Shown: positions 1 to 64,000, numbered from the stretch's first letter. The stretch is DNA of 64,000 nucleotides from an uncultured Actinomycetota bacterium (GCA_963771835.1 CAVYVA010000001.1:1013347-1077346); one strand, 5' to 3'. Made by a program: numbers and translations. Notes: generated from the sequence alone by a model not told the origin.

Positions 1-129
1 TACGACCGGCGGCTCGACCGTCGACGACGCGGATCGGACGAACTCACCGAGCTCGTTGAGCTTGGCCATGACGACCTTGCTCTCGATCCCGAGCTCTTTC
101 GCCAGCTCGTAGACCCGGACCTTGGCCAC
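1..129 (-). CDS. infB: translation initiation factor IF-2, N-terminal end only (gene runs off the left edge)
   Basis: Minus-strand reading from GTG at 129-127 gives [42 protein letters not shown], the conserved IF-2 N-terminal domain. Its position downstream of nusA-ylxR matches the canonical operon. Confidence 0.8.
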
Positions 130-279
130 TGCTCTCCTCATCTTGGTCCGAGCCACTCGCGGCGCGGACCGTCAGTACGTGGGCATGCTCATCGGTGCGT
201 GCTCATCGCGCGGTCATCGTGTTCTCGACCTGCCTTCTGGACGGACCCGGCGTGACCGCCGGGCACCTGCTGTGCGTCG

Positions 280-570
280 CTATCCTCGCGCTGCCTCGAT
301 GAACCCCCGCACCGGCCCCGGGTCGAGCGGTCCCGGCAGGCGGAAGGCCCGCGGGAACGCCCTGCGGCGCTGTGCGAGGTCGAGGCAACCCGGGTCGGGG
401 TGCAGGTGCGCGCCCCGGCCGGGCAGCCGACCGGCGGGATCGGGGGTCACGGACCCTTCGACGACCACCAGGCGGAGCAGCTCGACCCTGGCCGCCCGAG
501 TCCGGCACCCCACGCAGGTGCGCTGCGGGCGTGCATCGTCCACCGGTTGGCCGGTTGTCACCGAGTCTAC
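280..570 (-). CDS. ylxR: YlxR/DUF448 family protein of the nusA-infB operon
   Basis: Last 96 codons of the 280..1143 minus ORF: [22 protein letters not shown]...[30 protein letters not shown], the YlxR signature. A GTG at 570-568 abuts the nusA stop. Confidence 0.75.
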
Positions 571-1613
571 GCCTCCGGAGCGGCACCGGCGGTCGGGTCC
601 CCGTCCTCGGGTGCGTCCGCCACGGGCTCGGGGGGCGTCTGGCCGGCAGGGAGGACGTCCGGGCGGATGTCGATCCGCCAGCCGGTCAGCCGTGCGGCCA
701 GGCGGGCGTTCTGCCCCTCCCGGCCGATGGCGAGCGAGAGCTGGTAGTCCGGCACGGTGACCTGGGCCGACCGGCCGGCCAGGTCGACGATGTCCACCCG
801 CTGGACCTTGGCCGGCGACAGCGCGTGGGCGACCATCTCGGCCGGGTCCTCGGACCAGTCGACGATGTCGATCTTCTCGCCGTGCAGCTCGGTCATGACC
901 TGCCGGACCCGGGCGCCCATCGGCCCGATGCAGGCGCCCTTCGCGTTCACCCCGGCCCGGTTCGACCGGACGGCGATCTTGGTCCGGTGCCCGGCCTCCC
1001 TGGCGACCGCGCAGATCTCCACGGTGCCGTCGGCGATCTCCGGCACCTCGAGGGCGAACAGCTTCTTGACCAGGGACGGGTGGGTGCGGGACAGCGTGAT
1101 CTGCGGACCGCGCGGCCCGCGCCGCACCGCGACGACGAAGCACTTGAGCCAGGCGCCGTGCACGTAGGTCTCCCCCGGCACCTGCTCCTGCGGGGGGAGC
1201 ACGCCCTCGACCTTGCCCAGGTCCACCAGCACGTCGCGCGGGTTGCTGGCCTGCTGGATCACCCCGGAGACCACGTCGCCCTCGCGGCCGCTGAACTCCC
1301 CGAACGTCTTCTCGTCCTCAGCCTCGCGCAGCCGCTGCAGGATCACCTGCCGGGCCGTCGACGAGGCGATCCGGCCGAACCCCTCGGGCGTGTCGTCGTA
1401 CTCGGAGATCATCGCGCCCTGCTCGTCGGTGCGGGCCGCCCACACCGTCACGTGGCCGGTGCCGCGGTCCAGGTGCACCCGGGCCCGCGGCTGGGCGCCC
1501 TCGGTGTGGTGGTAGGCGACGAGCAGCGCCGACTCGATGGCGCCGATCAGGGTCTCGAAGGAGATCTCCTTCTCACGCACGAGGCCGCGCAGGGCGGCCA
1601 TGTCGATGTCCAC
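567..1613 (-). CDS. nusA: transcription termination/antitermination factor NusA
   Basis: 348-aa ORF with an N-terminal domain ([28 protein letters not shown]), an S1 domain and two KH domains ([24 protein letters not shown]; [21 protein letters not shown]). Confidence 0.97.
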
Positions 1614-1614
1614 C

Positions 1615-2136
1615 TCACACCTCGCCCTCGTCGTCCGCGTCGTCGCCGGTCCCGGGGGCGGCGTCCTGCGCGCCGGCCGGCGCCGCCCCGAACTCGACCT
1701 GGACCTTCGCCCGGCGCACGTCGACCAGCCGCAGCCGCCGGTCCGACCCGGTGGAGTCGAGCACCACCTCGTCCGCGTCCACGGCCGCGACCCGCCCGGT
1801 CACCGTCGAGCCGTCGGCGAGGACCGCCTCGACCAGCCGGCCGGTCGCTCGACGCCAGTGCCGCTGCTCGGTCAGCGGGCGGTCGACCCCGGGTGACCCG
1901 ACCTCGAGCACGTACGCCTGGCCGCCCATCACGTCGGTCTCGTCCAGGACGGCGGACACCTTCTGGCTGACCTGCGCGACGTCGTCCATCGAGACGCCGC
2001 CGTCGCGGTCGACGCTGATGCGCAGCAGCCTGCGGCGGCCCGCGGAGCTCACGCTGACGTCCTCGAGGTCCAGGCCGGCCGATGCGACCACGGGTGCCAC
2101 CACCGCGCGGACGCGTTCGGGGCTCGCCGTCGCCAT
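1615..2136 (-). CDS. rimP: ribosome maturation factor RimP
   Basis: 173 codons starting [66 protein letters not shown], immediately upstream of nusA. The longer 1615..2916 ORF is an upstream read-through. Confidence 0.9.
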
Positions 2137-2248
2137 GGTCACCCCTTTGTTCTGTTGTCGCCGCTGGTCCCGTTGTCGTTGCACGCGTGCCCGACGCGGC
2201 CAGGGTAGCCGTCCGGAGCCGTCGCCAGGGCATGGGATCCTTCCTGCC

Positions 2249-2788
2249 GTGGCAACCCCCCGCTCGCGCCGCGCGGTGCTGGCCGCCGGATTCGGGGCCG
2301 TCGGCGCGGTCGCGCTGAGCGGGTGCACCTCGGGGTCGGACCAGCCCGCGCCGCCGACGCCCTCGCGGCCCAGCGCCGACGAGGTCGCCCGCCGGACGGT
2401 CGCGACGACCGAGCAGGCGCTGCTCGCGACGACGCAGCTGCTGGCGAGCAGCCTGCCAGCCGGCCGGGTGGCGGTGGGCCGGGTGGCCGACCTGGCCGCC
2501 GCCGCGCACGCGGCCCACGTCGCGGCGATGCTCCAGGGGCTGTCCCAGCCGTCCGCCTCGAGCGGGTCCGGCTCGGGGTCGCCGAGCGCTTCCGCTGCGA
2601 CCGGCCAGGCGACGCCCGGGTCACCCACGCCACCGACGGCAGCCTCGCTGGCCACCGCCCAGGCGGCCGCCGCGACGGCGTACCAGGCCTTGCTCGGCCC
2701 GGTGACCGGACCGCTGGCGCGGCTGATCGCCTCGGTGGCGGCCTCGGACGCGGCGCTCGCGTCGGCCCTGCGCGGAGCAGCCGGGTGA
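2249..2788 (+). CDS. putative Tat-signal lipoprotein, Ala-rich, unknown function
   Basis: From GTG 2249: (M)ATPRSRRAVLAAGFGAVGAVALSGCTSGSD has a twin-Arg motif plus a lipobox Cys. Its stop overlaps the next gene's start (GTGA at 2785-2788). The start codon choice is uncertain. Confidence 0.5.
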   Translation: MATPRSRRAVLAAGFGAVGAVALSGCTSGSDQPAPPTPSRPSADEVARRTVATTEQALLATTQLLASSLPAGRVAVGRVADLAAAAHAAHVAAMLQGLSQPSASSGSGSGSPSASAATGQATPGSPTPPTAASLATAQAAAATAYQALLGPVTGPLARLIASVAASDAALASALRGAAG

Positions 2789-3264
2789 GCGCCACGGATG
2801 CGTTGGAGGCAGCGCTCGCCGGCGAGCACGCGGCCGTCTACGCCTACGGCGTGGTCGGTGCCCGGCTGCAAGGGCACCCGGACGAGCGCCAGGCCCGGTC
2901 CGGCTACGACGCGCACCGCCAGCGCCGGTCGACGATCACCCGGATGCTGTCCGACGCGGGTGCGACCCCGGCGCCGGCCGCCGCCGCCTACGACCTCGGC
3001 GGCCCGGTGCTCACCGCGGCCGCCGCCCGCACGCTGGCCGCCGGTGTGGAGACCAGGGCCGCCGCCGACGTACGCGGACGTGGTCTCGGCCGCCTCCGGG
3101 TCGGTGCGCCAGGGCGCCTCGCTGTGGCTGGCCGACGCCTCGGTCCGGGCGACCGGCTGGTCCGGCCAGCCGGCGGCGTTCCCGGGGCTGCCCGAACGCT
3201 CGGCCTAGCTGCACACCGGCGCGTGGTCGGCCGTCACCGCAGGTCCGGGTCGAAGTGCTGGTAG
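2785..3264 (+). CDS. ferritin-like DUF4439 family protein (C-terminus probably frameshifted; expected stop at 3208)
   Basis: VSATDALEAALAGEHAAVYAYGVVGARL... is the DUF4439 N-terminal signature. After ...AAGVETRAAA (~3068) the conserved continuation TYADVVSAASGSVRQGASLWLADASVRATGWSGQPAAFPGLPE lies in the +1 frame (ORF 2798..3208). Confidence 0.6.
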   Translation: MSATDALEAALAGEHAAVYAYGVVGARLQGHPDERQARSGYDAHRQRRSTITRMLSDAGATPAPAAAAYDLGGPVLTAAAARTLAAGVETRAAADVRGRGLGRLRVGAPGRLAVAGRRLGPGDRLVRPAGGVPGAARTLGLAAHRRVVGRHRRSGSKCW

Positions 3265-3341
3265 TCGCGGATCGTGGGACGCCGCACCCGGCGGTCTCGC
3301 ACGAGGTGCGCCTGGACTGGGACCCGCTGGGGCCGGGCGGG

Positions 3342-4055
3342 CTAGCCCGCGCGCCAGCGGTCGACGACGGCGAGCACCTCGTCGAGCCGGGTCACGACGG
3401 CGTCCGGGACGCCCTCGGAGTGGCCGCGCTGGTGCTCGGGGATCGTGCTGTGCGGGACGAAGATCGTCCGCATCCCGACCGACCCGGCGCCGAAGACGTC
3501 GTCGAAGAGCCGGTCCCCGACGAAGACCGCCCGACCGGGATCGGCGACGCCGACCGCCGCCAGGGCGGCCGCGAACGCCTCCGGGTGCGGCTTCACGTAC
3601 CCGAGCTCGCTGCTGAAGACGGCCCCGTCCAGGTGCTCGAGCACGCCGTCCCTGGCGAAGACCCGCTCGTGGTAGTCGCGGCTCCAGAGCGTGTTGGACA
3701 GCACGCCGACGCGCAGTCCCCGCGCGCGCAGGCCCAGGAGCAGGTCCAGTGCCTGCGGGTCGGTCCAGGTGTGCGGCTCCCAGGCCGCCTCGTACGCGGC
3801 GAGCGCGACGGCGTGCCGTTCGTGACCGACGTCGACCCCGGCTGCCGCCAGCACGCCGTCCAGGGTGGCCGCGACGTGGTCGTCCCGGCCGGCGACCCAG
3901 GCCCGATCCTCGGCCTCGAGCAGGCGGTCGGCGAGCGAGTCGGCCCCGTCCGGGTCGTAGACGCAGGCGTACTCCAGCCAGATCTCCCGGACGTCGACCG
4001 TGTGCCAGGGCGTGAGCGTGCCGCCCCAGTCGAACACGACCGCGTCGATCAGCAT
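3342..4055 (-). CDS. HAD-superfamily hydrolase (subfamily IA-like)
   Basis: From ATG 4055: [17 protein letters not shown] (DxDxT-type motif I), VLSNT (motif II), KPHPEAF and [13 protein letters not shown] (motifs III/IV). It appears fused to proS in the ORF track only because of proS frame errors. Confidence 0.8.
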
Positions 4056-4071
4056 CCGCACGCCCCGGACG

Positions 4072-5840
4072 TCAGGACCGGCAGGCGGCGGCGACCCGCT
4101 CGGCGGCCAAGGCCAGCGAGGCCACCGGTACGTCCTCGCGGTCGCCGGTCCGGCGGTCGCGCAGCTCCACCACTCCGTCGGCGAGGCCCTTGCCCGACCA
4201 CGACGATGGTCGGGACCCCGAGAAGCTCGGCGTCCTTGAACTTCACCCCCGGCGAGACCCCGCGCCGGTCGTCGACGAGCACGCGGATGCCCGCCTCGCC
4301 CAGCAGCGCCGTGAGGCCTCTCGGCGGCCTCGAACACCGCGTCGTCCTTGCCGGTGGCCACGATGTGCACGTCCGCGGGAGCCACCTCGCGCGGCCAGCA
4401 GAGCCCGAGCTCGTCGCAGGTCTGCTCGGCGATCGCGGCCACCGCCCGGGACACCCCGATCCCGTACGAGCCCATCGTGACCACGACCTGCTTGCCGTGC
4501 TCGTCGAGGACCTTGAGGTCCAGCGCCTGCGCGTAGCGGCGACCGAGCTGGAAGATGTGCCCGATCTCGATCCCGCGCTCGATCCGCAGGCTGCCGCCGC
4601 AGACCGGGCACGGGTCGCCGTCGCGGATCTCCGCGGCCTCGATGGTGCCGTCGCCGACGAAGTCCCGGCCCACCACCAGGTCGTACACGTGCCGGCCGGG
4701 CTCGTTCGCCCCGGTGATCCAGCGAGTGCCCTCGACGACGCTCGGGTCGAGCAGGAACCGCACCTTCGACGCAGACGCCTCGCCCAGGGACAGCGGGCCG
4801 ATGTACCCCTTGACCAGGGCCGGGTTGGCGGCGAAGTCCTCCTCCGTCGCCGGCTCGACCTCGGCCGGGGCCAGCTGCGCCTCGACCCGCTTGAGGTCGA
4901 CCTCTCGGTCACCGGGCAGCCCGATGGCCAGCAGCTCGGTGCGGCCGTCCGGGTGGGTCAGCCGGACGACGACGTTCTTGAGGGTGTCGGCCGCAGTCCA
5001 CTCCCGGTCGCCGCGGCGCAGGTCCGCCCGCTCGTTGGACAGGTCGACCAGGGTCTCGATCGTCGGCGTGCCGGGGGTGTCGTGCACGTGCGCGGCCGGG
5101 GCGTCGTCGTAGGCGAGCGGCCCGGGAGGCCTGGTCTGCACGGCCTCGACGTTGGCGGCGTAGTCGCAGTTCGTGCACTGCACGAAGGTGTCCTCGCCGG
5201 TCTCGGTCGGGGCGAGGAACTCCTCGCTCGCGCTGCCGCCCATCGCGCCGGACATCGCCGACACCACGACGTAGCGGAGCCCGAGCCGGTCGAACGTCTT
5301 CAGGTACGCGGCACGGTGGCCCTCGTAGGAGCGCTGCAGACCGGCGTCGTCGATGTCGAACGAGTACGAGTCCTTCATGACGAACTCGCGTCCGCGCAGG
5401 ATCCCGGCCCGCGGCCGCGCCTCGTCCCGGTACTTCGTCTGGATCTGGTAGATCCACAGCGGGAGGTCCTTGTACGACGAGTACAGGTCCTTGACCAGCA
5501 GCGTGAACATCTCCTCGTGCGTCGGGCCGAGGAGGTAGTCGTTCTTCTTGCGGTCCTGCAGCCGGAAGATGCTGTCGCCGTACTCGGTCCACCGGCCGGT
5601 GACCTCGTACGGCTCCCGCGGCAGCAGCGCCGGGAAGTGCACCTCCTGCGCGCCGGCGGCGTCCATCTCCTCGCGGACGATCCGCTCGATGTTGCGGTAG
5701 ACGAGGTAGCCGAGCGGGAGCCAGGAGAAGATGCCGGGCGAGACCCGCCGGATGTAGCCGGCGCGCACGAGCAGCCGGTGGCTGGGCACCTCGGCGTCGG
5801 ACGGGTCCTCGCGCAGCGTGCGCACGAACAGCGACGACAT
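4072..5840 (-). pseudogene. proS: prolyl-tRNA synthetase, frame-disrupted twice as assembled (probable sequence errors)
   Basis: [32 protein letters not shown]...[19 protein letters not shown]...[11 protein letters not shown]... is a bacterial-type ProRS. The frame is lost at ~4316 (gag agg C ctc acg) and again at ~4192 (gtc ggg C aag ggc). The conserved continuation [41 protein letters not shown] / [23 protein letters not shown] sits in the other two frames and ends at TGA 4074-4072. Confidence 0.9.
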
Positions 5841-5943
5841 GCGCAGGACCACGAAGACTCCTCGGTTGGCGCCGCTGCCCGGCGGCGGTCGGCCGAGGAT
5901 ATCCGGCGCCCCCGCCACGGCCGGCGGCGTTTTCCTGGCGAGG

Positions 5944-6813
5944 TCAGAACAGGACGGTCGCGAACGTCCCGACCCGGGAGAAGCCGACCCGGTCGTACGT
6001 GGCGATGGCCGGCAGGTTGTAGCTGTTGACGTACAGCGACACCACGGGCGCGACCCGGTCCAGGCAGGCCCGGACGACCGCGGCCATCCCCGCGGCGGCC
6101 AGGCCCCGGCCGCGCAGCTCCGGGTCGACCCAGACCCCCTGCACCTGGCAGGCGCCCTTGCTGACGACGCCGACCTCGGCCTTGAAGACCACCCGGCCGC
6201 CCTCGATCCGGGCGAACGCCCGACCCGTGCTGACCAGCTCGGCGACCCGGGCCCGGTAGGCGGCGCCGCCGTCCCCGATCAGCGGGGAGACGCCGACCTC
6301 CTCGGTGAACATCGCGATGCAGGCCGGAAGCACGATGTCGATCTCGTCGTTGCGGACCTGGCGGACGAGCGGGTCAGGGTCCACCATCGGCGGGCAGCCG
6401 GTCGCCATCAGCGGCTGGACGTCACGGACGTCGCGCGCCGGGCCCCACGACGGTTCGAGCAGCTCCCAGAGCCCGAGCACCTCGTCCGCGGGCCCGACCA
6501 TCGACGAGCAGCGCCGACCCTGCCGCCGCGCCCGCTCGGCGAACGCCCGTACGGCCTCCTTGGACGCCTCGACCGGCACGAGGTTGGCCCCGCTGTAGCA
6601 CAGCGACTCGAGCTCGCCGTCCAGGACGTGGCCCCACAGCTCGCCGCCCAGTCGCCAGGGGTCCAGGCCGTGCCGTCCGGTGGACTGCACCCGCCCGGCG
6701 ACGAACGCGTGGGCCACCGGGTCGCGGGCCAGCACGGCGTCGATCTGCGACCGCGACCCCGCGTCGAGGACCCGCAGCGCCGCAGTCCCGAGCGACGGAC
6801 TGGTCTGCCCCAC
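5944..6813 (-). CDS. GNAT family N-acetyltransferase (DUF4081 + GNAT architecture)
   Basis: 289-aa ORF. The C-terminal GNAT core is [25 protein letters not shown]...[18 protein letters not shown]. Confidence 0.75.
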
Positions 6814-6877
6814 GCTCCCATCGTGCCGCAGAGGCCGGGCTCGCGGAAGGCGGCCGGACGGATCCGCCCCGTCCAGG

Positions 6878-8044
6878 TCAGTGGACGTCGACCGAGACCG
6901 GTCCGGAGCCGGCGGCTCCCTCGCCGAGCTGTTCGGCCAGCCGCAGGGCCTCTTCGATCAGCGTCTCGACGATCATCGACTCCGGCACCGTCTTGACGAT
7001 CTCGCCCTTGACGAAGATCTGGCCCTTGCCGTTGCCGGACGCGACCCCGAGGTCGGCCTCGCGGGCCTCCCCCGGACCGTTCACCACGCAGCCCATCACG
7101 GCGACCCGCAACGGGACCTCGAGGCCGGCCAGCCCGGCCGTCACCTCCTCGGCGAGGGTGTACACGTCCACCTGGGCCCGACCGCAGGACGGGCACGAGA
7201 CGATCTCCAGCCCGCGCTCGCGCAGGTTCAGCGACTCCAGGATGGCCAGCCCGACCTTGACCTCCTCGACCGGCGGGGCGGACAGCGAGACGCGGATGGT
7301 GTCGCCGATCCCCTCGGCCAGCAGGGCACCGAAGGCCACCGCGGACTTCACGGTCCCCTGGAACGCGGGCCCGGCCTCGGTGACGCCCAGGTGCAGCGGG
7401 TAGTCGCACGCGGCCGAGAGCTGCCGGTACGCCTGCACCATCACGACGGGGTCGTGGTGCTTGACCGAGATCTTGATGTCGCGGAAGCCGTGCTCCTCGA
7501 ACAGGGAGCACTCCCACAGGGCCGACTCGACCAGCGCCTCGGGCGTGGCCTTGCCGTGCTTGGCCAGCAGGCGCGGGTCCAGCGAGCCGGCGTTCACGCC
7601 GATGCGGATCGGCACACCGGCGTCGCCGGCGGCCCTGGCGATCTCGGCGACCTTGTCGTCGAACTGCTTGATGTTGCCGGGGTTCACCCGCACGCCGGCG
7701 CAGCCGGCGTCGATGGCCGCGAACACGTACCGCGGCTGGAAGTGGATGTCGGCGATCACCGGGATGTCGGACTTGCGGGCGATCGCCGGCAGCGCGTCGG
7801 CGTCGTCCTGGCTCGGCACCGCGACGCGGACGACCTGGCACCCGGACGCGGTCAGCTCGGCGATCTGCTGCAGCGTCGCGTTGACGTCCGCGGTCAGCGT
7901 CGTCGTCATGGACTGCACGGAGACCGGGGCGTCGCCGCCGATGGTGACCGGGTGGTGCGGGTGCCGGAGGACGATCGGCCGGGTCCGCCTGCGCTGCGCG
8001 AGCGGCGGCAGCGGTACCGCGGGCATCCCCAGGTTGATCGTCAT
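6878..8044 (-). CDS. ispG: 4-hydroxy-3-methylbut-2-en-1-yl diphosphate synthase (flavodoxin)
   Basis: 388 aa: [67 protein letters not shown]. Confidence 0.97.
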
Positions 8045-8062
8045 GCGTTCCTCACGGCTCGG

Positions 8063-9289
8063 TCAGATCTGGATCGGCTTGAAGATGTCGGCGGCCAGGA
8101 GCAGGACGGTCACCGTCACGAACACCAGGATCACGGCGTACGCCACCGGCAGCAGCTTGTTCAGGTCCGGTCGCGGCGGCTCCGGCAGGCCCTTGCGGCG
8201 CGCGATCCAGGCCCGGAACCGTTCGTAGGCGAGGACGGCGACGTGCCCGCCGTCCAGCGGCAGCAGCGGGAGCATGTTGAACACGCCGATGAAGATGTTG
8301 AACCCGGCGAGCAGCATGAGCAGGGTGCTGATCTTGCCCGCGGTCGGCAGGTCGCTCTGCGCGACGTCCCCGCTGATGCGGGAGATCCCGAGGATGCCGA
8401 CGGCGCCGTTGGGGTCGCGCGGCTGGCCGTCGAACAGGACGCCGAACAGCTGACCGACCTTGGCCGGCAGCTGCGCCACCGCGCTCACACTCGCACCCAG
8501 CAGGCTGCCGGTCTGCGAGACCGTCTTGCCGACCGCCTGGACCGGTCCGTAGCGCACGAGGTCTTCGGGCGGCGGTGTGATCCCGATGACCCCGACCTGC
8601 ACGGGCTTGTCCGGGTGGGCTGTGTCGGGGCGCTGGCGCGACACCGTGTGCACGGTGATCGGGTCCAGCTGCACGCCGTCCCGCTCGACGACCAGCGTCA
8701 GGACTGCGTCCGGCTTGGCCCTGATCGCGGTCGTGAGGTCGCCCCACGTGCTGATCGGGTGGCCGTCGACGGAGACCACCCGGTCGCCCGGCTGCAGCTG
8801 GGCCGCCCTGGCCGGGGCGGTCGGGTCGTTGGGGCCGCAGGCGGCCGTCGCGGCCTGCACCGGGACGCAGGTCGAGACCCCGCCCAGCACGGCCTTGTCG
8901 TTCGGCACCATCTCGCCGAACGCCACGAACGCCACGTAGAAGAGCACCAGGCCGATGACCAGGTGCATGAACGAGCCGGCGCAGAGCGTGACCGCGCGCT
9001 GCCAGGCGGGCTTGTTGTAGAAGGCGCGCGGCCGGTCCTCCTCGGCGATCGGCTCGAGGTCGGTCATCCCGATGATCTTCACGTAGCCGCCGGCCGGGAT
9101 GGCCTTCACGCCGTACTCGGTCTCGCCGCGCCGGAACGACCACAGCCGCTGGCCGAAGCCCACGAAGAACTCGGTGACCTTGCAGCCGAACCTGCGCGCG
9201 GTCACGAAGTGACCCCACTCGTGGATCATCACCGAGGCCAGGATGCCGAGGACGAACACCACGATCCCCAGCCAGCCGATGCCGGTCAC
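8063..9289 (-). CDS. M50 family site-2 (RIP) metalloprotease with PDZ domain
   Basis: 408 aa with an HEWGHF zinc motif in TM1, a central PDZ-like segment ([16 protein letters not shown]), and a C-terminal [12 protein letters not shown] motif. Confidence 0.92.
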
Positions 9290-10512
9290 GACGCCCTCCC
9301 GAGCAGCTCGCGTGCCCGCGCCCTGGACCAGGCGTCCGCAGCGAGCACGTCCTCCAGTGTGAGCGACCGGTCGGCGTGCGCCGCACCGTCGTGCTCACGA
9401 AGGACGTCGGCCACCGTGTCCACGATCTTCAGGAACGGCAGGCCACCGGCCAGGAACGCGCTCACCGCTTCCTCGTTGGCGCCGTTGTACACGGCCGGCG
9501 CGGTGCCGCCGGCGCTGCCGGCCTCGCGGGCCAGCCGGACGGCGGGGAACGCCTGTTCGTCGAGCGGTTCGAAGTCCCAGCTCCCGGCCGCGGTCCAGTC
9601 GCACGGCGGGACCGCCTCGGGCACCCGGTCGGGCCAGGCGAGCGCCATCGCGATCGGGAGCCGCATGTCCGGCGGCGAGGCCTGCAGCAGCGTGGAGCCG
9701 TCCACGAACTCGACCATCGAGTGCACGACCGACTGCGGGTGCACGACGACGTCGATGCGCTCGAACGGGATGTCGTACAGAAGGTGCGCCTCGATGACCT
9801 CCAGTCCCTTGTTGACCAGAGTGGCGCTGTTGACGGTCACGAGCGGTCCCATCGACCAGGTGGGGTGAGCCAGAGCCTGCTCGGGTGTGACGTCGACGAG
9901 CTCGGATCGGCTCCGTCCGCGGAACGGGCCGCCGGAGGCCGTGAGGACCAGGCGGCGCACTTCGTCGGCCCGACCGCCGCGCAGGCACTGCGCGAGCGCG
10001 GAGTGCTCGGAGTCGACCGGGACGATCTGGCCGGTCCGGGCCCGGGAGCGCACCAGCGGGCCGCCGACGATGAGCGACTCCTTGTTCGCCAGCGCCAGGG
10101 TGCGGCCGGCGTCCAGGGCAGCCAGCGTCGGCGCCAGTCCGGCGGCTCCCGGCATGGCGTTGAGCACGACGTCCGCCGGCCAGGCGGCCAGCTCGGTGGC
10201 CGCCTGCGGGCCGACGAGCACCTTGGGCAACGAGGTCGCGCCGCGCTCCCAGCCGGCGGCGGTGGCGGCCGCGTACAGGGCGTCCTGCAGGTCGTGCGCG
10301 GCCTGCGGCCGGGCCAGGGCGACCGCCTCGACGCCGAGCTCGATCACCTGGTGGGCGAGCATCGCCACGGACTCGGGCGTGCCGCCCGACGCGGCCAGAG
10401 CGACGACGCGGAACCGTCCGGGGTTCCGGCGGACCACGTCCAGCGCCTGGGTGCCGACGGAACCGGTAGACCCGAGCAGCACGATCGCTCGGGGCTCGGT
10501 GGCGGCGCTCAC
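9286..10512 (-). CDS. dxr: 1-deoxy-D-xylulose-5-phosphate reductoisomerase
   Basis: From GTG 10512: [77 protein letters not shown]. The ORF-track extension to 12444 is out of frame with any homology. Confidence 0.95.
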
Positions 10513-10601
10513 CCGTCCATTGTCACCCGTCCCCGCCCGTGACCGTCCCGTTGATCTTGAGCAACCGTGCGGGCGGGACGGCCGGCGGCTGCGGGCAGGA
10601 C

Positions 10602-12053
10602 CTAGAGGTCGAGGCCGGTGAGGACGAGCACCCGGTCGTGGGTGAAGTCGGCCATCGCGTAGCGCAGGCCCTCGCGGCCGACGCCGGACTCCTTGACCCC
10701 GCCGTACGGCATCTGGTCGGCCCGGTAGCTGGGCACGTCCCCGACGACGACACCGCCCACCTCGAGCTCGCGGTGAGCCGCGAACGCGGTCTGGAGGTTG
10801 TGCGTGAACACCCCGGCCTGCAGTCCGAACCGGCTCTCGTTGACCAGCGCGAAGGCTTCGTCCACCCCGTCGAACGCCGCGACGGTGAGCACCGGGCCGA
10901 AGATCTCCTCGGTCGCGCAGCGCGAGCCAGGGGGCACCTCGGTGAGCACCGTCGGCGCGTAGGCGGCGCCGTCCCGGGTCCCGCCGACCAGCACCTTGGC
11001 ACCATCGGCCACCGCTTCGTCCACCCAGGCCTCGACCCGACGCGCGGCCGCCTCGTCGACCAGCGGGCCCACGTCGGTCGCCTCGTCGGCCGGGTCGCCG
11101 GTGACCTGCTCGCCGACCCTGGCGACGATGCGCTCGAGCAGGCGGTCGTGCACCGCGCGGTCCACCAGCACCCGCTGGACGGAGACGCAGGACTGGCCGC
11201 CCTGGTAGTTCGCGAACGTCGCGATCCGGCTCGCCGCCCAGTCCAGGTCCTCGTCCGAGCACCAGTCGGCGGCTACCACCACTGCGGCGTTGCCGCCGAG
11301 CTCGAGGGTCACGTGCTTGCGCGGCACCGAGTCCATGATCGAGAACCCGACCGGCCCCGAGCCGGTGAAGGAGACGACGGGCAGCCTGGCGTCCCGAACC
11401 AGGTCCGGCATCACGTCGTTGGCCACCGGGAGCACCGAGAACATCCCCGCGGGCAGGTCGGTCTCGGCAAGCAGCTCGCCGAGCAGCAGGGCGGACAGCG
11501 GCGTCGCCGGTGCGGGCTTGATGATCACCGGGGCGCCGACAGCGACCGCCGGAGCCACCTTGTGCGCGACCAGGTTCAGCGGGAAGTTGAACGGCGCGAT
11601 GGCCAGCACGGGTCCCTTGGGGAACCGGCGGACGATGGCAGCGCGGCCGGCCGCGGCCGGCTCGGTGTCCAGCCGCATCAGCTCGCCGCCCTCGCGGCGG
11701 ACCTCCTCGGCCGCCCAGCGGAACGTCGACGCCGCGCGAGCGGTCTCGGCCCGGGCCCAGCGGATCGGCTTGCCGTTCTCCGCCGTGATCAGGCGGGCGA
11801 TCTCCTCGGCCCGCTCGGCGATCCGGCGGGACACGTGGGCCAGGGCCTCCGCCCGTTGCGCGACGGTCAGCCGCGCCGCAGCCGGGGCGACCGCGTGGGC
11901 GGCGGCCACGGCCTGCTCGACCTGCTCCGCTGACGGCACCGAGACGGTGGCGACGAGCGAGCCGTCGTGCGGGTGGACGACCTCGAGGGTGGCTCCGCCG
12001 GCGGGAGCGACGGCCGGGCGGCCGGCGAGGAAGAACGGTCGGAGCTCGGTCAT
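10602..12053 (-). CDS. NAD(P)-dependent aldehyde dehydrogenase (possible succinate-semialdehyde dehydrogenase, from gabT/PucR context)
   Basis: 483 aa: [59 protein letters not shown]. Confidence 0.88.
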
Positions 12054-12115
12054 GCTGTCGAGAGTAGGTCGGGGGCGGTAGCAGCCCGTTGTACGAAGTG
12101 GCCAGTACGGGCCGA

Positions 12116-13621
12116 TCAGTGCACCTCAGCGTCCTGCGCCCGGAACCGCAGCGCGAGCCAGAGCTCGGCCCGCAGGTCCGGGTCGTCCAGCGACCGCCCC
12201 AGCAGCTCCTCGACCCGACGCATCCGGTACCGCAGTGTGTGCCGGTGCACGCCCAGATCGGCCGCGGCGGTGTCCCACTGCCCGTGGCGGGCCAGCCATG
12301 CGGCCAGCGAGGCGACCAGGTCCCCCTTGCGTCCCTCGAGGGGTTCGAGCAGCGCCTGGGCCAGACCCCGGGCCACCTCCGGGTCGAGCGCCGCGAGCAT
12401 GCCCTCGGCCGCGAGCTGGCCGTACCAGGCCGGCCACGGGCCACGGGTGGCGGCCATCGCCTGGGCGGCCTCGCGCGCGGCCCGGGACAGGTCGGCCGGG
12501 CCGGCCGCCGTGCTCCCGCCCGAGGGCACGTCGGCCAACGCAGTCGAGGCCGCCGCGACCGAGCCGGCGTCGTCCGGGAGCAGGACGAGCAACCGGTCGC
12601 CGAGGTCTGCGACCGCGGGCTCGGCCCCGCCGGCGTCCAGCGAACGGGCGGCGGCCGCGCGCTGCACCGTCGACCCGGCGACCACGATCAGCCGCAGCGG
12701 TCCCTGCGTGAGCCACCCCCACCCCAGCTGCTCGAGCGGCAGGGTCGACGGCTCGGCCCCGGCCATCAGCAGCCGGACGGTCGCGGCCCGGACCTGGGCC
12801 CGCCCGGCGGCACCACTGGTCCCGTCCTGCTCGGCGGCGATGGACAGCAGCGAGACGGCGACCGCGACCACGGACTGGGCGGTCCGGTCGAGCGGGACCG
12901 GCGTGCCGACGGCGAGGAACCCGCGGACCCGGCCGCTGGCCCCCAGCGGGTGCACGCTGACCTGGCCGTCGGAGTCGCCGAGGGACGCCGACGCCAGCAG
13001 CCCGCGTCCGCGCAGCGCCGCCAGCTCCGTCGCCAGCGCGTCGGCGCGCTGGCGCGCCTTGTCCGAGTCCGGCGGGGCCGCGTGCAGGACCTGGCCCGCG
13101 GGGTCCAGTACCAGCACCCAGCCGCCGGTGTGCCGGGCCAGCCGCGCCGCGACCGCCGCACCGCCCCGGACACCGAGGGCAGCCCTGGTCAGGTCCCGCT
13201 GAGCTTCGAAGGCCCGGGTGATCGCGTCGTACTCCTCCACACCCAGGAGCGCGGAGACCGCCTTGCTGACCGCGATGAAGGCCGTGTCGGCGGCGACCTC
13301 CAGCAACGGCAGCCCGGCCCGCTCGGCCGCCGCGACGAGCGCGGGCGGAACCTCGTCGTGGGTGAGCCCGACGCCGAGCCCGAGCGCCGCCACGTCGGCG
13401 CCGACGAGCCGGTCGACGTAGGCCTCCAGCTGGTCGGCGTCGTCGGCCGGCAGCCGCATGCCGGTGGACAGCAGCAGCTCGCCGCCCTCGAGGAACGGCG
13501 TCGGGTCCTCGAGCTCGGAGACGGCCACCCAGCGCACCGGGCGGTCCCGGCCGTCGGGGCCGGCGAGCCGGCGCAGCCCGAGCCCGGGCAGGTCGGTCAC
13601 GGTCCGGACGCTGGGCGGCAC
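12116..13621 (-). CDS. PucR family transcriptional regulator
   Basis: 501 aa. N-terminal PucR domain ([26 protein letters not shown]) and a C-terminal HTH ([23 protein letters not shown]). Divergent from gabT. Confidence 0.85.
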
Positions 13622-13707
13622 CTGGGCTCCTCCCGTGCGGACCGGGCTCGAGGGCGGGACCGGGTCGGGACCGTGGCGGGACGGTTTGTACGTACGGGCC
13701 TACGCTA

Positions 13708-13722
13708 GCGATGCGGTTGTCC
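13708..13722. promoter_or_regulatory. candidate operator in the PucR/gabT divergent intergenic region (GCGATGCGGTTGTCC)
   Basis: It matches 13 of 15 positions, in the same orientation, to GCGATTCCGTTGTCC at 37136-37150 in the second PucR-associated divergent intergenic region. The statistical support is weak. Confidence 0.3.
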
Positions 13723-13816
13723 CTGGTGACAGGGGTCCCCGACCCCGGCCTTACGTACCCTGCGAAGACCGAAGCCCACGGCAGCGGCCCACCGGCCCGC
13801 AGGAAAGCAGGCAGCC

Positions 13817-15181
13817 ATGACGGACACCACCAGCCACGTCGGCGGCCCCTCGCTCCCGCAGGAGCGCCGCGTCGTCACCTCGATCCCGGGCCCGCGCTCG
13901 ACCGAGCTGTTCGCCCGCCGCAACGACGCCTGCGCCCGCGGCCTCAGCACCACCCTGCCGGTGTTCATCGAGAAGGCGGGCGGCGGCGTGCTGGTCGACG
14001 TCGACGGCAACTCCCTCATCGACCTGGGCGCAGGCATCGCCGTGGTCAACGTCGGCAACAGCGCCGACCAGGTCGTCGCCAACGTCCAGGCCCAGGTGGC
14101 CGCGTTCACGCACACCTGCTTCATGGTCACGCCGTACGCCGGCTACGTGGAGGTCTGCGAGGCGCTGAACCGGCTGACCCCCGGCGACTTCCCGAAGAAG
14201 AGCGTGCTGCTGAACTCCGGCGCGGAGGCGGTCGAGAACGCCGTCAAGATCGCGCGGTCGTACACCGGCCGAGACGCGGTGATCGTGTTCGAGCACGGCT
14301 ACCACGGCCGGACGAACCTGACGATGGCCATGACCGCGAAGAACATGCCGTACAAGCACGGGTTCGGCCCGTTCGCCGGCGAGGTCTACCGGATGCCGCT
14401 CGCCTACCCGTTCCGCTGGCCGACCGGTCCGGAGAACTGCGGGCCGGAGGCGCTGGCCGAGGTGATCTCCAAGATCGACAAGGAGGTCGGCGCCGGCAAC
14501 GTCGCCGCCATCGTCATCGAGCCGATCGCCGGCGAGGGCGGCTTCGTCGTGCCGGCCGAGGGCTTCCTGCCGGGGCTGGCGGCGTACGCGCGCGACAACG
14601 GCATCGTGTTCGTCGCGGACGAGATCCAGACCGGGTTCGCCCGGACCGGAGCGATGTTCGCGTGCGACCACGAGGGCGTCGTGCCGGACCTGATCACCAC
14701 CGCGAAGGGCATCGCCGGCGGGCTGCCGCTGGCCGCGGTCACCGGTCGCGCCGAGATCATGGACGCCCCGCACGTCGGCGGCCTCGGGGGCACCTACGGC
14801 GGCAACCCGGTCGCCTGCGCGGCGGCGCTCGGGGCGATCGCGACGATCGAGTCGCAGGACCTCGCCGCGAAGGCCCGCGCGATCGAGTCGGTGCTGCTGC
14901 CGGCGCTGCGCGACATGCAGGCCCGGCACCCGGTCATCGGCGACGTTCGCGGCCGCGGGGCGATGCTCGCCGTCGAGCTCGTCAAGCCGGGCACGCTCGA
15001 GCCCGACAGCGAGTCCACCGCCGCGGTGGCGAAGTACTGCCACGCCGAGGGTGTGCTCGTGCTCACCGCCGGCACCTACGGCAACGTGCTGCGCTTCCTG
15101 CCCCCGCTGGTCATGCCGCAGCACCTGCTCGAGGACGCGCTCACCGTCCTCGACAAGGCGTTCGCGTCGTTGTCCGCCTGA
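13817..15181 (+). CDS. gabT: 4-aminobutyrate--2-oxoglutarate transaminase
   Basis: 454 aa: IPGPRS..LFARR, DVDGNSLIDLGAGIAVVNVG, SGAEAVENAVKIAR, VADEIQTGFARTG, and the PLP-lysine motif TTAKGIAGGLPL. Confidence 0.92.
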   Translation: MTDTTSHVGGPSLPQERRVVTSIPGPRSTELFARRNDACARGLSTTLPVFIEKAGGGVLVDVDGNSLIDLGAGIAVVNVGNSADQVVANVQAQVAAFTHTCFMVTPYAGYVEVCEALNRLTPGDFPKKSVLLNSGAEAVENAVKIARSYTGRDAVIVFEHGYHGRTNLTMAMTAKNMPYKHGFGPFAGEVYRMPLAYPFRWPTGPENCGPEALAEVISKIDKEVGAGNVAAIVIEPIAGEGGFVVPAEGFLPGLAAYARDNGIVFVADEIQTGFARTGAMFACDHEGVVPDLITTAKGIAGGLPLAAVTGRAEIMDAPHVGGLGGTYGGNPVACAAALGAIATIESQDLAAKARAIESVLLPALRDMQARHPVIGDVRGRGAMLAVELVKPGTLEPDSESTAAVAKYCHAEGVLVLTAGTYGNVLRFLPPLVMPQHLLEDALTVLDKAFASLSA

Positions 15182-15203
15182 CGGGACGTCAGCTGCGGGA
15201 GCG

Positions 15204-16411
15204 TCAGCGCTCCTGGATGCCCCAGGGCGACCCGTACTCGACGAGCTTGTCCAGGAACGGCTTGGGCGCCAACGCCTCCGGGCCGAGCACGCCGGCGCCC
15301 GACCAGGTGCCCTCGGCGAGCAGCTCCAGCGCGACGACGGGGTTGATGGCGGTCTGCCAGACCACGGCCTGCGAGCCGTACTCGGCCATCGTCGTCGGCG
15401 TTGTCGACGACGTGGTACAGGTACACCTCGCGCGGGTTGCCGTCCTTGCCCTTGCCGGTCACCCAGGTGCCGGCACAGGTCTTGCCGTGCATGCGGTCAC
15501 CCAGCCCGGCCGGGTCCGGCAGGCACGCGGCGACGACGTCGCGCGGCGACACCTCGACGCCGCCGACGGACACCTTCTGCGTGCGGTCCAGCCCGACCTT
15601 GTGCAGCACCTCGAGCACGTTGATGAACTCGTCGCCGAGCCCGTACTTGAACGTCACCCGCCGGGCGTCGACCCAGCGGGGCATGAGCAGGACCTCTTCG
15701 TGCTCGACGTTGACGCACTCCACCGGGCCGATGCCCTCGGGGAACACGAACGTCTCCGGCTCGGAGAACGGCGCGGTGGTGAACCAGCCGCGACCCCGCT
15801 CGAACACCACCGGCGGGTTGAGGCACTCCTCGATCGTCGTCCAGATCGAGAACGACGGCGCGAACGTGTAGCCGTCCACCTCGAGGTTGGCCCCGTCGCG
15901 GACGCCGAGCTCGTCGATCTCGCTGAACAGCTCGTCGGCGGCGTACCGCGCGAAGACGTCCGACAGCCCGGGCTCGACGCCGATGCCGACGAGCGCGAGC
16001 CGGCCCAGCCGCTCCCACTCCGGCGCCGCGGCGAACTGCTCGTCCCCGAGCATGACCCCGACCTCGCCGTACGGGTTCGTCGGGTGCGGCGCGGACAGCG
16101 ACATCGCCATGTCCAGGTAGTCGGCCCCGGCTGCGAGCGCACCGTTGAACACCGGCATCACGAACCTGCGGGTCGACGGCGTTGAACACGTGCGTGGCCC
16201 GGTGCTCGCGGGCCAGGCGCGCCACGTCCTGGGCGTCGGATGCGTCGATCCGCGCGGCGACGAACCGGTCGTCGTCCAGCTCGGCCACCACCCGTGCCGC
16301 CCGCGCCTCGTCGTAGTCGGTCACGACGAAGGTCTCGAAGAACGCGCGGCGGGCGGCGATCTTCGCCGCGGCCGACCCGACCCCGCCGGCACCGACCATG
16401 AGGATCCGCAT
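15204..16411 (-). pseudogene. saccharopine dehydrogenase family protein, two frame disruptions as assembled
   Basis: MRILMVGAGGVGSAAAKIAARR (Rossmann) ...HVFNAVDP | RFVMPVFNGALAAGADYLDMAMS... | ...MAEYGSQAVVWQTAINPVVALELLAEGTW. The three pieces lie in three frames, with an extra a at ~16167 (ccgcAggttc) and an extra base at ~15390. Confidence 0.8.
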
Positions 16412-16508
16412 GACTGTCTCCAGCTGTTCGCCGGCCGTGCCCTTGCAACGGCCCGGGATGAGGGGAAAGGTATGGCATAAGCAGCTTATGTATCGGCGGA
16501 GGTCCCGG

Positions 16509-17418
16509 ATGGACGCCAGCAGCAGGGCGTGGGCGTGCCTGGGGGTGCCGATCGACTCGGTCGGGGCCCCTGCCGGGGGGCCGCCGTTCGGGACCGAACA
16601 GGCGCCGGCCGCGTTCCGGCGCCGCGGTCTGCCCGCACGGGTCGGGGCGTCCGACGGCGGCGACCTCGCGGTCCGGGTCACCGGCCCGGTCCGGGACCCG
16701 CGGACCGGCATCGTCGGCTACCCGTCGGTCCGGGAGATGGTCACGACGCTACGGCCGGCGGTGGCAGGGCTGGTCGCGGCCGGCCGGCGGCCGCTGCTGC
16801 TCGGCGGCTGCTGCGCGCTCGTGATGGGGGCGGTGGCCGGCGCCCGCGACGGCGCCGGCCGGGTCGGCGTCGTCAACGTCGACGGTCACATCGACGCGTA
16901 CGACGGCGTCAGCTCCCCGACGGGCGAGGCGGCCGACATCCCGGTCGGGGCGCTGCTCGGCCGGGCCGACGACGACCTGCTCGCGGCGATGGGCGGGGCG
17001 CCCGTGGTCGGGGCCGGCGACGCCGTCGTGCTCGGCTCGCGGGACGCGGAAGAAGCGGCCGACCTGGGCGACCTGCCGGACCGGCTGGGCATCGTCGTCC
17101 ACGACGCGGACGAGGTGGCCGCCGACCCGGCGGCGGCCGGACGGGCGGCGGTGCAGCACTTCGCCGCAGCCGGGATCGGCTACTGGGTGCACCTCGACGT
17201 GGACGTGCTCGGACGCGACGAGTTCCCGGCCACCGACTACCTGATGCCGGGCGGGCTGGACCTTCCGCAGCTGGCGGGCGCTGCTCGCACCGCTGGGTGC
17301 CGACCCGCACCTGATCGGCTTCTCCGTCGGCTGCTACAACCCGTCCAAGGACCCGGACGGGACGTACGGGGACCGGCTCGTGGACCTGCTGGTCGCCGCT
17401 CTCGCGCCGGTGCGATGA
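16509..17418 (+). pseudogene. arginase/agmatinase/formiminoglutamase-fold protein, one frame disruption as assembled
   Basis: ACLGVPIDS..., metal-site motifs VNVDGHIDAYD and WVHLDVDVLGRDEFPATDY. After ...GGLDLPQLA (~17278) the conserved tail LLAPLGADPHLIGFSVGCYNPSKDPDG...APVR continues in the +1 frame to TGA 17416-17418. Confidence 0.75.
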
Positions 17419-18098
17419 CCCCCGACGCGGCGGCGCGGGACCGCGACGGCGACCGGGCCTTCGCCGCGAACGTGCTCAGCACGCTGGCCCTGACGATCTC
17501 CGACCGGACCACCACCGGCACGGCGGGGGCAGCGCGGCGCGGCGGCCAGACCCCTTCGGCCCTGGTGACCCTGCTGTGGTACCCCGACCGGCCGATCACC
17601 TTCCTCGCGGCCCGGCTGCGCATCTCGCACCCGGGAGCGGTCCAGCTGTCCGAGCGGCTGGCCGCCGACGGGCTGGTCCGGCGCGTCCCCGGCGCCGACG
17701 GCCGGACCCGGCTGCTGGCCCTGACGGCGGCCGGCGAGCGGGCCGCCCGCTCGGTGCTGGCCGCCCGATCCGCCGTCGTCGGGCGTGCGGTCGCGGCCCT
17801 CGACGACGACCTGCTGACTGCGGTCACCGACGGGGTCTGCACCATGCTGGCGGCGCTCACCGACGACCTGCTCACGAGCGAGCACATGTGCCGGATGTGC
17901 GACGAGCACGCGTGCCCGGACGAGCGCTGCCCGGTCGAGCGGGCCGAGCCGGCCCCGGCGCACCGCCGCAGCACCGGCTACGGGATCCGTACGCGCAGGC
18001 CGGACGTTCCGACGAAGAGAGCCTCGCCGCAGCGCCCCGACGACGGATCGAGCGCGACCCGCGCAGAACCGCTGATCAAAATTCCAGGGCCTGGATAG
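17415..18098 (+). CDS. MarR family transcriptional regulator with a Cys-rich C-terminal tail
   Basis: Its ATG overlaps the preceding stop (ATGA at 17415-17418). Winged-HTH core: ITFLAARLRISHPGAVQLSERLAADGLVRRVPGADGRTRLLALTAAG. Tail: HMCRMCDEHACPDERCP (17883-17930). Confidence 0.75.
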   Translation: MTPDAAARDRDGDRAFAANVLSTLALTISDRTTTGTAGAARRGGQTPSALVTLLWYPDRPITFLAARLRISHPGAVQLSERLAADGLVRRVPGADGRTRLLALTAAGERAARSVLAARSAVVGRAVAALDDDLLTAVTDGVCTMLAALTDDLLTSEHMCRMCDEHACPDERCPVERAEPAPAHRRSTGYGIRTRRPDVPTKRASPQRPDDGSSATRAEPLIKIPGPG

Positions 18099-18149
18099 CG
18101 TGCCCGGGACGGGGCCGTACATCGACGCCCGAGCACGTGGAGGCTAGGC

Positions 18150-19800
18150 ATGACGATCGCCGCCGAACACCCCGCCACCTCCGAGGGACCAGCCGGCAAA
18201 GGCCTCAAGACCGGTGCCCTGGGGCTGTTGTCCAGCGTCGTGATCGGGGTCTCGTCCACGGCCCCGGCCTACTCGCTGGCCGCCACCATCGGTTCGGTCG
18301 TCGCTCTGGTCGTCTTCCAGACGCCGATCGTCATGGTGCTGGCGTTCGTCCCGATGCTTGTTCATCGCGTACGCGTACCGCGAGCTCAACCGGGTGGCGC
18401 CCGACTGCGGCACCACGTTCACCTGGGCGACCAAGGCGTTCGGCCCGATGACCGGCTGGATGGGCGGCTGGGGCATCGTCGCCGCTGACGTCATCGTGAT
18501 GGCCAGCCTGGCCCAGATCGCCGGGTCGTACTTCTTCCAGCTGATCGGCGCCCAAGGGCTCGCCGCGGAGAAGTGGCCGGTGTTCCTGGTCGGCGCACTG
18601 TGGATCGTCCTGCTGACGTACGTGTGCTACCGAGGCATCGAGGTGTCGGCGAGGTTCCAGTTCGTGATGCTGGCTATCGAGGTCGTGTTCCTGGTCATCT
18701 TCAGCGTCGTCGCCCTGACAAAGGTCTACACGGGGCACGCGGCCGCGACTGCCGTCAAGCCGAGCCTGTCATGGCTGAACCCGTTCAACATCACCAGCTG
18801 GAGTGCGTTCACTGCCGCGTTCCTGTACGCCATCTTCATCTACTGGGGCTGGGACAGCGCCGTCTCGGTCAACGAGGAGACGAAGGACCCGGAGAAGACC
18901 CCTGGCCGGGCCGCCGTCATCTCGACCGTGATCCTGCTCGGCACCTACGCGATCGTCTCGATCGCCACGCTGGCGTTCGCCGGGCCCAAGGTCCTGGCGG
19001 ACAACAGCGACGACGTGTTCGCCGCCATCGGCGGACAGGTCCTGGGAAGCGGCCTGGACAAGGTCCTGGTCATCGCGGTGCTCACCTCCGCGGCGGCATC
19101 GACCCAGACCACGATCCTGCCGACCGCACGGACGACGCTGTCGATGGCCGCCTACCAGGCCATCCCGGCGACCTTCGCCAAGATGCACCCCAAGTACCTG
19201 ACGCCGACCGTGTCAACGATCACGATGGGCGGGGTGTCGATCGTGTTCTACGGCGCGCTGGCTGCGGTCTCGGACAACATCCTGGCCGACTCGGCGCTCG
19301 CCGTCGGACTGCTCATCGCGTTCTACTACGGGCTCACCGGCTTCGCCTCCGCGTGGTACTTCCGCAACGATCGGGGCGAGGGCTTCCATGACCTGTGGGT
19401 GCGGATCATCGCGCCGCTGATCGGCGGTCTGATCCTGCTGCTCTGCTTCTACCAGACAGCCAAGACCTACGCAGACGCGAGCCAGAGCTACTTCACCGTG
19501 ACGCTGTTCGGCTGGGAGACCGGCGGGGTGTTCGTGCTCTCCGTCGGTTCGCTCCTGCTCGGCGTCATGCTGATGCTCATCACCAAGTGGCGCTCGCCAG
19601 CGTTCTTCAGCGGGTCGGTGCTGAACCGCGACACCCCGATCCGTGTGGTCGAGGGCGACACTCTGGAGGTCCTCGCGCCGACCCTGCCGGACGCTCCGTC
19701 CACGGAGCAGACGGTCATCCCGCCGATGTCGGTGGAGGAGCTGCGCGAGGCCGAGGCCAAGGCCCGCGAGGAGCGCCGCGAGGGCGGCGGCGAGGACTAG
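18150..19800 (+). pseudogene. APC-superfamily amino acid/polyamine permease, one frame disruption as assembled
   Basis: MTIAAEH...LGLLSSVVIGVSSTAPAYSLAATIG...AFVPML | FIAYAYRELNRVAPDCGTTFTWATKAFGP..., about 12 TM segments. There is an extra t at ~18358 (atgctTgttc). Confidence 0.85.
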
Positions 19801-20828
19801 CCGGGCTCGCCGGGGACCCGGTCGGCGAGCAGCGGCCGGGCCGGGTCCCAGGAAGTTCCGTCGCGGGCGTCCTGGCGACGCCTGGCGATCGCCGACAGCG
19901 CCTCGAGCACCACGCGGTTGCCGAGCGCGGCGGTGATGTCCGCGTGGTCGTACGGAGGGGACACCTCGACCACGTCCATCCCCACGACCGGCAGCTCGAG
20001 GGCGATCCGCCGCACGGCGTCGAGCAGCTGGCGCGCGGACAGGCCGCCGGGTTCCGGGGTCCCCGTCCCCGGCGCGTGCCCCGGGTCGCACACGTCGATG
20101 TCGACGGACAGGAAGACGCCGTCGCACTCGTCGGTGGCGATCGCGAACGCGTCGGTCAGGCACCGGTCCAGCCCGCGGGTCCCGATCTCGGTCATCTCGA
20201 AGGAACGCATCCCCTGCTCGGCCATCCAGTCGAGGACCTCCGGCGGCGGCCAGTAGCCGCGCAGGCCGACCTGCAGGAACCGGTCGCCGCGCACCGCCCC
20301 GGACTCGATGAGCAGCCGCATCGGCTGCCCGTGCCCGATGAGCGAGCCGAACTCGATCTTCCCCGTGTCGGCGTGGGCGTCGAAGTGGATCAGGCTGATC
20401 CGGCCCCAGCCGAGGGCCCGCGCGACGCCGGTGGCGTTCGGCCAGGTGACCGTGTGGTCGCCGCCCAGCACGACCGGGATGGCCCCCGCGCGGGCGACCT
20501 TCTCGACCTCGACCTCGAGCGCGGCGCACGCGGTGGCCGCGTCGCCGGAGAACATCTCGACGTCGCCTGCGTCGACCACCCGCAGGTCCTGCAGGCCGTC
20601 GGTGCGCAGGGCGAGGCTGGGACGCGACCCGTCGTGCGCGAGGTAGTCGGTCATCCGGATCGCCTGGGGTCCGAACCGGGCGCCGGAGCGGTACGACGTG
20701 CCGCCGTCGAACGGCGCGCCGATCACCACGACGTCGGCGCCGGCGAACGAGTCGGGTGCGTCGAGGTCGCACCGGTCGACGCCCAGGAAGGTGATGTCCG
20801 GGCCGTACTGGCCTCCGTAGCGAGCCAC
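19797..20828 (-). CDS. speB: agmatinase (ureohydrolase family)
   Basis: From GTG 20828: GAPFDGGTSYRSGARFGPQAIR, LGGDHTVTWP, IHFDAHADTG, SVDIDVCDPGHAPGTGTPEPGGL, MDVVEVSPPYD. Confidence 0.88.
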   Translation of the reverse strand: MARYGGQYGPDITFLGVDRCDLDAPDSFAGADVVVIGAPFDGGTSYRSGARFGPQAIRMTDYLAHDGSRPSLALRTDGLQDLRVVDAGDVEMFSGDAATACAALEVEVEKVARAGAIPVVLGGDHTVTWPNATGVARALGWGRISLIHFDAHADTGKIEFGSLIGHGQPMRLLIESGAVRGDRFLQVGLRGYWPPPEVLDWMAEQGMRSFEMTEIGTRGLDRCLTDAFAIATDECDGVFLSVDIDVCDPGHAPGTGTPEPGGLSARQLLDAVRRIALELPVVGMDVVEVSPPYDHADITAALGNRVVLEALSAIARRRQDARDGTSWDPARPLLADRVPGEPG

Positions 20829-20945
20829 GGCGGGCAGCCTAGTGCTCCCGGGCCGGCCGGCGGCTCCCCGCGCCGCGGACGGGCTCGGGCGGTCCCGGGC
20901 CGTAAGACCCTGTCGGCAGCCGGCGCAGGCGCGAAGAGTCGGCCC

Positions 20946-22283
20946 ATGACCGCCCCGTCGCGTGCGCCCGCCCGGGCCTTCCACGTCATGGCGAAGCCGA
21001 CGGGCGCCGTCTGCAACCTGGACTGCGAGTACTGCTACTTCCTGTCGAAGGAGACGCTGTACCCCGGGAGCGACTTCCGGATGAGCCCGCAGGTCCTCGA
21101 GGAGTACGTCCGGCAGATGCTGGCCGCCCACGACGGTGCCGACGAGGTGGTGGTCGCCTTCCAGGGCGGGGAGCCGACCATGATGGGCCTGGACTTCTTC
21201 CGGCGGGCCCTCGAGCTCGAGCGGCGGTTCGCGCGGCCCGGGCAGCGCATCCTCAACACGATCCAGACCAACGGCACGCTGCTGGACGACCAGTGGGGGT
21301 CGTTCCTGCACGACAACGCCTTCCTGGTCGGGCTGTCGATCGACGGACCGCGCGAGATGCACGACGCGTACCGGGTCGACAAGGGCGGCAAGCCCACGTT
21401 CGACCGCGTCCTGCGCGGGCTGGACGTCCTTCGTCGGCACCGGGTCGACTGGAACGCGCTGACCACCGTCAACGCCGCGAACGGCGACGACGGTCGTGCG
21501 GTGTACCGCTTCCTGCGCGACGAGCTCGGCGCGACGTTCGTCCAGCTCATCCCGATCGTGGAGCGGGTCACGCCGGAGCTCTTGCCGCTCGCCGAGGCGG
21601 GCTGGGGCGAGCGGGCGGGCCACCGGCCGCTGTACCGGCAGGACGGCGACCGGGTGACGCACCGGACAGTCGGGCCGCAGCAGTTCGGCCGCTTCCTCGT
21701 CGACGTGTTCGAGGAGTGGGTACGGCACGACGTGGGCGACGTCTTCGTGCAGATGTTCGACACGGCACTGGGCCACTGGCTCGGGTACGACCAGGTCGGC
21801 ATGTGCGTGCACGCGCGCACCTGCGGCACCGGGCTCGCGCTGGAACACAACGGCGACGTCTACTCGTGCGACCACTACGTGGAGCCCGACTACCTGCTCG
21901 GGAACATCGCGGGCGGGCGCCGGCTGCTCGACCTCGTCGGGTCACGGCGCCAGCTCGCCTTCGGGACGGCCAAGCTCGACTCGCTCCCGCGGTACTGCCG
22001 CAGCTGCGACGTGCGCTTCGCCTGCAACGGCGGCTGCCCCAAGGACAGGTTCGTCACGACGCCCGAGGGGGAGCCGGGGCTGCACTACCTGTGCGAGGGC
22101 TATCAGCTGTTCTTCCGGCACGTCGACGAACCGATGCGGATCATGGCCGACCTGTTCCGGCAGGGCCGCGACGTGAGCGGTGTGATGGCGTGGTTCGCGA
22201 AGGGTGACGCCGCGCGTGCGGCGACCGACTCCTGCACGTGCGGCAGCGGCCTCGAGTGGGGCCGCTGCCACGATGCGCCGTAG
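20946..22283 (+). CDS. anaerobic sulfatase-maturating enzyme (radical SAM/SPASM) with a C-terminal SEC-C-like motif
   Basis: FHVMAKPTGAVCNLDCEYCYF (CxxxCxxC), FQGGEPTMMG, and SPASM cysteines (CDHYV..., RYCRSCDVRFACNGGCPKDR). The C-terminus is CTCGSGLEWGRCH at 22233-22271. Confidence 0.9.
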   Translation: MTAPSRAPARAFHVMAKPTGAVCNLDCEYCYFLSKETLYPGSDFRMSPQVLEEYVRQMLAAHDGADEVVVAFQGGEPTMMGLDFFRRALELERRFARPGQRILNTIQTNGTLLDDQWGSFLHDNAFLVGLSIDGPREMHDAYRVDKGGKPTFDRVLRGLDVLRRHRVDWNALTTVNAANGDDGRAVYRFLRDELGATFVQLIPIVERVTPELLPLAEAGWGERAGHRPLYRQDGDRVTHRTVGPQQFGRFLVDVFEEWVRHDVGDVFVQMFDTALGHWLGYDQVGMCVHARTCGTGLALEHNGDVYSCDHYVEPDYLLGNIAGGRRLLDLVGSRRQLAFGTAKLDSLPRYCRSCDVRFACNGGCPKDRFVTTPEGEPGLHYLCEGYQLFFRHVDEPMRIMADLFRQGRDVSGVMAWFAKGDAARAATDSCTCGSGLEWGRCHDAP

Positions 22284-22316
22284 CGCTGGAGCACCTCGCG
22301 CCGTGAGCGCTGGCCC

Positions 22317-24614
22317 TCACTGCGCCGCCAGCACGATCGACCACATCACGGCCATGTTGCCGGCCACGCTGGACGTCGCCGAGAGTCCTCCCGCGGTGCC
22401 CACGCCGACCGGTCCCCCACTGTCGCCGGACAGCGACGTGATCCGACCGCTGCCGGTGCCGACCGACTGCAGCCGACGGGTCACCCCCGTGGGAGCGGTC
22501 CAGCCGGTGCCGGTCCCGGTCTTGTCCGCCCAGTACGACACCAACCAGCCGGCAGGCGACGTCGCGGGCACGGTGGGTGTGCGGTGGCTCGCGGAGGTGC
22601 TCGTCTCGGTCGCGACCGCGAAGGCCTGGATCGGCGAGCCCGCCGTGCCCGAGTAGGCGAGCAGCTGCACGTCGGTCTTCGTCGTCGCCGTCACGGTCAC
22701 GGTGACGGCCGAGCCGGGGTCGGTGGCGGTGGCGACCCGCCACCAGACGGCCGACTGGAGCGTCCCATCGGTCGTGGTCTGCAGCCGCGTCCAACCGGTC
22801 GGGGCGCCCAGGGTCGTGGCAGTGCGGTTGGCGGACACCAGGAGCAGCAGGGCGTCGCCGGCGTGCACGGCGGCCGGTACCGTGACCGTCGCCTTCGTGG
22901 CGTTGACCGTCTTCGCGACGCCGGCCCGGTAGGACACGGCCGAGGGCGACCCGACCACCACCGTCCGGGTCGCCGTGCCCGTGGCGTACTCGTTGTCGGT
23001 CACGGTGAGGACCACCTGGTAGCTGCCGGCACTCGCGTACGTGTGGGTCGGCGCCACACCCGTCCCGGTCTGGCCGTCGCCGAACTGCCACCGGTAGCCC
23101 ACGATGGTCCCGTCGTCGTCGTACGACCCGGCCGCGGAGAAGGTGCAGGTCAGCCCGGTGCACACGGGGGTGGCGATCACCGCCGTCGGCGGGCTCTCGA
23201 CCTCGCCGTCGGACACCACGCACTGCTGCCCGACGCAGCTGCGCAGGGCGTTCAGCCGCGCAATCCACAAGGCCTCGTCGGGGTCGTTGGCCGTGCTCGC
23301 GTCGCCCAGCAGGTTGACCAGCTGGTCGGGGTCGTTGGTCAGGTCGTAGTACTCACGACCCGTGACCGCCCCCGTGGTCGGGTCGTACCACCGGGTGTAC
23401 TGCACGGTCGGTGTGACCACCGACGACCAGGGTGGCAGCGGCGAGTCGAGGCTCCGCCCGTACTCGACGAGGACCTGCGAGCGCCGCGTGCCGGACAGGA
23501 TCGACGTCCCGTCCAGCGGGTCCTTGAGCGTCGGTGTCACGCCCGCTGCGTCGAGCAGCGTGGGCAGCATGTCCACGCCGCTGACGAGGCGGTCGTCGGT
23601 GGTGCCGGCCGGGACGTGTCCCGGCCACCGCATGATCAGCGTGGTGCTCTCGCTGTCGGTGTAGGGGAAACGCTTGTCGAGGATGCGGTGCTCGCCCCAC
23701 AGGTAGCCGTTGTCAGAGGTGAAGATCGCCAGCGTGTTCTGGTCCTCGCCCAGGCGGGTGATCTCGTCGGTGATCTTGCCCACCATGTCGTCCACCGACA
23801 TCAGGGTCCGCAGCTGGTCGGTGCGCCGTTGCTGCGCGGTGGCCACGTTCAGCAGCGGCCGCGACCGCACGTTGGACGGCTTGTCCGACACGTCAGCCTC
23901 GTTGAAGCTCGGCGGCGGCGTCCAGCTCGGCACGGCTGCGTTGGCGTACTTGGCTTCCGCGGTGAAGGGGTCGTGCGGCGCTTGGGGCGCCACGTAGATG
24001 AGCCACGGCTTCGCGTCGTCGGCCTTGAACGTGTTCAGGTCCTGGACGACCTGGTCGCCCAGGACGGTGGAGTAGTAGCCGGCGATCTTGCGCACCGTGC
24101 CGTCGACGTTGTACGACACGTCGTTGTAGCCACCGGTGGTGAACAGCCAGTGGTCCCAGTTCTTCGGGCTGTTCGACAGCGGCACGGTGTTCATGAACTT
24201 GCCGGCCATCGCCGTCGAGTAGCCGGCCGCGTGCAGGTACCCCTGGAAGGTGGCCGACTGGTCCATCGCTGCGATCTGGGCGTCGAGACCGTTTCCGGTG
24301 ATGCCGTTGTTGTGCCCGTACCGGCCGGTGAAGAGGCTGCCCCGCGACGGTGAGCACAGCGGCGTGCTCGGGTAGTTGTGCGTGTACGTCTGGCCCTGCT
24401 GCTGGAACCAGCTGCGCACGTGCGGCATCACGTCGAGCGTGCCCGCGGACGGCCGCATGTCGTCGAGGTTGATCAACAGGATGTTGGGCTGGACATTGGC
24501 CGCGGCCTCGGCCCGCGGCGCGAGGGTGCTGGGCCCGGCCCCCAGAGCGACCACCGCCCCGGTCGACACGGCCACCATCGCTGCCGTCCAGGGCGCTCGC
24601 TTCATCGCCGACAC
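22317..24614 (-). CDS. secreted Cys-type sulfatase with PKD domain and an uncharacterised C-terminal module
   Basis: 765 aa. Signal peptide, then NILLINLDDMR and STPLCSPSRGSLFTGRY (the CxPxR formylglycine motif; Cys codon at 24356-24354). A PKD-like segment follows (CTFSAAGSYDDDGTIVGYRWQFGDGQTGTG...YQVVLTVTDN, ~22950-23189), then ~210 aa rich in Thr/Ser/Gly/Ala with no recognised motif. Confidence 0.9.
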   Translation of the reverse strand: MSAMKRAPWTAAMVAVSTGAVVALGAGPSTLAPRAEAAANVQPNILLINLDDMRPSAGTLDVMPHVRSWFQQQGQTYTHNYPSTPLCSPSRGSLFTGRYGHNNGITGNGLDAQIAAMDQSATFQGYLHAAGYSTAMAGKFMNTVPLSNSPKNWDHWLFTTGGYNDVSYNVDGTVRKIAGYYSTVLGDQVVQDLNTFKADDAKPWLIYVAPQAPHDPFTAEAKYANAAVPSWTPPPSFNEADVSDKPSNVRSRPLLNVATAQQRRTDQLRTLMSVDDMVGKITDEITRLGEDQNTLAIFTSDNGYLWGEHRILDKRFPYTDSESTTLIMRWPGHVPAGTTDDRLVSGVDMLPTLLDAAGVTPTLKDPLDGTSILSGTRRSQVLVEYGRSLDSPLPPWSSVVTPTVQYTRWYDPTTGAVTGREYYDLTNDPDQLVNLLGDASTANDPDEALWIARLNALRSCVGQQCVVSDGEVESPPTAVIATPVCTGLTCTFSAAGSYDDDGTIVGYRWQFGDGQTGTGVAPTHTYASAGSYQVVLTVTDNEYATGTATRTVVVGSPSAVSYRAGVAKTVNATKATVTVPAAVHAGDALLLLVSANRTATTLGAPTGWTRLQTTTDGTLQSAVWWRVATATDPGSAVTVTVTATTKTDVQLLAYSGTAGSPIQAFAVATETSTSASHRTPTVPATSPAGWLVSYWADKTGTGTGWTAPTGVTRRLQSVGTGSGRITSLSGDSGGPVGVGTAGGLSATSSVAGNMAVMWSIVLAAQ

Positions 24615-24775
24615 CTCTCACCACTCGCGAACCTCGCGGACGGCGGACGTGACCCCGGCGTCCCGGTGACTCGAGCGGAGTCGTGCGGGAGAAGGCCGTC
24701 ACCCGTGCTTGCGATCAGTCAACGCGCGCGCCTGCACCCCTCGGTAGGGACCAACGACCCTCCTTCGCCGGGCTC

Positions 24776-24810
24776 GCGACGAAGCCGGAGCTCAGACGTT
24801 CTGGGGGAAG
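24776..24810. repeat. attL: 35-bp direct repeat gcgacgaagccggagctcagacgttctgggggaag
   Basis: Identical base for base to 28227-28261; the flanking bases differ on both sides. Confidence 0.9.
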
Positions 24811-24902
24811 TGATGCGCACGAGCCGTGACAAGCGCGGCCAACAGACTCACAGCCTCTGACCTGCGCAAACATCGTTTGCTGGTTTTGACCGTCGTTGGT
24901 CG

Positions 24903-24933
24903 TTTGCGGACGTCTTGCGGACTTTCTGCGGAC
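24903..24933. promoter_or_regulatory. three phased 9-bp direct repeats (tttGCGGAC / cttGCGGAC / tctGCGGAC), candidate arm-type/RDF binding sites
   Basis: The copies at 24903-24911, 24914-24922 and 24925-24933 are spaced exactly 11 bp start to start, about 95 bp inside attL. A related cgtttgc sits at 24874. Confidence 0.4.
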
Positions 24934-24968
24934 TGGTACACCTCAGGACCGGCTCCGGTAGCGATGGT

Positions 24969-25005
24969 GGGGCTGCGCCGCCCCCCCCGGACCCGGCGCA
25001 GCCCC
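24969..25005. other. perfect 12-bp inverted repeat (GGGGCTGCGCCG ... CGGCGCAGCCCC) with a 13-nt C-rich loop
   Basis: Arms at 24969-24980 and 24994-25005 are exact reverse complements. It lies in non-coding island DNA between the phased repeats and the first island ORF. Confidence 0.5.
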
Positions 25006-25133
25006 TCGGGACCAGACGGTGTCGTTCTGCAGCAGGCACGCGGGGTCGGTCCGGACGAATTCGGCTGTCGGGGGGATACCGAGTCACCGAGCGTGCCGAC
25101 CCGGTTGCCCAGAGCCCGTGAGACAGTCCGAAG

Positions 25134-25352
25134 ATGGCTGCCTACCGGACGTTCCCCGAGCCGGTCGAGGTGACGGTGACGATCACCCAACCCAGATACC
25201 CGGTCGCCGGCAGCTTTCCCGGGTTCGCCTACGGCTGGCGGGGGCAGCGGGTGTACGTCAAGTTCCGCACCGGCGTCGGTGAGAAGCGGTTCGGGTGGAT
25301 GGAGGCCGAGCGGGTCAGGCGCTCCGCTTCCGGCTCCCAGCCAGCTCAATAA
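25134..25352 (+). CDS. hypothetical small protein (72 aa), island-borne
   Basis: ATG to TAA. Third-position G/C is strongly enriched (about 63 of 72 codons by hand count), which favours real coding. No recognised motif (..GFAYGWRGQRVYVKFRTGVGEKRFGWMEAERV..). Confidence 0.45.
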   Translation: MAAYRTFPEPVEVTVTITQPRYPVAGSFPGFAYGWRGQRVYVKFRTGVGEKRFGWMEAERVRRSASGSQPAQ

Positions 25353-25404
25353 CCGGCATTATGTGCGGCGGGGAAGTGCATGCTGCGACCGGTAGGGAGC
25401 ATCC

Positions 25405-26204
25405 ATGAGTTCTCAATGGAGTGCCGGGCGTCGGTTTGAGGGCCGCGTGGCGTTGGTGACCGGGGCCGGCGGGACTCTTGGTGGGGCCATCGCACGAGGA
25501 CTTGGCCGCGAGGGTGCCCGAGTCGTTGTGGGTTACCGGTCATCGAAGGCGGCCGCGGAGGCGACGTCACGTGACATCACTGACGCTGGCGGTGAGGCGA
25601 TGCTGTGCCACCTCGACGTCACCGTGCCGGACACCGTGGATGACTGCCTTCGCTCGGTCGTGGACCGGTGGGACAGGGTCGATGTTCTCGTCAACACCGC
25701 TGGACGGCTGGAGTCGGTCGACACCGTGCACCTCGATTCCCTCGATCTCGCGGATGCGGCGGCGCTGCTCGACGTCGACGTGCTGGGCACGCTGCGGATG
25801 TGCCAGGCCGTGCTACCGGCGATGCCGAACCGGACGGGTGCGATCCTCAACTTGTCCAGCACGTACGGCAATGGCGTGAACCCGGACAACCCGATCAACT
25901 TCGTCCCGGTCGCGTACTGCGCGGCGAAGGGCGCCGTTCGTGGGCTCACGGTGGCGATGGCCCGTGAGCTAGCCCGGGGATTCGGGTCAACGCTCTCGCG
26001 CCGGGGCCGATCTCGGGCCAGTGGGAGCAGGAGTGGGACGTCTCCGGCGGTCAGATCGAGGAGGCGCTTCGGATGATCCCGCTTGGGCGGTTCGGGCGCC
26101 CGGAGGAGATCGCCGAGACGGCGCTGTTCCTGCTGTCCGATGGCGCCGGTTTCATCACCGGACAGGTTGTGCATATGGATGCCGGCTGGCTGGCCCGTGA
26201 TTGA
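25405..26204 (+). pseudogene. short-chain dehydrogenase/reductase (SDR), one frame disruption as assembled
   Basis: VALVTGAGGTLGGAIA (TGxxxGxG), NTAG, and the active site YCAAKGAV. After MARELA (~25975) the conserved continuation (P)GIRVNALAPGPISGQW...GRFGRPEEIAETALFLLSDGAGFITGQVVHMDAGW is in the -1 frame, consistent with one missing base. Stop at 26202-26204. Confidence 0.8.
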
Positions 26205-26231
26205 ACCGCCTGGGCGAAGGAGGCGCAGCGC

Positions 26232-26597
26232 ATGAGCACTGACATCAACGACCTGAACGCCGTCCGGGAGGCGGTTCAACGGTACGTGGACGCCTGCACA
26301 AACGCCGATTCAGAGGCGCTGCGGTCCGCGCTGCACCCGGCGTTTCGGATGTACGGCATCGACACGTCGGACGAGGAGATCGCCATCACGGTCGACGAGT
26401 TCGTCGCCTGGGTCTCTGAGCGACAACGTCCGCTCGGCTACCGGGCCACGATCACCCACATCGAGATCACCGCGGACGTGGCCATGGCAACCCTGGTCGA
26501 GGAGAAGTACTACGACACCGACTACACCATCCACTTCTCGCTCATACGCTCGGGCGGCATGTGGCACATCGTGACGAAGACCTACAGCAGGGTGTAG
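26232..26597 (+). CDS. NTF2-like / SnoaL-like (putative lumazine-binding type) small protein
   Basis: 121 aa with the pattern typical of NTF2-fold proteins: AVREAVQRYVDACTNADSEALRSALHPAFRMYG...ITHIEITADVAMATLVEE...WHIVTKTY. Confidence 0.65.
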   Translation: MSTDINDLNAVREAVQRYVDACTNADSEALRSALHPAFRMYGIDTSDEEIAITVDEFVAWVSERQRPLGYRATITHIEITADVAMATLVEEKYYDTDYTIHFSLIRSGGMWHIVTKTYSRV

Positions 26598-26636
26598 TCC
26601 GAGTTGGGGGTGCCCCCGACGGTGCCGCTCCCGTCC

Positions 26637-26668
26637 CAATGCCCCCAGGGACGGGAGCGCACCTACCG
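26637..26668 (+). terminator. stem-loop after the NTF2-like gene (GCTCCCGTCCC-aatgccccca-GGGACGGGAGC)
   Basis: A perfect 11-bp inverted repeat starts 40 bp after the stop at 26597. There is no U-tract, as is common for actinobacterial hairpin terminators. Confidence 0.5.
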
Positions 26669-26898
26669 CCCAGCGTGGGGGTCGGGCGGTCCAAGTCTTG
26701 CTGTCGGCTCCCTCGACAACTGGCTAAAGCCTGTCACCGGACTGAGTCAGGACTGGCGGCCTGGTCGAACGGCCAACTGAGCACACAGAAGTGCCGTTCT
26801 GTTCGCCTGGCCGGGAGCCCTCGATCCGGCATTTCGTGAGGATCATGGTCCGAGCGTCCGGCATCTCGTGGGTTGGGGAGACGCGGCAGTCGCGCCGG

Positions 26899-27264
26899 TT
26901 AGGCGAAGTACTCGACCAAGCAGAACTCGTGCCCTTCGGGGTCGCGCATGATCACGACGATGCCGTCTTCGTAGTCATGCCGCTCGCCACTCCTCGAGCC
27001 ACCGAGCTCTTCCACACGGGCAACACTTGCCTCTATGTCGCTGGTCGCGATATCCAGATGGATCCGCACCTTGGTGGACTTCGGTTCGGGCACACGCTGG
27101 AACGTGAGTCTGGGGAGGGCGTCGTGGCGTGAACCGACTGTCGCCCACCCCGGATCGTGACCGTGCTCAGCCGACTTCGGCACTCCCAGGAGAAGGCTCC
27201 AGAAGGTCGCAAGACTTTCTGGGTCCGTGCAGTCGATCGTGACAGCAGTCCAGCGATGCGTCAT
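26899..27264 (-). CDS. VOC (glyoxalase/bleomycin-resistance/dioxygenase) family protein
   Basis: 121 aa: AVTIDCTDPESLATFWSLLLG...LTFQRVPEPKSTKVRIHLDIATSDIEASVARVEELGG...VVIMRDPEGHEFCL. Confidence 0.8.
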   Translation of the reverse strand: MTHRWTAVTIDCTDPESLATFWSLLLGVPKSAEHGHDPGWATVGSRHDALPRLTFQRVPEPKSTKVRIHLDIATSDIEASVARVEELGGSRSGERHDYEDGIVVIMRDPEGHEFCLVEYFA

Positions 27265-27339
27265 GGCGTTATCGTGCCACTCGGCTTGCGCCCCGGCCCC
27301 GCGCCTATGGGGCTTCCTCTCGTGCCCCGTCGATCGCCT

Positions 27340-27687
27340 TCAGTCATCCTCGATGTAACCCGTGCCGGGATCGATCATGCTCAGGAAGGCACGGATCTGA
27401 TCGCGGTGCTCCTCGCGCGACTGATTCGGAGGAGCGCTCGACACGAACCCGTAGCCCTGATTCGGCCCGCTCAGCCAGTCGTATGCCGTGCCGCCGCCCG
27501 CCGACAAGCGAAGAGCGAACAGCTCGCCGTCAACCTCGATGGTGAACAAGACCGATCCGGGCCGACCCTCGTCCGCAGGGCTCCACTCCACGTCGCGGAG
27601 CCTAGGCAACTTCGCACCGAAGTGCCGTTCTGTGCGTGGGCCGCACCGTAGGCCCAGGGGGGCGGGTTCACGACGGAACACGGCCAA
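27340..27687 (-). CDS. hypothetical small protein (real start probably the GTG at 27591)
   Basis: LFTIEVDGELFALRLSAGGGTAYDWLSGPNQGYGFVSSAP..HRDQIRAFLSMIDPGTGYIEDD. No recognised domain. The upstream part of the ORF crosses a repeat and looks non-coding. Confidence 0.4.
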   Translation of the reverse strand: MAVFRREPAPLGLRCGPRTERHFGAKLPRLRDVEWSPADEGRPGSVLFTIEVDGELFALRLSAGGGTAYDWLSGPNQGYGFVSSAPPNQSREEHRDQIRAFLSMIDPGTGYIEDD

Positions 27688-28307
27688 CCCCGCATGACCT
27701 CGAGGTGCTCGGGCTCGAGCGGGGTCACGTGGACTTCCTGCGGCGGACGCTGCGCGTAGAGCAGCAGGTCCAGCAGTCGCCCGGTGGCGTGGCCGCCGTG
27801 GTCCCGCCCAAGACCCGCTCCTCCTACCGCACGATCCCCCTCCCGCAGACCGTCTTGGACGAGCTGGCCGCTCACCTCGCGCGGCACCCGAACGAGGGCC
27901 TGCTGTTCCCCGGCGCCGACGGCGGACCCATCGTGCGGACTCGGTTCAACGACTCGGTCTGGCGGCCGGCGCTCAAGAAGGCCGGGGTCAGTGGCGTGAC
28001 GTTCCACGACCTGCGGCACTTCTACGCCTCTGCGCTCATCCGCGCCGGGCTGTCCGTCCGGGTCGTCGCGGACCGGCTCGGGCACGCGGATGCGTCGATG
28101 ACGCTCAACGTGTACGCGCACCTGTGGCCGGACGAGGAGGACCGCACCAGGTCCGCCGTGGACGAGTTCCTCGGCGCTCCCGCGGACTCCGTGCGGACTG
28201 ACGGACCCTCGCAGGGCCTCTCACCTGCGACGAAGCCGGAGCTCAGACGTTCTGGGGGAAGCCGAGGTTCAGGCCGCCGTGGCTGGGGTCGAGCCAGCGC
28301 GAGGTGA
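27636..28307 (+). pseudogene. tyrosine recombinase/integrase, C-terminal catalytic half only
   Basis: LEVLGLERGHVDFLRRTLRVEQQV...KTRSSYRTIPLPQTV...VTFHDLRHFYASALIRAGLSV..VADRLGHADASMTLNVYAHLW retains HxxR and the catalytic Tyr. The N-terminal core-binding domain and first catalytic Arg are absent, with an in-frame stop at 27603-27605. The ORF reads through attR. Confidence 0.8.
28227..28261. repeat. attR: second copy of the 35-bp direct repeat, overlapping the mmsA stop
   Basis: Identical to 24776-24810. On the minus strand it encodes the last five mmsA codons FPQNV plus TGA, followed by 16 bp downstream. Confidence 0.9.
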
Positions 28308-29757
28308 TGACCTTGCCCCGGGTGAAGAAGTGCACACCCTCGGTCCCGTGCGCGTGGGTGTCCCCGAACAGTGAGGACTTCCACCCGCCGAACGAGTAGT
28401 ACGCCATCGGCACCGGGATCGGCACGTTGATGCCGACCATCCCGACCTCGACCTCGTTCTGGTAGCGCCGCGCCGCCCCGCCGTCGTTGGTGAAGATGGC
28501 GGTGCCGTTGCCGTAGGGGTGGTCGTTGACCATCTTGAGCGCATCGTCGTACGAGTCGACCCGAACCACCGACAGCACCGGCCCGAAGATCTCGTCCGAG
28601 TAGATGCTCATGTCCGTCGTGACGTGGTCGAAGAGCGTCGGGCCGAGCCAGTAGCCGCCCGCCGCGCCGTCCGGCTCGACGTCACGACCGTCGACGACGA
28701 GGCTCGCGCCGGCGTCGACCCCGGCCTGGACGTAGCCGGCGACCTTGTCGCGGTGCACCGCGGTGACCAGCGGGCCCATGTCGGCGCCACGACGGCCGTC
28801 GCCGGTCCGCAAGGTGCCGATCCGCTCGGCGATCTTGCCGACCAGCTCGTCGGCGACCGGCTCCACCACGACGAGCGCGGAGATGGCCATGCAGCGCTCC
28901 CCCGCCGACCCGAAGCCGGCGTTCACCGCGGCGTCCGCGGCGAGGTCCAGGTCTGCGTCGGGCAGGACGACCATGTGGTTCTTCGCGCCGCCGAGCGCCT
29001 GGACCCGCTTGCCGGCCTTGGTCCCGGTCTCGTACACGTAGCGGGCGATGGGGGTCGAGCCGACGAAGGAGATGCTCTTGACGTCGGGGTGGGTGAGCAG
29101 CCGGTCCACGGCCTCCTTGTCGCCGTGCACCACGTTGAACACGCCCTCGGGCAGCCCGGCCTCGGCCCACAGCTCGGCGACGAAGTTCACGGCGCTCGGG
29201 TCCTTCTCGCTGGGCTTGACGACGACCGTGTTGCCGCACGCGATCGCGATCGGGAAGAACCACATCGGGACCATCGCCGGGAAGTTGAACGGGGAGATGA
29301 TCCCGACCACGCCGAGCGGCTGGCGGATCGAGTACACGTCGACCTTGGTGGACACGCCCTCCGAGAAGCCGCCCTTGAGCAGGTGCGGGATGCCGCACGC
29401 GAACTCGACGACCTCGAGCCCGCGGGTCACCTCGCCGAGGGCGTCGGACAGGACCTTGCCGTGCTCGGCGGTGATGAGCGCGGCCAGCTCTTCCTTGCGC
29501 TCGTTGAGCAGCTCCCGGAAGGCGAACAGCACCTGGGTGCGCCGGGACAACGACGACCCGCGCCAGTCCGCGAACGCCTCCTTGGCGGCCGCGACCGCCT
29601 CGTCCATCACCGCTGCCGTGGCGAAGTCGACCAGGCCCGAGCGCTCGCCGGTGGCGGGGTCGAAGACCTCGCCCTGCCGCTCGGCCACGCCGCCGTAGGG
29701 CTTGCCGCCGATCCAGTGCGTGATGTGCTTGGTCGCTGCCGAGGTGGTCTCGCCCAT
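28243..29757 (-). CDS. mmsA: CoA-acylating methylmalonate-semialdehyde dehydrogenase
   Basis: 504 codons from ATG 29757: ITHWIGGKP, SPFNFPAMVPMWFFPIAIACGNTVVVKPSE, FVGSTPIA, GFGSAGERCMA, INVPIPVPMAYYSFGGWKSSLFGD, GLNLGFPQNV. Confidence 0.93.
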   Translation of the reverse strand: MGETTSAATKHITHWIGGKPYGGVAERQGEVFDPATGERSGLVDFATAAVMDEAVAAAKEAFADWRGSSLSRRTQVLFAFRELLNERKEELAALITAEHGKVLSDALGEVTRGLEVVEFACGIPHLLKGGFSEGVSTKVDVYSIRQPLGVVGIISPFNFPAMVPMWFFPIAIACGNTVVVKPSEKDPSAVNFVAELWAEAGLPEGVFNVVHGDKEAVDRLLTHPDVKSISFVGSTPIARYVYETGTKAGKRVQALGGAKNHMVVLPDADLDLAADAAVNAGFGSAGERCMAISALVVVEPVADELVGKIAERIGTLRTGDGRRGADMGPLVTAVHRDKVAGYVQAGVDAGASLVVDGRDVEPDGAAGGYWLGPTLFDHVTTDMSIYSDEIFGPVLSVVRVDSYDDALKMVNDHPYGNGTAIFTNDGGAARRYQNEVEVGMVGINVPIPVPMAYYSFGGWKSSLFGDTHAHGTEGVHFFTRGKVITSRWLDPSHGGLNLGFPQNV

Positions 29758-29879
29758 GGCCGGTCCTTCGTGGTCGCTCGTCGGGGTCTGCTCATTGTGG
29801 CGATCGCGCCCGTTCGCATCCACCCGCACCTTGATGTCTGGCGCCCTTGCACCCTTACAGTCTGTCGCCTGCCACCGAC

Positions 29880-31301
29880 TCAGGAGTCGAAGCCCAGCCC
29901 GGCCATGTCCAAGGCCTTGAGCCACAGGTTGCGCCGACCCTCGTTGCGGTCGGCCCGGTCCAGCGACCGGCGGGTCAGCTCGATGCCGACCCAGCGCAGC
30001 GGCTCCGGCGGGAACGGCAACGGCTTGGACCGCACGTAGTCCAGCGCGGTCAGCTCGTTGCGACGGCCCGCGAGCAGGTCCAGCAGGACGCGCGCCCCGA
30101 ACCGGGTGGCGCCCACCCCCAGCCCGGTGTAGCCGGTCACGTACCCGACCCGGCCCTCGTACCCGGTCCCCCAGAACGGGCAGAACCGGCTGCAGGTGTC
30201 GATGACGCCGCCCCAGGCGTGGCTGAACCGCAGCCCCTCGAGCATCGGGAACGTCTCGGCGAAGTGCGCGGCCAGCATCGCGAACGTCTCCGGCCGCTGG
30301 TCGAGCTCGGGCCGCAGGCCGTTCCCGTAGTGGTACACCGCGTCGTACCCGCCCCAGACGATCCGCTGGTCCGCGGTGAGCCGGTAGTAGTGGAACTGGT
30401 TGGCCGAGTCGCCGATGCCCACCCGGCTCTTCCAGCCGACGGCCTCGAGCTGCTCCGCGCTGAGCGGCTCCGTGGCCAGGACGTAGTCGTAGACGGGCGC
30501 GATGTACGAGCGGACGCGACGCAGCAGCGACGGGAACGCGTTGGTCGCCAAGGCGACCCGCGCGGCGCGCACCGAGCCGTACGGCGTGCGCACCCGCATG
30601 CCGGCGCCGTCGCGCTCCAGCCCCAGCGCCGGGGTGCGCTCGTGGATCCGCACGCCCAGCGAGCGGCAGGCGTCGGCCAGGCCCCAGGCCAGCTTGGCCG
30701 GGTGGACCAGCGCCGACTCCGGCTCGAACAGCCCGCCCAGGTACGTCGGCGAGTGCACGTCGGCCTGCACCTCGTCGCGGTCCCGCCACTGCATGCGGAC
30801 CCCGTACTGGCGGGCCAGCTCCGGCGCCTCGCGCAGCTCGTCGACCTGCCAGGGCGCCACGGCCACGGACAGCTCGCCGGTCCGCTCGAACTCGGCGTCG
30901 ATGCCGTACCTGGTCAGCGTCGCCTCGATGCCGTCGAGGTTCTCGTGACCGAGCCGGACCAGCGTCGCGAGCTCGGGCTCGAACCGGGCGAGCCCGTTGA
31001 AGAACCCGTGGGTCAGGCTGGCGACGCAGAAGCCGCCGTTGCGGCCCGACGCGGCCCAGCCGACCTGCGCGGACTCCAGCACCACCACGTCGCGGGACGG
31101 GTCGTCCTCCTTGGCCTGCAGGGCCGTCCAGAGCCCGGAGTAGCCGGCACCGACGACGACGAGGTCGGCCGGCTGGTCCCCGACCAGCGCCGGCCCCGGC
31201 TCGGGGCGGCCGGCGGCGGACAGCCAGAACGACGTCGGCTCCGCCTCGGCCAGCACCGCCAGCCGCCGGGCGTCACCCGGCGGCGCGTCCGGTCGGTGCA
31301 C
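29880..31301 (-). CDS. FAD-dependent oxidoreductase (DadA/PuuB-like amine oxidase family)
   Basis: 473 aa: DLVVVGAGYSGLWTAL dinucleotide motif, ASGRNGGF. It is the last gene of the Pot-type transporter operon. Confidence 0.85.
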   Translation of the reverse strand: MHRPDAPPGDARRLAVLAEAEPTSFWLSAAGRPEPGPALVGDQPADLVVVGAGYSGLWTALQAKEDDPSRDVVVLESAQVGWAASGRNGGFCVASLTHGFFNGLARFEPELATLVRLGHENLDGIEATLTRYGIDAEFERTGELSVAVAPWQVDELREAPELARQYGVRMQWRDRDEVQADVHSPTYLGGLFEPESALVHPAKLAWGLADACRSLGVRIHERTPALGLERDGAGMRVRTPYGSVRAARVALATNAFPSLLRRVRSYIAPVYDYVLATEPLSAEQLEAVGWKSRVGIGDSANQFHYYRLTADQRIVWGGYDAVYHYGNGLRPELDQRPETFAMLAAHFAETFPMLEGLRFSHAWGGVIDTCSRFCPFWGTGYEGRVGYVTGYTGLGVGATRFGARVLLDLLAGRRNELTALDYVRSKPLPFPPEPLRWVGIELTRRSLDRADRNEGRRNLWLKALDMAGLGFDS

Positions 31302-31311
31302 GCCTGGACGC

Positions 31312-32185
31312 CTACGCCTTCGCCCGGCGCCGCCGCCAGGCGATCAGCTGGCCGAGGCCGACCAGCAGGAACGACAGCACGAACATGACCGTGCCGACCA
31401 CGTTGAGCTGGGGCGGGGTGCCCTTCTGGGCGGCACCCCAGACGAACAACGGGAACGTGGTCGACGTCGACGACGAGTTGAAGTTCGTGATGATGTAGTC
31501 GTCGAACGACAACGAGAACGCGAGCAGGGCGCCGGCGGCGATGCCCGGTGCGACCAGCGGCAGCGTGATCCGCGTGAACGTCTGCCGCTCGGTGGCGTAC
31601 AGGTCCATCGCCGCCTGCTCCAGCCGCGGGTCGAGGCCGGCGATGCGGGCCTTGACCGTGACGACCACGAAGCTCACGCAGAACATCACGTGGGCGATGA
31701 AGATGGTCACCGGACCGAGCGGGATGATCGTCAGGTTGACGAACAGCGTCAGCAGCGACGACCCCATCACGACCTCGGGCGTGGCCATCGGCATGAAGAT
31801 GAGCAGGTTCGTGGCGGCCCGTCCGCCGAAGCGGTAGCGGGCGAGCGCGAACGCGACCATCGTGCCCAGGATCGTGGCCACCAGCGTGGCGACGAGACCG
31901 ATCTCCAGGCTGAGCACCACGGAGTCGCACATGCCCGGGGGCGCGCACGGGTGCAGCCACGCGTTGAGCGAGAACTGGACGAAGTCGTAGTTGTACTTGC
32001 CCGCCGGCTGGTTGAACGAGAACAGGATGACGATGATGTTCGGCAGCAGCATGTAGACGAACACGAAGAACGCGACGATCTGGATGAGGTGCTCGCGCAG
32101 CCAGTCGACCGGGCTCTTGCGGCGTCGCGGTGGCGGGGCCGCGCGGGAGGGCCCGGCCCTGGGTGGGGGTGGTCATCGTCGCCAT
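31312..32185 (-). CDS. ABC transporter permease (PotC-like), N-terminal frame disruption as assembled
   Basis: ...SPVDWLREHLIQIVAFFVFVYMLLPNIIV... and the EAA loop LEQAAMDLYATERQTFTRITLPL. The only in-context start is ATG 32185, overlapping the potB-like stop (TGATG), but it is in another frame until ~32130. The as-read ORF starts at 32064. Confidence 0.85.
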
Positions 32186-33108
32186 CAGACCAGCTCCTCC
32201 GTCCCGGCTCGCCACACGTAGACCGAGACCAGCACGAGGATCGTCGCCATCAGCACGAACGACAGCGCCGCCGCGGTCGGGTAGTCGCGCACCCGCAGGA
32301 ACTGGCCGTCGATGACCTGGCCGATCATCGTGGTGTTCGGGTTCCCGAGCAGCTTGGAGTTGATGTAGTCACCGGCCGCCGGGATGAAGGTCAGCAGCGT
32401 GCCGGCGACGACGCCCGGCAGCGACAGCGGCCAGGTCACCTTGCGGAACGCCGTGAACGGCTTGCCGTACAGGTCGGCGCCGGCCTCGAGCAGCCGGGGG
32501 TCGATCCGGTCCAGGCTGGCGAACAGCGGCAGCACCATGAACGGCAGGAAGTTGTACGTCAGCCCCATGATCACGGCGAAGGGGGTGTTGAGCAGCTGGT
32601 CGCCGTTGATCAGCTGGAGCCGCTGCAGCAGGTCGATGATGTGCAGGTCGGCCAGCACGCGGTACACCACGCCCTGGCTGGACAGGATCGTCTGCCAGGC
32701 CAGCGTCCGCAGCAGGAAGCTCGTGAAGAACGGCGCGATGACGAGCACGAGCAGGACGCTCTTCCACCGTCCGGACTTGAACGCGATGCAGTACGCCAGC
32801 GGGTAGCCGATCAGCAGGCCGAGCGCGGTGGCCGTCCCCGCGTAGATGAACGAGCGGACGAACTGCGGCCAGTACAACGACAGCGCGTCCGTGTACGTGG
32901 CCCAGTTGAACGTCAGGGTGTAGCCCTGCTCCAGCGACCCGGTCTGCAGCGACTGCGACAGCAGGAAGATCATCGGGACGACGAAGAACACGGCCAGCCA
33001 GAGCAGGCCGGGCGCCAGCAGGAAGTACGGGACGAACTTGCGGCCCCGCCTGGCCGGCGGCGGCGCGGCGACCTTGTCGGCGTCGCCGATCTGCGCGAGC
33101 GCGCTCAC
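32185..33108 (-). CDS. ABC transporter permease (PotB-like)
   Basis: 307 aa, 6 TM, EAA loop [27 protein letters not shown]. Its GTG start overlaps the ATPase stop (GTGA at 33105-33108). Confidence 0.9.
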
Positions 33109-34289
33109 GGGGTGGCCCCGACGCGTGGCGCGCTTCCTCGCCCTCGATCTCGACGCCGGCGTTCATGTCCTGCGCGGCGTCCAGGCCGAACGTGTGGGCG
33201 GGCACCCACGACAGCATCACCTTGGTGCCCGGCCGCAGCACCTCCACCCCGACGTTCTGGGCGAACACCATCACCTCCTGGTCCCAGGGCATCCGGACCA
33301 GGTACTGGGTGCTGACGCCGGTGAAGCTCGCGTCGGACACGACCCCGCCGGTCAGGACGTTGGAGCCCTCGGCCACGTGCTCGCCCTCGGGCACGATGCT
33401 GATCTTCTCCGGCCGGACGCCGACCAGCAGCTCGCTCGCGGTGGACGCCGTGCGCGAGCGTGGCAGCACCACTCGCTGGCCCGCCACGTCCAGCAGGATG
33501 TCGTCCCCGGAAGTGCCGGTGACCGTCGCGCGGATGAGGTTCGACTGCCCGAGGAAGTTCGCGACGAAGGTCGTCGACGGGTTCTCGTACAGGCTGGCGG
33601 GGTCGCCCATCTGCTCGACCCGCCCGGCGTTCATGACCGCGATCGTGTCGGCCATGGTCATGGCCTCTTCCTGGTCGTGCGTGACGTGCACGAACGTGAT
33701 GCCCGACCTCGGTCTGGATCCGCTTCAGCTCGATCTGCATCTGCCGCCGGAGCTTGAGGTCCAGGGCCCCGAGCGGCTCGTCCAGGAGCAGCACCGAGGG
33801 CCGGTTGACGATGGCCCTGGCCAGCGCGACCCGCTGCTGCTGGCCGCCGGACAGCTGGGACGGCTTGCGCCGGGCCAGGTGGCCGAGCTCGACCAGCTCG
33901 AGCGCGTCGTTGGCCCGCTGCTTGACGTCGGCCTGGTGCCGGCGCCGCAGGCCGAACGCCACGTTCTCGAAGATGTCCAGGTGCGGGAACAGCGCGTAGT
34001 TCTGGAAGACCGTGTTCACCGGCCGCTTGTAGGGCTTGGCGCCGGTGATGTCCGCGTCCCCGATGAGGATCTGACCCACCGTCGGGTCCTCCAGACCGGC
34101 GACCATGCGCAGCGTGGTCGTCTTCCCGCAACCCGAGGGGCCGAGCAGGGCGAAGAACGAGCCCTGCGGGATCGTCAGCGTCAGGTCGTCGACCGCGGTG
34201 AACGACCCGAACGACTTGGTGACCGACAGGATCCGCAGGTCACCGTCCTGCTGTACGTCGCCGCGGCTCCGGGTTGCGGGTTCGGTCAT
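33105..34289 (-). pseudogene. ABC transporter ATP-binding protein (PotA-like), two frame disruptions as assembled
   Basis: Walker [13 protein letters not shown]-loop, signature [14 protein letters not shown], Walker [12 protein letters not shown]. There is an extra c at ~33701 (gtcgggCatcacg), after which [30 protein letters not shown]... continues in ORF 32369..33691. A second shift at ~33135 is needed to reach the TGA at 33105. Confidence 0.88.
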
Positions 34290-34293
34290 CGCC

Positions 34294-35514
34294 TCAGCCT
34301 CCGATGAGGGCCTGGAAGGCCTTGTTGTACTTCGTCTCCTGCGCCTCGGTGAGACCCATGAAGACGTGGGACTGGGCCAGCGTGGCATCTGAGGGGAAGA
34401 TCAGCTGGTTGTTTGCCGTAGTCGGGTCCGATTTGAGGAGCTCCTCCTTGGAGCCCTTCACCGGCGGGATGTAGTTGACGTAGTCCTCGACCTGGGCCAT
34501 GACCTTGGGGTCGTAGTAGTAGTTGATCAAGATCTCGGCGTTCTTCTTGTGCTGGGCGGCGTTCGGGATCAGGAAGTTGTCGGACCACTGCATGTGGCCG
34601 GTCTCCGGCAGGACGTACCCCAGGTTGGGGTTGTCCGCCTTCAGCTGGACGACGTCGCCGGTCCAGGCCATGCAGGCGGCGATGTCGCCGGAGGCCAGGC
34701 CCTTGGTGTAGTCGTTGCCCGTGAAGCCCTTGAGCTGACCGGCGTCCTTGGCCTTCTGCAGGGTGTCCATGGCCGCGTTGAAGTCGTCGTCGGAGAACTT
34801 CGCCGGGTCCTTGCCCTGCGCGAGCATGACCAGGCCGACCGTGTCGCGCATCTCGGTGAGCAGCGTGACCTTGCCCTTGATGGAGGGGTCGGTGAGCAGC
34901 TGGTCGATGGTCTCGATCTTCTTGCCGCCGGTCGACTTCGGGTTGTAGGCGATCCCGGTGAAGCCGCTCTGCCAGGGCAGCGAGTACTTGCGGCCGTCGT
35001 CGAAGGGCACGTGCTGGAGGGTGTCGACCAGGTTGCTGGCGTTGGGGATGTTGTCCTTGTTCAGCTCCTGGACCCAGCCGAGCAGGATCAGCTTCGAGGC
35101 CATCCAGTCGGTGAGGCAGAAGGTGTCGCGGCCGGTGTCCTGGCTCGCGGACAGCTGCGGCTGGATCTTCGCGAAGAACTCGTCGTTGTCGTTGACGTCC
35201 TCGGTGTAGTTGACCTTGATGCCGGTCTGCTTCAGGAAGGCGTCCAGGGTCGGGTGCGTCGAGGTCTTGTCGTCGACGTCGATGTACGCCTGCCAGTTGG
35301 ACCAGTTGACCACCTTGTCGGTGTCCGACTTGTCGGCCCAGGTCGGCTTGGTGGAGGCGCTGCCCCCGCCGGCGGGCGTGGCGGTGCCCTTGGTGCCGCA
35401 GGCGGCCAGGACGGCGGCCATGCCGGCCACGCCGGCCCCCTGCATGACGGTGCGGCGCGTGAGCAGACCCCGGACCAGCGCGGGCGAGAGGTTCTGGGGA
35501 AGGTTCTCGGTCAT
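34294..35514 (-). CDS. polyamine (spermidine/putrescine-type) ABC substrate-binding lipoprotein
   Basis: 406 aa. Tat/lipobox leader [24 protein letters not shown], then a PotD/PotF-like fold ([11 protein letters not shown]..., [22 protein letters not shown]). Confidence 0.88.
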
Positions 35515-35566
35515 CGGTGGTAGTCCTCCGGGGCTGATCGGGTCGTGGGCGGTGGCGAGGGTGGGG

Positions 35567-37108
35567 CTAGACGGTGAAGATCGTGCGGTGCCAGTCCTTG
35601 CGGGCGGTGGCGGTGGTGTCGTACATGACGTGCTTGACCTGGGTGTACTCCTCGAACGAGTACGTGCTCATGTCCTTGCCGAATCCGGACTGACGGTATC
35701 CCCCGTGCGGCATCTCGCTGATGATCGGGATGTGGTCGTTGACCCAGACGCAGCCGGCCTGGATCTCCCGGCTGGCCCGCAGCGAGCGGAACACGTCCCG
35801 GGTCCACGCTGAGGCGGCGAGGCCGTAGCGGGTGTCGTTGGCCAGCCGGAGGCCCTCGTCGTCGGAGTCGAACGGCAGGACCACCAGCACCGGTCCGAAC
35901 ACCTCGTCCTGGACGATCTCGGACTGCTGGGCGGCGCCGACGATCAAGGTCGGCTCGTAGTAGCAGCCCCGCGCCAGGTCGCCCCGGGACGGGGCCTGGC
36001 CGCCGACGACGATCTTGGCGCCGTCCACGGCGGCCCGCTCGACCATGCCGACGACGTGCTCGCGCTGGCGCTGGGACACCAGCGGGCCCTGGTCGGTGGC
36101 CGGGTCCAGGGTCGGACCGAGGCGGACCGAGCGCATGAGCGTCGCCACGCCGTCGACGAACGCGTCGTACAGCGGGCGCTGGACGTACGCCCTGGTCGCG
36201 GCGGTGCAGTCCTGGCCGGTGTTGATCAGCGCGCCGGCGACCGCTCCGTGCACCGCGGCCTCCAGGTCGGCGTCGTCGAACACCAGGAACGGCGCCTTCC
36301 CGCCGAGCTCGAGGTGCACGCGCTTGACCGTGCCGGACGCGACCTGCATGACCCGCTGGCCGACCGCGGTCGACCCGGTGAACGACACCATCGCGACGTC
36401 CGGGTGGGCCATCAGCGCCTCGCCGGCCTCGCGCCCGGTCCCGACGACGACGTTGACCACGCCGTCCGGGATCCCGGCGTCGGTGCAGGCCTGGGCCAGC
36501 AGCACGGAGGTGAGCGGGGTGATCTCGGCGGGCTTGAGCACGATCGTGTTGCCGGCGGCGATGGCCGGCAGGATCTTCCACCCGGCCATCTGGAGCGGGT
36601 AGTTCCAGGGGGCGATCGAGCCGACCACCCCGATCGGCTCGCGCCGGATCATCGAGGTGTGGCTGCCGGAGTACTCGGCCGCCGCCTTGCCCTCCAGGTT
36701 GCGCGCGGCACCGGCGAAGAAGGCGACGTTGTCGACGGTCCCGGGGACGTCGAACTCGGTGCTGAGCCGGATCGGCTTGCCCGCCTGACGGCTCTCCAGC
36801 GTCGCGAACTCCTCGGTCCGCTCGGCCAGGAGGACGGCCAGCCGGGCCAGCGCGCCGGAACGCTCAGCGGGCGTCGCACCCGACCAGCCGGGGAACGCGG
36901 CCGATGCCGCGGCGACCGCCGCGTCGACCTCGGCGGCACCGGCGACCTCGACGGTCGCGACGGTCCGGCCGTCGGACGGGTCCACCACGTCGTGGGTCAG
37001 CCCGGAGGTCGATGCGTGCGCGCGACCAGCCACGTACGACCGGACGACAGCGCCGTCGTCCAGGCCGTTCACCCTCCGCTCACCGGCCCTCCTCCACGGG
37101 ATCCGCAT
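35567..37108 (-). CDS. NAD-dependent aldehyde dehydrogenase (aminobutyraldehyde dehydrogenase-like); start uncertain (37108 or GTG 37072)
   Basis: [75 protein letters not shown]. It is the first gene of the operon that continues into the Pot-type transporter. Confidence 0.88.
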   Translation of the reverse strand: MRIPWRRAGERRVNGLDDGAVVRSYVAGRAHASTSGLTHDVVDPSDGRTVATVEVAGAAEVDAAVAAASAAFPGWSGATPAERSGALARLAVLLAERTEEFATLESRQAGKPIRLSTEFDVPGTVDNVAFFAGAARNLEGKAAAEYSGSHTSMIRREPIGVVGSIAPWNYPLQMAGWKILPAIAAGNTIVLKPAEITPLTSVLLAQACTDAGIPDGVVNVVVGTGREAGEALMAHPDVAMVSFTGSTAVGQRVMQVASGTVKRVHLELGGKAPFLVFDDADLEAAVHGAVAGALINTGQDCTAATRAYVQRPLYDAFVDGVATLMRSVRLGPTLDPATDQGPLVSQRQREHVVGMVERAAVDGAKIVVGGQAPSRGDLARGCYYEPTLIVGAAQQSEIVQDEVFGPVLVVLPFDSDDEGLRLANDTRYGLAASAWTRDVFRSLRASREIQAGCVWVNDHIPIISEMPHGGYRQSGFGKDMSTYSFEEYTQVKHVMYDTTATARKDWHRTIFTV

Positions 37109-37135
37109 CCTGGCATGGCCTGTCGGTCTGAACAA

Positions 37136-37150
37136 GCGATTCCGTTGTCC
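37136..37150. promoter_or_regulatory. candidate operator GCGATTCCGTTGTCC in the aldehyde dehydrogenase/PucR divergent intergenic region
   Basis: 13/15 match, in the same orientation, to 13708-13722 upstream of the other PucR gene. Confidence 0.3.
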
Positions 37151-37209
37151 AGAAGCCCTGAGGCGACGAAATCGCTACCTGTCCGTAACACGGCGCAACG
37201 ATCCGCGGG

Positions 37210-38974
37210 GTGAAGGATGGTGCCGCCCGACGGGAACGGCAACGCGCAGGGTGCAACATCTGCCAGTCTCTGGCTTACAAGCTGTCGTACCAGCCCGCCG
37301 CGTCCGATCGACCGCCCGGAGCCCCGCCGTGTTCCCCGTCCGCATTCCCCACCGTCTTCCCCACCGTCGCCGACGTCCTCGAGCTCGAGCAGGTGCGGCA
37401 GGGCCTGCCGGACGTCGTCGCCGGCGAGGAGAACCTCGACCGCCGGGTCCGCTGGGCGCACGTCAGCGAGCTGGCGGACATCGCCGGGCTGCTGCGCGGC
37501 GGCGAGCTGATCCTGACCACCGGGGTGGCGCTGCCCTCGGACGACGCGGACCTGGCCGCGTACGTGGCCGACCTGGACAACGTGGGTGCGGCGGGGCTGG
37601 TGGTCGAGCTGGGCCGTCGCTACGCCACGGCCCTGCCGCCCGCGCTGGTCCGGGCCGCCCAGGGACGCGGGCTGCCGCTGGTGGCGCTGCACCGGGAGAC
37701 CCGGTTCGTCGCGATCACCGAGGCCGTGCACGCGTGCGTGGTCGACACCCAGGTCGACGAGCTGCGCTCCTCCGCGCTCGTCCACCAGACGTTCACCGAG
37801 CTGTCCGTCGAGGGGGCCGAGCCCGCGGAGATCGTCCGGCAGGCCGCGCTCATGGCCGGACGTCCGGTGGTGCTGGAGAACCTCGCGCACCAGGTGCTCG
37901 CCTACGAAGCGGCGGGCACCGACGCCGCCGACCTGCTGGACGGATGGGAGGCCCGGTCCCGGTCGGTCGAGCTCACCGAGCGCACGGGCTTCGACGAGCG
38001 CACCGGCTGGGTGGTGACCGTGGTCGGCGCCCGCGGGCACGACTGGGGGCGGCTGGTCCTGGTGGCGGACGGCCGGCCGGGGTCCCGCGACCTCATGCTG
38101 GTCGAGCGGTGCGCGTCGACGCTCGCGCTGAACCGCCTCGTCGAGCGGGACCGGGAGAGCCTGGAGCGGCAGACCCACCGGACCTTGCTGGCCGGGATCC
38201 TGGACCACTCCTGGCCGGACGCCGAGGTGGTCCTGCGGGCGCGTGCGCTCGGGGTGCCGCTGGACGGCCGGCGGCTGGTGGCCGTGGTGGTCCGGCGCGA
38301 CGTCGAGGCGGGCGAGCCGGTGCTGGCCGCCGAGCAGGCCCTGCGCGACCTCGCCGAGCGGGTGGCCTCGGCCGTGCGGGAGGCCCGGCTGCTGGCCCTG
38401 GTCGGGGCCCTCGACGACGCGAGCGTCGGCGTGCTGCGCGTCGGTCTCCGGCCGCTCCCGCGTCGACGCCGCCGTCGAGGCGCTGGCGTCCGCGCTGCAG
38501 AGCCCGGCGGGGCGGGCCGGGCCCTGCGGACGCCGGTGCCCGGTCATGGCCGTCGGCTCGGATGTCGGGGCGGTACGGGACGTGCGGCGGTCGTTCCTGG
38601 AGGCCGCGCACGTCGCCGACGCTGCGGCCACCCAGCCGGGGCGCCCCTTCCACCGGCTCGAGGACGTCCGGCTGCGCGGGCTGCTGCACCTGCTGCGCGA
38701 CGACGCCCGGCTGCAGACGTTCGTGGAGCGCGAGGTGGGGCCGCTGCTGGCCTACGACGCGCAGCACCGGACCACCCTGGTGGAGCTGCTCGGGACGTAC
38801 CTGGACCACGGCCGCAACAAGTCCGCCGCCGCCGACGCCGCGCACCTGTCGCGGCCGGCGTTCTACGAGCGGCTGCACCGGATCGAACGCGTCCTGGGCG
38901 TCGACCTCGACTCCGTCGACTCGTGCCTGTCGCTGCAGGTGGCCCTGCTCGCCAGGTCGGCCATGCGCCGCTAG
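37210..38974 (+). pseudogene. PucR family transcriptional regulator, one frame disruption as assembled; start uncertain
   Basis: VADVLELEQVRQGLPDVVAGEENLDRRVRWAHVSELADIAGLLRGGELILTTG (PucR N-domain). After ...DDASVGVL (~38440) the conserved C-terminus (VRDVRRSFLEAAHVA...RLEDVRLRGLL...LLGTYLDHGRNKSAAADAAHLSRPAFYERLHRIERVLG) is in the +1 frame (ORF 38243..38974). Confidence 0.8.
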
Positions 38975-40594
38975 GCCCCGAACGTCCGCCGTCCGCCCAG
39001 CCAGGTGCCGGTGACCGCGAGCCGGTTCCACTCCCAGCGGCTCCACCTCGAGCGGATCGTGGTCGAGGGCCACCAGGTCCGCCCGGCGGCCCGGCGCGAG
39101 CACGCCCCACCGGTCCTCCTCGAACGCCTGGAAGGCCACGCCGGCGGAGTACGCCGCGAGCGCCTGGGCCGGGTCGAGCCGCTCGTGCGGCGTCCAGCCG
39201 CCGGGCGGATCGCCCTGCGCGTCCGGCGGGTGACCGCGACCGCCAGACCGTCCAGCGGGACCATCGACGAGACCGGCCAGTCGCTGCCCATCGACAGCCG
39301 CGCGCCGCTGTCGGCGATGGTGCGCATCGGGTACTGGCGCGCGCTGCGCTCGGGGCCGAGCCGCGGCAGCACCAGCGACACCATGCCGGGCTCCAGACAG
39401 GCCCACAGCGGCTCGAAGTTGGCGATCACGCCCAGCCGCGGCGAACCGGCCCAGGTCGGCCGGGTCGACCAGGTGCGTGTGCGCGACGACCGCCCGGCGG
39501 TCGCGTGGACCGTTCACCTCGTCGGCCCGCTGCACCGCGTCCAGGGCGGCCCGCACGCCGGCGTCCCCGATCGCGTGGATGTGCACCTGGAAACCCGCTG
39601 GCGTCGAACGCCGTGACGGCCAGCGCCAGCTCGTCGGGCTCCCAGACCGGGAGCCCGCAGCTGTGCGGTGCGTCGACGTACGGCTCGAGCAGGGCGCCGG
39701 TGCCCATCTCGATGACGCCGTCGGCGAAGAACTTGACGGTTCGGGCACTCACGTCGGGAGAGCCCGGACGCGGACCGCCGGGCCGCCTCGAAGTCCTCCA
39801 CCTGCTCGCGCCACCGGCCGGGTTCGGCCCGCAGCGCGATGTTCACCCGGGTGGAGAGCAGCCCCTGCGCGGCCGCGGTCAGGTACACCGGCACGTCCTG
39901 CGCAGCGAGCGCCGCCTCCTGCACCCAGGTGACGCCGGCCGCGGCCAGCATCGCCGTCGAGGCGGCCACGCCGGCGACCTTGTCCTCGGCGGTCGGCACC
40001 GGCAGGAACCGCTGGACCAGCTCCATCGCCGTCCACTCGACGAGGGTGCCCAGCGGCTCGCCGTCCGCCCGCCTCGGCAGCGACGCGGCCGGCGGGTCGG
40101 GGGTGGTCGCGTCCAGGCCGGCCAGCCGCAGCGCCGCGGAGTTCACCCACGCGCAGTGGTGGTCGCTGGACTCCAGGAACACCGGCCGGTCCGGGACCGC
40201 GGCGTCCAGCCAGCGGGCGTCGAACAGCCCGCCCGGTGCCATCGACGGGTCGTACGAGCCACCGAGGACCCACGGCTCGTCCGGGTGGGCGCGCGGCGAA
40301 GGCGCCGACCGCCTCCACCACCTCGGCCACCGACACGCAGTCCCGGATCGGCGCCTGGCCCAGCTCGAGCCCGCCCCACATCGGGTGCACGTGCCCGTCC
40401 CCGAACGACGGCAGCAGGGCGCCGCCGGCGAGGTCCACGACCGTGGTCCCGGGGCCGCGGTCCGCGTGCGCGTCGCCGTCCAGGCCGGTCACCACCCCGG
40501 CGGTGACGGCGACCGCCGACGCCGTCGGCCTGGCCGCGTCGCCGGTCCGGATCGTGCCGCCGGTGAGCATGAGGTCCGCGGGCATGGGCGGCAT
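38971..40594 (-). pseudogene. amidohydrolase-3 (YtcJ-like metal-dependent hydrolase), about six frame disruptions as assembled
   Basis: Homologous pieces lie in all three frames: MPADLMLTGGTIRTGD...LPSFGDGHVHPMWGG | HPDEPWVLGGSYDPSMAPGGLFDARWLD...SSDHHCAWVNSAAL | SARTVKFFADGVIEMGTGALLEPY | VHIHAIGDAGVRAALDAV | IANFEPLWACLEPG...SMGSDWPVSS | DAQGDPPGGWTPHERLDPAQALAAYSAG...GRRADLVALDHDPL | LAVTGTWLGGRRTF. Shifts are at ~40292, 39770, 39592, 39432, 39228 and 39030. Confidence 0.75.
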
Positions 40595-40647
40595 CCTGAC
40601 ACGGACCCCGCACCCATCCGGTCCGGTCCGGGCTCCGAACATGACCG

Positions 40648-41301
40648 GTGACCGCATGCCTGGTCGCGCCCGGCACGGGTCATGGCACAGTCGTGCCCGT
40701 GCCCGACGCGTCGACGTTCACCGGCGCCGGAGGCGACGGCGGACGGGACGAGACGGCCCAGACGGCCGAGGCGCTGCTGCGACTGGTGGCCCGCGGCGAC
40801 CAAGCCGCCTTCGAGCGCCTGTACGACCGGGTCGCCGGGCCGGTGCTCGGTGTGGTCCTGCGGGTGCTGCGCGACCCGGCCCAGTCCGAGGAGGTCGCCC
40901 AGGAGGTCCTCGTCGAGGTCTGGCGCACGGCCTCGCGCTTCGACCCGGCGCGCGGCGGCGCCGCCACGTGGATCCTCACCATGGCGCACCGCCGGGCGAT
41001 CGACCGGGTGCGCTCGGCGCAGGCCGCCACCGACCGCGACGCCAAGGTCGCGCAGCTCGACCACTCGCCTGCGTACGACGAGGTGAGCGAGGCGGTCGAG
41101 GCGCGCCTGGAGCGCGACCAGGTCCGCCGGGCGCTGGAGTCGCTGACGGACCTGCAGCGCGAGGCCGTCCGGCTCGCGTACTACGGCGGCTACACCTACC
41201 GCGAGGTGGCCGAGCTGCTGGACGTCCCGCTCGGTACCGTCAAGACCCGACTGCGGGACGGGCTGAGCCGGCTCCGGGACGCCTTGGGGGTGCAGCCATG
41301 A
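40648..41301 (+). CDS. sigK: ECF RNA polymerase sigma factor (SigK-like)
   Basis: 217 aa: AFERLYDRVAGPVLGVVLRVLRDPAQSEEVAQEVLVEVW (region 2) and LTDLQREAVRLAYYGGYTYREVAELLDVPLGTVKTRLRDGL (region 4). Its stop overlaps the next start (ATGA). Confidence 0.85.
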   Translation: MTACLVAPGTGHGTVVPVPDASTFTGAGGDGGRDETAQTAEALLRLVARGDQAAFERLYDRVAGPVLGVVLRVLRDPAQSEEVAQEVLVEVWRTASRFDPARGGAATWILTMAHRRAIDRVRSAQAATDRDAKVAQLDHSPAYDEVSEAVEARLERDQVRRALESLTDLQREAVRLAYYGGYTYREVAELLDVPLGTVKTRLRDGLSRLRDALGVQP

Positions 41302-42027
41302 GCGAGCCGCTGCACCTGCTCGCCGGCGCGTACGCCGTCGACGCCCTCGACCCCGACGAGCGCGCCGAGTTCGAGACGCACCTGGCCGGCTGCCCCGAGT
41401 GCACCGAGCAGGTGCGCGAGATGCAGGCCACCGCGGCCCGGCTCGCGTCCGCCGAGACGGTCGTGCCGCCGCCGGCACTGCGCGCCGCGGTGCTCGCCGC
41501 GGTCGCCGGCACCGAGCAGGAGCGGCGCGGTCGCCGAGGTCGTCCCGCTGGGCCGGGACCGGCGGTGGGCTCGCGTGCTGGCGGTGGCCGCCGCCGTCCT
41601 CGCGGTGGTGGCCGTAGGCCTGGGCGTGCTGCTCGTGCAGGCGCGCTCGGACCGCTCGGCGCTGGCCGCGCGGCAGCAGCAGCTCACCGAGGTCATCGCC
41701 GCGGCGGACGCGCGGACCAGCAGCGGCCAGGTCGCGGGCGGCGGCCGCGCCGCGGTCGTCGTCTCGGACAGCCGGCAGCAGGCCGCGTTCGTCGGGGTCG
41801 GCCTGGCCGCACCGTCCAGCGGGCACGTGTACGAGCTCTGGTTCATCGGCTCGGACGGCAGGGCGGTGCCGGCGGGGACGTTCGACCCGGGTCCGGGCGG
41901 CAACGCCGCGGTGCTCATGCAGGGCGACCCGGCGGGCGCGGCCGTGGTCGGGGTGACGGTCGAGCCGGACGGCGGCTCGGCGCAGCCGACGACCAAGCCG
42001 GTCGTCGTGGTGCCGATCAGCGGCTGA
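41298..42027 (+). pseudogene. rskA: anti-sigma-K factor RskA, one frame disruption as assembled
   Basis: N-terminal zinc-finger anti-sigma domain LLAGAYAVDALDPDERAEFETHLAGCPECTEQV. After ...GTEQE (~41526) the TM segment and RskA C-domain (RWARVLAVAAAVLAVVAVG...HVYELWFIGSDGRAVPAGTF...GVTVEPDGGS) are in the +1 frame. Confidence 0.8.
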
Positions 42028-42123
42028 CCGCCCCGCCCTGTCCACGGAGCTGTCCGGGTGGGCACGTGCTCGAGCACCTGCCCACCCGGACAGACGGCCC
42101 CGGTTCGCCGGTCGTGCCTGCGG

Positions 42124-43575
42124 TCAGCTGTCGAGGTTCGCCATCACGTGCTTGATGCGGGTGTAGTCCTCGAAGCCGTACATCGACAGGTCCTTGCCGT
42201 ACCCGCTGTGCTTGAAGCCGCCGTGCGGCATCTCGGCGACGAGCGGGATGTGCGTGTTGATCCAGACGCAGCCGAAGTCCAGCCGGCGGGCCATCCGCAT
42301 CGCGCGCCCGAAGTCCTTCGTCCACACCGACGACGCGAGCCCGTACTGCACGCCGTTGGCCCAGGCCAGCGCCTCGGCCTCGTCGGAGAACTGCTGGACG
42401 GTGATGACCGGGCCGAACACCTCGTTCTGGATGATCGCGTCGTCCTGGCGAAGGTCGGACACGACGGTGGGCGCGAAGTAGAACCCGTGGTCGCCGACCC
42501 GCTGGCCGCCGGTGTCGACGGTCGCGTGGTCGGGCAGCTCGTCGAAGAACGACGCCACCCGGGCGAGCTGGTTGGCGTTGTTGACCGGCGGCAGCAGCGC
42601 GTCCTCGTCGCCGGGGCCGTTGGCGTACGTCGACACGACCGCCTTCGCCTGCTCGGTGAGCGCGGCGACGAAGTCCTTGTAGATGCCGGGCGCGGCCATC
42701 ACGCGGGTCGCGGCCGTGCAGTCCTGGCCGGCGTTGAAGTAGCCGGCGATCGCGACGTTCTCGGCCACCGCCTCGAGGTCCGCGTCGTCGAAGATGACGA
42801 CGGGGGCCTTGCCGCCCAGCTCCAGATGCACCCGCTTGAGGTCCTTCGCGGCGCTGCCGGCGACCTCCATGCCCGCACGCACCGAACCGGTGATCGACAC
42901 CATCGCCGGGGTCTTGTGCTCGACGAGCGCACGCCCGGTGTCGCGGTCACCGCAGATCACGTTCAGGACGCCCGGCGGCAGCGCACCCGCCTCGTGGATC
43001 AGCTCGGCCATCCGCACCGTGCTGGCCGGGGTGGTGTCCGACGGCTTGAGCACGACGGCGTTGCCGGCGGCGATCGCCGGCGCGAACTTCCAGACCGCCA
43101 TCATCATCGGGTAGTTCCACGGCGCGACCTGCCCGCAGACCCCCACCGGCTCGCGCCGGATCATCGAGGTGTGGCCGGCCATGTACTCGCCCGCGGAGCG
43201 CCCCTCCAGGACCCGCGCGGCACCGGCGAAGAACCGGATCTGGTCGACCATCGGCGGGATCTCCTCCGACCGCGTCAGCGCGATCGGCTTGCCGGTGTTC
43301 TGGCTCTCGATCTCGACCAGCTCGTCGGCGTGGCTCTCGATCACGTCGGCGATGGCGAGCATGGCCTTCTGCCGCTCGGACGGGGTCGAGTCGCGCCAGC
43401 TCTCGAAAGCCGCCGCCGCGGCGGCGTACGCGCGGTCGACGTCCTTGTCCCCGGACAGCGGGGCGGTCCCGAACACGGCGCCCGTGCTGGGGTCGACGAG
43501 GTCGCTGCTGCGCCCCTCGACCGCGTCCACCGACTCGCCGTTCACGAAGTTGCGCAGGATGCGCTTGTCGGTCAC
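42124..43575 (-). CDS. NAD-dependent aldehyde dehydrogenase (gamma-aminobutyraldehyde/betaine-aldehyde dehydrogenase-like)
   Basis: 483 aa from GTG 43575, with GAGGAG 8 nt upstream: [69 protein letters not shown]. Confidence 0.9.
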
Positions 43576-43776
43576 TCGCTGCTCCTCATTCGACGCATTC
43601 GACGGCTTTCGACCGGAGGCCTCGGACAGGCTGCTCCAGGGGCAGTCATACCACAGCCGTCAGGCCACGGATACGGAAGATGTGGACCGGATCAGGCATG
43701 GAATCAGTGTGTGAAGGCCACCTGGACGACGGATTCGCTTGAAATTGGCCCCGTTCCGAGTCCAGGATGTCGGTCC

Positions 43777-44256
43777 ATGGCCGGACGCGAGCGGACGAAC
43801 GGGGGAGCCTTCCCCCTCGACGACGTCTCCAAGGCCATCATCGAACAGCTCCAGCAGGACGGGCGGCGCGCCTACGCCACGATCGGCAAGGCCGTGGGCC
43901 TGTCCGAGGCGGCGGTGCGGCAGCGGGTGCAGCGGCTCGTCGACGGCGGCGTGATCCAGATCGTCGCCGTCACCGACCCGATGACGGTCGGCTTCCCGCG
44001 TGCGGCCATGATCGGCATCCGCTGCGAGGGCGACATGGAGCTGGTCGCCGACAAGCTCGAGGCGATGCCCGAGATCGACTACCTCGTGATCACGGCCGGT
44101 CAGTACGACCTGCTGGCCGAGGTGGTCTGCGAGGACGACGAGCACCTGCTCGACGTGATCAACAAGAGGATCCGAGCCATCCCCGGGATCGTGCACACGG
44201 AGACGTTCGTCTACCTGCGCCTGCGCAAGCAGATCTACACCTGGGGAACCCGATGA
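43777..44256 (+). CDS. Lrp/AsnC family transcriptional regulator
   Basis: LDDVSKAIIEQLQQDGRRAYATIGKAVGLSEAAVRQRVQRLVDGGVIQIVAV, followed by a C-terminal RAM/ACT-like domain. Divergent from the aldehyde dehydrogenase and upstream of the aminotransferase. Confidence 0.88.
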   Translation: MAGRERTNGGAFPLDDVSKAIIEQLQQDGRRAYATIGKAVGLSEAAVRQRVQRLVDGGVIQIVAVTDPMTVGFPRAAMIGIRCEGDMELVADKLEAMPEIDYLVITAGQYDLLAEVVCEDDEHLLDVINKRIRAIPGIVHTETFVYLRLRKQIYTWGTR

Positions 44257-44269
44257 CCGAGGACGTGCG

Positions 44270-45667
44270 ATGACGACACCGCAGTACATCGACGAGCCGG
44301 GCGACGACAGCCTCGCCCGTACCGCAGCCGACCGGCTGTGGATGCACTTCACCCGGCACTCCGGCTACGAGGAGGGCCGGGGACACGTCCCGGTGATCGT
44401 CCGCGGCGACGGCGCGTACATCTACGACGACCAGGGCAAGCGGTACCTGGACGGGCTGGCCGGCCTGTTCACCGTGCAGCTCGGGCACGGCCGCACCGAG
44501 CTGGCCGACGCCGCAGCCAAGCAGGCGTCCGAGCTCGCGTACTTCCCGCTGTGGTCCTACGCCCACCCCAAGGCCATCGAGCTGGCCGAGCGCCTGGTCG
44601 CGTACGCCCCCGGCGAGCTGGACCGGGTGTTCTTCACCACCGGCGGCGGCGAGGCGGTCGAGTCGGCGTGGAAGGTCGCCAAGCAGTACTTCAAGCTGGT
44701 CGGCAAGCCGCTCAAGCACAAGGTGATCAGCCGCGCCGTCGCCTACCACGGCACGCCGCAGGGCGCGTTGTCGATCACCGGCATCCCGGACGCGAAGAAG
44801 TACTTCGAGCCGCTGGTACCGGGCGCGCACAAGGTCCCCAACACGAACTTCTACCGCGCGCCGCAGCACGCCGACGACCTGGAGGCGTTCGGTCGCTGGG
44901 CGGCCGACCGGATCGAGGAGGCCATCGAGTTCGAGGGTCCGGACACGGTCGCGGCCGTGTTCCTCGAGCCGGTGCAGAACTCCGGCGGCTGCTTCCCGCC
45001 GCCGCCGGGCTACCTGCAGCGCGTCCGCGAGATCTGCGACCGGCACGACGTGCTGTTCGTGGCGGACGAGACCATCTGCGCGTTCGGCCGCATCGGCGAG
45101 ATGTTCGCGATGTCCCGCTACGGCGTGACGCCGGACATCATCACCTGCGCGAAGGGCATGACCTCCGGGTACTCCCCGCTCGGCGCGATGATCGTCGGCG
45201 AGCGCGTCTTCGAGCCGTTCCGGCACGGGATGGACTACTTCGCGCACGGGTACACCTTCGGCGGCCACCCGGTCTCGTGCGCCGTGGCGCTGGCCAACTT
45301 CGACGTGTTCGAGCGCGAGGGCATCAACGCGCACGTGCGCGCGAACGAGGGGGCGTTCCGCGCCACCCTGGAGAAGCTGCACGACCTGCCCATCGTCGGC
45401 GACGTCCGGGGTGACGGGTACTTCTACGGGATCGAGCTCGTCAAGGACAAGGCCACCAAGGAGACCTTCGACGACGACGAGGCCGAGCGGCTGCTGCGCG
45501 GGTTCCTGAGCAAGGCGCTGTTCGACGCCGGGCTGTACTGCCGCGCCGACGACCGCGGCGACCCGGTCATCCAGCTGGCCCCGCCGCTGATCATCGGGCA
45601 GCCGGAGTTCGACTTCATCGAGCAGACGCTGCGCTCGGTGCTGACCGAGGCCTGGTCGATCCTCTGA
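44270..45667 (+). CDS. class-III (omega-) aminotransferase, putrescine/beta-alanine--pyruvate type
   Basis: 465 aa: GDGAYIYDDQGKRYLDGLAGLFTVQLGHG, TTGGGEAVESAWK, FVADETICAFGRIGEMF, and the PLP-lysine motif ITCAKGMTSGY. Confidence 0.9.
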   Translation: MTTPQYIDEPGDDSLARTAADRLWMHFTRHSGYEEGRGHVPVIVRGDGAYIYDDQGKRYLDGLAGLFTVQLGHGRTELADAAAKQASELAYFPLWSYAHPKAIELAERLVAYAPGELDRVFFTTGGGEAVESAWKVAKQYFKLVGKPLKHKVISRAVAYHGTPQGALSITGIPDAKKYFEPLVPGAHKVPNTNFYRAPQHADDLEAFGRWAADRIEEAIEFEGPDTVAAVFLEPVQNSGGCFPPPPGYLQRVREICDRHDVLFVADETICAFGRIGEMFAMSRYGVTPDIITCAKGMTSGYSPLGAMIVGERVFEPFRHGMDYFAHGYTFGGHPVSCAVALANFDVFEREGINAHVRANEGAFRATLEKLHDLPIVGDVRGDGYFYGIELVKDKATKETFDDDEAERLLRGFLSKALFDAGLYCRADDRGDPVIQLAPPLIIGQPEFDFIEQTLRSVLTEAWSIL

Positions 45668-45771
45668 CCCCGGACCGGCCAGGTTCGACCGCACGCACCC
45701 GGGTCCGCAGGCTGCCGGACAAGGCCGTCCGCGACCGTGCGGCCCTGCACGCCGTCCTGGACGCGGGCCTG

Positions 45772-46329
45772 GTGGCGCACGTCGCGGTGCTCGGTCCGGA
45801 CGGCCAGCCGTACGTCGTCCCGGTCGCGTACGCGCGCGACGGGGAGCGGGTGCTCTTCCACGGGTCGACCGGCTCGCGGCTGTTCCGGTCCCTGGCCCGC
45901 GGCGGGCCGACCTGCCTGACCGTCACCCTGCTGGACGGGATGGTGCTGGCCAGGTCGGTGTTCGAGTCGTCCATGCACTACCGCTCGGTGATGGTGCTCG
46001 GCTCCTGCACGCCGGTGCGGGGCGCGGCCAAGCTGGCCGCGCTCGAGCTCGTCACGCACCACCTGCTGCCCGGGCGGTGGGCCGAGGCGAGGCAGCCCAC
46101 CAAGAAGGAGCTGGCCGCCACGCTCGTCCTCGCGATCAGCCTGGACGAGGCCTCGGTGAAGATCAGCGACGGACCCCCGGACGACCCGGCCGAGGACGTC
46201 GCGCTGCCGGTGTGGGCCGGCACGGTGCCGCTGCACGAGACGTTCGGCGAGCCGGTGGACGCGCCCGACCTCGCCTACCCGCTGCCCGCACCCGACTACA
46301 TCCGCGGCTGGACCCGGAGGAGCACATGA
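45772..46329 (+). CDS. pyridoxamine 5'-phosphate oxidase family (FMN-binding split-barrel) protein; true start probably upstream
   Basis: HVAVLGPDGQPYVVPVAYARDGERVLFHGSTGSRLF...SMHYRSVMVLG. The same frame is open and looks homologous from ~45664 (TRVRRLPDKAVRDRAALHAVLDAGLV) but has no ATG/GTG there. Confidence 0.7.
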   Translation: MAHVAVLGPDGQPYVVPVAYARDGERVLFHGSTGSRLFRSLARGGPTCLTVTLLDGMVLARSVFESSMHYRSVMVLGSCTPVRGAAKLAALELVTHHLLPGRWAEARQPTKKELAATLVLAISLDEASVKISDGPPDDPAEDVALPVWAGTVPLHETFGEPVDAPDLAYPLPAPDYIRGWTRRST

Positions 46330-47739
46330 GCACGGCCGGCACCGACCGAGACATGTCCGGCTACCGTCGGCTCTCGCTGTGGTGGGACACGCTCCCCGGT
46401 CCGATGACCGGCGGGCGCCGCTCCCCGCTGGACGGCGACACCGACGCCGACGTGGCCATCGTCGGCGCCGGGTACACGGGGCTGTGGACGGCGTACTACC
46501 TCATCAAGGCCGACCCGTCGCTGCGGGTGGTGGTGGTCGAGCGCGAGACGGCCGGCTTCGGTGCCTCGGGCCGCAACGGCGGCTGGTGCTCAGGCCTGTT
46601 CCCGGCGTCCTGGGCGAAGATCGCGCGCGGGTCGTCGCGCGAGGACGCGATCCGCATGCAGCGGGCCATGTTCGACACCGTCGACGAGGTCGGCCGGGTG
46701 GTGGTGGCCGAGGACCTGGACGTGCACTGGGCCAAGGGCGGCACGGTCGGGATGGCCCGGAGCCGGACGCAGGCCGAACGGGCCCGCGCCGAGATCGACG
46801 AGGCCCGGGACGTGGGGCTTCGGCGCCGAGGACTACAGCTGGTTGTCGGCGGACGAGATGCGCGAGCGGGTCGGCGCCACCGACCTGCTCGGCGGGACGT
46901 TCACCCCGCACACCGCGGCGATCCACCCGGCCCGGCTGGCCCGCGGGCTGGCCCAGGTGGTCGAGCGGCTCGGCGTGCGCATCGTCGAGGGCACCCCGGC
47001 GACGGCGCTGGAGCCCGGCGTCGTGCGCACCCCGTACGGCTCGGTGCGCGCCGAGCACGTGATCAGGGCGACGGAGGGCTACACCCCGTCGCTGCCCGGG
47101 TACCGGCGGGACCTCGCGCCGGTCTACTCGCTGATGCTGGCCACCGAGCCGCTGCCGACCTCGGTGTGGGAGCAGATCGGGCTGTCGCGGCGCGAGACGT
47201 TCAACGACCACCGGCACCTGATCATCTACGGCCAGCGGACCGCGGACGACCGGTTCGCCTTCGGCGGCCGGGGCGCGCCCTACCACTTCGGTTCGGTGAT
47301 CCGGCCCGAGTTCGACCGCGAGCCGCAGGTGTTCGCCGAGCTGCGCCGGGTGCTGATCGAGCTGTTCCCGGCCGTCGCCGACTTCGCCGTGACGCACACC
47401 TGGGGCGGTCCCCTGGGTGTGCCCCGGGACTGGTACGCGTCGGTCGGTCTGGACCGCGGCACCGGCCTCGGGTGGGCCGGCGGCTACGTCGGCGACGGTG
47501 TGGGCACCACGAACCTGGCCGGCCGCACGCTGGCCGACCTCGTGCTGGACCGCCGCGACTCCGAGCTGCTGTCCCTGCCGTGGGTCGGGCACCGGTCCCC
47601 ACGGTGGGAACCGGAGCCGCTGCGGTTCCTCGGCGTGAACACCGGCCTGCGGGTGATGAGCAGCGCCGACCAGGCCGAGGTGCGCAGCGGACGCCAGTCG
47701 CGACGCGCCGCAGTCTTCGGACGCTTCACGGGACACTGA
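46326..47739 (+). pseudogene. FAD-dependent oxidoreductase (paralogue of 29880..31301), one frame disruption as assembled
   Basis: DVAIVGAGYTGLWTAYYL, ASGRNGGW. After ...EIDEARDVG (~46816, an extra g in gtgGGGGc) the sequence FGAEDYSWLSADEMRERVG...THTWGGPLGVPRDW... continues in ORF 46561..47739. Its ATG overlaps the preceding stop (ATGA). Confidence 0.8.
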
Positions 47740-47754
47740 ACGGCGGGGCAGAAT

Positions 47755-47955
47755 GTGGTCATGCCCTCCGACAGCAAGGGGTCCGAGCCGACTCCGGACG
47801 AGCTGCACGCCCGGTTCCGCGCCGCTCTCGACCGCAAGGCGGGCAGGCACCAGACCGGTGCGTCGGACGGTCCCGGCGACCCCGCCGCCAAAGCGTCCAC
47901 CCGGACCGCGAACAGCAAGCGGCAGCGCGAGTTCCGCCGCAAGAGCGGCGGCTGA
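47755..47955 (+). CDS. small basic protein, DUF5302-like
   Basis: 66 aa: ELHARFRAALDRKAG...KRQREFRRKSGG, the pattern I associate with the actinobacterial DUF5302 family. This is recalled from memory and not searched. Confidence 0.55.
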   Translation: MVMPSDSKGSEPTPDELHARFRAALDRKAGRHQTGASDGPGDPAAKASTRTANSKRQREFRRKSGG

Positions 47956-47961
47956 GCCCGG

Positions 47962-48942
47962 CTACGACTGCTGCGCCGCCCACCAGCGGTGCGCGACGAG
48001 CTCGGCCACGGTGGTCTCGGTGAGCAGAGCCACGTCGGGCACGTCCTGGCCGTCGTACCCGATGTCGTAGCAGCCGCCGGCGACGGGTCCGCCGACGCTG
48101 ACCACGGTCGAACCGCGCTCGATGGTCCAGCGCAGCAGCTCGTCGTCCCAGGCGGACCCCGGCAGGAGCAGCATCCGGTAGTCGACGGTCCTGGTGAGGT
48201 ACACGTCCACGTGCGACCAGTCGCCGGTCTCGGCGGCGTGCGCCGGCACCCGCGGCCCCTCGCGGAGCATGAGCGCGGACTGCTGCGCCGAGGCCAGCCG
48301 GGCGGCCGGACCGACCACCCAGGAGCCGAGCGGACCGTCCAGGTGCCGCGCGACCTCGGGCAGCCACTGCGACCGGGCGTCGAGCAGCGCGGCGGTGGAC
48401 TCGGCCGCCCGCCGGCAGTGCCGGGCCAGCCCCGGCGCCGTCCCCGGCGCGAGCTGCTCGGCCACCGCGAGCAGCACGGCGAGCGTGTGCCGGTACGAGC
48501 GGCAGGACACGCCGCCCGGCTCGGGTCCGGACAGCAGCCCCACCACGGCATCGGCCGCCTCGCCGACCGGGCTGCCCGGGACGTCGGTCACCGCGACGAC
48601 GCGGCACCGGCCGGCGTACTGCTGCGTGGCCGCCACCGTCTCCGCCGAGCGGCCGCCGGCCGACACGGCCAGCACGAGCGTCCCGGGCGTCGCCGGCGGC
48701 AGCAGCGCGGACGAGGCGAGCTCGGCGACGGCGGACACCCCCGACGCGCGGAGCCGCGCGGCGACCACCCCGGCCGCGTACGCGGACGAACCCATCCCGA
48801 GCAGGAGGACCCGCTCGGCGTCCCCGAGCCGCAGCCGGTCCAGCCCGAGCAGGTCGCGGTCGATGGCGTCGGCCAGCCGGACCAGGGAGACCGGGGTCGC
48901 CTCGACGTCGCCGAGGAAGCCTGCCGGGTCCATCTCAGCCAT
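47962..48942 (-). CDS. SIS (sugar isomerase) domain protein, GlmS-isomerase/AgaS-like
   Basis: From ATG 48942: ERVLLLGMGSSAYAAGVVAARL..., LVLAVSAGGRSAETV, and a second SIS-like half. Its start overlaps the upstream kinase stop (ATGGCTGA at 48935-48942). Confidence 0.78.
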   Translation of the reverse strand: MAEMDPAGFLGDVEATPVSLVRLADAIDRDLLGLDRLRLGDAERVLLLGMGSSAYAAGVVAARLRASGVSAVAELASSALLPPATPGTLVLAVSAGGRSAETVAATQQYAGRCRVVAVTDVPGSPVGEAADAVVGLLSGPEPGGVSCRSYRHTLAVLLAVAEQLAPGTAPGLARHCRRAAESTAALLDARSQWLPEVARHLDGPLGSWVVGPAARLASAQQSALMLREGPRVPAHAAETGDWSHVDVYLTRTVDYRMLLLPGSAWDDELLRWTIERGSTVVSVGGPVAGGCYDIGYDGQDVPDVALLTETTVAELVAHRWWAAQQS

Positions 48943-50311
48943 CGGCGTCGTCCCCGGGAACCGGGAGCAGGTCCACGAGCGCGGCGTCGGGGACGTACGT
49001 CCAGCGCGGCAGGTGCCGCGCGGCGTACACGAGCTCGCGGCACTCCTGCTCCACCTCGAAGGCCGGCAGCAGCGTCTCGTCGAACAGCCCGTCCACGCCG
49101 CCCGCGGCCAGACCGGCGCGGTACGACGCGAGGAACGTCTCGCGGACCCGCCGGGTCCAGTCCCGCACCCGGCCGGCGTCCGCATGCCCGGTGCGCCGAT
49201 CGACGATCCGGCCGACGTGGTCCAGCGCGCGGAGCATGCCCGCGACGTCGCGGGCCGCGGGCTGGGGCAGGTCCCGCTCGGCGGCCGGCAGCACCGGGTT
49301 CCCGTCGAAGTCGGACACGGCGTAGCCGCCGTCCCAGCGCAGCACCTGCCCCACGTGCAGGTCGCCGTGGACGCGGATCATCGCGGTGCCGGCCGCCGCT
49401 GCGAGGCCGTGCCCGATGACCGCCCGGGCGTGCTCGGCTCGACGCCGGAACCGGTCCCCCGCCGCCGCCACGGTCACGGTCCGGGCCTCGTCAACCGTGC
49501 GCAGCGCGCGGTCGAGCCAACGCGCGACGTCGACCGGCGTCGCGGGCGTGACCGGCACCGGGCAGCCGGCCCATGCCGTCGCGAAAGCCGTGTGCATGCC
49601 GGCGACGAGGGTGCCGAGCTCGGCTGCGGGCGCCACCGCGGAGTCGGCGTCGATGCCGCCCGGCCAGGAACGCGGTCAGGTCCTCGACGGACCAGTCCCA
49701 GCCGTCGAGCGCGCCCGGCAGGTGACGGGAGACCGAGGCCACGAGCAGCTGCCCTCGCTCCGAGCGGTGCAGCAGGAAGCCGACCGGTGCCGGGGTCGAC
49801 CGTGAAGCCGACCGCGTCCAGGTGCCGCATCGCGGCGACGGACGGTGGCAGCGACGGCACCGGCTCGACGTGCACCGACCACTTCACGACGACCGCGTCG
49901 TCGGTGCCGGCGCCGACGACCACCGAGTCGTGCGTCTGGTCGACGTCGACCGGCGACTCCCCCACCGCGACGACGGGGTGCAGCGGGACGACGTCGAACG
50001 GTCCCGCCGGCCGCCGGCGCGCGCAGCAGCGCGAGCAACGCCTCGGCCGCGCCGTCGCCCGGTCCGGCCCGCCGCAGGCCGCCCGCGGCCGACGCGTCGC
50101 CGACCAACGGCACCGACAGCGTCGCCCCCGCCGAGTCCGCGACCACGCTCGCCCAGACCGGGGCGTCCGCGGCGCCGGCGGGCAGCTCGAGCGCGTCGAC
50201 CAGTCGCAGCGGGAGCGCCAGCCGGGACTCCTCGCCGGCCCGACGGCCGGGCAGCAGCTGCGCCGGGGCAGCCCGGCCCACGGCCGTGGCGAGCGCGAGG
50301 ACGGCCGTCAC
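48935..50311 (-). pseudogene. maltokinase (Mak/Pep2)-like sugar/aminosugar kinase, three frame disruptions as assembled
   Basis: Catalytic core IRVHGDLHVGQVLRWDGGYAVSDFDGNPVLPAAERDLPQPAARDVAGMLRAL and tail FEVEQECRELVYAARHLPRW. The N-terminal cap pieces (VTAVLALATAVG...; PFDVVPLHPVVAVGESPVDVDQTHDSVVV...; PAPVGFLLHRSERGQLLVASVSRHLPGALDGWDW) lie in the other frames, with shifts at ~50002, 49790 and 49658. Its GTG overlaps the glycosyltransferase stop (GTGA at 50308-50311). Confidence 0.72.
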
Positions 50312-51623
50312 CGCTGCGCCGAGCGACCGACCTGCTCGAGGATGTCGGCGGCCCGGGTGCGCCCGTCGCGGGCGCGGATCGTCGCGCCGTTCGCCGCCAT
50401 CCGCTCCCGCAGCTCGTGGTCCGCGAGCAGCCGGTCGACCGCGCCGGTCAGCTCCGCGTCGGTGAACGCGTACGTGCTCAGCCGCACGCCGAAGCCGGTC
50501 TCGTCGACGCGCTGGGCGTTGTCGTACTGGTCCCAGAACAGCGGCAGCACCACCATCGGCTTGCCGTGGTGGAACGCCTCGGTGGTCGTGTTGTTGCCGC
50601 CGTGCGTGATGACGAGGTCGACGAGCGGCAGCAACGTGGTCTGCGGCAGGAACTCGGCGCCCCACATGTTCGGCGCGAGGTCGTACTCCGCGGCCTGCGG
50701 CCCCTTGGAGACGATGTAGCGGTGCGGGGTGTCCGCCAGCACCGACGACCAGGCGGCGCATCAGGTCGACGTCCGCCGAGCCGAGCGAGCCCAGGGACAG
50801 GTACACGAGCGCGCTGCCGTCGGGGCGCTGCGTGATCGACGACGGCAGCTCGACCGGCCGGTCCGTGGTGCGCACCGACGAGTCGAGCCGGTGCCAGGTC
50901 GGGCCCAGCGGCCGCGCATCGGTGTAGTCGGCGACCTCCGGGTAGACGTACAGGTTGGCGTGCTCGGACGTCGGCACGAACTCCAGGTCCGGCAGCGGCG
51001 CGGCGCCCTGCTCGACGCACCACTGGTCGAAGTCCGCCCACAGCGCGCGGTGCGTCCGGTCGTACTCCTTGCGGAAGTCGGCCCACTGGGACCGGTCGGC
51101 CGACGGCAGGCCGGAGTACGCGGGCGGGATGTCCGGCCCCCGGCACCTCGAGCGGGTTGCACGACACCATCCGGACGAACGGGACCCCGGCGGTCGTGAG
51201 CGCCGGGAACGCCACCACGTTGTCCTCGACGATGACGTCGGGCCGGTTGCGCCCGATGATCTCGCGCAGCTGCGGCTCGCAGTACCGGGCGCCGTCGATC
51301 AGCGCCTGCCAGGTCGGGGCCATGAACGTCTCGAGCTGCTCGATGGTCGGCTTGCGGAACTCGGGCGCGGTGTCCCGGATGAACTCCTTCCAGAACGCAC
51401 CCGGGTCCTGGTCGGCGGCCGCGCCGGAGCCCGCCGGCGCCGGTTCCGGCGGCGGCGAGAGGTGGACGAGGTCCTCCTCGAAGCCGAGCGCGGCCAGCTT
51501 GCCGTCCCAGGACGCCTCCGCCGCGAACACGACCCGGTGGCCGCGGCGCAGCAGGATCTCGCCGACCCCCACGCAGTTGTTCGTCGGCCCGTACGCGGAC
51601 TCGGGCATGAACAGGAACGTCAT
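50308..51623 (-). pseudogene. GT1-family (MGT/UDP-glycosyltransferase-like) glycosyltransferase, two frame disruptions as assembled
   Basis: MTFLFMPESAYGPTNNCVGVGEILLRRGHRVVFAA... | ...PPAYSGLPSADRSQW...FVPTSEHANLYVYPE...LVYLSLGSLGS... | ...VLADTPHRYIVSKGP...VDLVITHGGNNTTTEAFHHGKPMVVLPLFWDQYDNA. Shifts at ~51139 (a run of c) and ~50747. Confidence 0.78.
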
Positions 51624-51725
51624 CGGACGGTCGGGCACGGGCACCTCACGTTCTGCTGGGCTGTGTCTGGCCGGCTGCGAGCCCACGCATCGTACTGACG
51701 CCGGGTCAGCCCTAGGCTGACCGCC

Positions 51726-52109
51726 ATGAGCGTCGCCGAGTCGCCTCAGCCCGTCCACCCGCTGCTGGTCGGCATCCCCGCGGAGGTCCTCGCCGGGGAC
51801 CTGGAGGACTGGGGCCCGCGGGTCGGCGCCGACTCCGGCGACCCGCGCATGTCCGGGCTGACGTTCTTCGGCTCCGCCGACGGTCCGGTGGAGGTGGGCG
51901 TGTGGGCCTGCACGCCCGGCGGCTGGGCGATCAGCGACCGCCCGGACACCGAGAGCGTGCAGATCCTGGCCGGCCGGGCCCGGCTCACCGACGCCGGCGG
52001 CGGCTCGACCGAGCTCGGACCCGGCGACGTGCTCGTGCTGCCCCGCGGCTGGTCCGGCCGGTGGGACATCCTCGAGCCCGTGCGCAAGCTGTACGTCATC
52101 GTCCGCTAG
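51726..52109 (+). CDS. cupin-fold protein (DUF861/EutQ-like)
   Basis: 127 aa: VEVGVWACTPGGWAISDRPDTESVQILAGRARLTDAGGGSTELGPGDVLVLPRGWSGRWDILEPVRKLYV. Confidence 0.7.
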   Translation: MSVAESPQPVHPLLVGIPAEVLAGDLEDWGPRVGADSGDPRMSGLTFFGSADGPVEVGVWACTPGGWAISDRPDTESVQILAGRARLTDAGGGSTELGPGDVLVLPRGWSGRWDILEPVRKLYVIVR

Positions 52110-52157
52110 ATTGGATCCAATATCCAGCCTGCCGCACCCTGGGACCGGAGCCGACCG

Positions 52158-53339
52158 ATGCCTGACACCCCGCCCGTCGCCGCCCTCGACCTCATCGCCG
52201 CCGACTCGCTGCTGTCCGAGGACGAGCGGGCCATCCGGGACACCGTCCGGACCTATCTCGACCGCGAGGTCCGCCCGCACGTCGCCGGCTGGTTCGAGGC
52301 CGGCGAGCTGCCAGCCCGCGAGCTGGCCGCCGGGCTGGGCGGGCTGGGCGTGCTCGGCATGCACCTGCACGGGTACGGCTGCGCGGGCACCAGCGCCGTC
52401 GCGTACGGCCTGGCCTGCCTGGAGCTGGAGGCGGTCGACTCCGGGATCAGGTCGCTGGTCTCGGTGCAGGGGTCGCTCGCCATGTACGCGATCCACGCGT
52501 ACGGGTCGCGAGGACCAGCGTCAGGAGTGGCTGCCACGGATGGCCGCCGGCGAGGCGATCGGCTGCTTCGGGCTGACCGAGCCGGACTTCGGCTCGAACC
52601 CGGCCGGCATGCGCACCACCGCCAAGCCGGACGGCGACGACTGGGTGCTGGACGGCACCAAGATGTGGATCACCAACGGCGGGGTGGCCGACGTCGCGGT
52701 CGTCTGGGCGCGCACCGACGCCGGGATCCGCGGCTTCCTGGTCCCCACCGACACCCCCGGGTTCACCGCCAACCCGGTCAAGCACAAGCTGTCCCTGCGC
52801 GCGTCGGTGACCAGCGAGCTCGTGCTGGAGTCCGTCCGGCTGCCGGCGTCGGCGATGCTGCCCGGGGCTCAGGGGCTGGCCGGCCCGCTGGGATGCCTGA
52901 GCGAGGCCCGGTTCGGGATCGTCTTCGGCGTGCTCGGAGCGGCCAGGGACTGCCTGGACACGGCGGTCGCGTACGCGCTCAGCCGCGAGCAGTTCGGCCG
53001 GCCGATCGCGGGCGTTCCAGCTGACCCAGGCGAAGCTGGCCGACATGGCCCTGGAGCTGCAGAAGGGCTACCTGCTCGCACTGCACCTGGGCCGGCTCAA
53101 GGACGCCGGGGACGGTCACGCCGGAGATGGTGAGCGTCGGCAAGCTGAACAACGTCCGCGAGGCCATCGAGATCGCCCGCCAGGCCAGGACGATCCTCGG
53201 CGGCAGCGGGATCACCCTGGAGTACCCGATGCTGCGGCACGCCAACAACCTCGAGTCCGTGCTCACCTACGAGGGGACCAGCGAGATCCACACCTTGGTC
53301 GTGGGTCAGGCGCTCACCGGGATCCAGGCCTTCCGCTGA
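52158..53339 (+). pseudogene. gcdH: glutaryl-CoA dehydrogenase (acyl-CoA dehydrogenase family), three frame disruptions as assembled
   Basis: LLSEDERAIRDTVRTYLDREVRPHV...SLVSVQGSLAMYAIHAYGS | DQRQEWLPRMAAGEAIGCFGLTEPDFGSNPAGMRTTA...WITNGGVADVAVVWA...REQFGRPIAG | [32 protein letters not shown] | [59 protein letters not shown]. Shifts at ~52509, 53014 and 53108. Confidence 0.85.
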
Positions 53340-54025
53340 CCCGCTCGGGTCGGCGGTCGTCGGCGGCCACGGCAAGCACGGCCCTGATGTGCTCGACGGC
53401 GTGGTCGCGGTGCTCGGCGAGCAGGCGGACCGCCTCGTCCGCATCGGCGGAGCGCAGCGCGGCCAGCACCTGCCGGTGCTCGGCCGCCACCCGTTCGCGG
53501 TTCGCGCGGCTCCGAGTAGTACAGCGAGCGGTACGCGTCGGTCGCGTCCCACAGGATCCGCACCATCCGGACCAGCCGCGGCCGGTCCGACGCCGCGAAC
53601 AGGGCGAAGTGCAGGCTCCGGTTGGCCGCCGTCATCGCCGCGACGTCACCGGCCCGGCCCGCGTCCTCGCAGTCGGCGACCAGTGCCGCCAGCTCGTCGA
53701 GGCCGTCCGCGGTGAGCCGGGGCACGGCGGTCCGCACCGCCTCCTCCTCGAGCAGCTCGCGGATGCGGTACACCTCCTCGAGGTCCGCCAGGGACAGCTC
53801 GGCGACGAAGTACCCGCGGTGCGGCAGGTAGGTCACCGAGCCCTCGCCCTCGAGGATCTTCAGCGCCTCGCGCAACGGCACCCGCGACACGCCGAACCGC
53901 TCGGCCAGCGCGTCCTGCCGGACCTGCTCCCCCGGCCGCAGCTCGCCGCTGCCGATCGCCTGGCGCAGCGCCGCGAGCACCGCCTCCTGCGCGGTCGGCG
54001 GGCGCCGGAACGCCGGCTCCGTCAC
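53314..54025 (-). pseudogene. GntR family (FadR/FCD subfamily) transcriptional regulator, one frame disruption as assembled
   Basis: From GTG 54025 (GTGA overlap with the upstream stop): LRPGEQVRQDALAERFGVSRVPLREALKILEGEGSVTY, then the FCD domain. After ...YRSLYYSEPR (~53503, an extra g) the sequence NRERVAAEHRQVLAALRSADADEAVRLLAEHRDH... continues in the +1 frame to TGA 53316-53314. Confidence 0.8.
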
Positions 54026-55179
54026 CGCCGCGCCAGCCAGGTCGCGAGCCAGTCGTCGTCGGCGCCCACGGACGGGGGCCGCGTCCGGTAGGTCACCGGG
54101 GTCGCGGACAGCCCGATGGGGTCGGCGATCGTCCGGACGCCGCCGGCGTCGGCCACCGGGTCCAGGCCCAGGGCGTCGGCCAGCCGCACCGCCTCGGCGA
54201 CGTCGTTGATGGGGCCGCACGGGACTCCGGCGGCCGTCAGCCCCTGGACCCAGTCGGCGGCGGGACGGTGCGCCAGCTCGGCCGTCAGGGCCGCCGCCAG
54301 CTCGTCCCGGTGCCCGACCCGCGCCGGGTTGGTCGCGAACCGCGGGTCGTCGGCGAGGGCGGGCCGGCCGAGGACCTCGCACAGTGCGCGGAACTGCCGG
54401 TCGTTGCCGACGGCGACGGCGAGCGGCCGGTCCGCCGTCGGCAGCACCTCGTACGGCGCGATCGAGGGGTGCCGGTTGCCGATGATGCCCGGCACGTCGC
54501 CCGCCTCCACGTACCCGCTGGTCTGGTTGACCAGGGCCGACAGCAACGAGGACAGCAGGTTGACCTCCACCCGCTGGCCCTGACCGGTGCGCTCACGGTG
54601 CCGGAGGGCGGCGAGCACGCCGACGGCGGCGTGCAGCCCGGTGACCACGTCGACGAGGGCCACCCCGACCTTCGTCGGCTCACCCGGCGCCGGCCCGGTG
54701 ACGCTCATGAGCCCGCCGACCGCCTGCACGAGCAGGTCGTAGCCGGGCAGGTCCGCGCCGGCGCCCCGGCCGAAGCCGGTGATCGAGGCGTAGACGACGC
54801 CGGGGTTCGCGATCCGGACCGCGTCGTACCCGAGCCCCAGCCGGTCCAGGCCACCCGGCTTGAAGTTCTCCACGACGACGTCGGCCCGCTCGACCAGCGA
54901 GCGGGCCGCCGCGAGGTCCGGGTCGGAGCCGAGGTCGAGTCGCACCGACCGCTTGTTGCGGTTGACGCCGAGGAAGTAGGTGGACTCCCCGCCGTCGGAC
55001 CAGGGCGGGCCCCAGGCCCGGGTGTCGTCACCGTCCGGCGGTCGCTCGACCTTGACCACGTCGGCGCCCAGGTCGCCGAGCAGCATGGTGGCGTACGGAC
55101 CGGCGAGGACCCGGCTGAAGTCGGCGACGAGGACGCCGTCCAGCGGGCCGGCGGGAGACATGTCGGATACTTTATCCAA
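54022..55179 (-). CDS. family III CoA-transferase (CaiB/BaiF family)
   Basis: 385 aa: LDGVLVADFSRVLAGPYATMLLGDLGADVVKVE, NRNKRSV, ENFKPGGLDRLGLGY, ITGFG...PGYDLLVQAVGGLMSVTG. Confidence 0.88.
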   Translation of the reverse strand: MDKVSDMSPAGPLDGVLVADFSRVLAGPYATMLLGDLGADVVKVERPPDGDDTRAWGPPWSDGGESTYFLGVNRNKRSVRLDLGSDPDLAAARSLVERADVVVENFKPGGLDRLGLGYDAVRIANPGVVYASITGFGRGAGADLPGYDLLVQAVGGLMSVTGPAPGEPTKVGVALVDVVTGLHAAVGVLAALRHRERTGQGQRVEVNLLSSLLSALVNQTSGYVEAGDVPGIIGNRHPSIAPYEVLPTADRPLAVAVGNDRQFRALCEVLGRPALADDPRFATNPARVGHRDELAAALTAELAHRPAADWVQGLTAAGVPCGPINDVAEAVRLADALGLDPVADAGGVRTIADPIGLSATPVTYRTRPPSVGADDDWLATWLARR

Positions 55180-55197
55180 TCCGACGGAGGCGCTGCC

Positions 55198-55401
55198 TCA
55201 GGGCGTGCGCGCGGACGACGGGCGACCTTCGTTGCCCTCGTCGAAGGTCGAGCGCATCCGCAGGTCGCGCCGGGGGTCGGCCACCGCGCAGGCGTCCCTG
55301 GACTGCACGCGGCCGAGCAGCGCGCCGACCAGGAGCATGACTCCCACGGCAAGAACGGCGTAGCCGATCACCTGCGCCATGGCCGGAGAGTACCCGGGCA
55401 C
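55198..55401 (-). CDS. hypothetical small membrane protein (probable start ATG 55380)
   Basis: MAQVIGYAVLAVGVMLLVGALLG forms a single TM helix, followed by a charged tail. It lies in the gap between rlmN and the CoA-transferase. No homology recognised. Confidence 0.35.
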   Translation of the reverse strand: MPGYSPAMAQVIGYAVLAVGVMLLVGALLGRVQSRDACAVADPRRDLRMRSTFDEGNEGRPSSARTP

Positions 55402-55458
55402 AGCGCTTCCCGCGCCCGCCGGGCGGGTTCTTCCCCGAAGTTGCGGCGCGGGAAGGGC

Positions 55459-56598
55459 TCAGGCACCGCCGGCCGCCAGCTGCCCGCAGGCGCCGTCGAT
55501 CTCCCGGCCGCGGGTGTCCCGGACCGTGGTCGGCAGGCCGTGCGCGCGCAGGGTCCGGACGAACGCCCGCTCGACCGCCGGGTCGCTGGCCGTCCAGCGC
55601 GAGCCCGGCGTCGGGTTGAGCGGGATCGGGTTCACGTGCACCCAACCCTTCCCCCGCTCGGTCAGCAGCCGCCCCAGCAGGTCGGCCCGCCAGGCCTGGT
55701 CGTTGACGTCGCGGATCAGCGCGTACTCGATGCTCACCCGTCGCCCGGTGACCTCGAAGTAGCGCCGGGCGGCGTCCAGCACGTCCGCGACCTTCCACCG
55801 CGTGTTCAGCGGGACCAGCTCGTCCCGCGCCGCGTCGTCCGGCGCGTGCAGGCTCAGCGCCAGCGTGACCGGGATGCCCTCGCCGGCCAGCCGGTCCATC
55901 GCCGGGACCAGCCCGACCGTCGACACCGTGATCCCGCGCGCCGACAGCCCCAGGCCGTCCGGCGCCGGGTCGGTCAGCCGCCGCACCGCGCCGAGCGCGG
56001 CCTTGTAGTTCGCAAGGGCCTCGCCCATCCCCATGAACACGACGTTGCCGACCCGGCCGGGGCCGCCGGCGCCGCCGGAACCCGCGCCTGCGGCCAGGGC
56101 CCGGGCCGCGTCCACGACCTGCTCGACGATCTCGGCGCTGGACAGGTTGCGGGTCAGCCCGGCCTGGCCGGTCGCGCAGAAGGGACAGTTCATCCCGCAG
56201 CCGGCCTGGGAGGACACGCACACGGTGGCCCTGGCTGCGCTGGTCGCGGTGCGCGCGTACAGCATCAGCACCGACTCGACGAGCGTCCCGTCGAACAGGC
56301 GCCACAGGGTCTTTCGGGTCATCCCGTCGTCGCACTCCATCGTGCGGACCGGCTCCATGAGCGTCGGCGTGAGGGCCTGGGCCAGCGTGGCTCGGACCCC
56401 CGCCGGGACGTCGGTCCACTGCTGCGGGTCGGTCGACAGCCGGTGGAAGTACTGCGCGGCCACCTGGCGGGCCCGGAACTGCGGCTGGCCGAGCCCGGCC
56501 ACGACGTCGGCGCGCTCGGCCGGTGTCAGGTCGGCCAGGTGGACCGGCGGCTTGGTCCGGCGCGGGGCGACGAACGTCAGCTCGCCGGGGGCGGGCAC
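55459..56598 (-). CDS. rlmN: 23S rRNA/tRNA (adenine-C2)-methyltransferase, radical SAM
   Basis: 379 aa: [75 protein letters not shown]. Confidence 0.95.
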
Positions 56599-56601
56599 CC
56601 G

Positions 56602-57579
56602 TCAGCCTCCGGCGAAGACGGTGAGCAGCACGTACGCCACCGGCGCGACCGGCAGCAACGAGTCGAGCCGGTCCATGATCCCGCCGTGGCCGGGCAGGAG
56701 CCGGCCCATGTCCTTGATCCCCAGGTCCCGCTTCACGGCGGACTCGGCGAGGTCGCCGAGCGTGGCGGCGACGACGACAGCAGCGCCCAGCGCCGCGCCC
56801 TGCCACCAGTGCAGGTGCAGCAGCCAGACCGACAGGACCGAACCGCCGACCAGGCAGGCGAGCACCGAACCGCCGAAGCCCTCCCACGTCTTCTTCGGGC
56901 TGATGCCCGGGGCCAGCGGGTGCCGGCCGAACAGCACTCCGGCCGCGTAGCCGCCGACGTCGCTGCACACGGTCGTCGCCATGAACACGACGATGCGGTC
57001 GGCCCCCGACGGCTGCGCGAACATCAGCGCGGCGAACCCGCCGAGGAAGGGCACGTAGGTGGCCGCCCACACGCCCGCCGAGGTGTCCCGGACCGAGTGC
57101 TCCGGACCGGCCGGCAACCGCCAGAACACGATGACCAGCACGGTCGCCGCGTACGCGACCGCGAGTCCGGGCAGGCCGCCGGAGTACGCGCAGACGACCA
57201 TCGCGACCGTGCCGCCGAGCAGCGGCATCCGCGGCGGGGCGATGCCGGCGCTCATCAGCGCGGTGACCAGCTCGGCGACCGCGATCACGAACGCGACGAC
57301 GACAACGGCGACGAAGCCGCGCGGGAACCAGTAGATGGTCGCCAGGACCAGGACGCCGAGCGCGACACCGACGACCGTGGCGGCGACGAGGTTGCGTCCC
57401 GCCCGACGGGCCGGCGTCCCGTCGGCCGCGGGCTCGGGGGCCGGTGGCTCCGGGGCGGGCCCGTCGTTCACGGACCGGCTCGCCGGCTCGGCGGGTCGGT
57501 CGGCCGGGTCGGGGGCTGGTTCCGCGCTCACGTCGGCGGGCTGGGTCATCGGTTCACGGGGCATCGGCCATGGGGTCAC
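56602..57579 (-). CDS. cdsA: phosphatidate cytidylyltransferase
   Basis: 325 aa, multi-TM, with the C-terminal CTP-transferase-1 signature SAVKRDLGIKDMGRLLPGHGGIMDRLDS. Confidence 0.9.
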   Translation of the reverse strand: MTPWPMPREPMTQPADVSAEPAPDPADRPAEPASRSVNDGPAPEPPAPEPAADGTPARRAGRNLVAATVVGVALGVLVLATIYWFPRGFVAVVVVAFVIAVAELVTALMSAGIAPPRMPLLGGTVAMVVCAYSGGLPGLAVAYAATVLVIVFWRLPAGPEHSVRDTSAGVWAATYVPFLGGFAALMFAQPSGADRIVVFMATTVCSDVGGYAAGVLFGRHPLAPGISPKKTWEGFGGSVLACLVGGSVLSVWLLHLHWWQGAALGAAVVVAATLGDLAESAVKRDLGIKDMGRLLPGHGGIMDRLDSLLPVAPVAYVLLTVFAGG

Positions 57580-57584
57580 GGTGC

Positions 57585-58142
57585 TCAGACCTCGAGCAGC
57601 TCTGCTTCCTTGTGCTTGAGCAGCTCGTCGATGCTTGCGACGTACTTGTGCGTGACGTCCTCCAGGTGCTTCTCAGCGCGGCGCACCTCGTCCTCCCCGG
57701 TGTCGCCGTCGTCCGCGAGCTTCTCCAACGCTGCCATCGCGTGCCGCCGGATGTTGCGCACGGCCACCCGCGCGTCCTCGGCCTTGGTCTTCGCGAGCTT
57801 CACGTACTCCCGGCGGCGCTCCTCGGTCAGCTGCGGGAACGCCACCCGGATGACGGTCCCGTCGTCGGTCGGGTTCACGCCGAGGTCGCTGTCCCGGATG
57901 GCCTTCTCGATCGCGGTCAGCGAGCCCTTGTCGTACGGCGTGATCGTGACCATCCGCGCGTCCTGGACGTGGAACGAGGCCATCTGCGGGATCGGGGTCG
58001 GGGTGCCGTAGTAGTCCGCCTGGATCTTGTTGAACATCGCCGGGTGCGCCCGACCGGTACGGATGCCGGCGAAGTCCTCGCGGGCCACCGCCACGGCCTT
58101 GTCCATCTTCTCCTCGGCCTCGAGGAGAGTGTCGTCGATCAC
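57585..58142 (-). CDS. frr: ribosome recycling factor
   Basis: 185 aa: [28 protein letters not shown]..., [20 protein letters not shown]..., [11 protein letters not shown]. Confidence 0.97.
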
Positions 58143-58210
58143 CGGCGTCTCCCTGTCGTCCTCACGGGCGCTGTGGTTCCAGCGGGCGCTGTCGTTCCAG
58201 CGGGCGGCGG

Positions 58211-60974
<2,764 letters not shown>

Positions 60975-61331
60975 GGCCGCGTTCTCCTTCGTGGGCCCGT
61001 CGGACGCGTCCTGGCGCCCGGGCGGTGCCCGGCTCGGTTCGTCGGGCCCGGGCGGTCGCCCGGGCCCTGCCTGACGCCCTGCTCCGGTCCGACCCGCTCG
61101 CGCGGGACCGAGGGACCGCCCGGAGCCGTGCGGCTCCGGGGAGGACGTGCGAAGTGGTGGTGCGCCCGGGCGGACCCGAGCCGGGCCAGTGTACGGGACG
61201 GGCTCCGGCCCGGGCGACCCGCCGGACGGCCGGCCCGACCCTTCGTCCACAGGCTCCGGCGGCGTGCTCGGGCGTGCACAGCGGGGAACGCACGGGACCC
61301 GGTGCGCGCGCCCGACCGAGAGGGTTGCGGC

Positions 61332-62084
61332 ATGCCTGGTCTGCTGCTCTGCGCCCTGCTCGCGCTCCTCGCCGGTGCTGGGGGCGCAGCCCCGGTCGCA
61401 GCTCCCGTCGGGCCCGGCGCGCCGTGGGCCGCACCCGTCGGGCCGCCGCTCCTGGTGCTGCGTCCTTTCGCCGCGCCGCCAGCCGCCGCACCGTGGCTGC
61501 CCGGCCACCGAGGGGTCGACCTGGCCGCGGCCGCGGGGGGCGCGGTCCGGGCCGACGCGGCCGGGCGGGTGACGTTCGCCGGGACGGTGGCCGGTCAGGG
61601 CGTCGTCGTGGTGGCCCACTCGGCCCGCCTGCGGAGCACCTTCGAGCCGGTCCGGCCGACCGTCCGGACCGGTGACACGGTCCTGGCCGGAGCCCGCCTC
61701 GGGCGGCTGGCCGTGGTCACCGGACCCCCTGGGCCGGGGCCGCGCTGCCCGGGTCGCCCGTGCCTGCACTGGGGGATGCTGCTCGACGGGCGGTACGTCG
61801 ACCCGCTGGTGGTCAGCGGGCTCCAGGCGGCGCCGGTCGCGGGCACCGCCCGGCTGCTCCCGCTGGTCGGGCCACCGATGGGTCCGGGCGCGGCGCCCGG
61901 ACCCCGTGCACCGGGCGGCTGGGCGGCAGCGGCCGCCGGGATGCTGGGCGGCGGCGCGCCGGGGCCTCCCGGAGGTGCCGTGGCAGCGACGGTCGGCGCG
62001 GCCGTGACCTCCGTCGGCGCCGGAGCGGTCGCCGCAGGGCTGCGCCTGCGGCGACGCCGGGCGATGGTCCGCGCGGGGCCTTAG
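61332..62084 (+). CDS. M23 family metallopeptidase (LytM-like), secreted
   Basis: Signal-like [17 protein letters not shown], then [30 protein letters not shown]....GVVVVAH (the HxxxD-type M23 core) and [13 protein letters not shown]. Divergent from rpsB. Confidence 0.75.
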
Positions 62085-62094
62085 GGACTGCTGG

Positions 62095-63144
62095 TCAGTC
62101 GCGCTGCTCGGCCAGCTTGCCGCGCAGCTGCAGAACGGCCTTCGTGTGCATCTGGCAGATCCGCGACTCGGTCACGCCCAGGACCTGGCCGATCTCGGCG
62201 AGGGTGAGGCCCTCGTAGTAGTAGAGCGTCACCACGATCTTCTCGCGCTCGGGCAGGGTGTTGATCGCCTTCGCGAGCAGGTACTTGGTCTCCTCGGACT
62301 CGAACGCCGCGACCGGGTCCTCGGCCCTGGTGTCCTCGAGGGTGTCGACCAGGCTGAGCTTGTCGCCCTTCTCGCCGCCCACGTTGAGCAGCTCGTCCAG
62401 CGCGACCACGTTGACGAACGACACCTGGCTGAAGATCGCGTGCAGGTCCTCGAGGCGGATCCCCATCTGGTCGGCGACCTCGGCCTCGGTGGGCGTGCGG
62501 TGCAGCTGCCCCTCCAGCGCGGCGTACGCCTTCTCCACCTCGCGCGCCTTGTAGCGGACCGAGCGCGGGATCCAGTCGATCGCGCGCAGCTCGTCGATGA
62601 TCGCGCCGCGGATGCGGCTGATCGCGTACGTCTCGAACTTGATGGCCCGCTCGAGGTCGAACTTCTCGATCGCGTCGATCAGGCCGAAGATGCCGTACGA
62701 CACCAGGTCGGCCTGCTCGATGTTCGGCGGAAGCCCCACGCCGACGCGGCCGGCGACGTACTTGACCAGCGGCGAGTAGTGCAGGATCAGCCGCTCCCGC
62801 AGCTGCGCGTCACCGCCGGCCTTGAAGCCCTCCCACAGCTCGCGGAGCGCGGCGGCCGCCTCGGCGGGATCGGGCGCCAGGTCTTCGTCGGTCACCTCGA
62901 CGACAGCGGCCACGGCCGCGTCCGGCTCTGCGGCCGCTGCTGCCGACTCGGCGACGGGCTCCGTGGCGTCTTCGGCGGGGGCGTCGCCGGAGTTCGCCGC
63001 TGCGGCGCGCGAGCCGGACGCGGCCCGACCGGTCGCGGGCGCGGCTGAGCGCTTGACCGCCGGGCGGCGGCCGGCCGCGACCCGATGCCGGCTGCTCCAC
63101 GACCGCGAGCTGCTCGTCCTCGGACGCGACGGCGGCGCCGTCAC
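62095..63144 (-). CDS. whiG: FliA/WhiG-type RNA polymerase sigma factor; the N-terminal ~95 aa of the ORF are low-complexity and the start is uncertain
   Basis: [45 protein letters not shown] (region 2), [14 protein letters not shown] (region 3), [41 protein letters not shown] (region 4). Confidence 0.85.
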
Positions 63145-64000
63145 GCTCGGGGGTGCGCCTGCTCATAGGTGGCCTTGAGCCTCTCGACGGAGACATGAGT
63201 GTAGATCTGTGTTGTCGCGAGCGTAGCGTGACCCAGTATCTCCTGGACCGAACGAAGGTCCGCGCCACCCTCGAGAAGATGCGTCGCTGCCGAGTGCCGC
63301 AGTCCGTGCGGACCCAGGTCCGGGGCGCCGGGCACGTCGGCCAGCCGGGCGTGGACCAGCCGACGTACCGCCCGCTGGTCCAGCCGGCCGCCGCGGGAGC
63401 CCAGGAACATCGCCGGCCCGCCAGTCCCTCCGACCAGTCGCCGACGCCCGAGGTCGAGCCACTCCTGGAGGGCGCGCGCCGCCGGCAGCCCGAGGGGGAC
63501 GGTGCGCTCCTTGCGGCCCTTGCCGAGCACACGCACCACGCGCCGCCCGGGGTCGTAGTCGTCGACGTCCAGCCCGACCAGCTCGCCGACGCGGATCCCG
63601 CTCGCGTAGAGCAGCTCCAGGATCGCCCGGTCGCGCAGCCCGACAGCCGAGCCGTCGTCGGCGCCGACCGCCGCGACGTCCATGAGGGCGCGGGCCTGGT
63701 CCTGGCGGAGCACCCCGGGGAGGCTGCGGTGCGGACGGGCCGAACCCAGCAGCAGGCCCGGGTCGGCCGCCAGCAGGCCGCGTCGCCGGCACCAGGCCGT
63801 GAACGCCTTGGCCGACGCAGCCCGGCGGGCCACGCTGGACCGCGCTGAACCGCCGGCGGCCAGTCCGCCGAGCCAGCTGCGCAGCTCGCGGACGTCCAGC
63901 TCCCCCGGACTCGTCAGGCCATGACCGGCCGCGTGCCCGAGCAGGCTGCCGGCATCCCGCACGTACGCACGCACGGTGTGCGGGCTGAGGCCGCGCTCGG
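63141..64000 (-). CDS. xerC: tyrosine recombinase XerC (N-terminus beyond the right edge)
   Basis: ...[16 protein letters not shown]..., [76 protein letters not shown]. Confidence 0.9.

Follow-up and report, generated by a model that had tools for sequence, protein, structure and literature searches.

The DNA studied here, a stretch of 64,000 nt from an uncultured Actinomycetota bacterium (GCA_963771835.1 CAVYVA010000001.1:1013347-1077346) that we call the window and in whose positions all coordinates are given, contains an intact mmsA gene, the product of which scores 704.8 bits on the methylmalonate-semialdehyde dehydrogenase profile TIGR01722 (cut-off 448.5) and ends in LGFPQNx-stop, a C-terminus conserved across 79 loci. 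The end of this gene lies within one of two mismatch-free copies of a 35-mer, GCGACGAAGCCGGAGCTCAGACGTTCTGGGGGAAG, with a core-to-core interval of 3,451 bp (Table 1). The right copy consists of 16 bp downstream of mmsA, the stop codon, the last five codons (FPQNV) and 1 base; the left copy holds an orphan mmsA stop and last five codons (24792-24810, minus strand), and a spurious 185-aa minus-strand ORF has HHFPQNV at its end. The repeat has sharp edges, the bordering bases differ between the copies on both sides, and the chance expectation for such a match is 0 (100 shuffles). A sequence-only reading of this DNA had described just such a perfect repeat with differing flanks and the end of mmsA in its right copy, and both points hold, the latter by position and by the mmsA profile match. 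There is no third copy in the 64-kb window at up to 3 mismatches, nor in a looser scan at up to 10; since the 35-mer is also absent from 80 other mmsA loci, viral contigs and metagenome contigs, it is not a dispersed genomic repeat, the possibility against which that reading had asked for a check.

Table 1. Features of the mmsA locus, in window coordinates.
Feature	Position	Strand	Basis
Putative attL core (left 35-bp copy)	24776..24810		sequence comparison
CCTCTGACCTGCG box, P' arm, candidate protein-binding site	24853..24865	+	read from sequence
Three GCGGAC repeats, 11-bp phasing, candidate arm-type integrase sites, P' arm	24906..24935	+	repeat scan
G+C-rich hairpin, 12-bp perfect stem	24969..25004		folding: -25.4 kcal/mol, z = -2.1
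ORF72, small cargo gene	25134..25352	+	14 homologues at 71-93% identity; GC3 0.86
SDR (short-chain dehydrogenase) gene, split	25405..26204	+	PF00106 on 25405-25974
NTF2/SnoaL-like cargo gene	26232..26597	+	PF12893, 1.3e-19
Left dispersed-motif copy	26773..26849	-	nhmmer 4.1e-5; PWM 28-29 bits
VOC/glyoxalase-fold cargo gene	26899..27264	-	PF18029, 1.4e-30; GC3 0.74
ORF83, conserved 83-aa actinobacterial protein	27340..27591	-	homology; 94% DNA identity to L193/L194
Right dispersed-motif copy	27601..27655	-	nhmmer 1.4e-7; PWM 31 bits
Tyrosine-integrase fragment, C-terminal catalytic domain only	27663..28226	+	PF00589 match, alignment to relatives
Two GCGGAC repeats, 11 bp apart, candidate arm-type sites, P arm	28182..28200	+	repeat scan
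Putative attR core (right 35-bp copy)	28227..28261		sequence comparison
mmsA, target gene, intact	28243..29757	-	TIGR01722 profile match

Directly beside the right copy, as had been reported from the sequence, lies a fragment of a tyrosine integrase: positions 27636-28226 on the plus strand align with PF00589 positions 40-168 of 172, and the ORF has no stop ahead of the attR core and reads through it to 28307. The fragment retains the catalytic K, H-x-x-R, H and Y; missing are some 125 residues at the N-terminus, together with the first catalytic Arg. Homology begins at about 27663-27702 (at 27702 relative to full-length relatives, after their TGLRQGE box), and no N-terminal part is present upstream in any frame. 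Neither the N-terminal DNA-binding domains nor the full R-K-H-R-H-Y set of a complete recombinase is thus encoded; with just a remnant of the gene present, the locus can be counted among the integrative elements only as a decayed one. The closest phage integrases are those of Rhodococcus phage Sleepyhead (44%) and cluster-F-type mycobacteriophages (39%), and relatives occur in phage-like or satellite-like islands adjoining protein-coding genes, for example in a 9-kb element with HTH_17, Prim-Pol, HNH and an S78 protease that abuts the 3' end of deoC. In none of about 100 integrase relatives (at least 27% identity) do the 400 nt downstream contain a tRNA, the sole case with nearby tRNAs being a relative at 26.6% (L101); a protein-coding attB is therefore not unusual for this integrase family, contrary to the earlier suggestion.

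The nearest relative of the integrase, 82% identical in protein, is encoded at a locus from another metagenome (L081), whose DNA is 79.5% identical to window positions 27828-28238, that is, up to and into the core. At 35 nt past this sister integrase stands an orphan mmsA 3' end, CTTCCCGCAGAACACCTGA (FPQNT-stop), which matches exactly over 18 nt and begins at the same nucleotide as the duplication in the window; the 24 nt beyond it and a convergent gene resemble the native downstream region of mmsA. Relative to the integrase, the mmsA end in L081 is oriented opposite to the arrangement in the window, so that one conserved attP cannot yield both arrangements, a point that counts against reading the interval as an integrated element. 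Intact relatives of the element had been proposed as a check; our search turned up no sister element that is intact and shares the core.

GCGGAC repeats, candidate arm-type sites, lie on both sides of the core (Table 1). The two in the P arm are within the integrase 3' end and are conserved in L081 (GCGGACTCAGCGCGGAC), and all four matches to TGCGGACT in the 64 kb fall within the element; two of the five GCGGAC copies encode part of a protein (ADSVRT), and constraint on that protein could account for their conservation. The CCTCTGACCTGCG box is a direct repeat of CCTCTCACCTGCG at 28214-28226, with a counterpart, GCGTCTGACCTGC, at the matching place in L081. The sequence-only reading had placed phased repeats and a strong hairpin next to attL: the repeats are there and also occur in the P arm, and the hairpin is real, though only modestly unusual (z = -2.1). 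It could possibly serve as a terminator following the integrase gene in a circular form.

Five small cargo genes make up the rest of the interval. ORF72, which had been called an orphan, has no Pfam or PHROG match; its homologues, a small family of 14 proteins, show it to be a genuine gene. The SDR, NTF2-like and VOC genes were correctly recognised from the sequence, with the qualification that the SDR gene is split by a 1-nt frameshift near 25972-25977, within a CCCGGGG run, its second part (25977-26201, in another frame) matching SDR profile positions 161-231 of 237. It is either a pseudogene or the product of a homopolymer sequencing error; an independent Logan contig reproduces the SDR-NTF2 interior, and the same split is called there. 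The further orphan ORF, put at roughly 85-115 aa, does exist, and is in fact a conserved gene of 83 codons' product length (ORF83). A TAGGCT box 7 nt ahead of its GTG start suggests a leaderless transcript, and its AlphaFold2 model has no PDB match. The lower G+C that had been visible by eye is borne out by measurement, at 0.670 for the element versus 0.726 for the window (lowest 2% of 3.4-kb windows), with third-position G+C (GC3) of 0.74-0.89 in the five cargo genes and 0.92 in the integrase fragment versus 0.95-0.98 in the flanking genes. The interior genes include none that is typical of mobile elements, which again speaks against the element reading.

In the closest available genome (L001), whose mmsA is 83% identical to that of the window, the gene order is permease, FAD oxidoreductase, mmsA and agmatinase, with a 75-nt spacer after mmsA and no element. 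Synteny with L001 is coherent on both sides of the element and is broken by 7.4 kb of extra DNA after mmsA; the sulfatase and its maturase, which flank the element in the window, are also missing from L001. An empty attB, in which the sulfatase promoter would directly abut mmsA, had been proposed as a check and was not found in the related genomes and mmsA loci examined, L001 being too distant to show the same attB given its 83% identity in mmsA and its lack of the sulfatase.

The interior is further subdivided by a dispersed motif with a 21-nt core, of which the 64-kb window has only two copies, in the same orientation and flanking ORF83 and the VOC gene. The left copy has the core ACAGAACGGCACTTCTGTGTG (26782-26802) and a AATGCCGGATC box upstream on the minus strand; the right copy, with the core ACAGAACGGCACTTCGGTGCG (27613-27633), extends into the ORF83 promoter, at a distance of 8-47 nt from the integrase truncation point. 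No copy occurs in the left half of the element, with ORF72, SDR and NTF2. Over 27335-27630 the ORF83 unit shares 94% DNA identity with the loci L193 and L194, with homology that stops inside the motif, and L193 and L194 themselves have in common only a motif-to-motif unit (98.8% identity) in otherwise unrelated surroundings. In L193 almost all intergenic gaps across at least 18.5 kb contain the motif, regardless of gene orientation, and 23 of the 24 copies in 20 kb share one orientation; 1.18 Mb of control loci yielded 22 weak matches. The genes between motif copies are of cassette-typical kinds (GNAT, glyoxalase, SRPBCC, RibD_C). ORF83 and the VOC gene are a separately bounded unit beside the integrase, and the interior is not one homogeneous element.

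We consider it likely that the 3,451-bp interval is what remains of a site-specific integrative element of the tyrosine-integrase type in the 3' end of mmsA. The assignment of an attL/attR pair is supported by structural features expected of one: the repeat, the integrase, the candidate arm-type repeats, the composition and the duplicated gene end. Independent support comes from L081 and from the element-free gene order in L001. We infer that a phage-type tyrosine integrase recombined the attP of the element with an attB made up of the last 19 nt of mmsA and 16 nt downstream; attP would have had the order integrase 3' end with two GCGGAC arm repeats, 35-bp core, and an arm with three further GCGGAC repeats. 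With a copy of the mmsA end supplied by attP, the target gene remained whole at attR, and the orphan end would have been left behind at attL; the earlier proposal that the element carries a replacement 3' end is supported by the intact mmsA and by the L081 integrase, which is also joined to an mmsA end. The first ~125 integrase codons (arm-binding domain, core-binding domain and first catalytic Arg) would have been lost afterwards, along with any excision, replication and transfer genes, leaving the five cargo genes. A rearrangement that brought in or reshuffled the ORF83 and VOC unit may have truncated the integrase, as the pair sits directly against the breakpoint. With the integrase N-terminus missing in every frame, and no excisionase (xis), replication (rep) or transfer (tra) gene recognisable among the interior ORFs, the element cannot move on its own, and its description as decayed and immobile stands.

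The motif invites a different reading, which we regard as improbable: an integron-like gene-capture platform, in which this recombinase or a similar one inserts and excises units bounded by the AACGGCAC-N4-GTGC motif and the 35-bp repeat is merely the outer boundary of a mobile platform. Such a platform would fit the co-oriented motif pair, which brackets ORF83 and the VOC gene just 5' of the integrase and in divergent orientation to it, as well as the single motif copy about 110 nt upstream of the L081 integrase, on the opposite strand, with an extended CAGCCCGC box; the nearly uniform array of L193, the unit common to L193 and L194, and the cassette-typical genes are also in its favor. The integrase, however, is an ordinary phage-type enzyme, and assignment to the integron integrases was rejected, as only its generic C-terminal region matches (TIGR02249, 37.6 bits versus a cut-off of 265; PRK15417, 35.8 versus 435). 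L193 and L194 have no integrase of this family, that of L194 being an unrelated Xer-like enzyme, and the left half of the element is free of the motif. A structured attC was likewise rejected: the consensus fold computed for 11 copies amounts to a 4-bp hairpin and shows no covariation, and individual folds are inconsistent, with unremarkable z-scores. Conservation of the motif ahead of ORF83 in distant homologues, as part of the promoter region, fits a regulatory site, and there are just two integrase-motif adjacencies, both with degenerate integrases.

Comparison with integron cassette arrays and integrase-less attC clusters (PMC4889954, PMC9024848) applies to the motif-bounded units only. 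These resemble such arrays in being gene-sized with a repeated site in uniform orientation between them, in the occurrence of one unit in unrelated contexts with breakpoints inside the site, and in the tyrosine recombinase that adjoins and diverges from the units in the window and L081. Unlike in integrons, the site is a conserved 21-nt sequence with a 4-bp hairpin and not a structured attC, and the recombinase is not IntI; complete integrons have not been found in Actinobacteria.

It is quite unlikely that site-specific recombination played no part in the 35-bp duplication, which would then stem from, for example, an illegitimate insertion with a long target duplication or a local rearrangement, with the integrase there by coincidence. 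Neither an empty site nor a circular form was seen, and the interior genes are ordinary metabolic or small genes, as this would allow; but the 3' end of the integrase lies directly against the repeat, the phased repeats are found in the two arms only, and the sister integrase is joined to mmsA at the same starting nucleotide, so that coincidence would have to have struck twice. An assembly artefact, with strain variants or unrelated contigs joined at a common 35-mer in a metagenome-assembled genome, is the least credible account: the 1.35-Mb source contig does appear metagenome-derived and no independent assembly was found across either junction, yet a false join would not give two 35-mers bracketing an integrase whose frame enters one of them, the SDR-NTF2 interior recurs in the Logan contig, and synteny with L001 is coherent on both sides.

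As a probable remnant of site-specific integration, the mmsA element is an ordinary kind of genomic island. Phage 21 and e14, which are lambdoid prophages or cryptic elements in icd of E. coli, integrate into a protein-coding 3' end and provide a replacement end. With these the mmsA element shares a tyrosine integrase, an att core over the last codons of a housekeeping or metabolic gene, a substitute 3' end that keeps the gene functional and an orphan gene end at the distal junction, and e14 is, like it, a defective remnant; it differs in host phylum and target, in the shorter duplicated coding part (19 nt, plus 16 nt) and in having no phage genes left. PAISt of Streptomyces turgidiscabies integrates at the 3' end of bacA and, as far as the published account describes it, is large, mobile and conjugative with an 8-bp palindrome, whereas the mmsA element is 3.4 kb long and immobile with a 35-bp core (PMC4057263). 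AICEs are found in the same phylum and also have the integrase gene beside attP and an att core that duplicates the 3' end of the target gene, but they usually target tRNAs and carry replication and FtsK/TraB-like transfer genes. We rejected classification as an AICE, because the interior ORFs have no replication or FtsK/TraB-like domain and no tRNA is predicted in the 64-kb window.

REP and BIME sequences are short imperfect palindromes that lie strictly between genes, occur in numerous copies per genome and are associated with a REP transposase. The dispersed motif is likewise short, imperfectly palindromic, multicopy and limited to intergenic DNA, where it often comes right after a stop codon; it differs from REP/BIME in that nearly all copies point the same way and are packed into a single region (24 in 20 kb of L193, compared with 2 in the 64-kb window). 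The motif, a short and hitherto undescribed repeat, delimits gene-sized units in related genomes, and these motif-bounded units are the sole potentially novel part of the locus.

The element is bounded by two exact copies of the 35-mer GCGACGAAGCCGGAGCTCAGACGTTCTGGGGGAAG, outside which the bordering bases differ on each side, as the sequence-only reading had described. The right copy includes the stop and last five codons (FPQNV) of a minus-strand gene that scores 704.8 bits on TIGR01722, the methylmalonate-semialdehyde dehydrogenase model (cut-off 448.5), confirming that this copy carries the end of mmsA; the left copy is an orphan, joined solely to a spurious minus-strand ORF that ends in HHFPQNV. 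No further copy is found in the window at up to 3 mismatches (shuffled sequence gave 0 matches), and a looser scan at up to 10 mismatches revealed no degenerate third att copy, including near the agmatinase and sulfatase genes. The 35-mer is likewise missing from 80 mmsA loci of other species with up to 6 mismatches allowed, and an exact search of viral and metagenome contigs gave no match, indicating that it is not a dispersed repeat, the alternative that the earlier reading had raised. The element is also lower in G+C than the window, as had been claimed (0.670 vs 0.726, among the lowest 2% of 3.4-kb windows), and GC3 parts its genes from the flanking genes more clearly than overall G+C does: GC3 is 0.74-0.89 in the five cargo genes and 0.92 in the integrase fragment, vs 0.95-0.98 in the flanks (sulfatase, mmsA, FAD oxidoreductase and permease).

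Ordinary lambda-type integration is the best explanation of this locus, with the steps inferred from its anatomy. Read from both junctions, attP would have run from the 3' end of the integrase gene, bearing two candidate arm repeats, through a CCTCTCACCTGCG box into the 35-bp core, and then over 42 nt to a second box, three more candidate arm repeats and the hairpin. Recombination with the mmsA end would have rebuilt the gene with the copy that the element carried, the orphan mmsA end remaining at attL. The phased repeats and hairpin beside attL and the integrase fragment directly beside attR are present as first noticed; two more GCGGAC repeats and a second box precede the right core, and all four matches to TGCGGACT in the 64-kb window lie inside the element. 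In the reconstructed attP the core has one CCTCTSACCTGCG box on each side, the two being direct copies; the box is conserved in the sister locus described below and may be an extra protein-binding site.

Coordinates of features in the window and in related loci
Feature	Position	Strand	Remark
Sulfatase and radical-SAM maturase	about 20990-24614		
attL core (left 35-mer copy)	24776-24810		
CCTCTGACCTGCG box	24853-24865		left arm
Three GCGGAC repeats	24906-24935		spacing 11 bp
Hairpin	24969-25004		stem 12 bp; z = -2.1
ORF72	25134-25352		real gene; just 14 homologues known
SDR frameshift (CCCGGGG run)	25965-25980		1 nt
SDR C-terminal part	25977-26204		other frame; profile positions 161-231
NTF2-like gene			PF12893
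VOC gene		minus	PF18029
Motif copies, window	26773-26849 and 27601-27655	minus	
D12 pair (22 nt)	26784-26805 and 27615-27636		20/22 positions match
ORF83	27340-27591	minus	conserved 83-aa gene
TAGGCT box/motif upstream of ORF83	27592-27615		
Start of alignment of full-length integrase relatives	27702, possibly 27663		
Two GCGGAC repeats	28182-28200		directly before right core
Second CCTCTCACCTGCG box	28214-28226		directly before right core
attR core (right 35-mer copy)	28227-28261		
mmsA	28243-29757	minus	
Sigma-factor gene	62095-63144		
XerC	63141-63974	minus	
Motif copy, L081	689-742		
CCTCTSACCTGCG box, L081	1364-1378		
mmsA to agmatinase, L001	9491-9566		75 nt
Motif copies, L193	1-20252		
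Motif copies, L194	9955-11084		
TAGGCT box/motif upstream of ORF83 homologues	L192 3520-3544; L191 5975-5986; L193/L194 9975-10001		

The integrase fragment covers PF00589 positions 40-168 of 172; full-length relatives such as P0016 and P0035 are 306-323 aa long. It retains the lysine, H-x-x-R, second histidine and tyrosine, and is missing the first catalytic arginine together with about 125 N-terminal residues, a part that is absent in every frame. No excisionase, replication or transfer gene is recognizable among the element ORFs, in keeping with the earlier view that the element is decayed; the integrase is the sole match in a PHROGs search, a plasmid collection returned nothing beyond generic SDR and VOC similarity, and an Rfam search of 24400-28500 gave no match. 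With its integrase broken, the element can no longer move by itself; since attL and attR are intact, a related integrase might still mobilize it in trans. The nearest phage integrases are just 39-44% identical. A further tyrosine recombinase in the window, about 30% identical to the integrase family, was considered as a second mobile element and is instead the housekeeping XerC, beside a sigma-factor gene and rpsB.

In the integrated state the integrase frame has no stop before the core (28200-28307) and continues to 28307, 27 codons beyond the core start, reading mmsA in antisense; in the circular form as reconstructed, its stop would fall six codons past the core (…GGSDAHEP; 24811-24828), so integration would alter the integrase C-terminus. 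The sister integrase stops before its core, and we therefore ascribe no function to the run-on frame, which is probably incidental.

The small interior genes were largely recognized correctly from the sequence alone: ORF72, the NTF2-like gene and the VOC gene stand, as does the SDR gene, which is split by a frameshift, while the supposed ORF of about 85-115 aa is the conserved ORF83. An independent Logan contig (run ERR11592903) shows an identical SDR split; the split may mark a genuine pseudogene or stem from a sequencing error in the homopolymer run.

What most strongly supports the attP/attB reading is the nearest relative of the integrase, P0002 (82% protein identity), encoded on a 2.5-kb Logan contig, L081 (run SRR15130126). 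DNA identity to the window is 79.5% over 27828-28238, i.e. 12 nt into the core. P0002 is likewise degenerate, with an internal deletion, and its GCGGAC repeat pair is kept. Beginning 35 nt past the P0002 stop is CTTCCCGCAGAACACCTGA, of which 18 nt match the mmsA ends of several species exactly; no mmsA gene is joined to this mmsA-like piece, which begins at the same nucleotide as the duplication in the window. An orphan mmsA end with this start point indicates that a sister element has independently occupied the same 19 nt of mmsA in another host. The piece is followed by 24 nt with a palindrome and then a convergent gene, as expected of a native mmsA downstream region. Relative to the integrase the mmsA end is sense in L081 (1340-1440) and antisense in the window (28180-28265), so the two elements lie in opposite orientations relative to mmsA at the same 19 nt, arrangements that cannot be derived from one conserved attP.

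Among about 100 further relatives (27-75% identical), none has an mmsA end beside the integrase, and the 400 nt downstream of it are free of tRNA genes in all of them; one distant relative (26.6%) has a tRNA nearby. With no tRNA gene in the window either, a tRNA target was rejected. The integrase family appears, from these sequences, to do without tRNA targets, and a protein-coding attB would therefore be normal for the family, where the earlier reading had called it unusual. The relatives occur in phage-like or satellite-like contexts: capsid fragments and an Mrr nuclease adjoin a 306-aa full-length relative, and in the gene table of a 14,950-bp contig from JGI metagenome 3300041966 an integrase of 60% identity lies right against the 3' end of a DeoC-family gene (deoC). 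This integrase ends a 9-kb block that also encodes HTH_17, Prim-Pol, a 609-aa protein, HNH and S78 protease, which may show the form of an intact relative, namely a small phage-satellite-like element with another protein-coding target. Convergent ORFs beyond the related integrases were also surveyed, but noise in high-G+C DNA made the outcome unusable.

Neither an empty nor an occupied site sharing the 35-bp core was found among the 80 mmsA loci or in viral or metagenome contigs. The closest genome, L001, is that of an uncultured Actinomycetota whose mmsA is 83% identical and which has in common with the window the gene order permease, FAD oxidoreductase, mmsA. In L001 mmsA is followed, 75 nt on, by a gene for agmatinase (74% identical, GTG start), and the element is therefore absent from this nearest comparator; in the window the two genes are 7.4 kb apart (20780-28243), separated by the element, the sulfatase and the sulfatase maturase. 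A TAGGCT box before agmatinase is conserved in both. The sulfatase flank is likewise absent from L001, so this genome offers no counterpart of the empty site predicted earlier, in which the sulfatase promoter would adjoin the mmsA stop; the comparison points to the sulfatase and maturase as lineage-specific insertions at the same spot, despite host-like GC3 (0.95 for the sulfatase).

The locus resembles prophages and islands that integrate at a protein-coding gene's 3' end and supply a replacement for it, as phage 21 and e14 do in icd. In Streptomyces, PAISt integrates at the bacA 3' end (PMC4057263). AICEs have replication and transfer genes and a tRNA target; the locus has none of these and is therefore not an AICE. 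Nor is it an integron, given that both IntI and a structured attC are lacking; no complete integron has been found in Actinobacteria (PMC4889954, PMC9024848). ICEBs1 insertions reported in B. subtilis mmsA concern an unrelated secondary site inside the gene (PMC3715440).

Within the element, VOC and ORF83 are bracketed by a pair of 22-nt sequences, named D12 by the repeat finder, whose right copy adjoins the integrase breakpoint. These are copies of a dispersed motif, (T/G)AACGGCAC-NTCN-GTGC, some copies of which have a AATGCCGGATC box about 25 nt upstream. A position-weight matrix finds just two copies in the window, those flanking ORF83 and VOC, and 22 weak matches in 1.18 Mb of control loci; viral contigs contain no arrays, with 101 single matches, all chance-level. 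The ORF83 gene is 94% identical in DNA over 27335-27630 to two ENA metagenome contigs, L193 and L194, and homology stops inside the right motif copy. The ORF83-VOC block is a separately bounded unit, whose arrival or rearrangement probably truncated the integrase.

We treat the motif as an undescribed repeat family, which could serve in recombination, act as an operator or be REP-like. That the AACGGCAC-N4-GTGC motif is a recombination site delimiting mobile gene-sized units in an Actinobacteria lineage, shuffled now or formerly by this phage-type integrase lineage, we consider improbable. The integrase lineage is put forward as the enzyme because a motif copy lies just upstream in both known integrase loci, that in L081 being about 110 nt upstream on the opposite strand, in the same relative position as in the window. 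The arrangement in L193 is compatible with recombination: of 24 motif copies in 20 kb, 23 are on one strand, and all are intergenic, filling nearly every gap over at least 18.5 kb irrespective of neighboring gene orientation. So is the one stretch common to L193 and L194, 1.1 kb long and 98.8% identical in otherwise unrelated surroundings, which begins at a motif copy and ends midway through the following one, and so is the truncation of the window integrase at the outer edge of a motif copy. Against it, the motif upstream of ORF83 is kept as part of the promoter region in distant homologues, the L193 and L194 loci are without an integrase of this family, and the window integrase falls far under the integron-integrase cut-off.

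Other accounts of these sequences were ruled out. A private D12 duplication that truncated the integrase fails because D12 belongs to a dispersed family, and an ECF-sigma promoter (GAAC-N16-GTT) fails because the copies share no conserved -10 part. A structured attC-like hairpin is excluded, with no conserved structure beyond a 4-bp hairpin and no Rfam match in 24400-28500 or L193. Extra copies picked by eye (at the ORF72 stop and between ORF83 and VOC) gave no score even with a gap permitted.

In ORF83 homologues a GTG or ATG start follows the TAGGCT box at a distance of 7 nt, an arrangement suggestive of leaderless transcripts, and the motif sits at the position of a -35 element, where it is kept across homologues about 80% identical in DNA. 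ORF83 is predicted to fold into five strands and one helix; this model has no match in PDB (E > 0.5), and a role as excisionase or regulator is unsupported.

Together, these results support the reading of the locus as an integrated-element remnant, amended as to attB type, interior ORF and motif-bounded block. As such a remnant it is of little import; its interest rests mainly on the motif-bounded units and the opposite orientation of the sister element. With it, mmsA joins the protein-coding genes whose 3' ends act as attachment sites, the mmsA-agmatinase junction is marked as a variable spot in the lineage, and an integrase family of actinobacteria appears to bypass tRNA genes. The motif is the part deserving specialist attention. 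As an operator or REP-like element it would still be an undescribed repeat family without an Rfam match; as a recombination site it would point to cassette-type gene exchange in Actinobacteria, an integron-like gene capture that relies on another recombinase and another type of site, in a phylum in which complete integrons have not been found.
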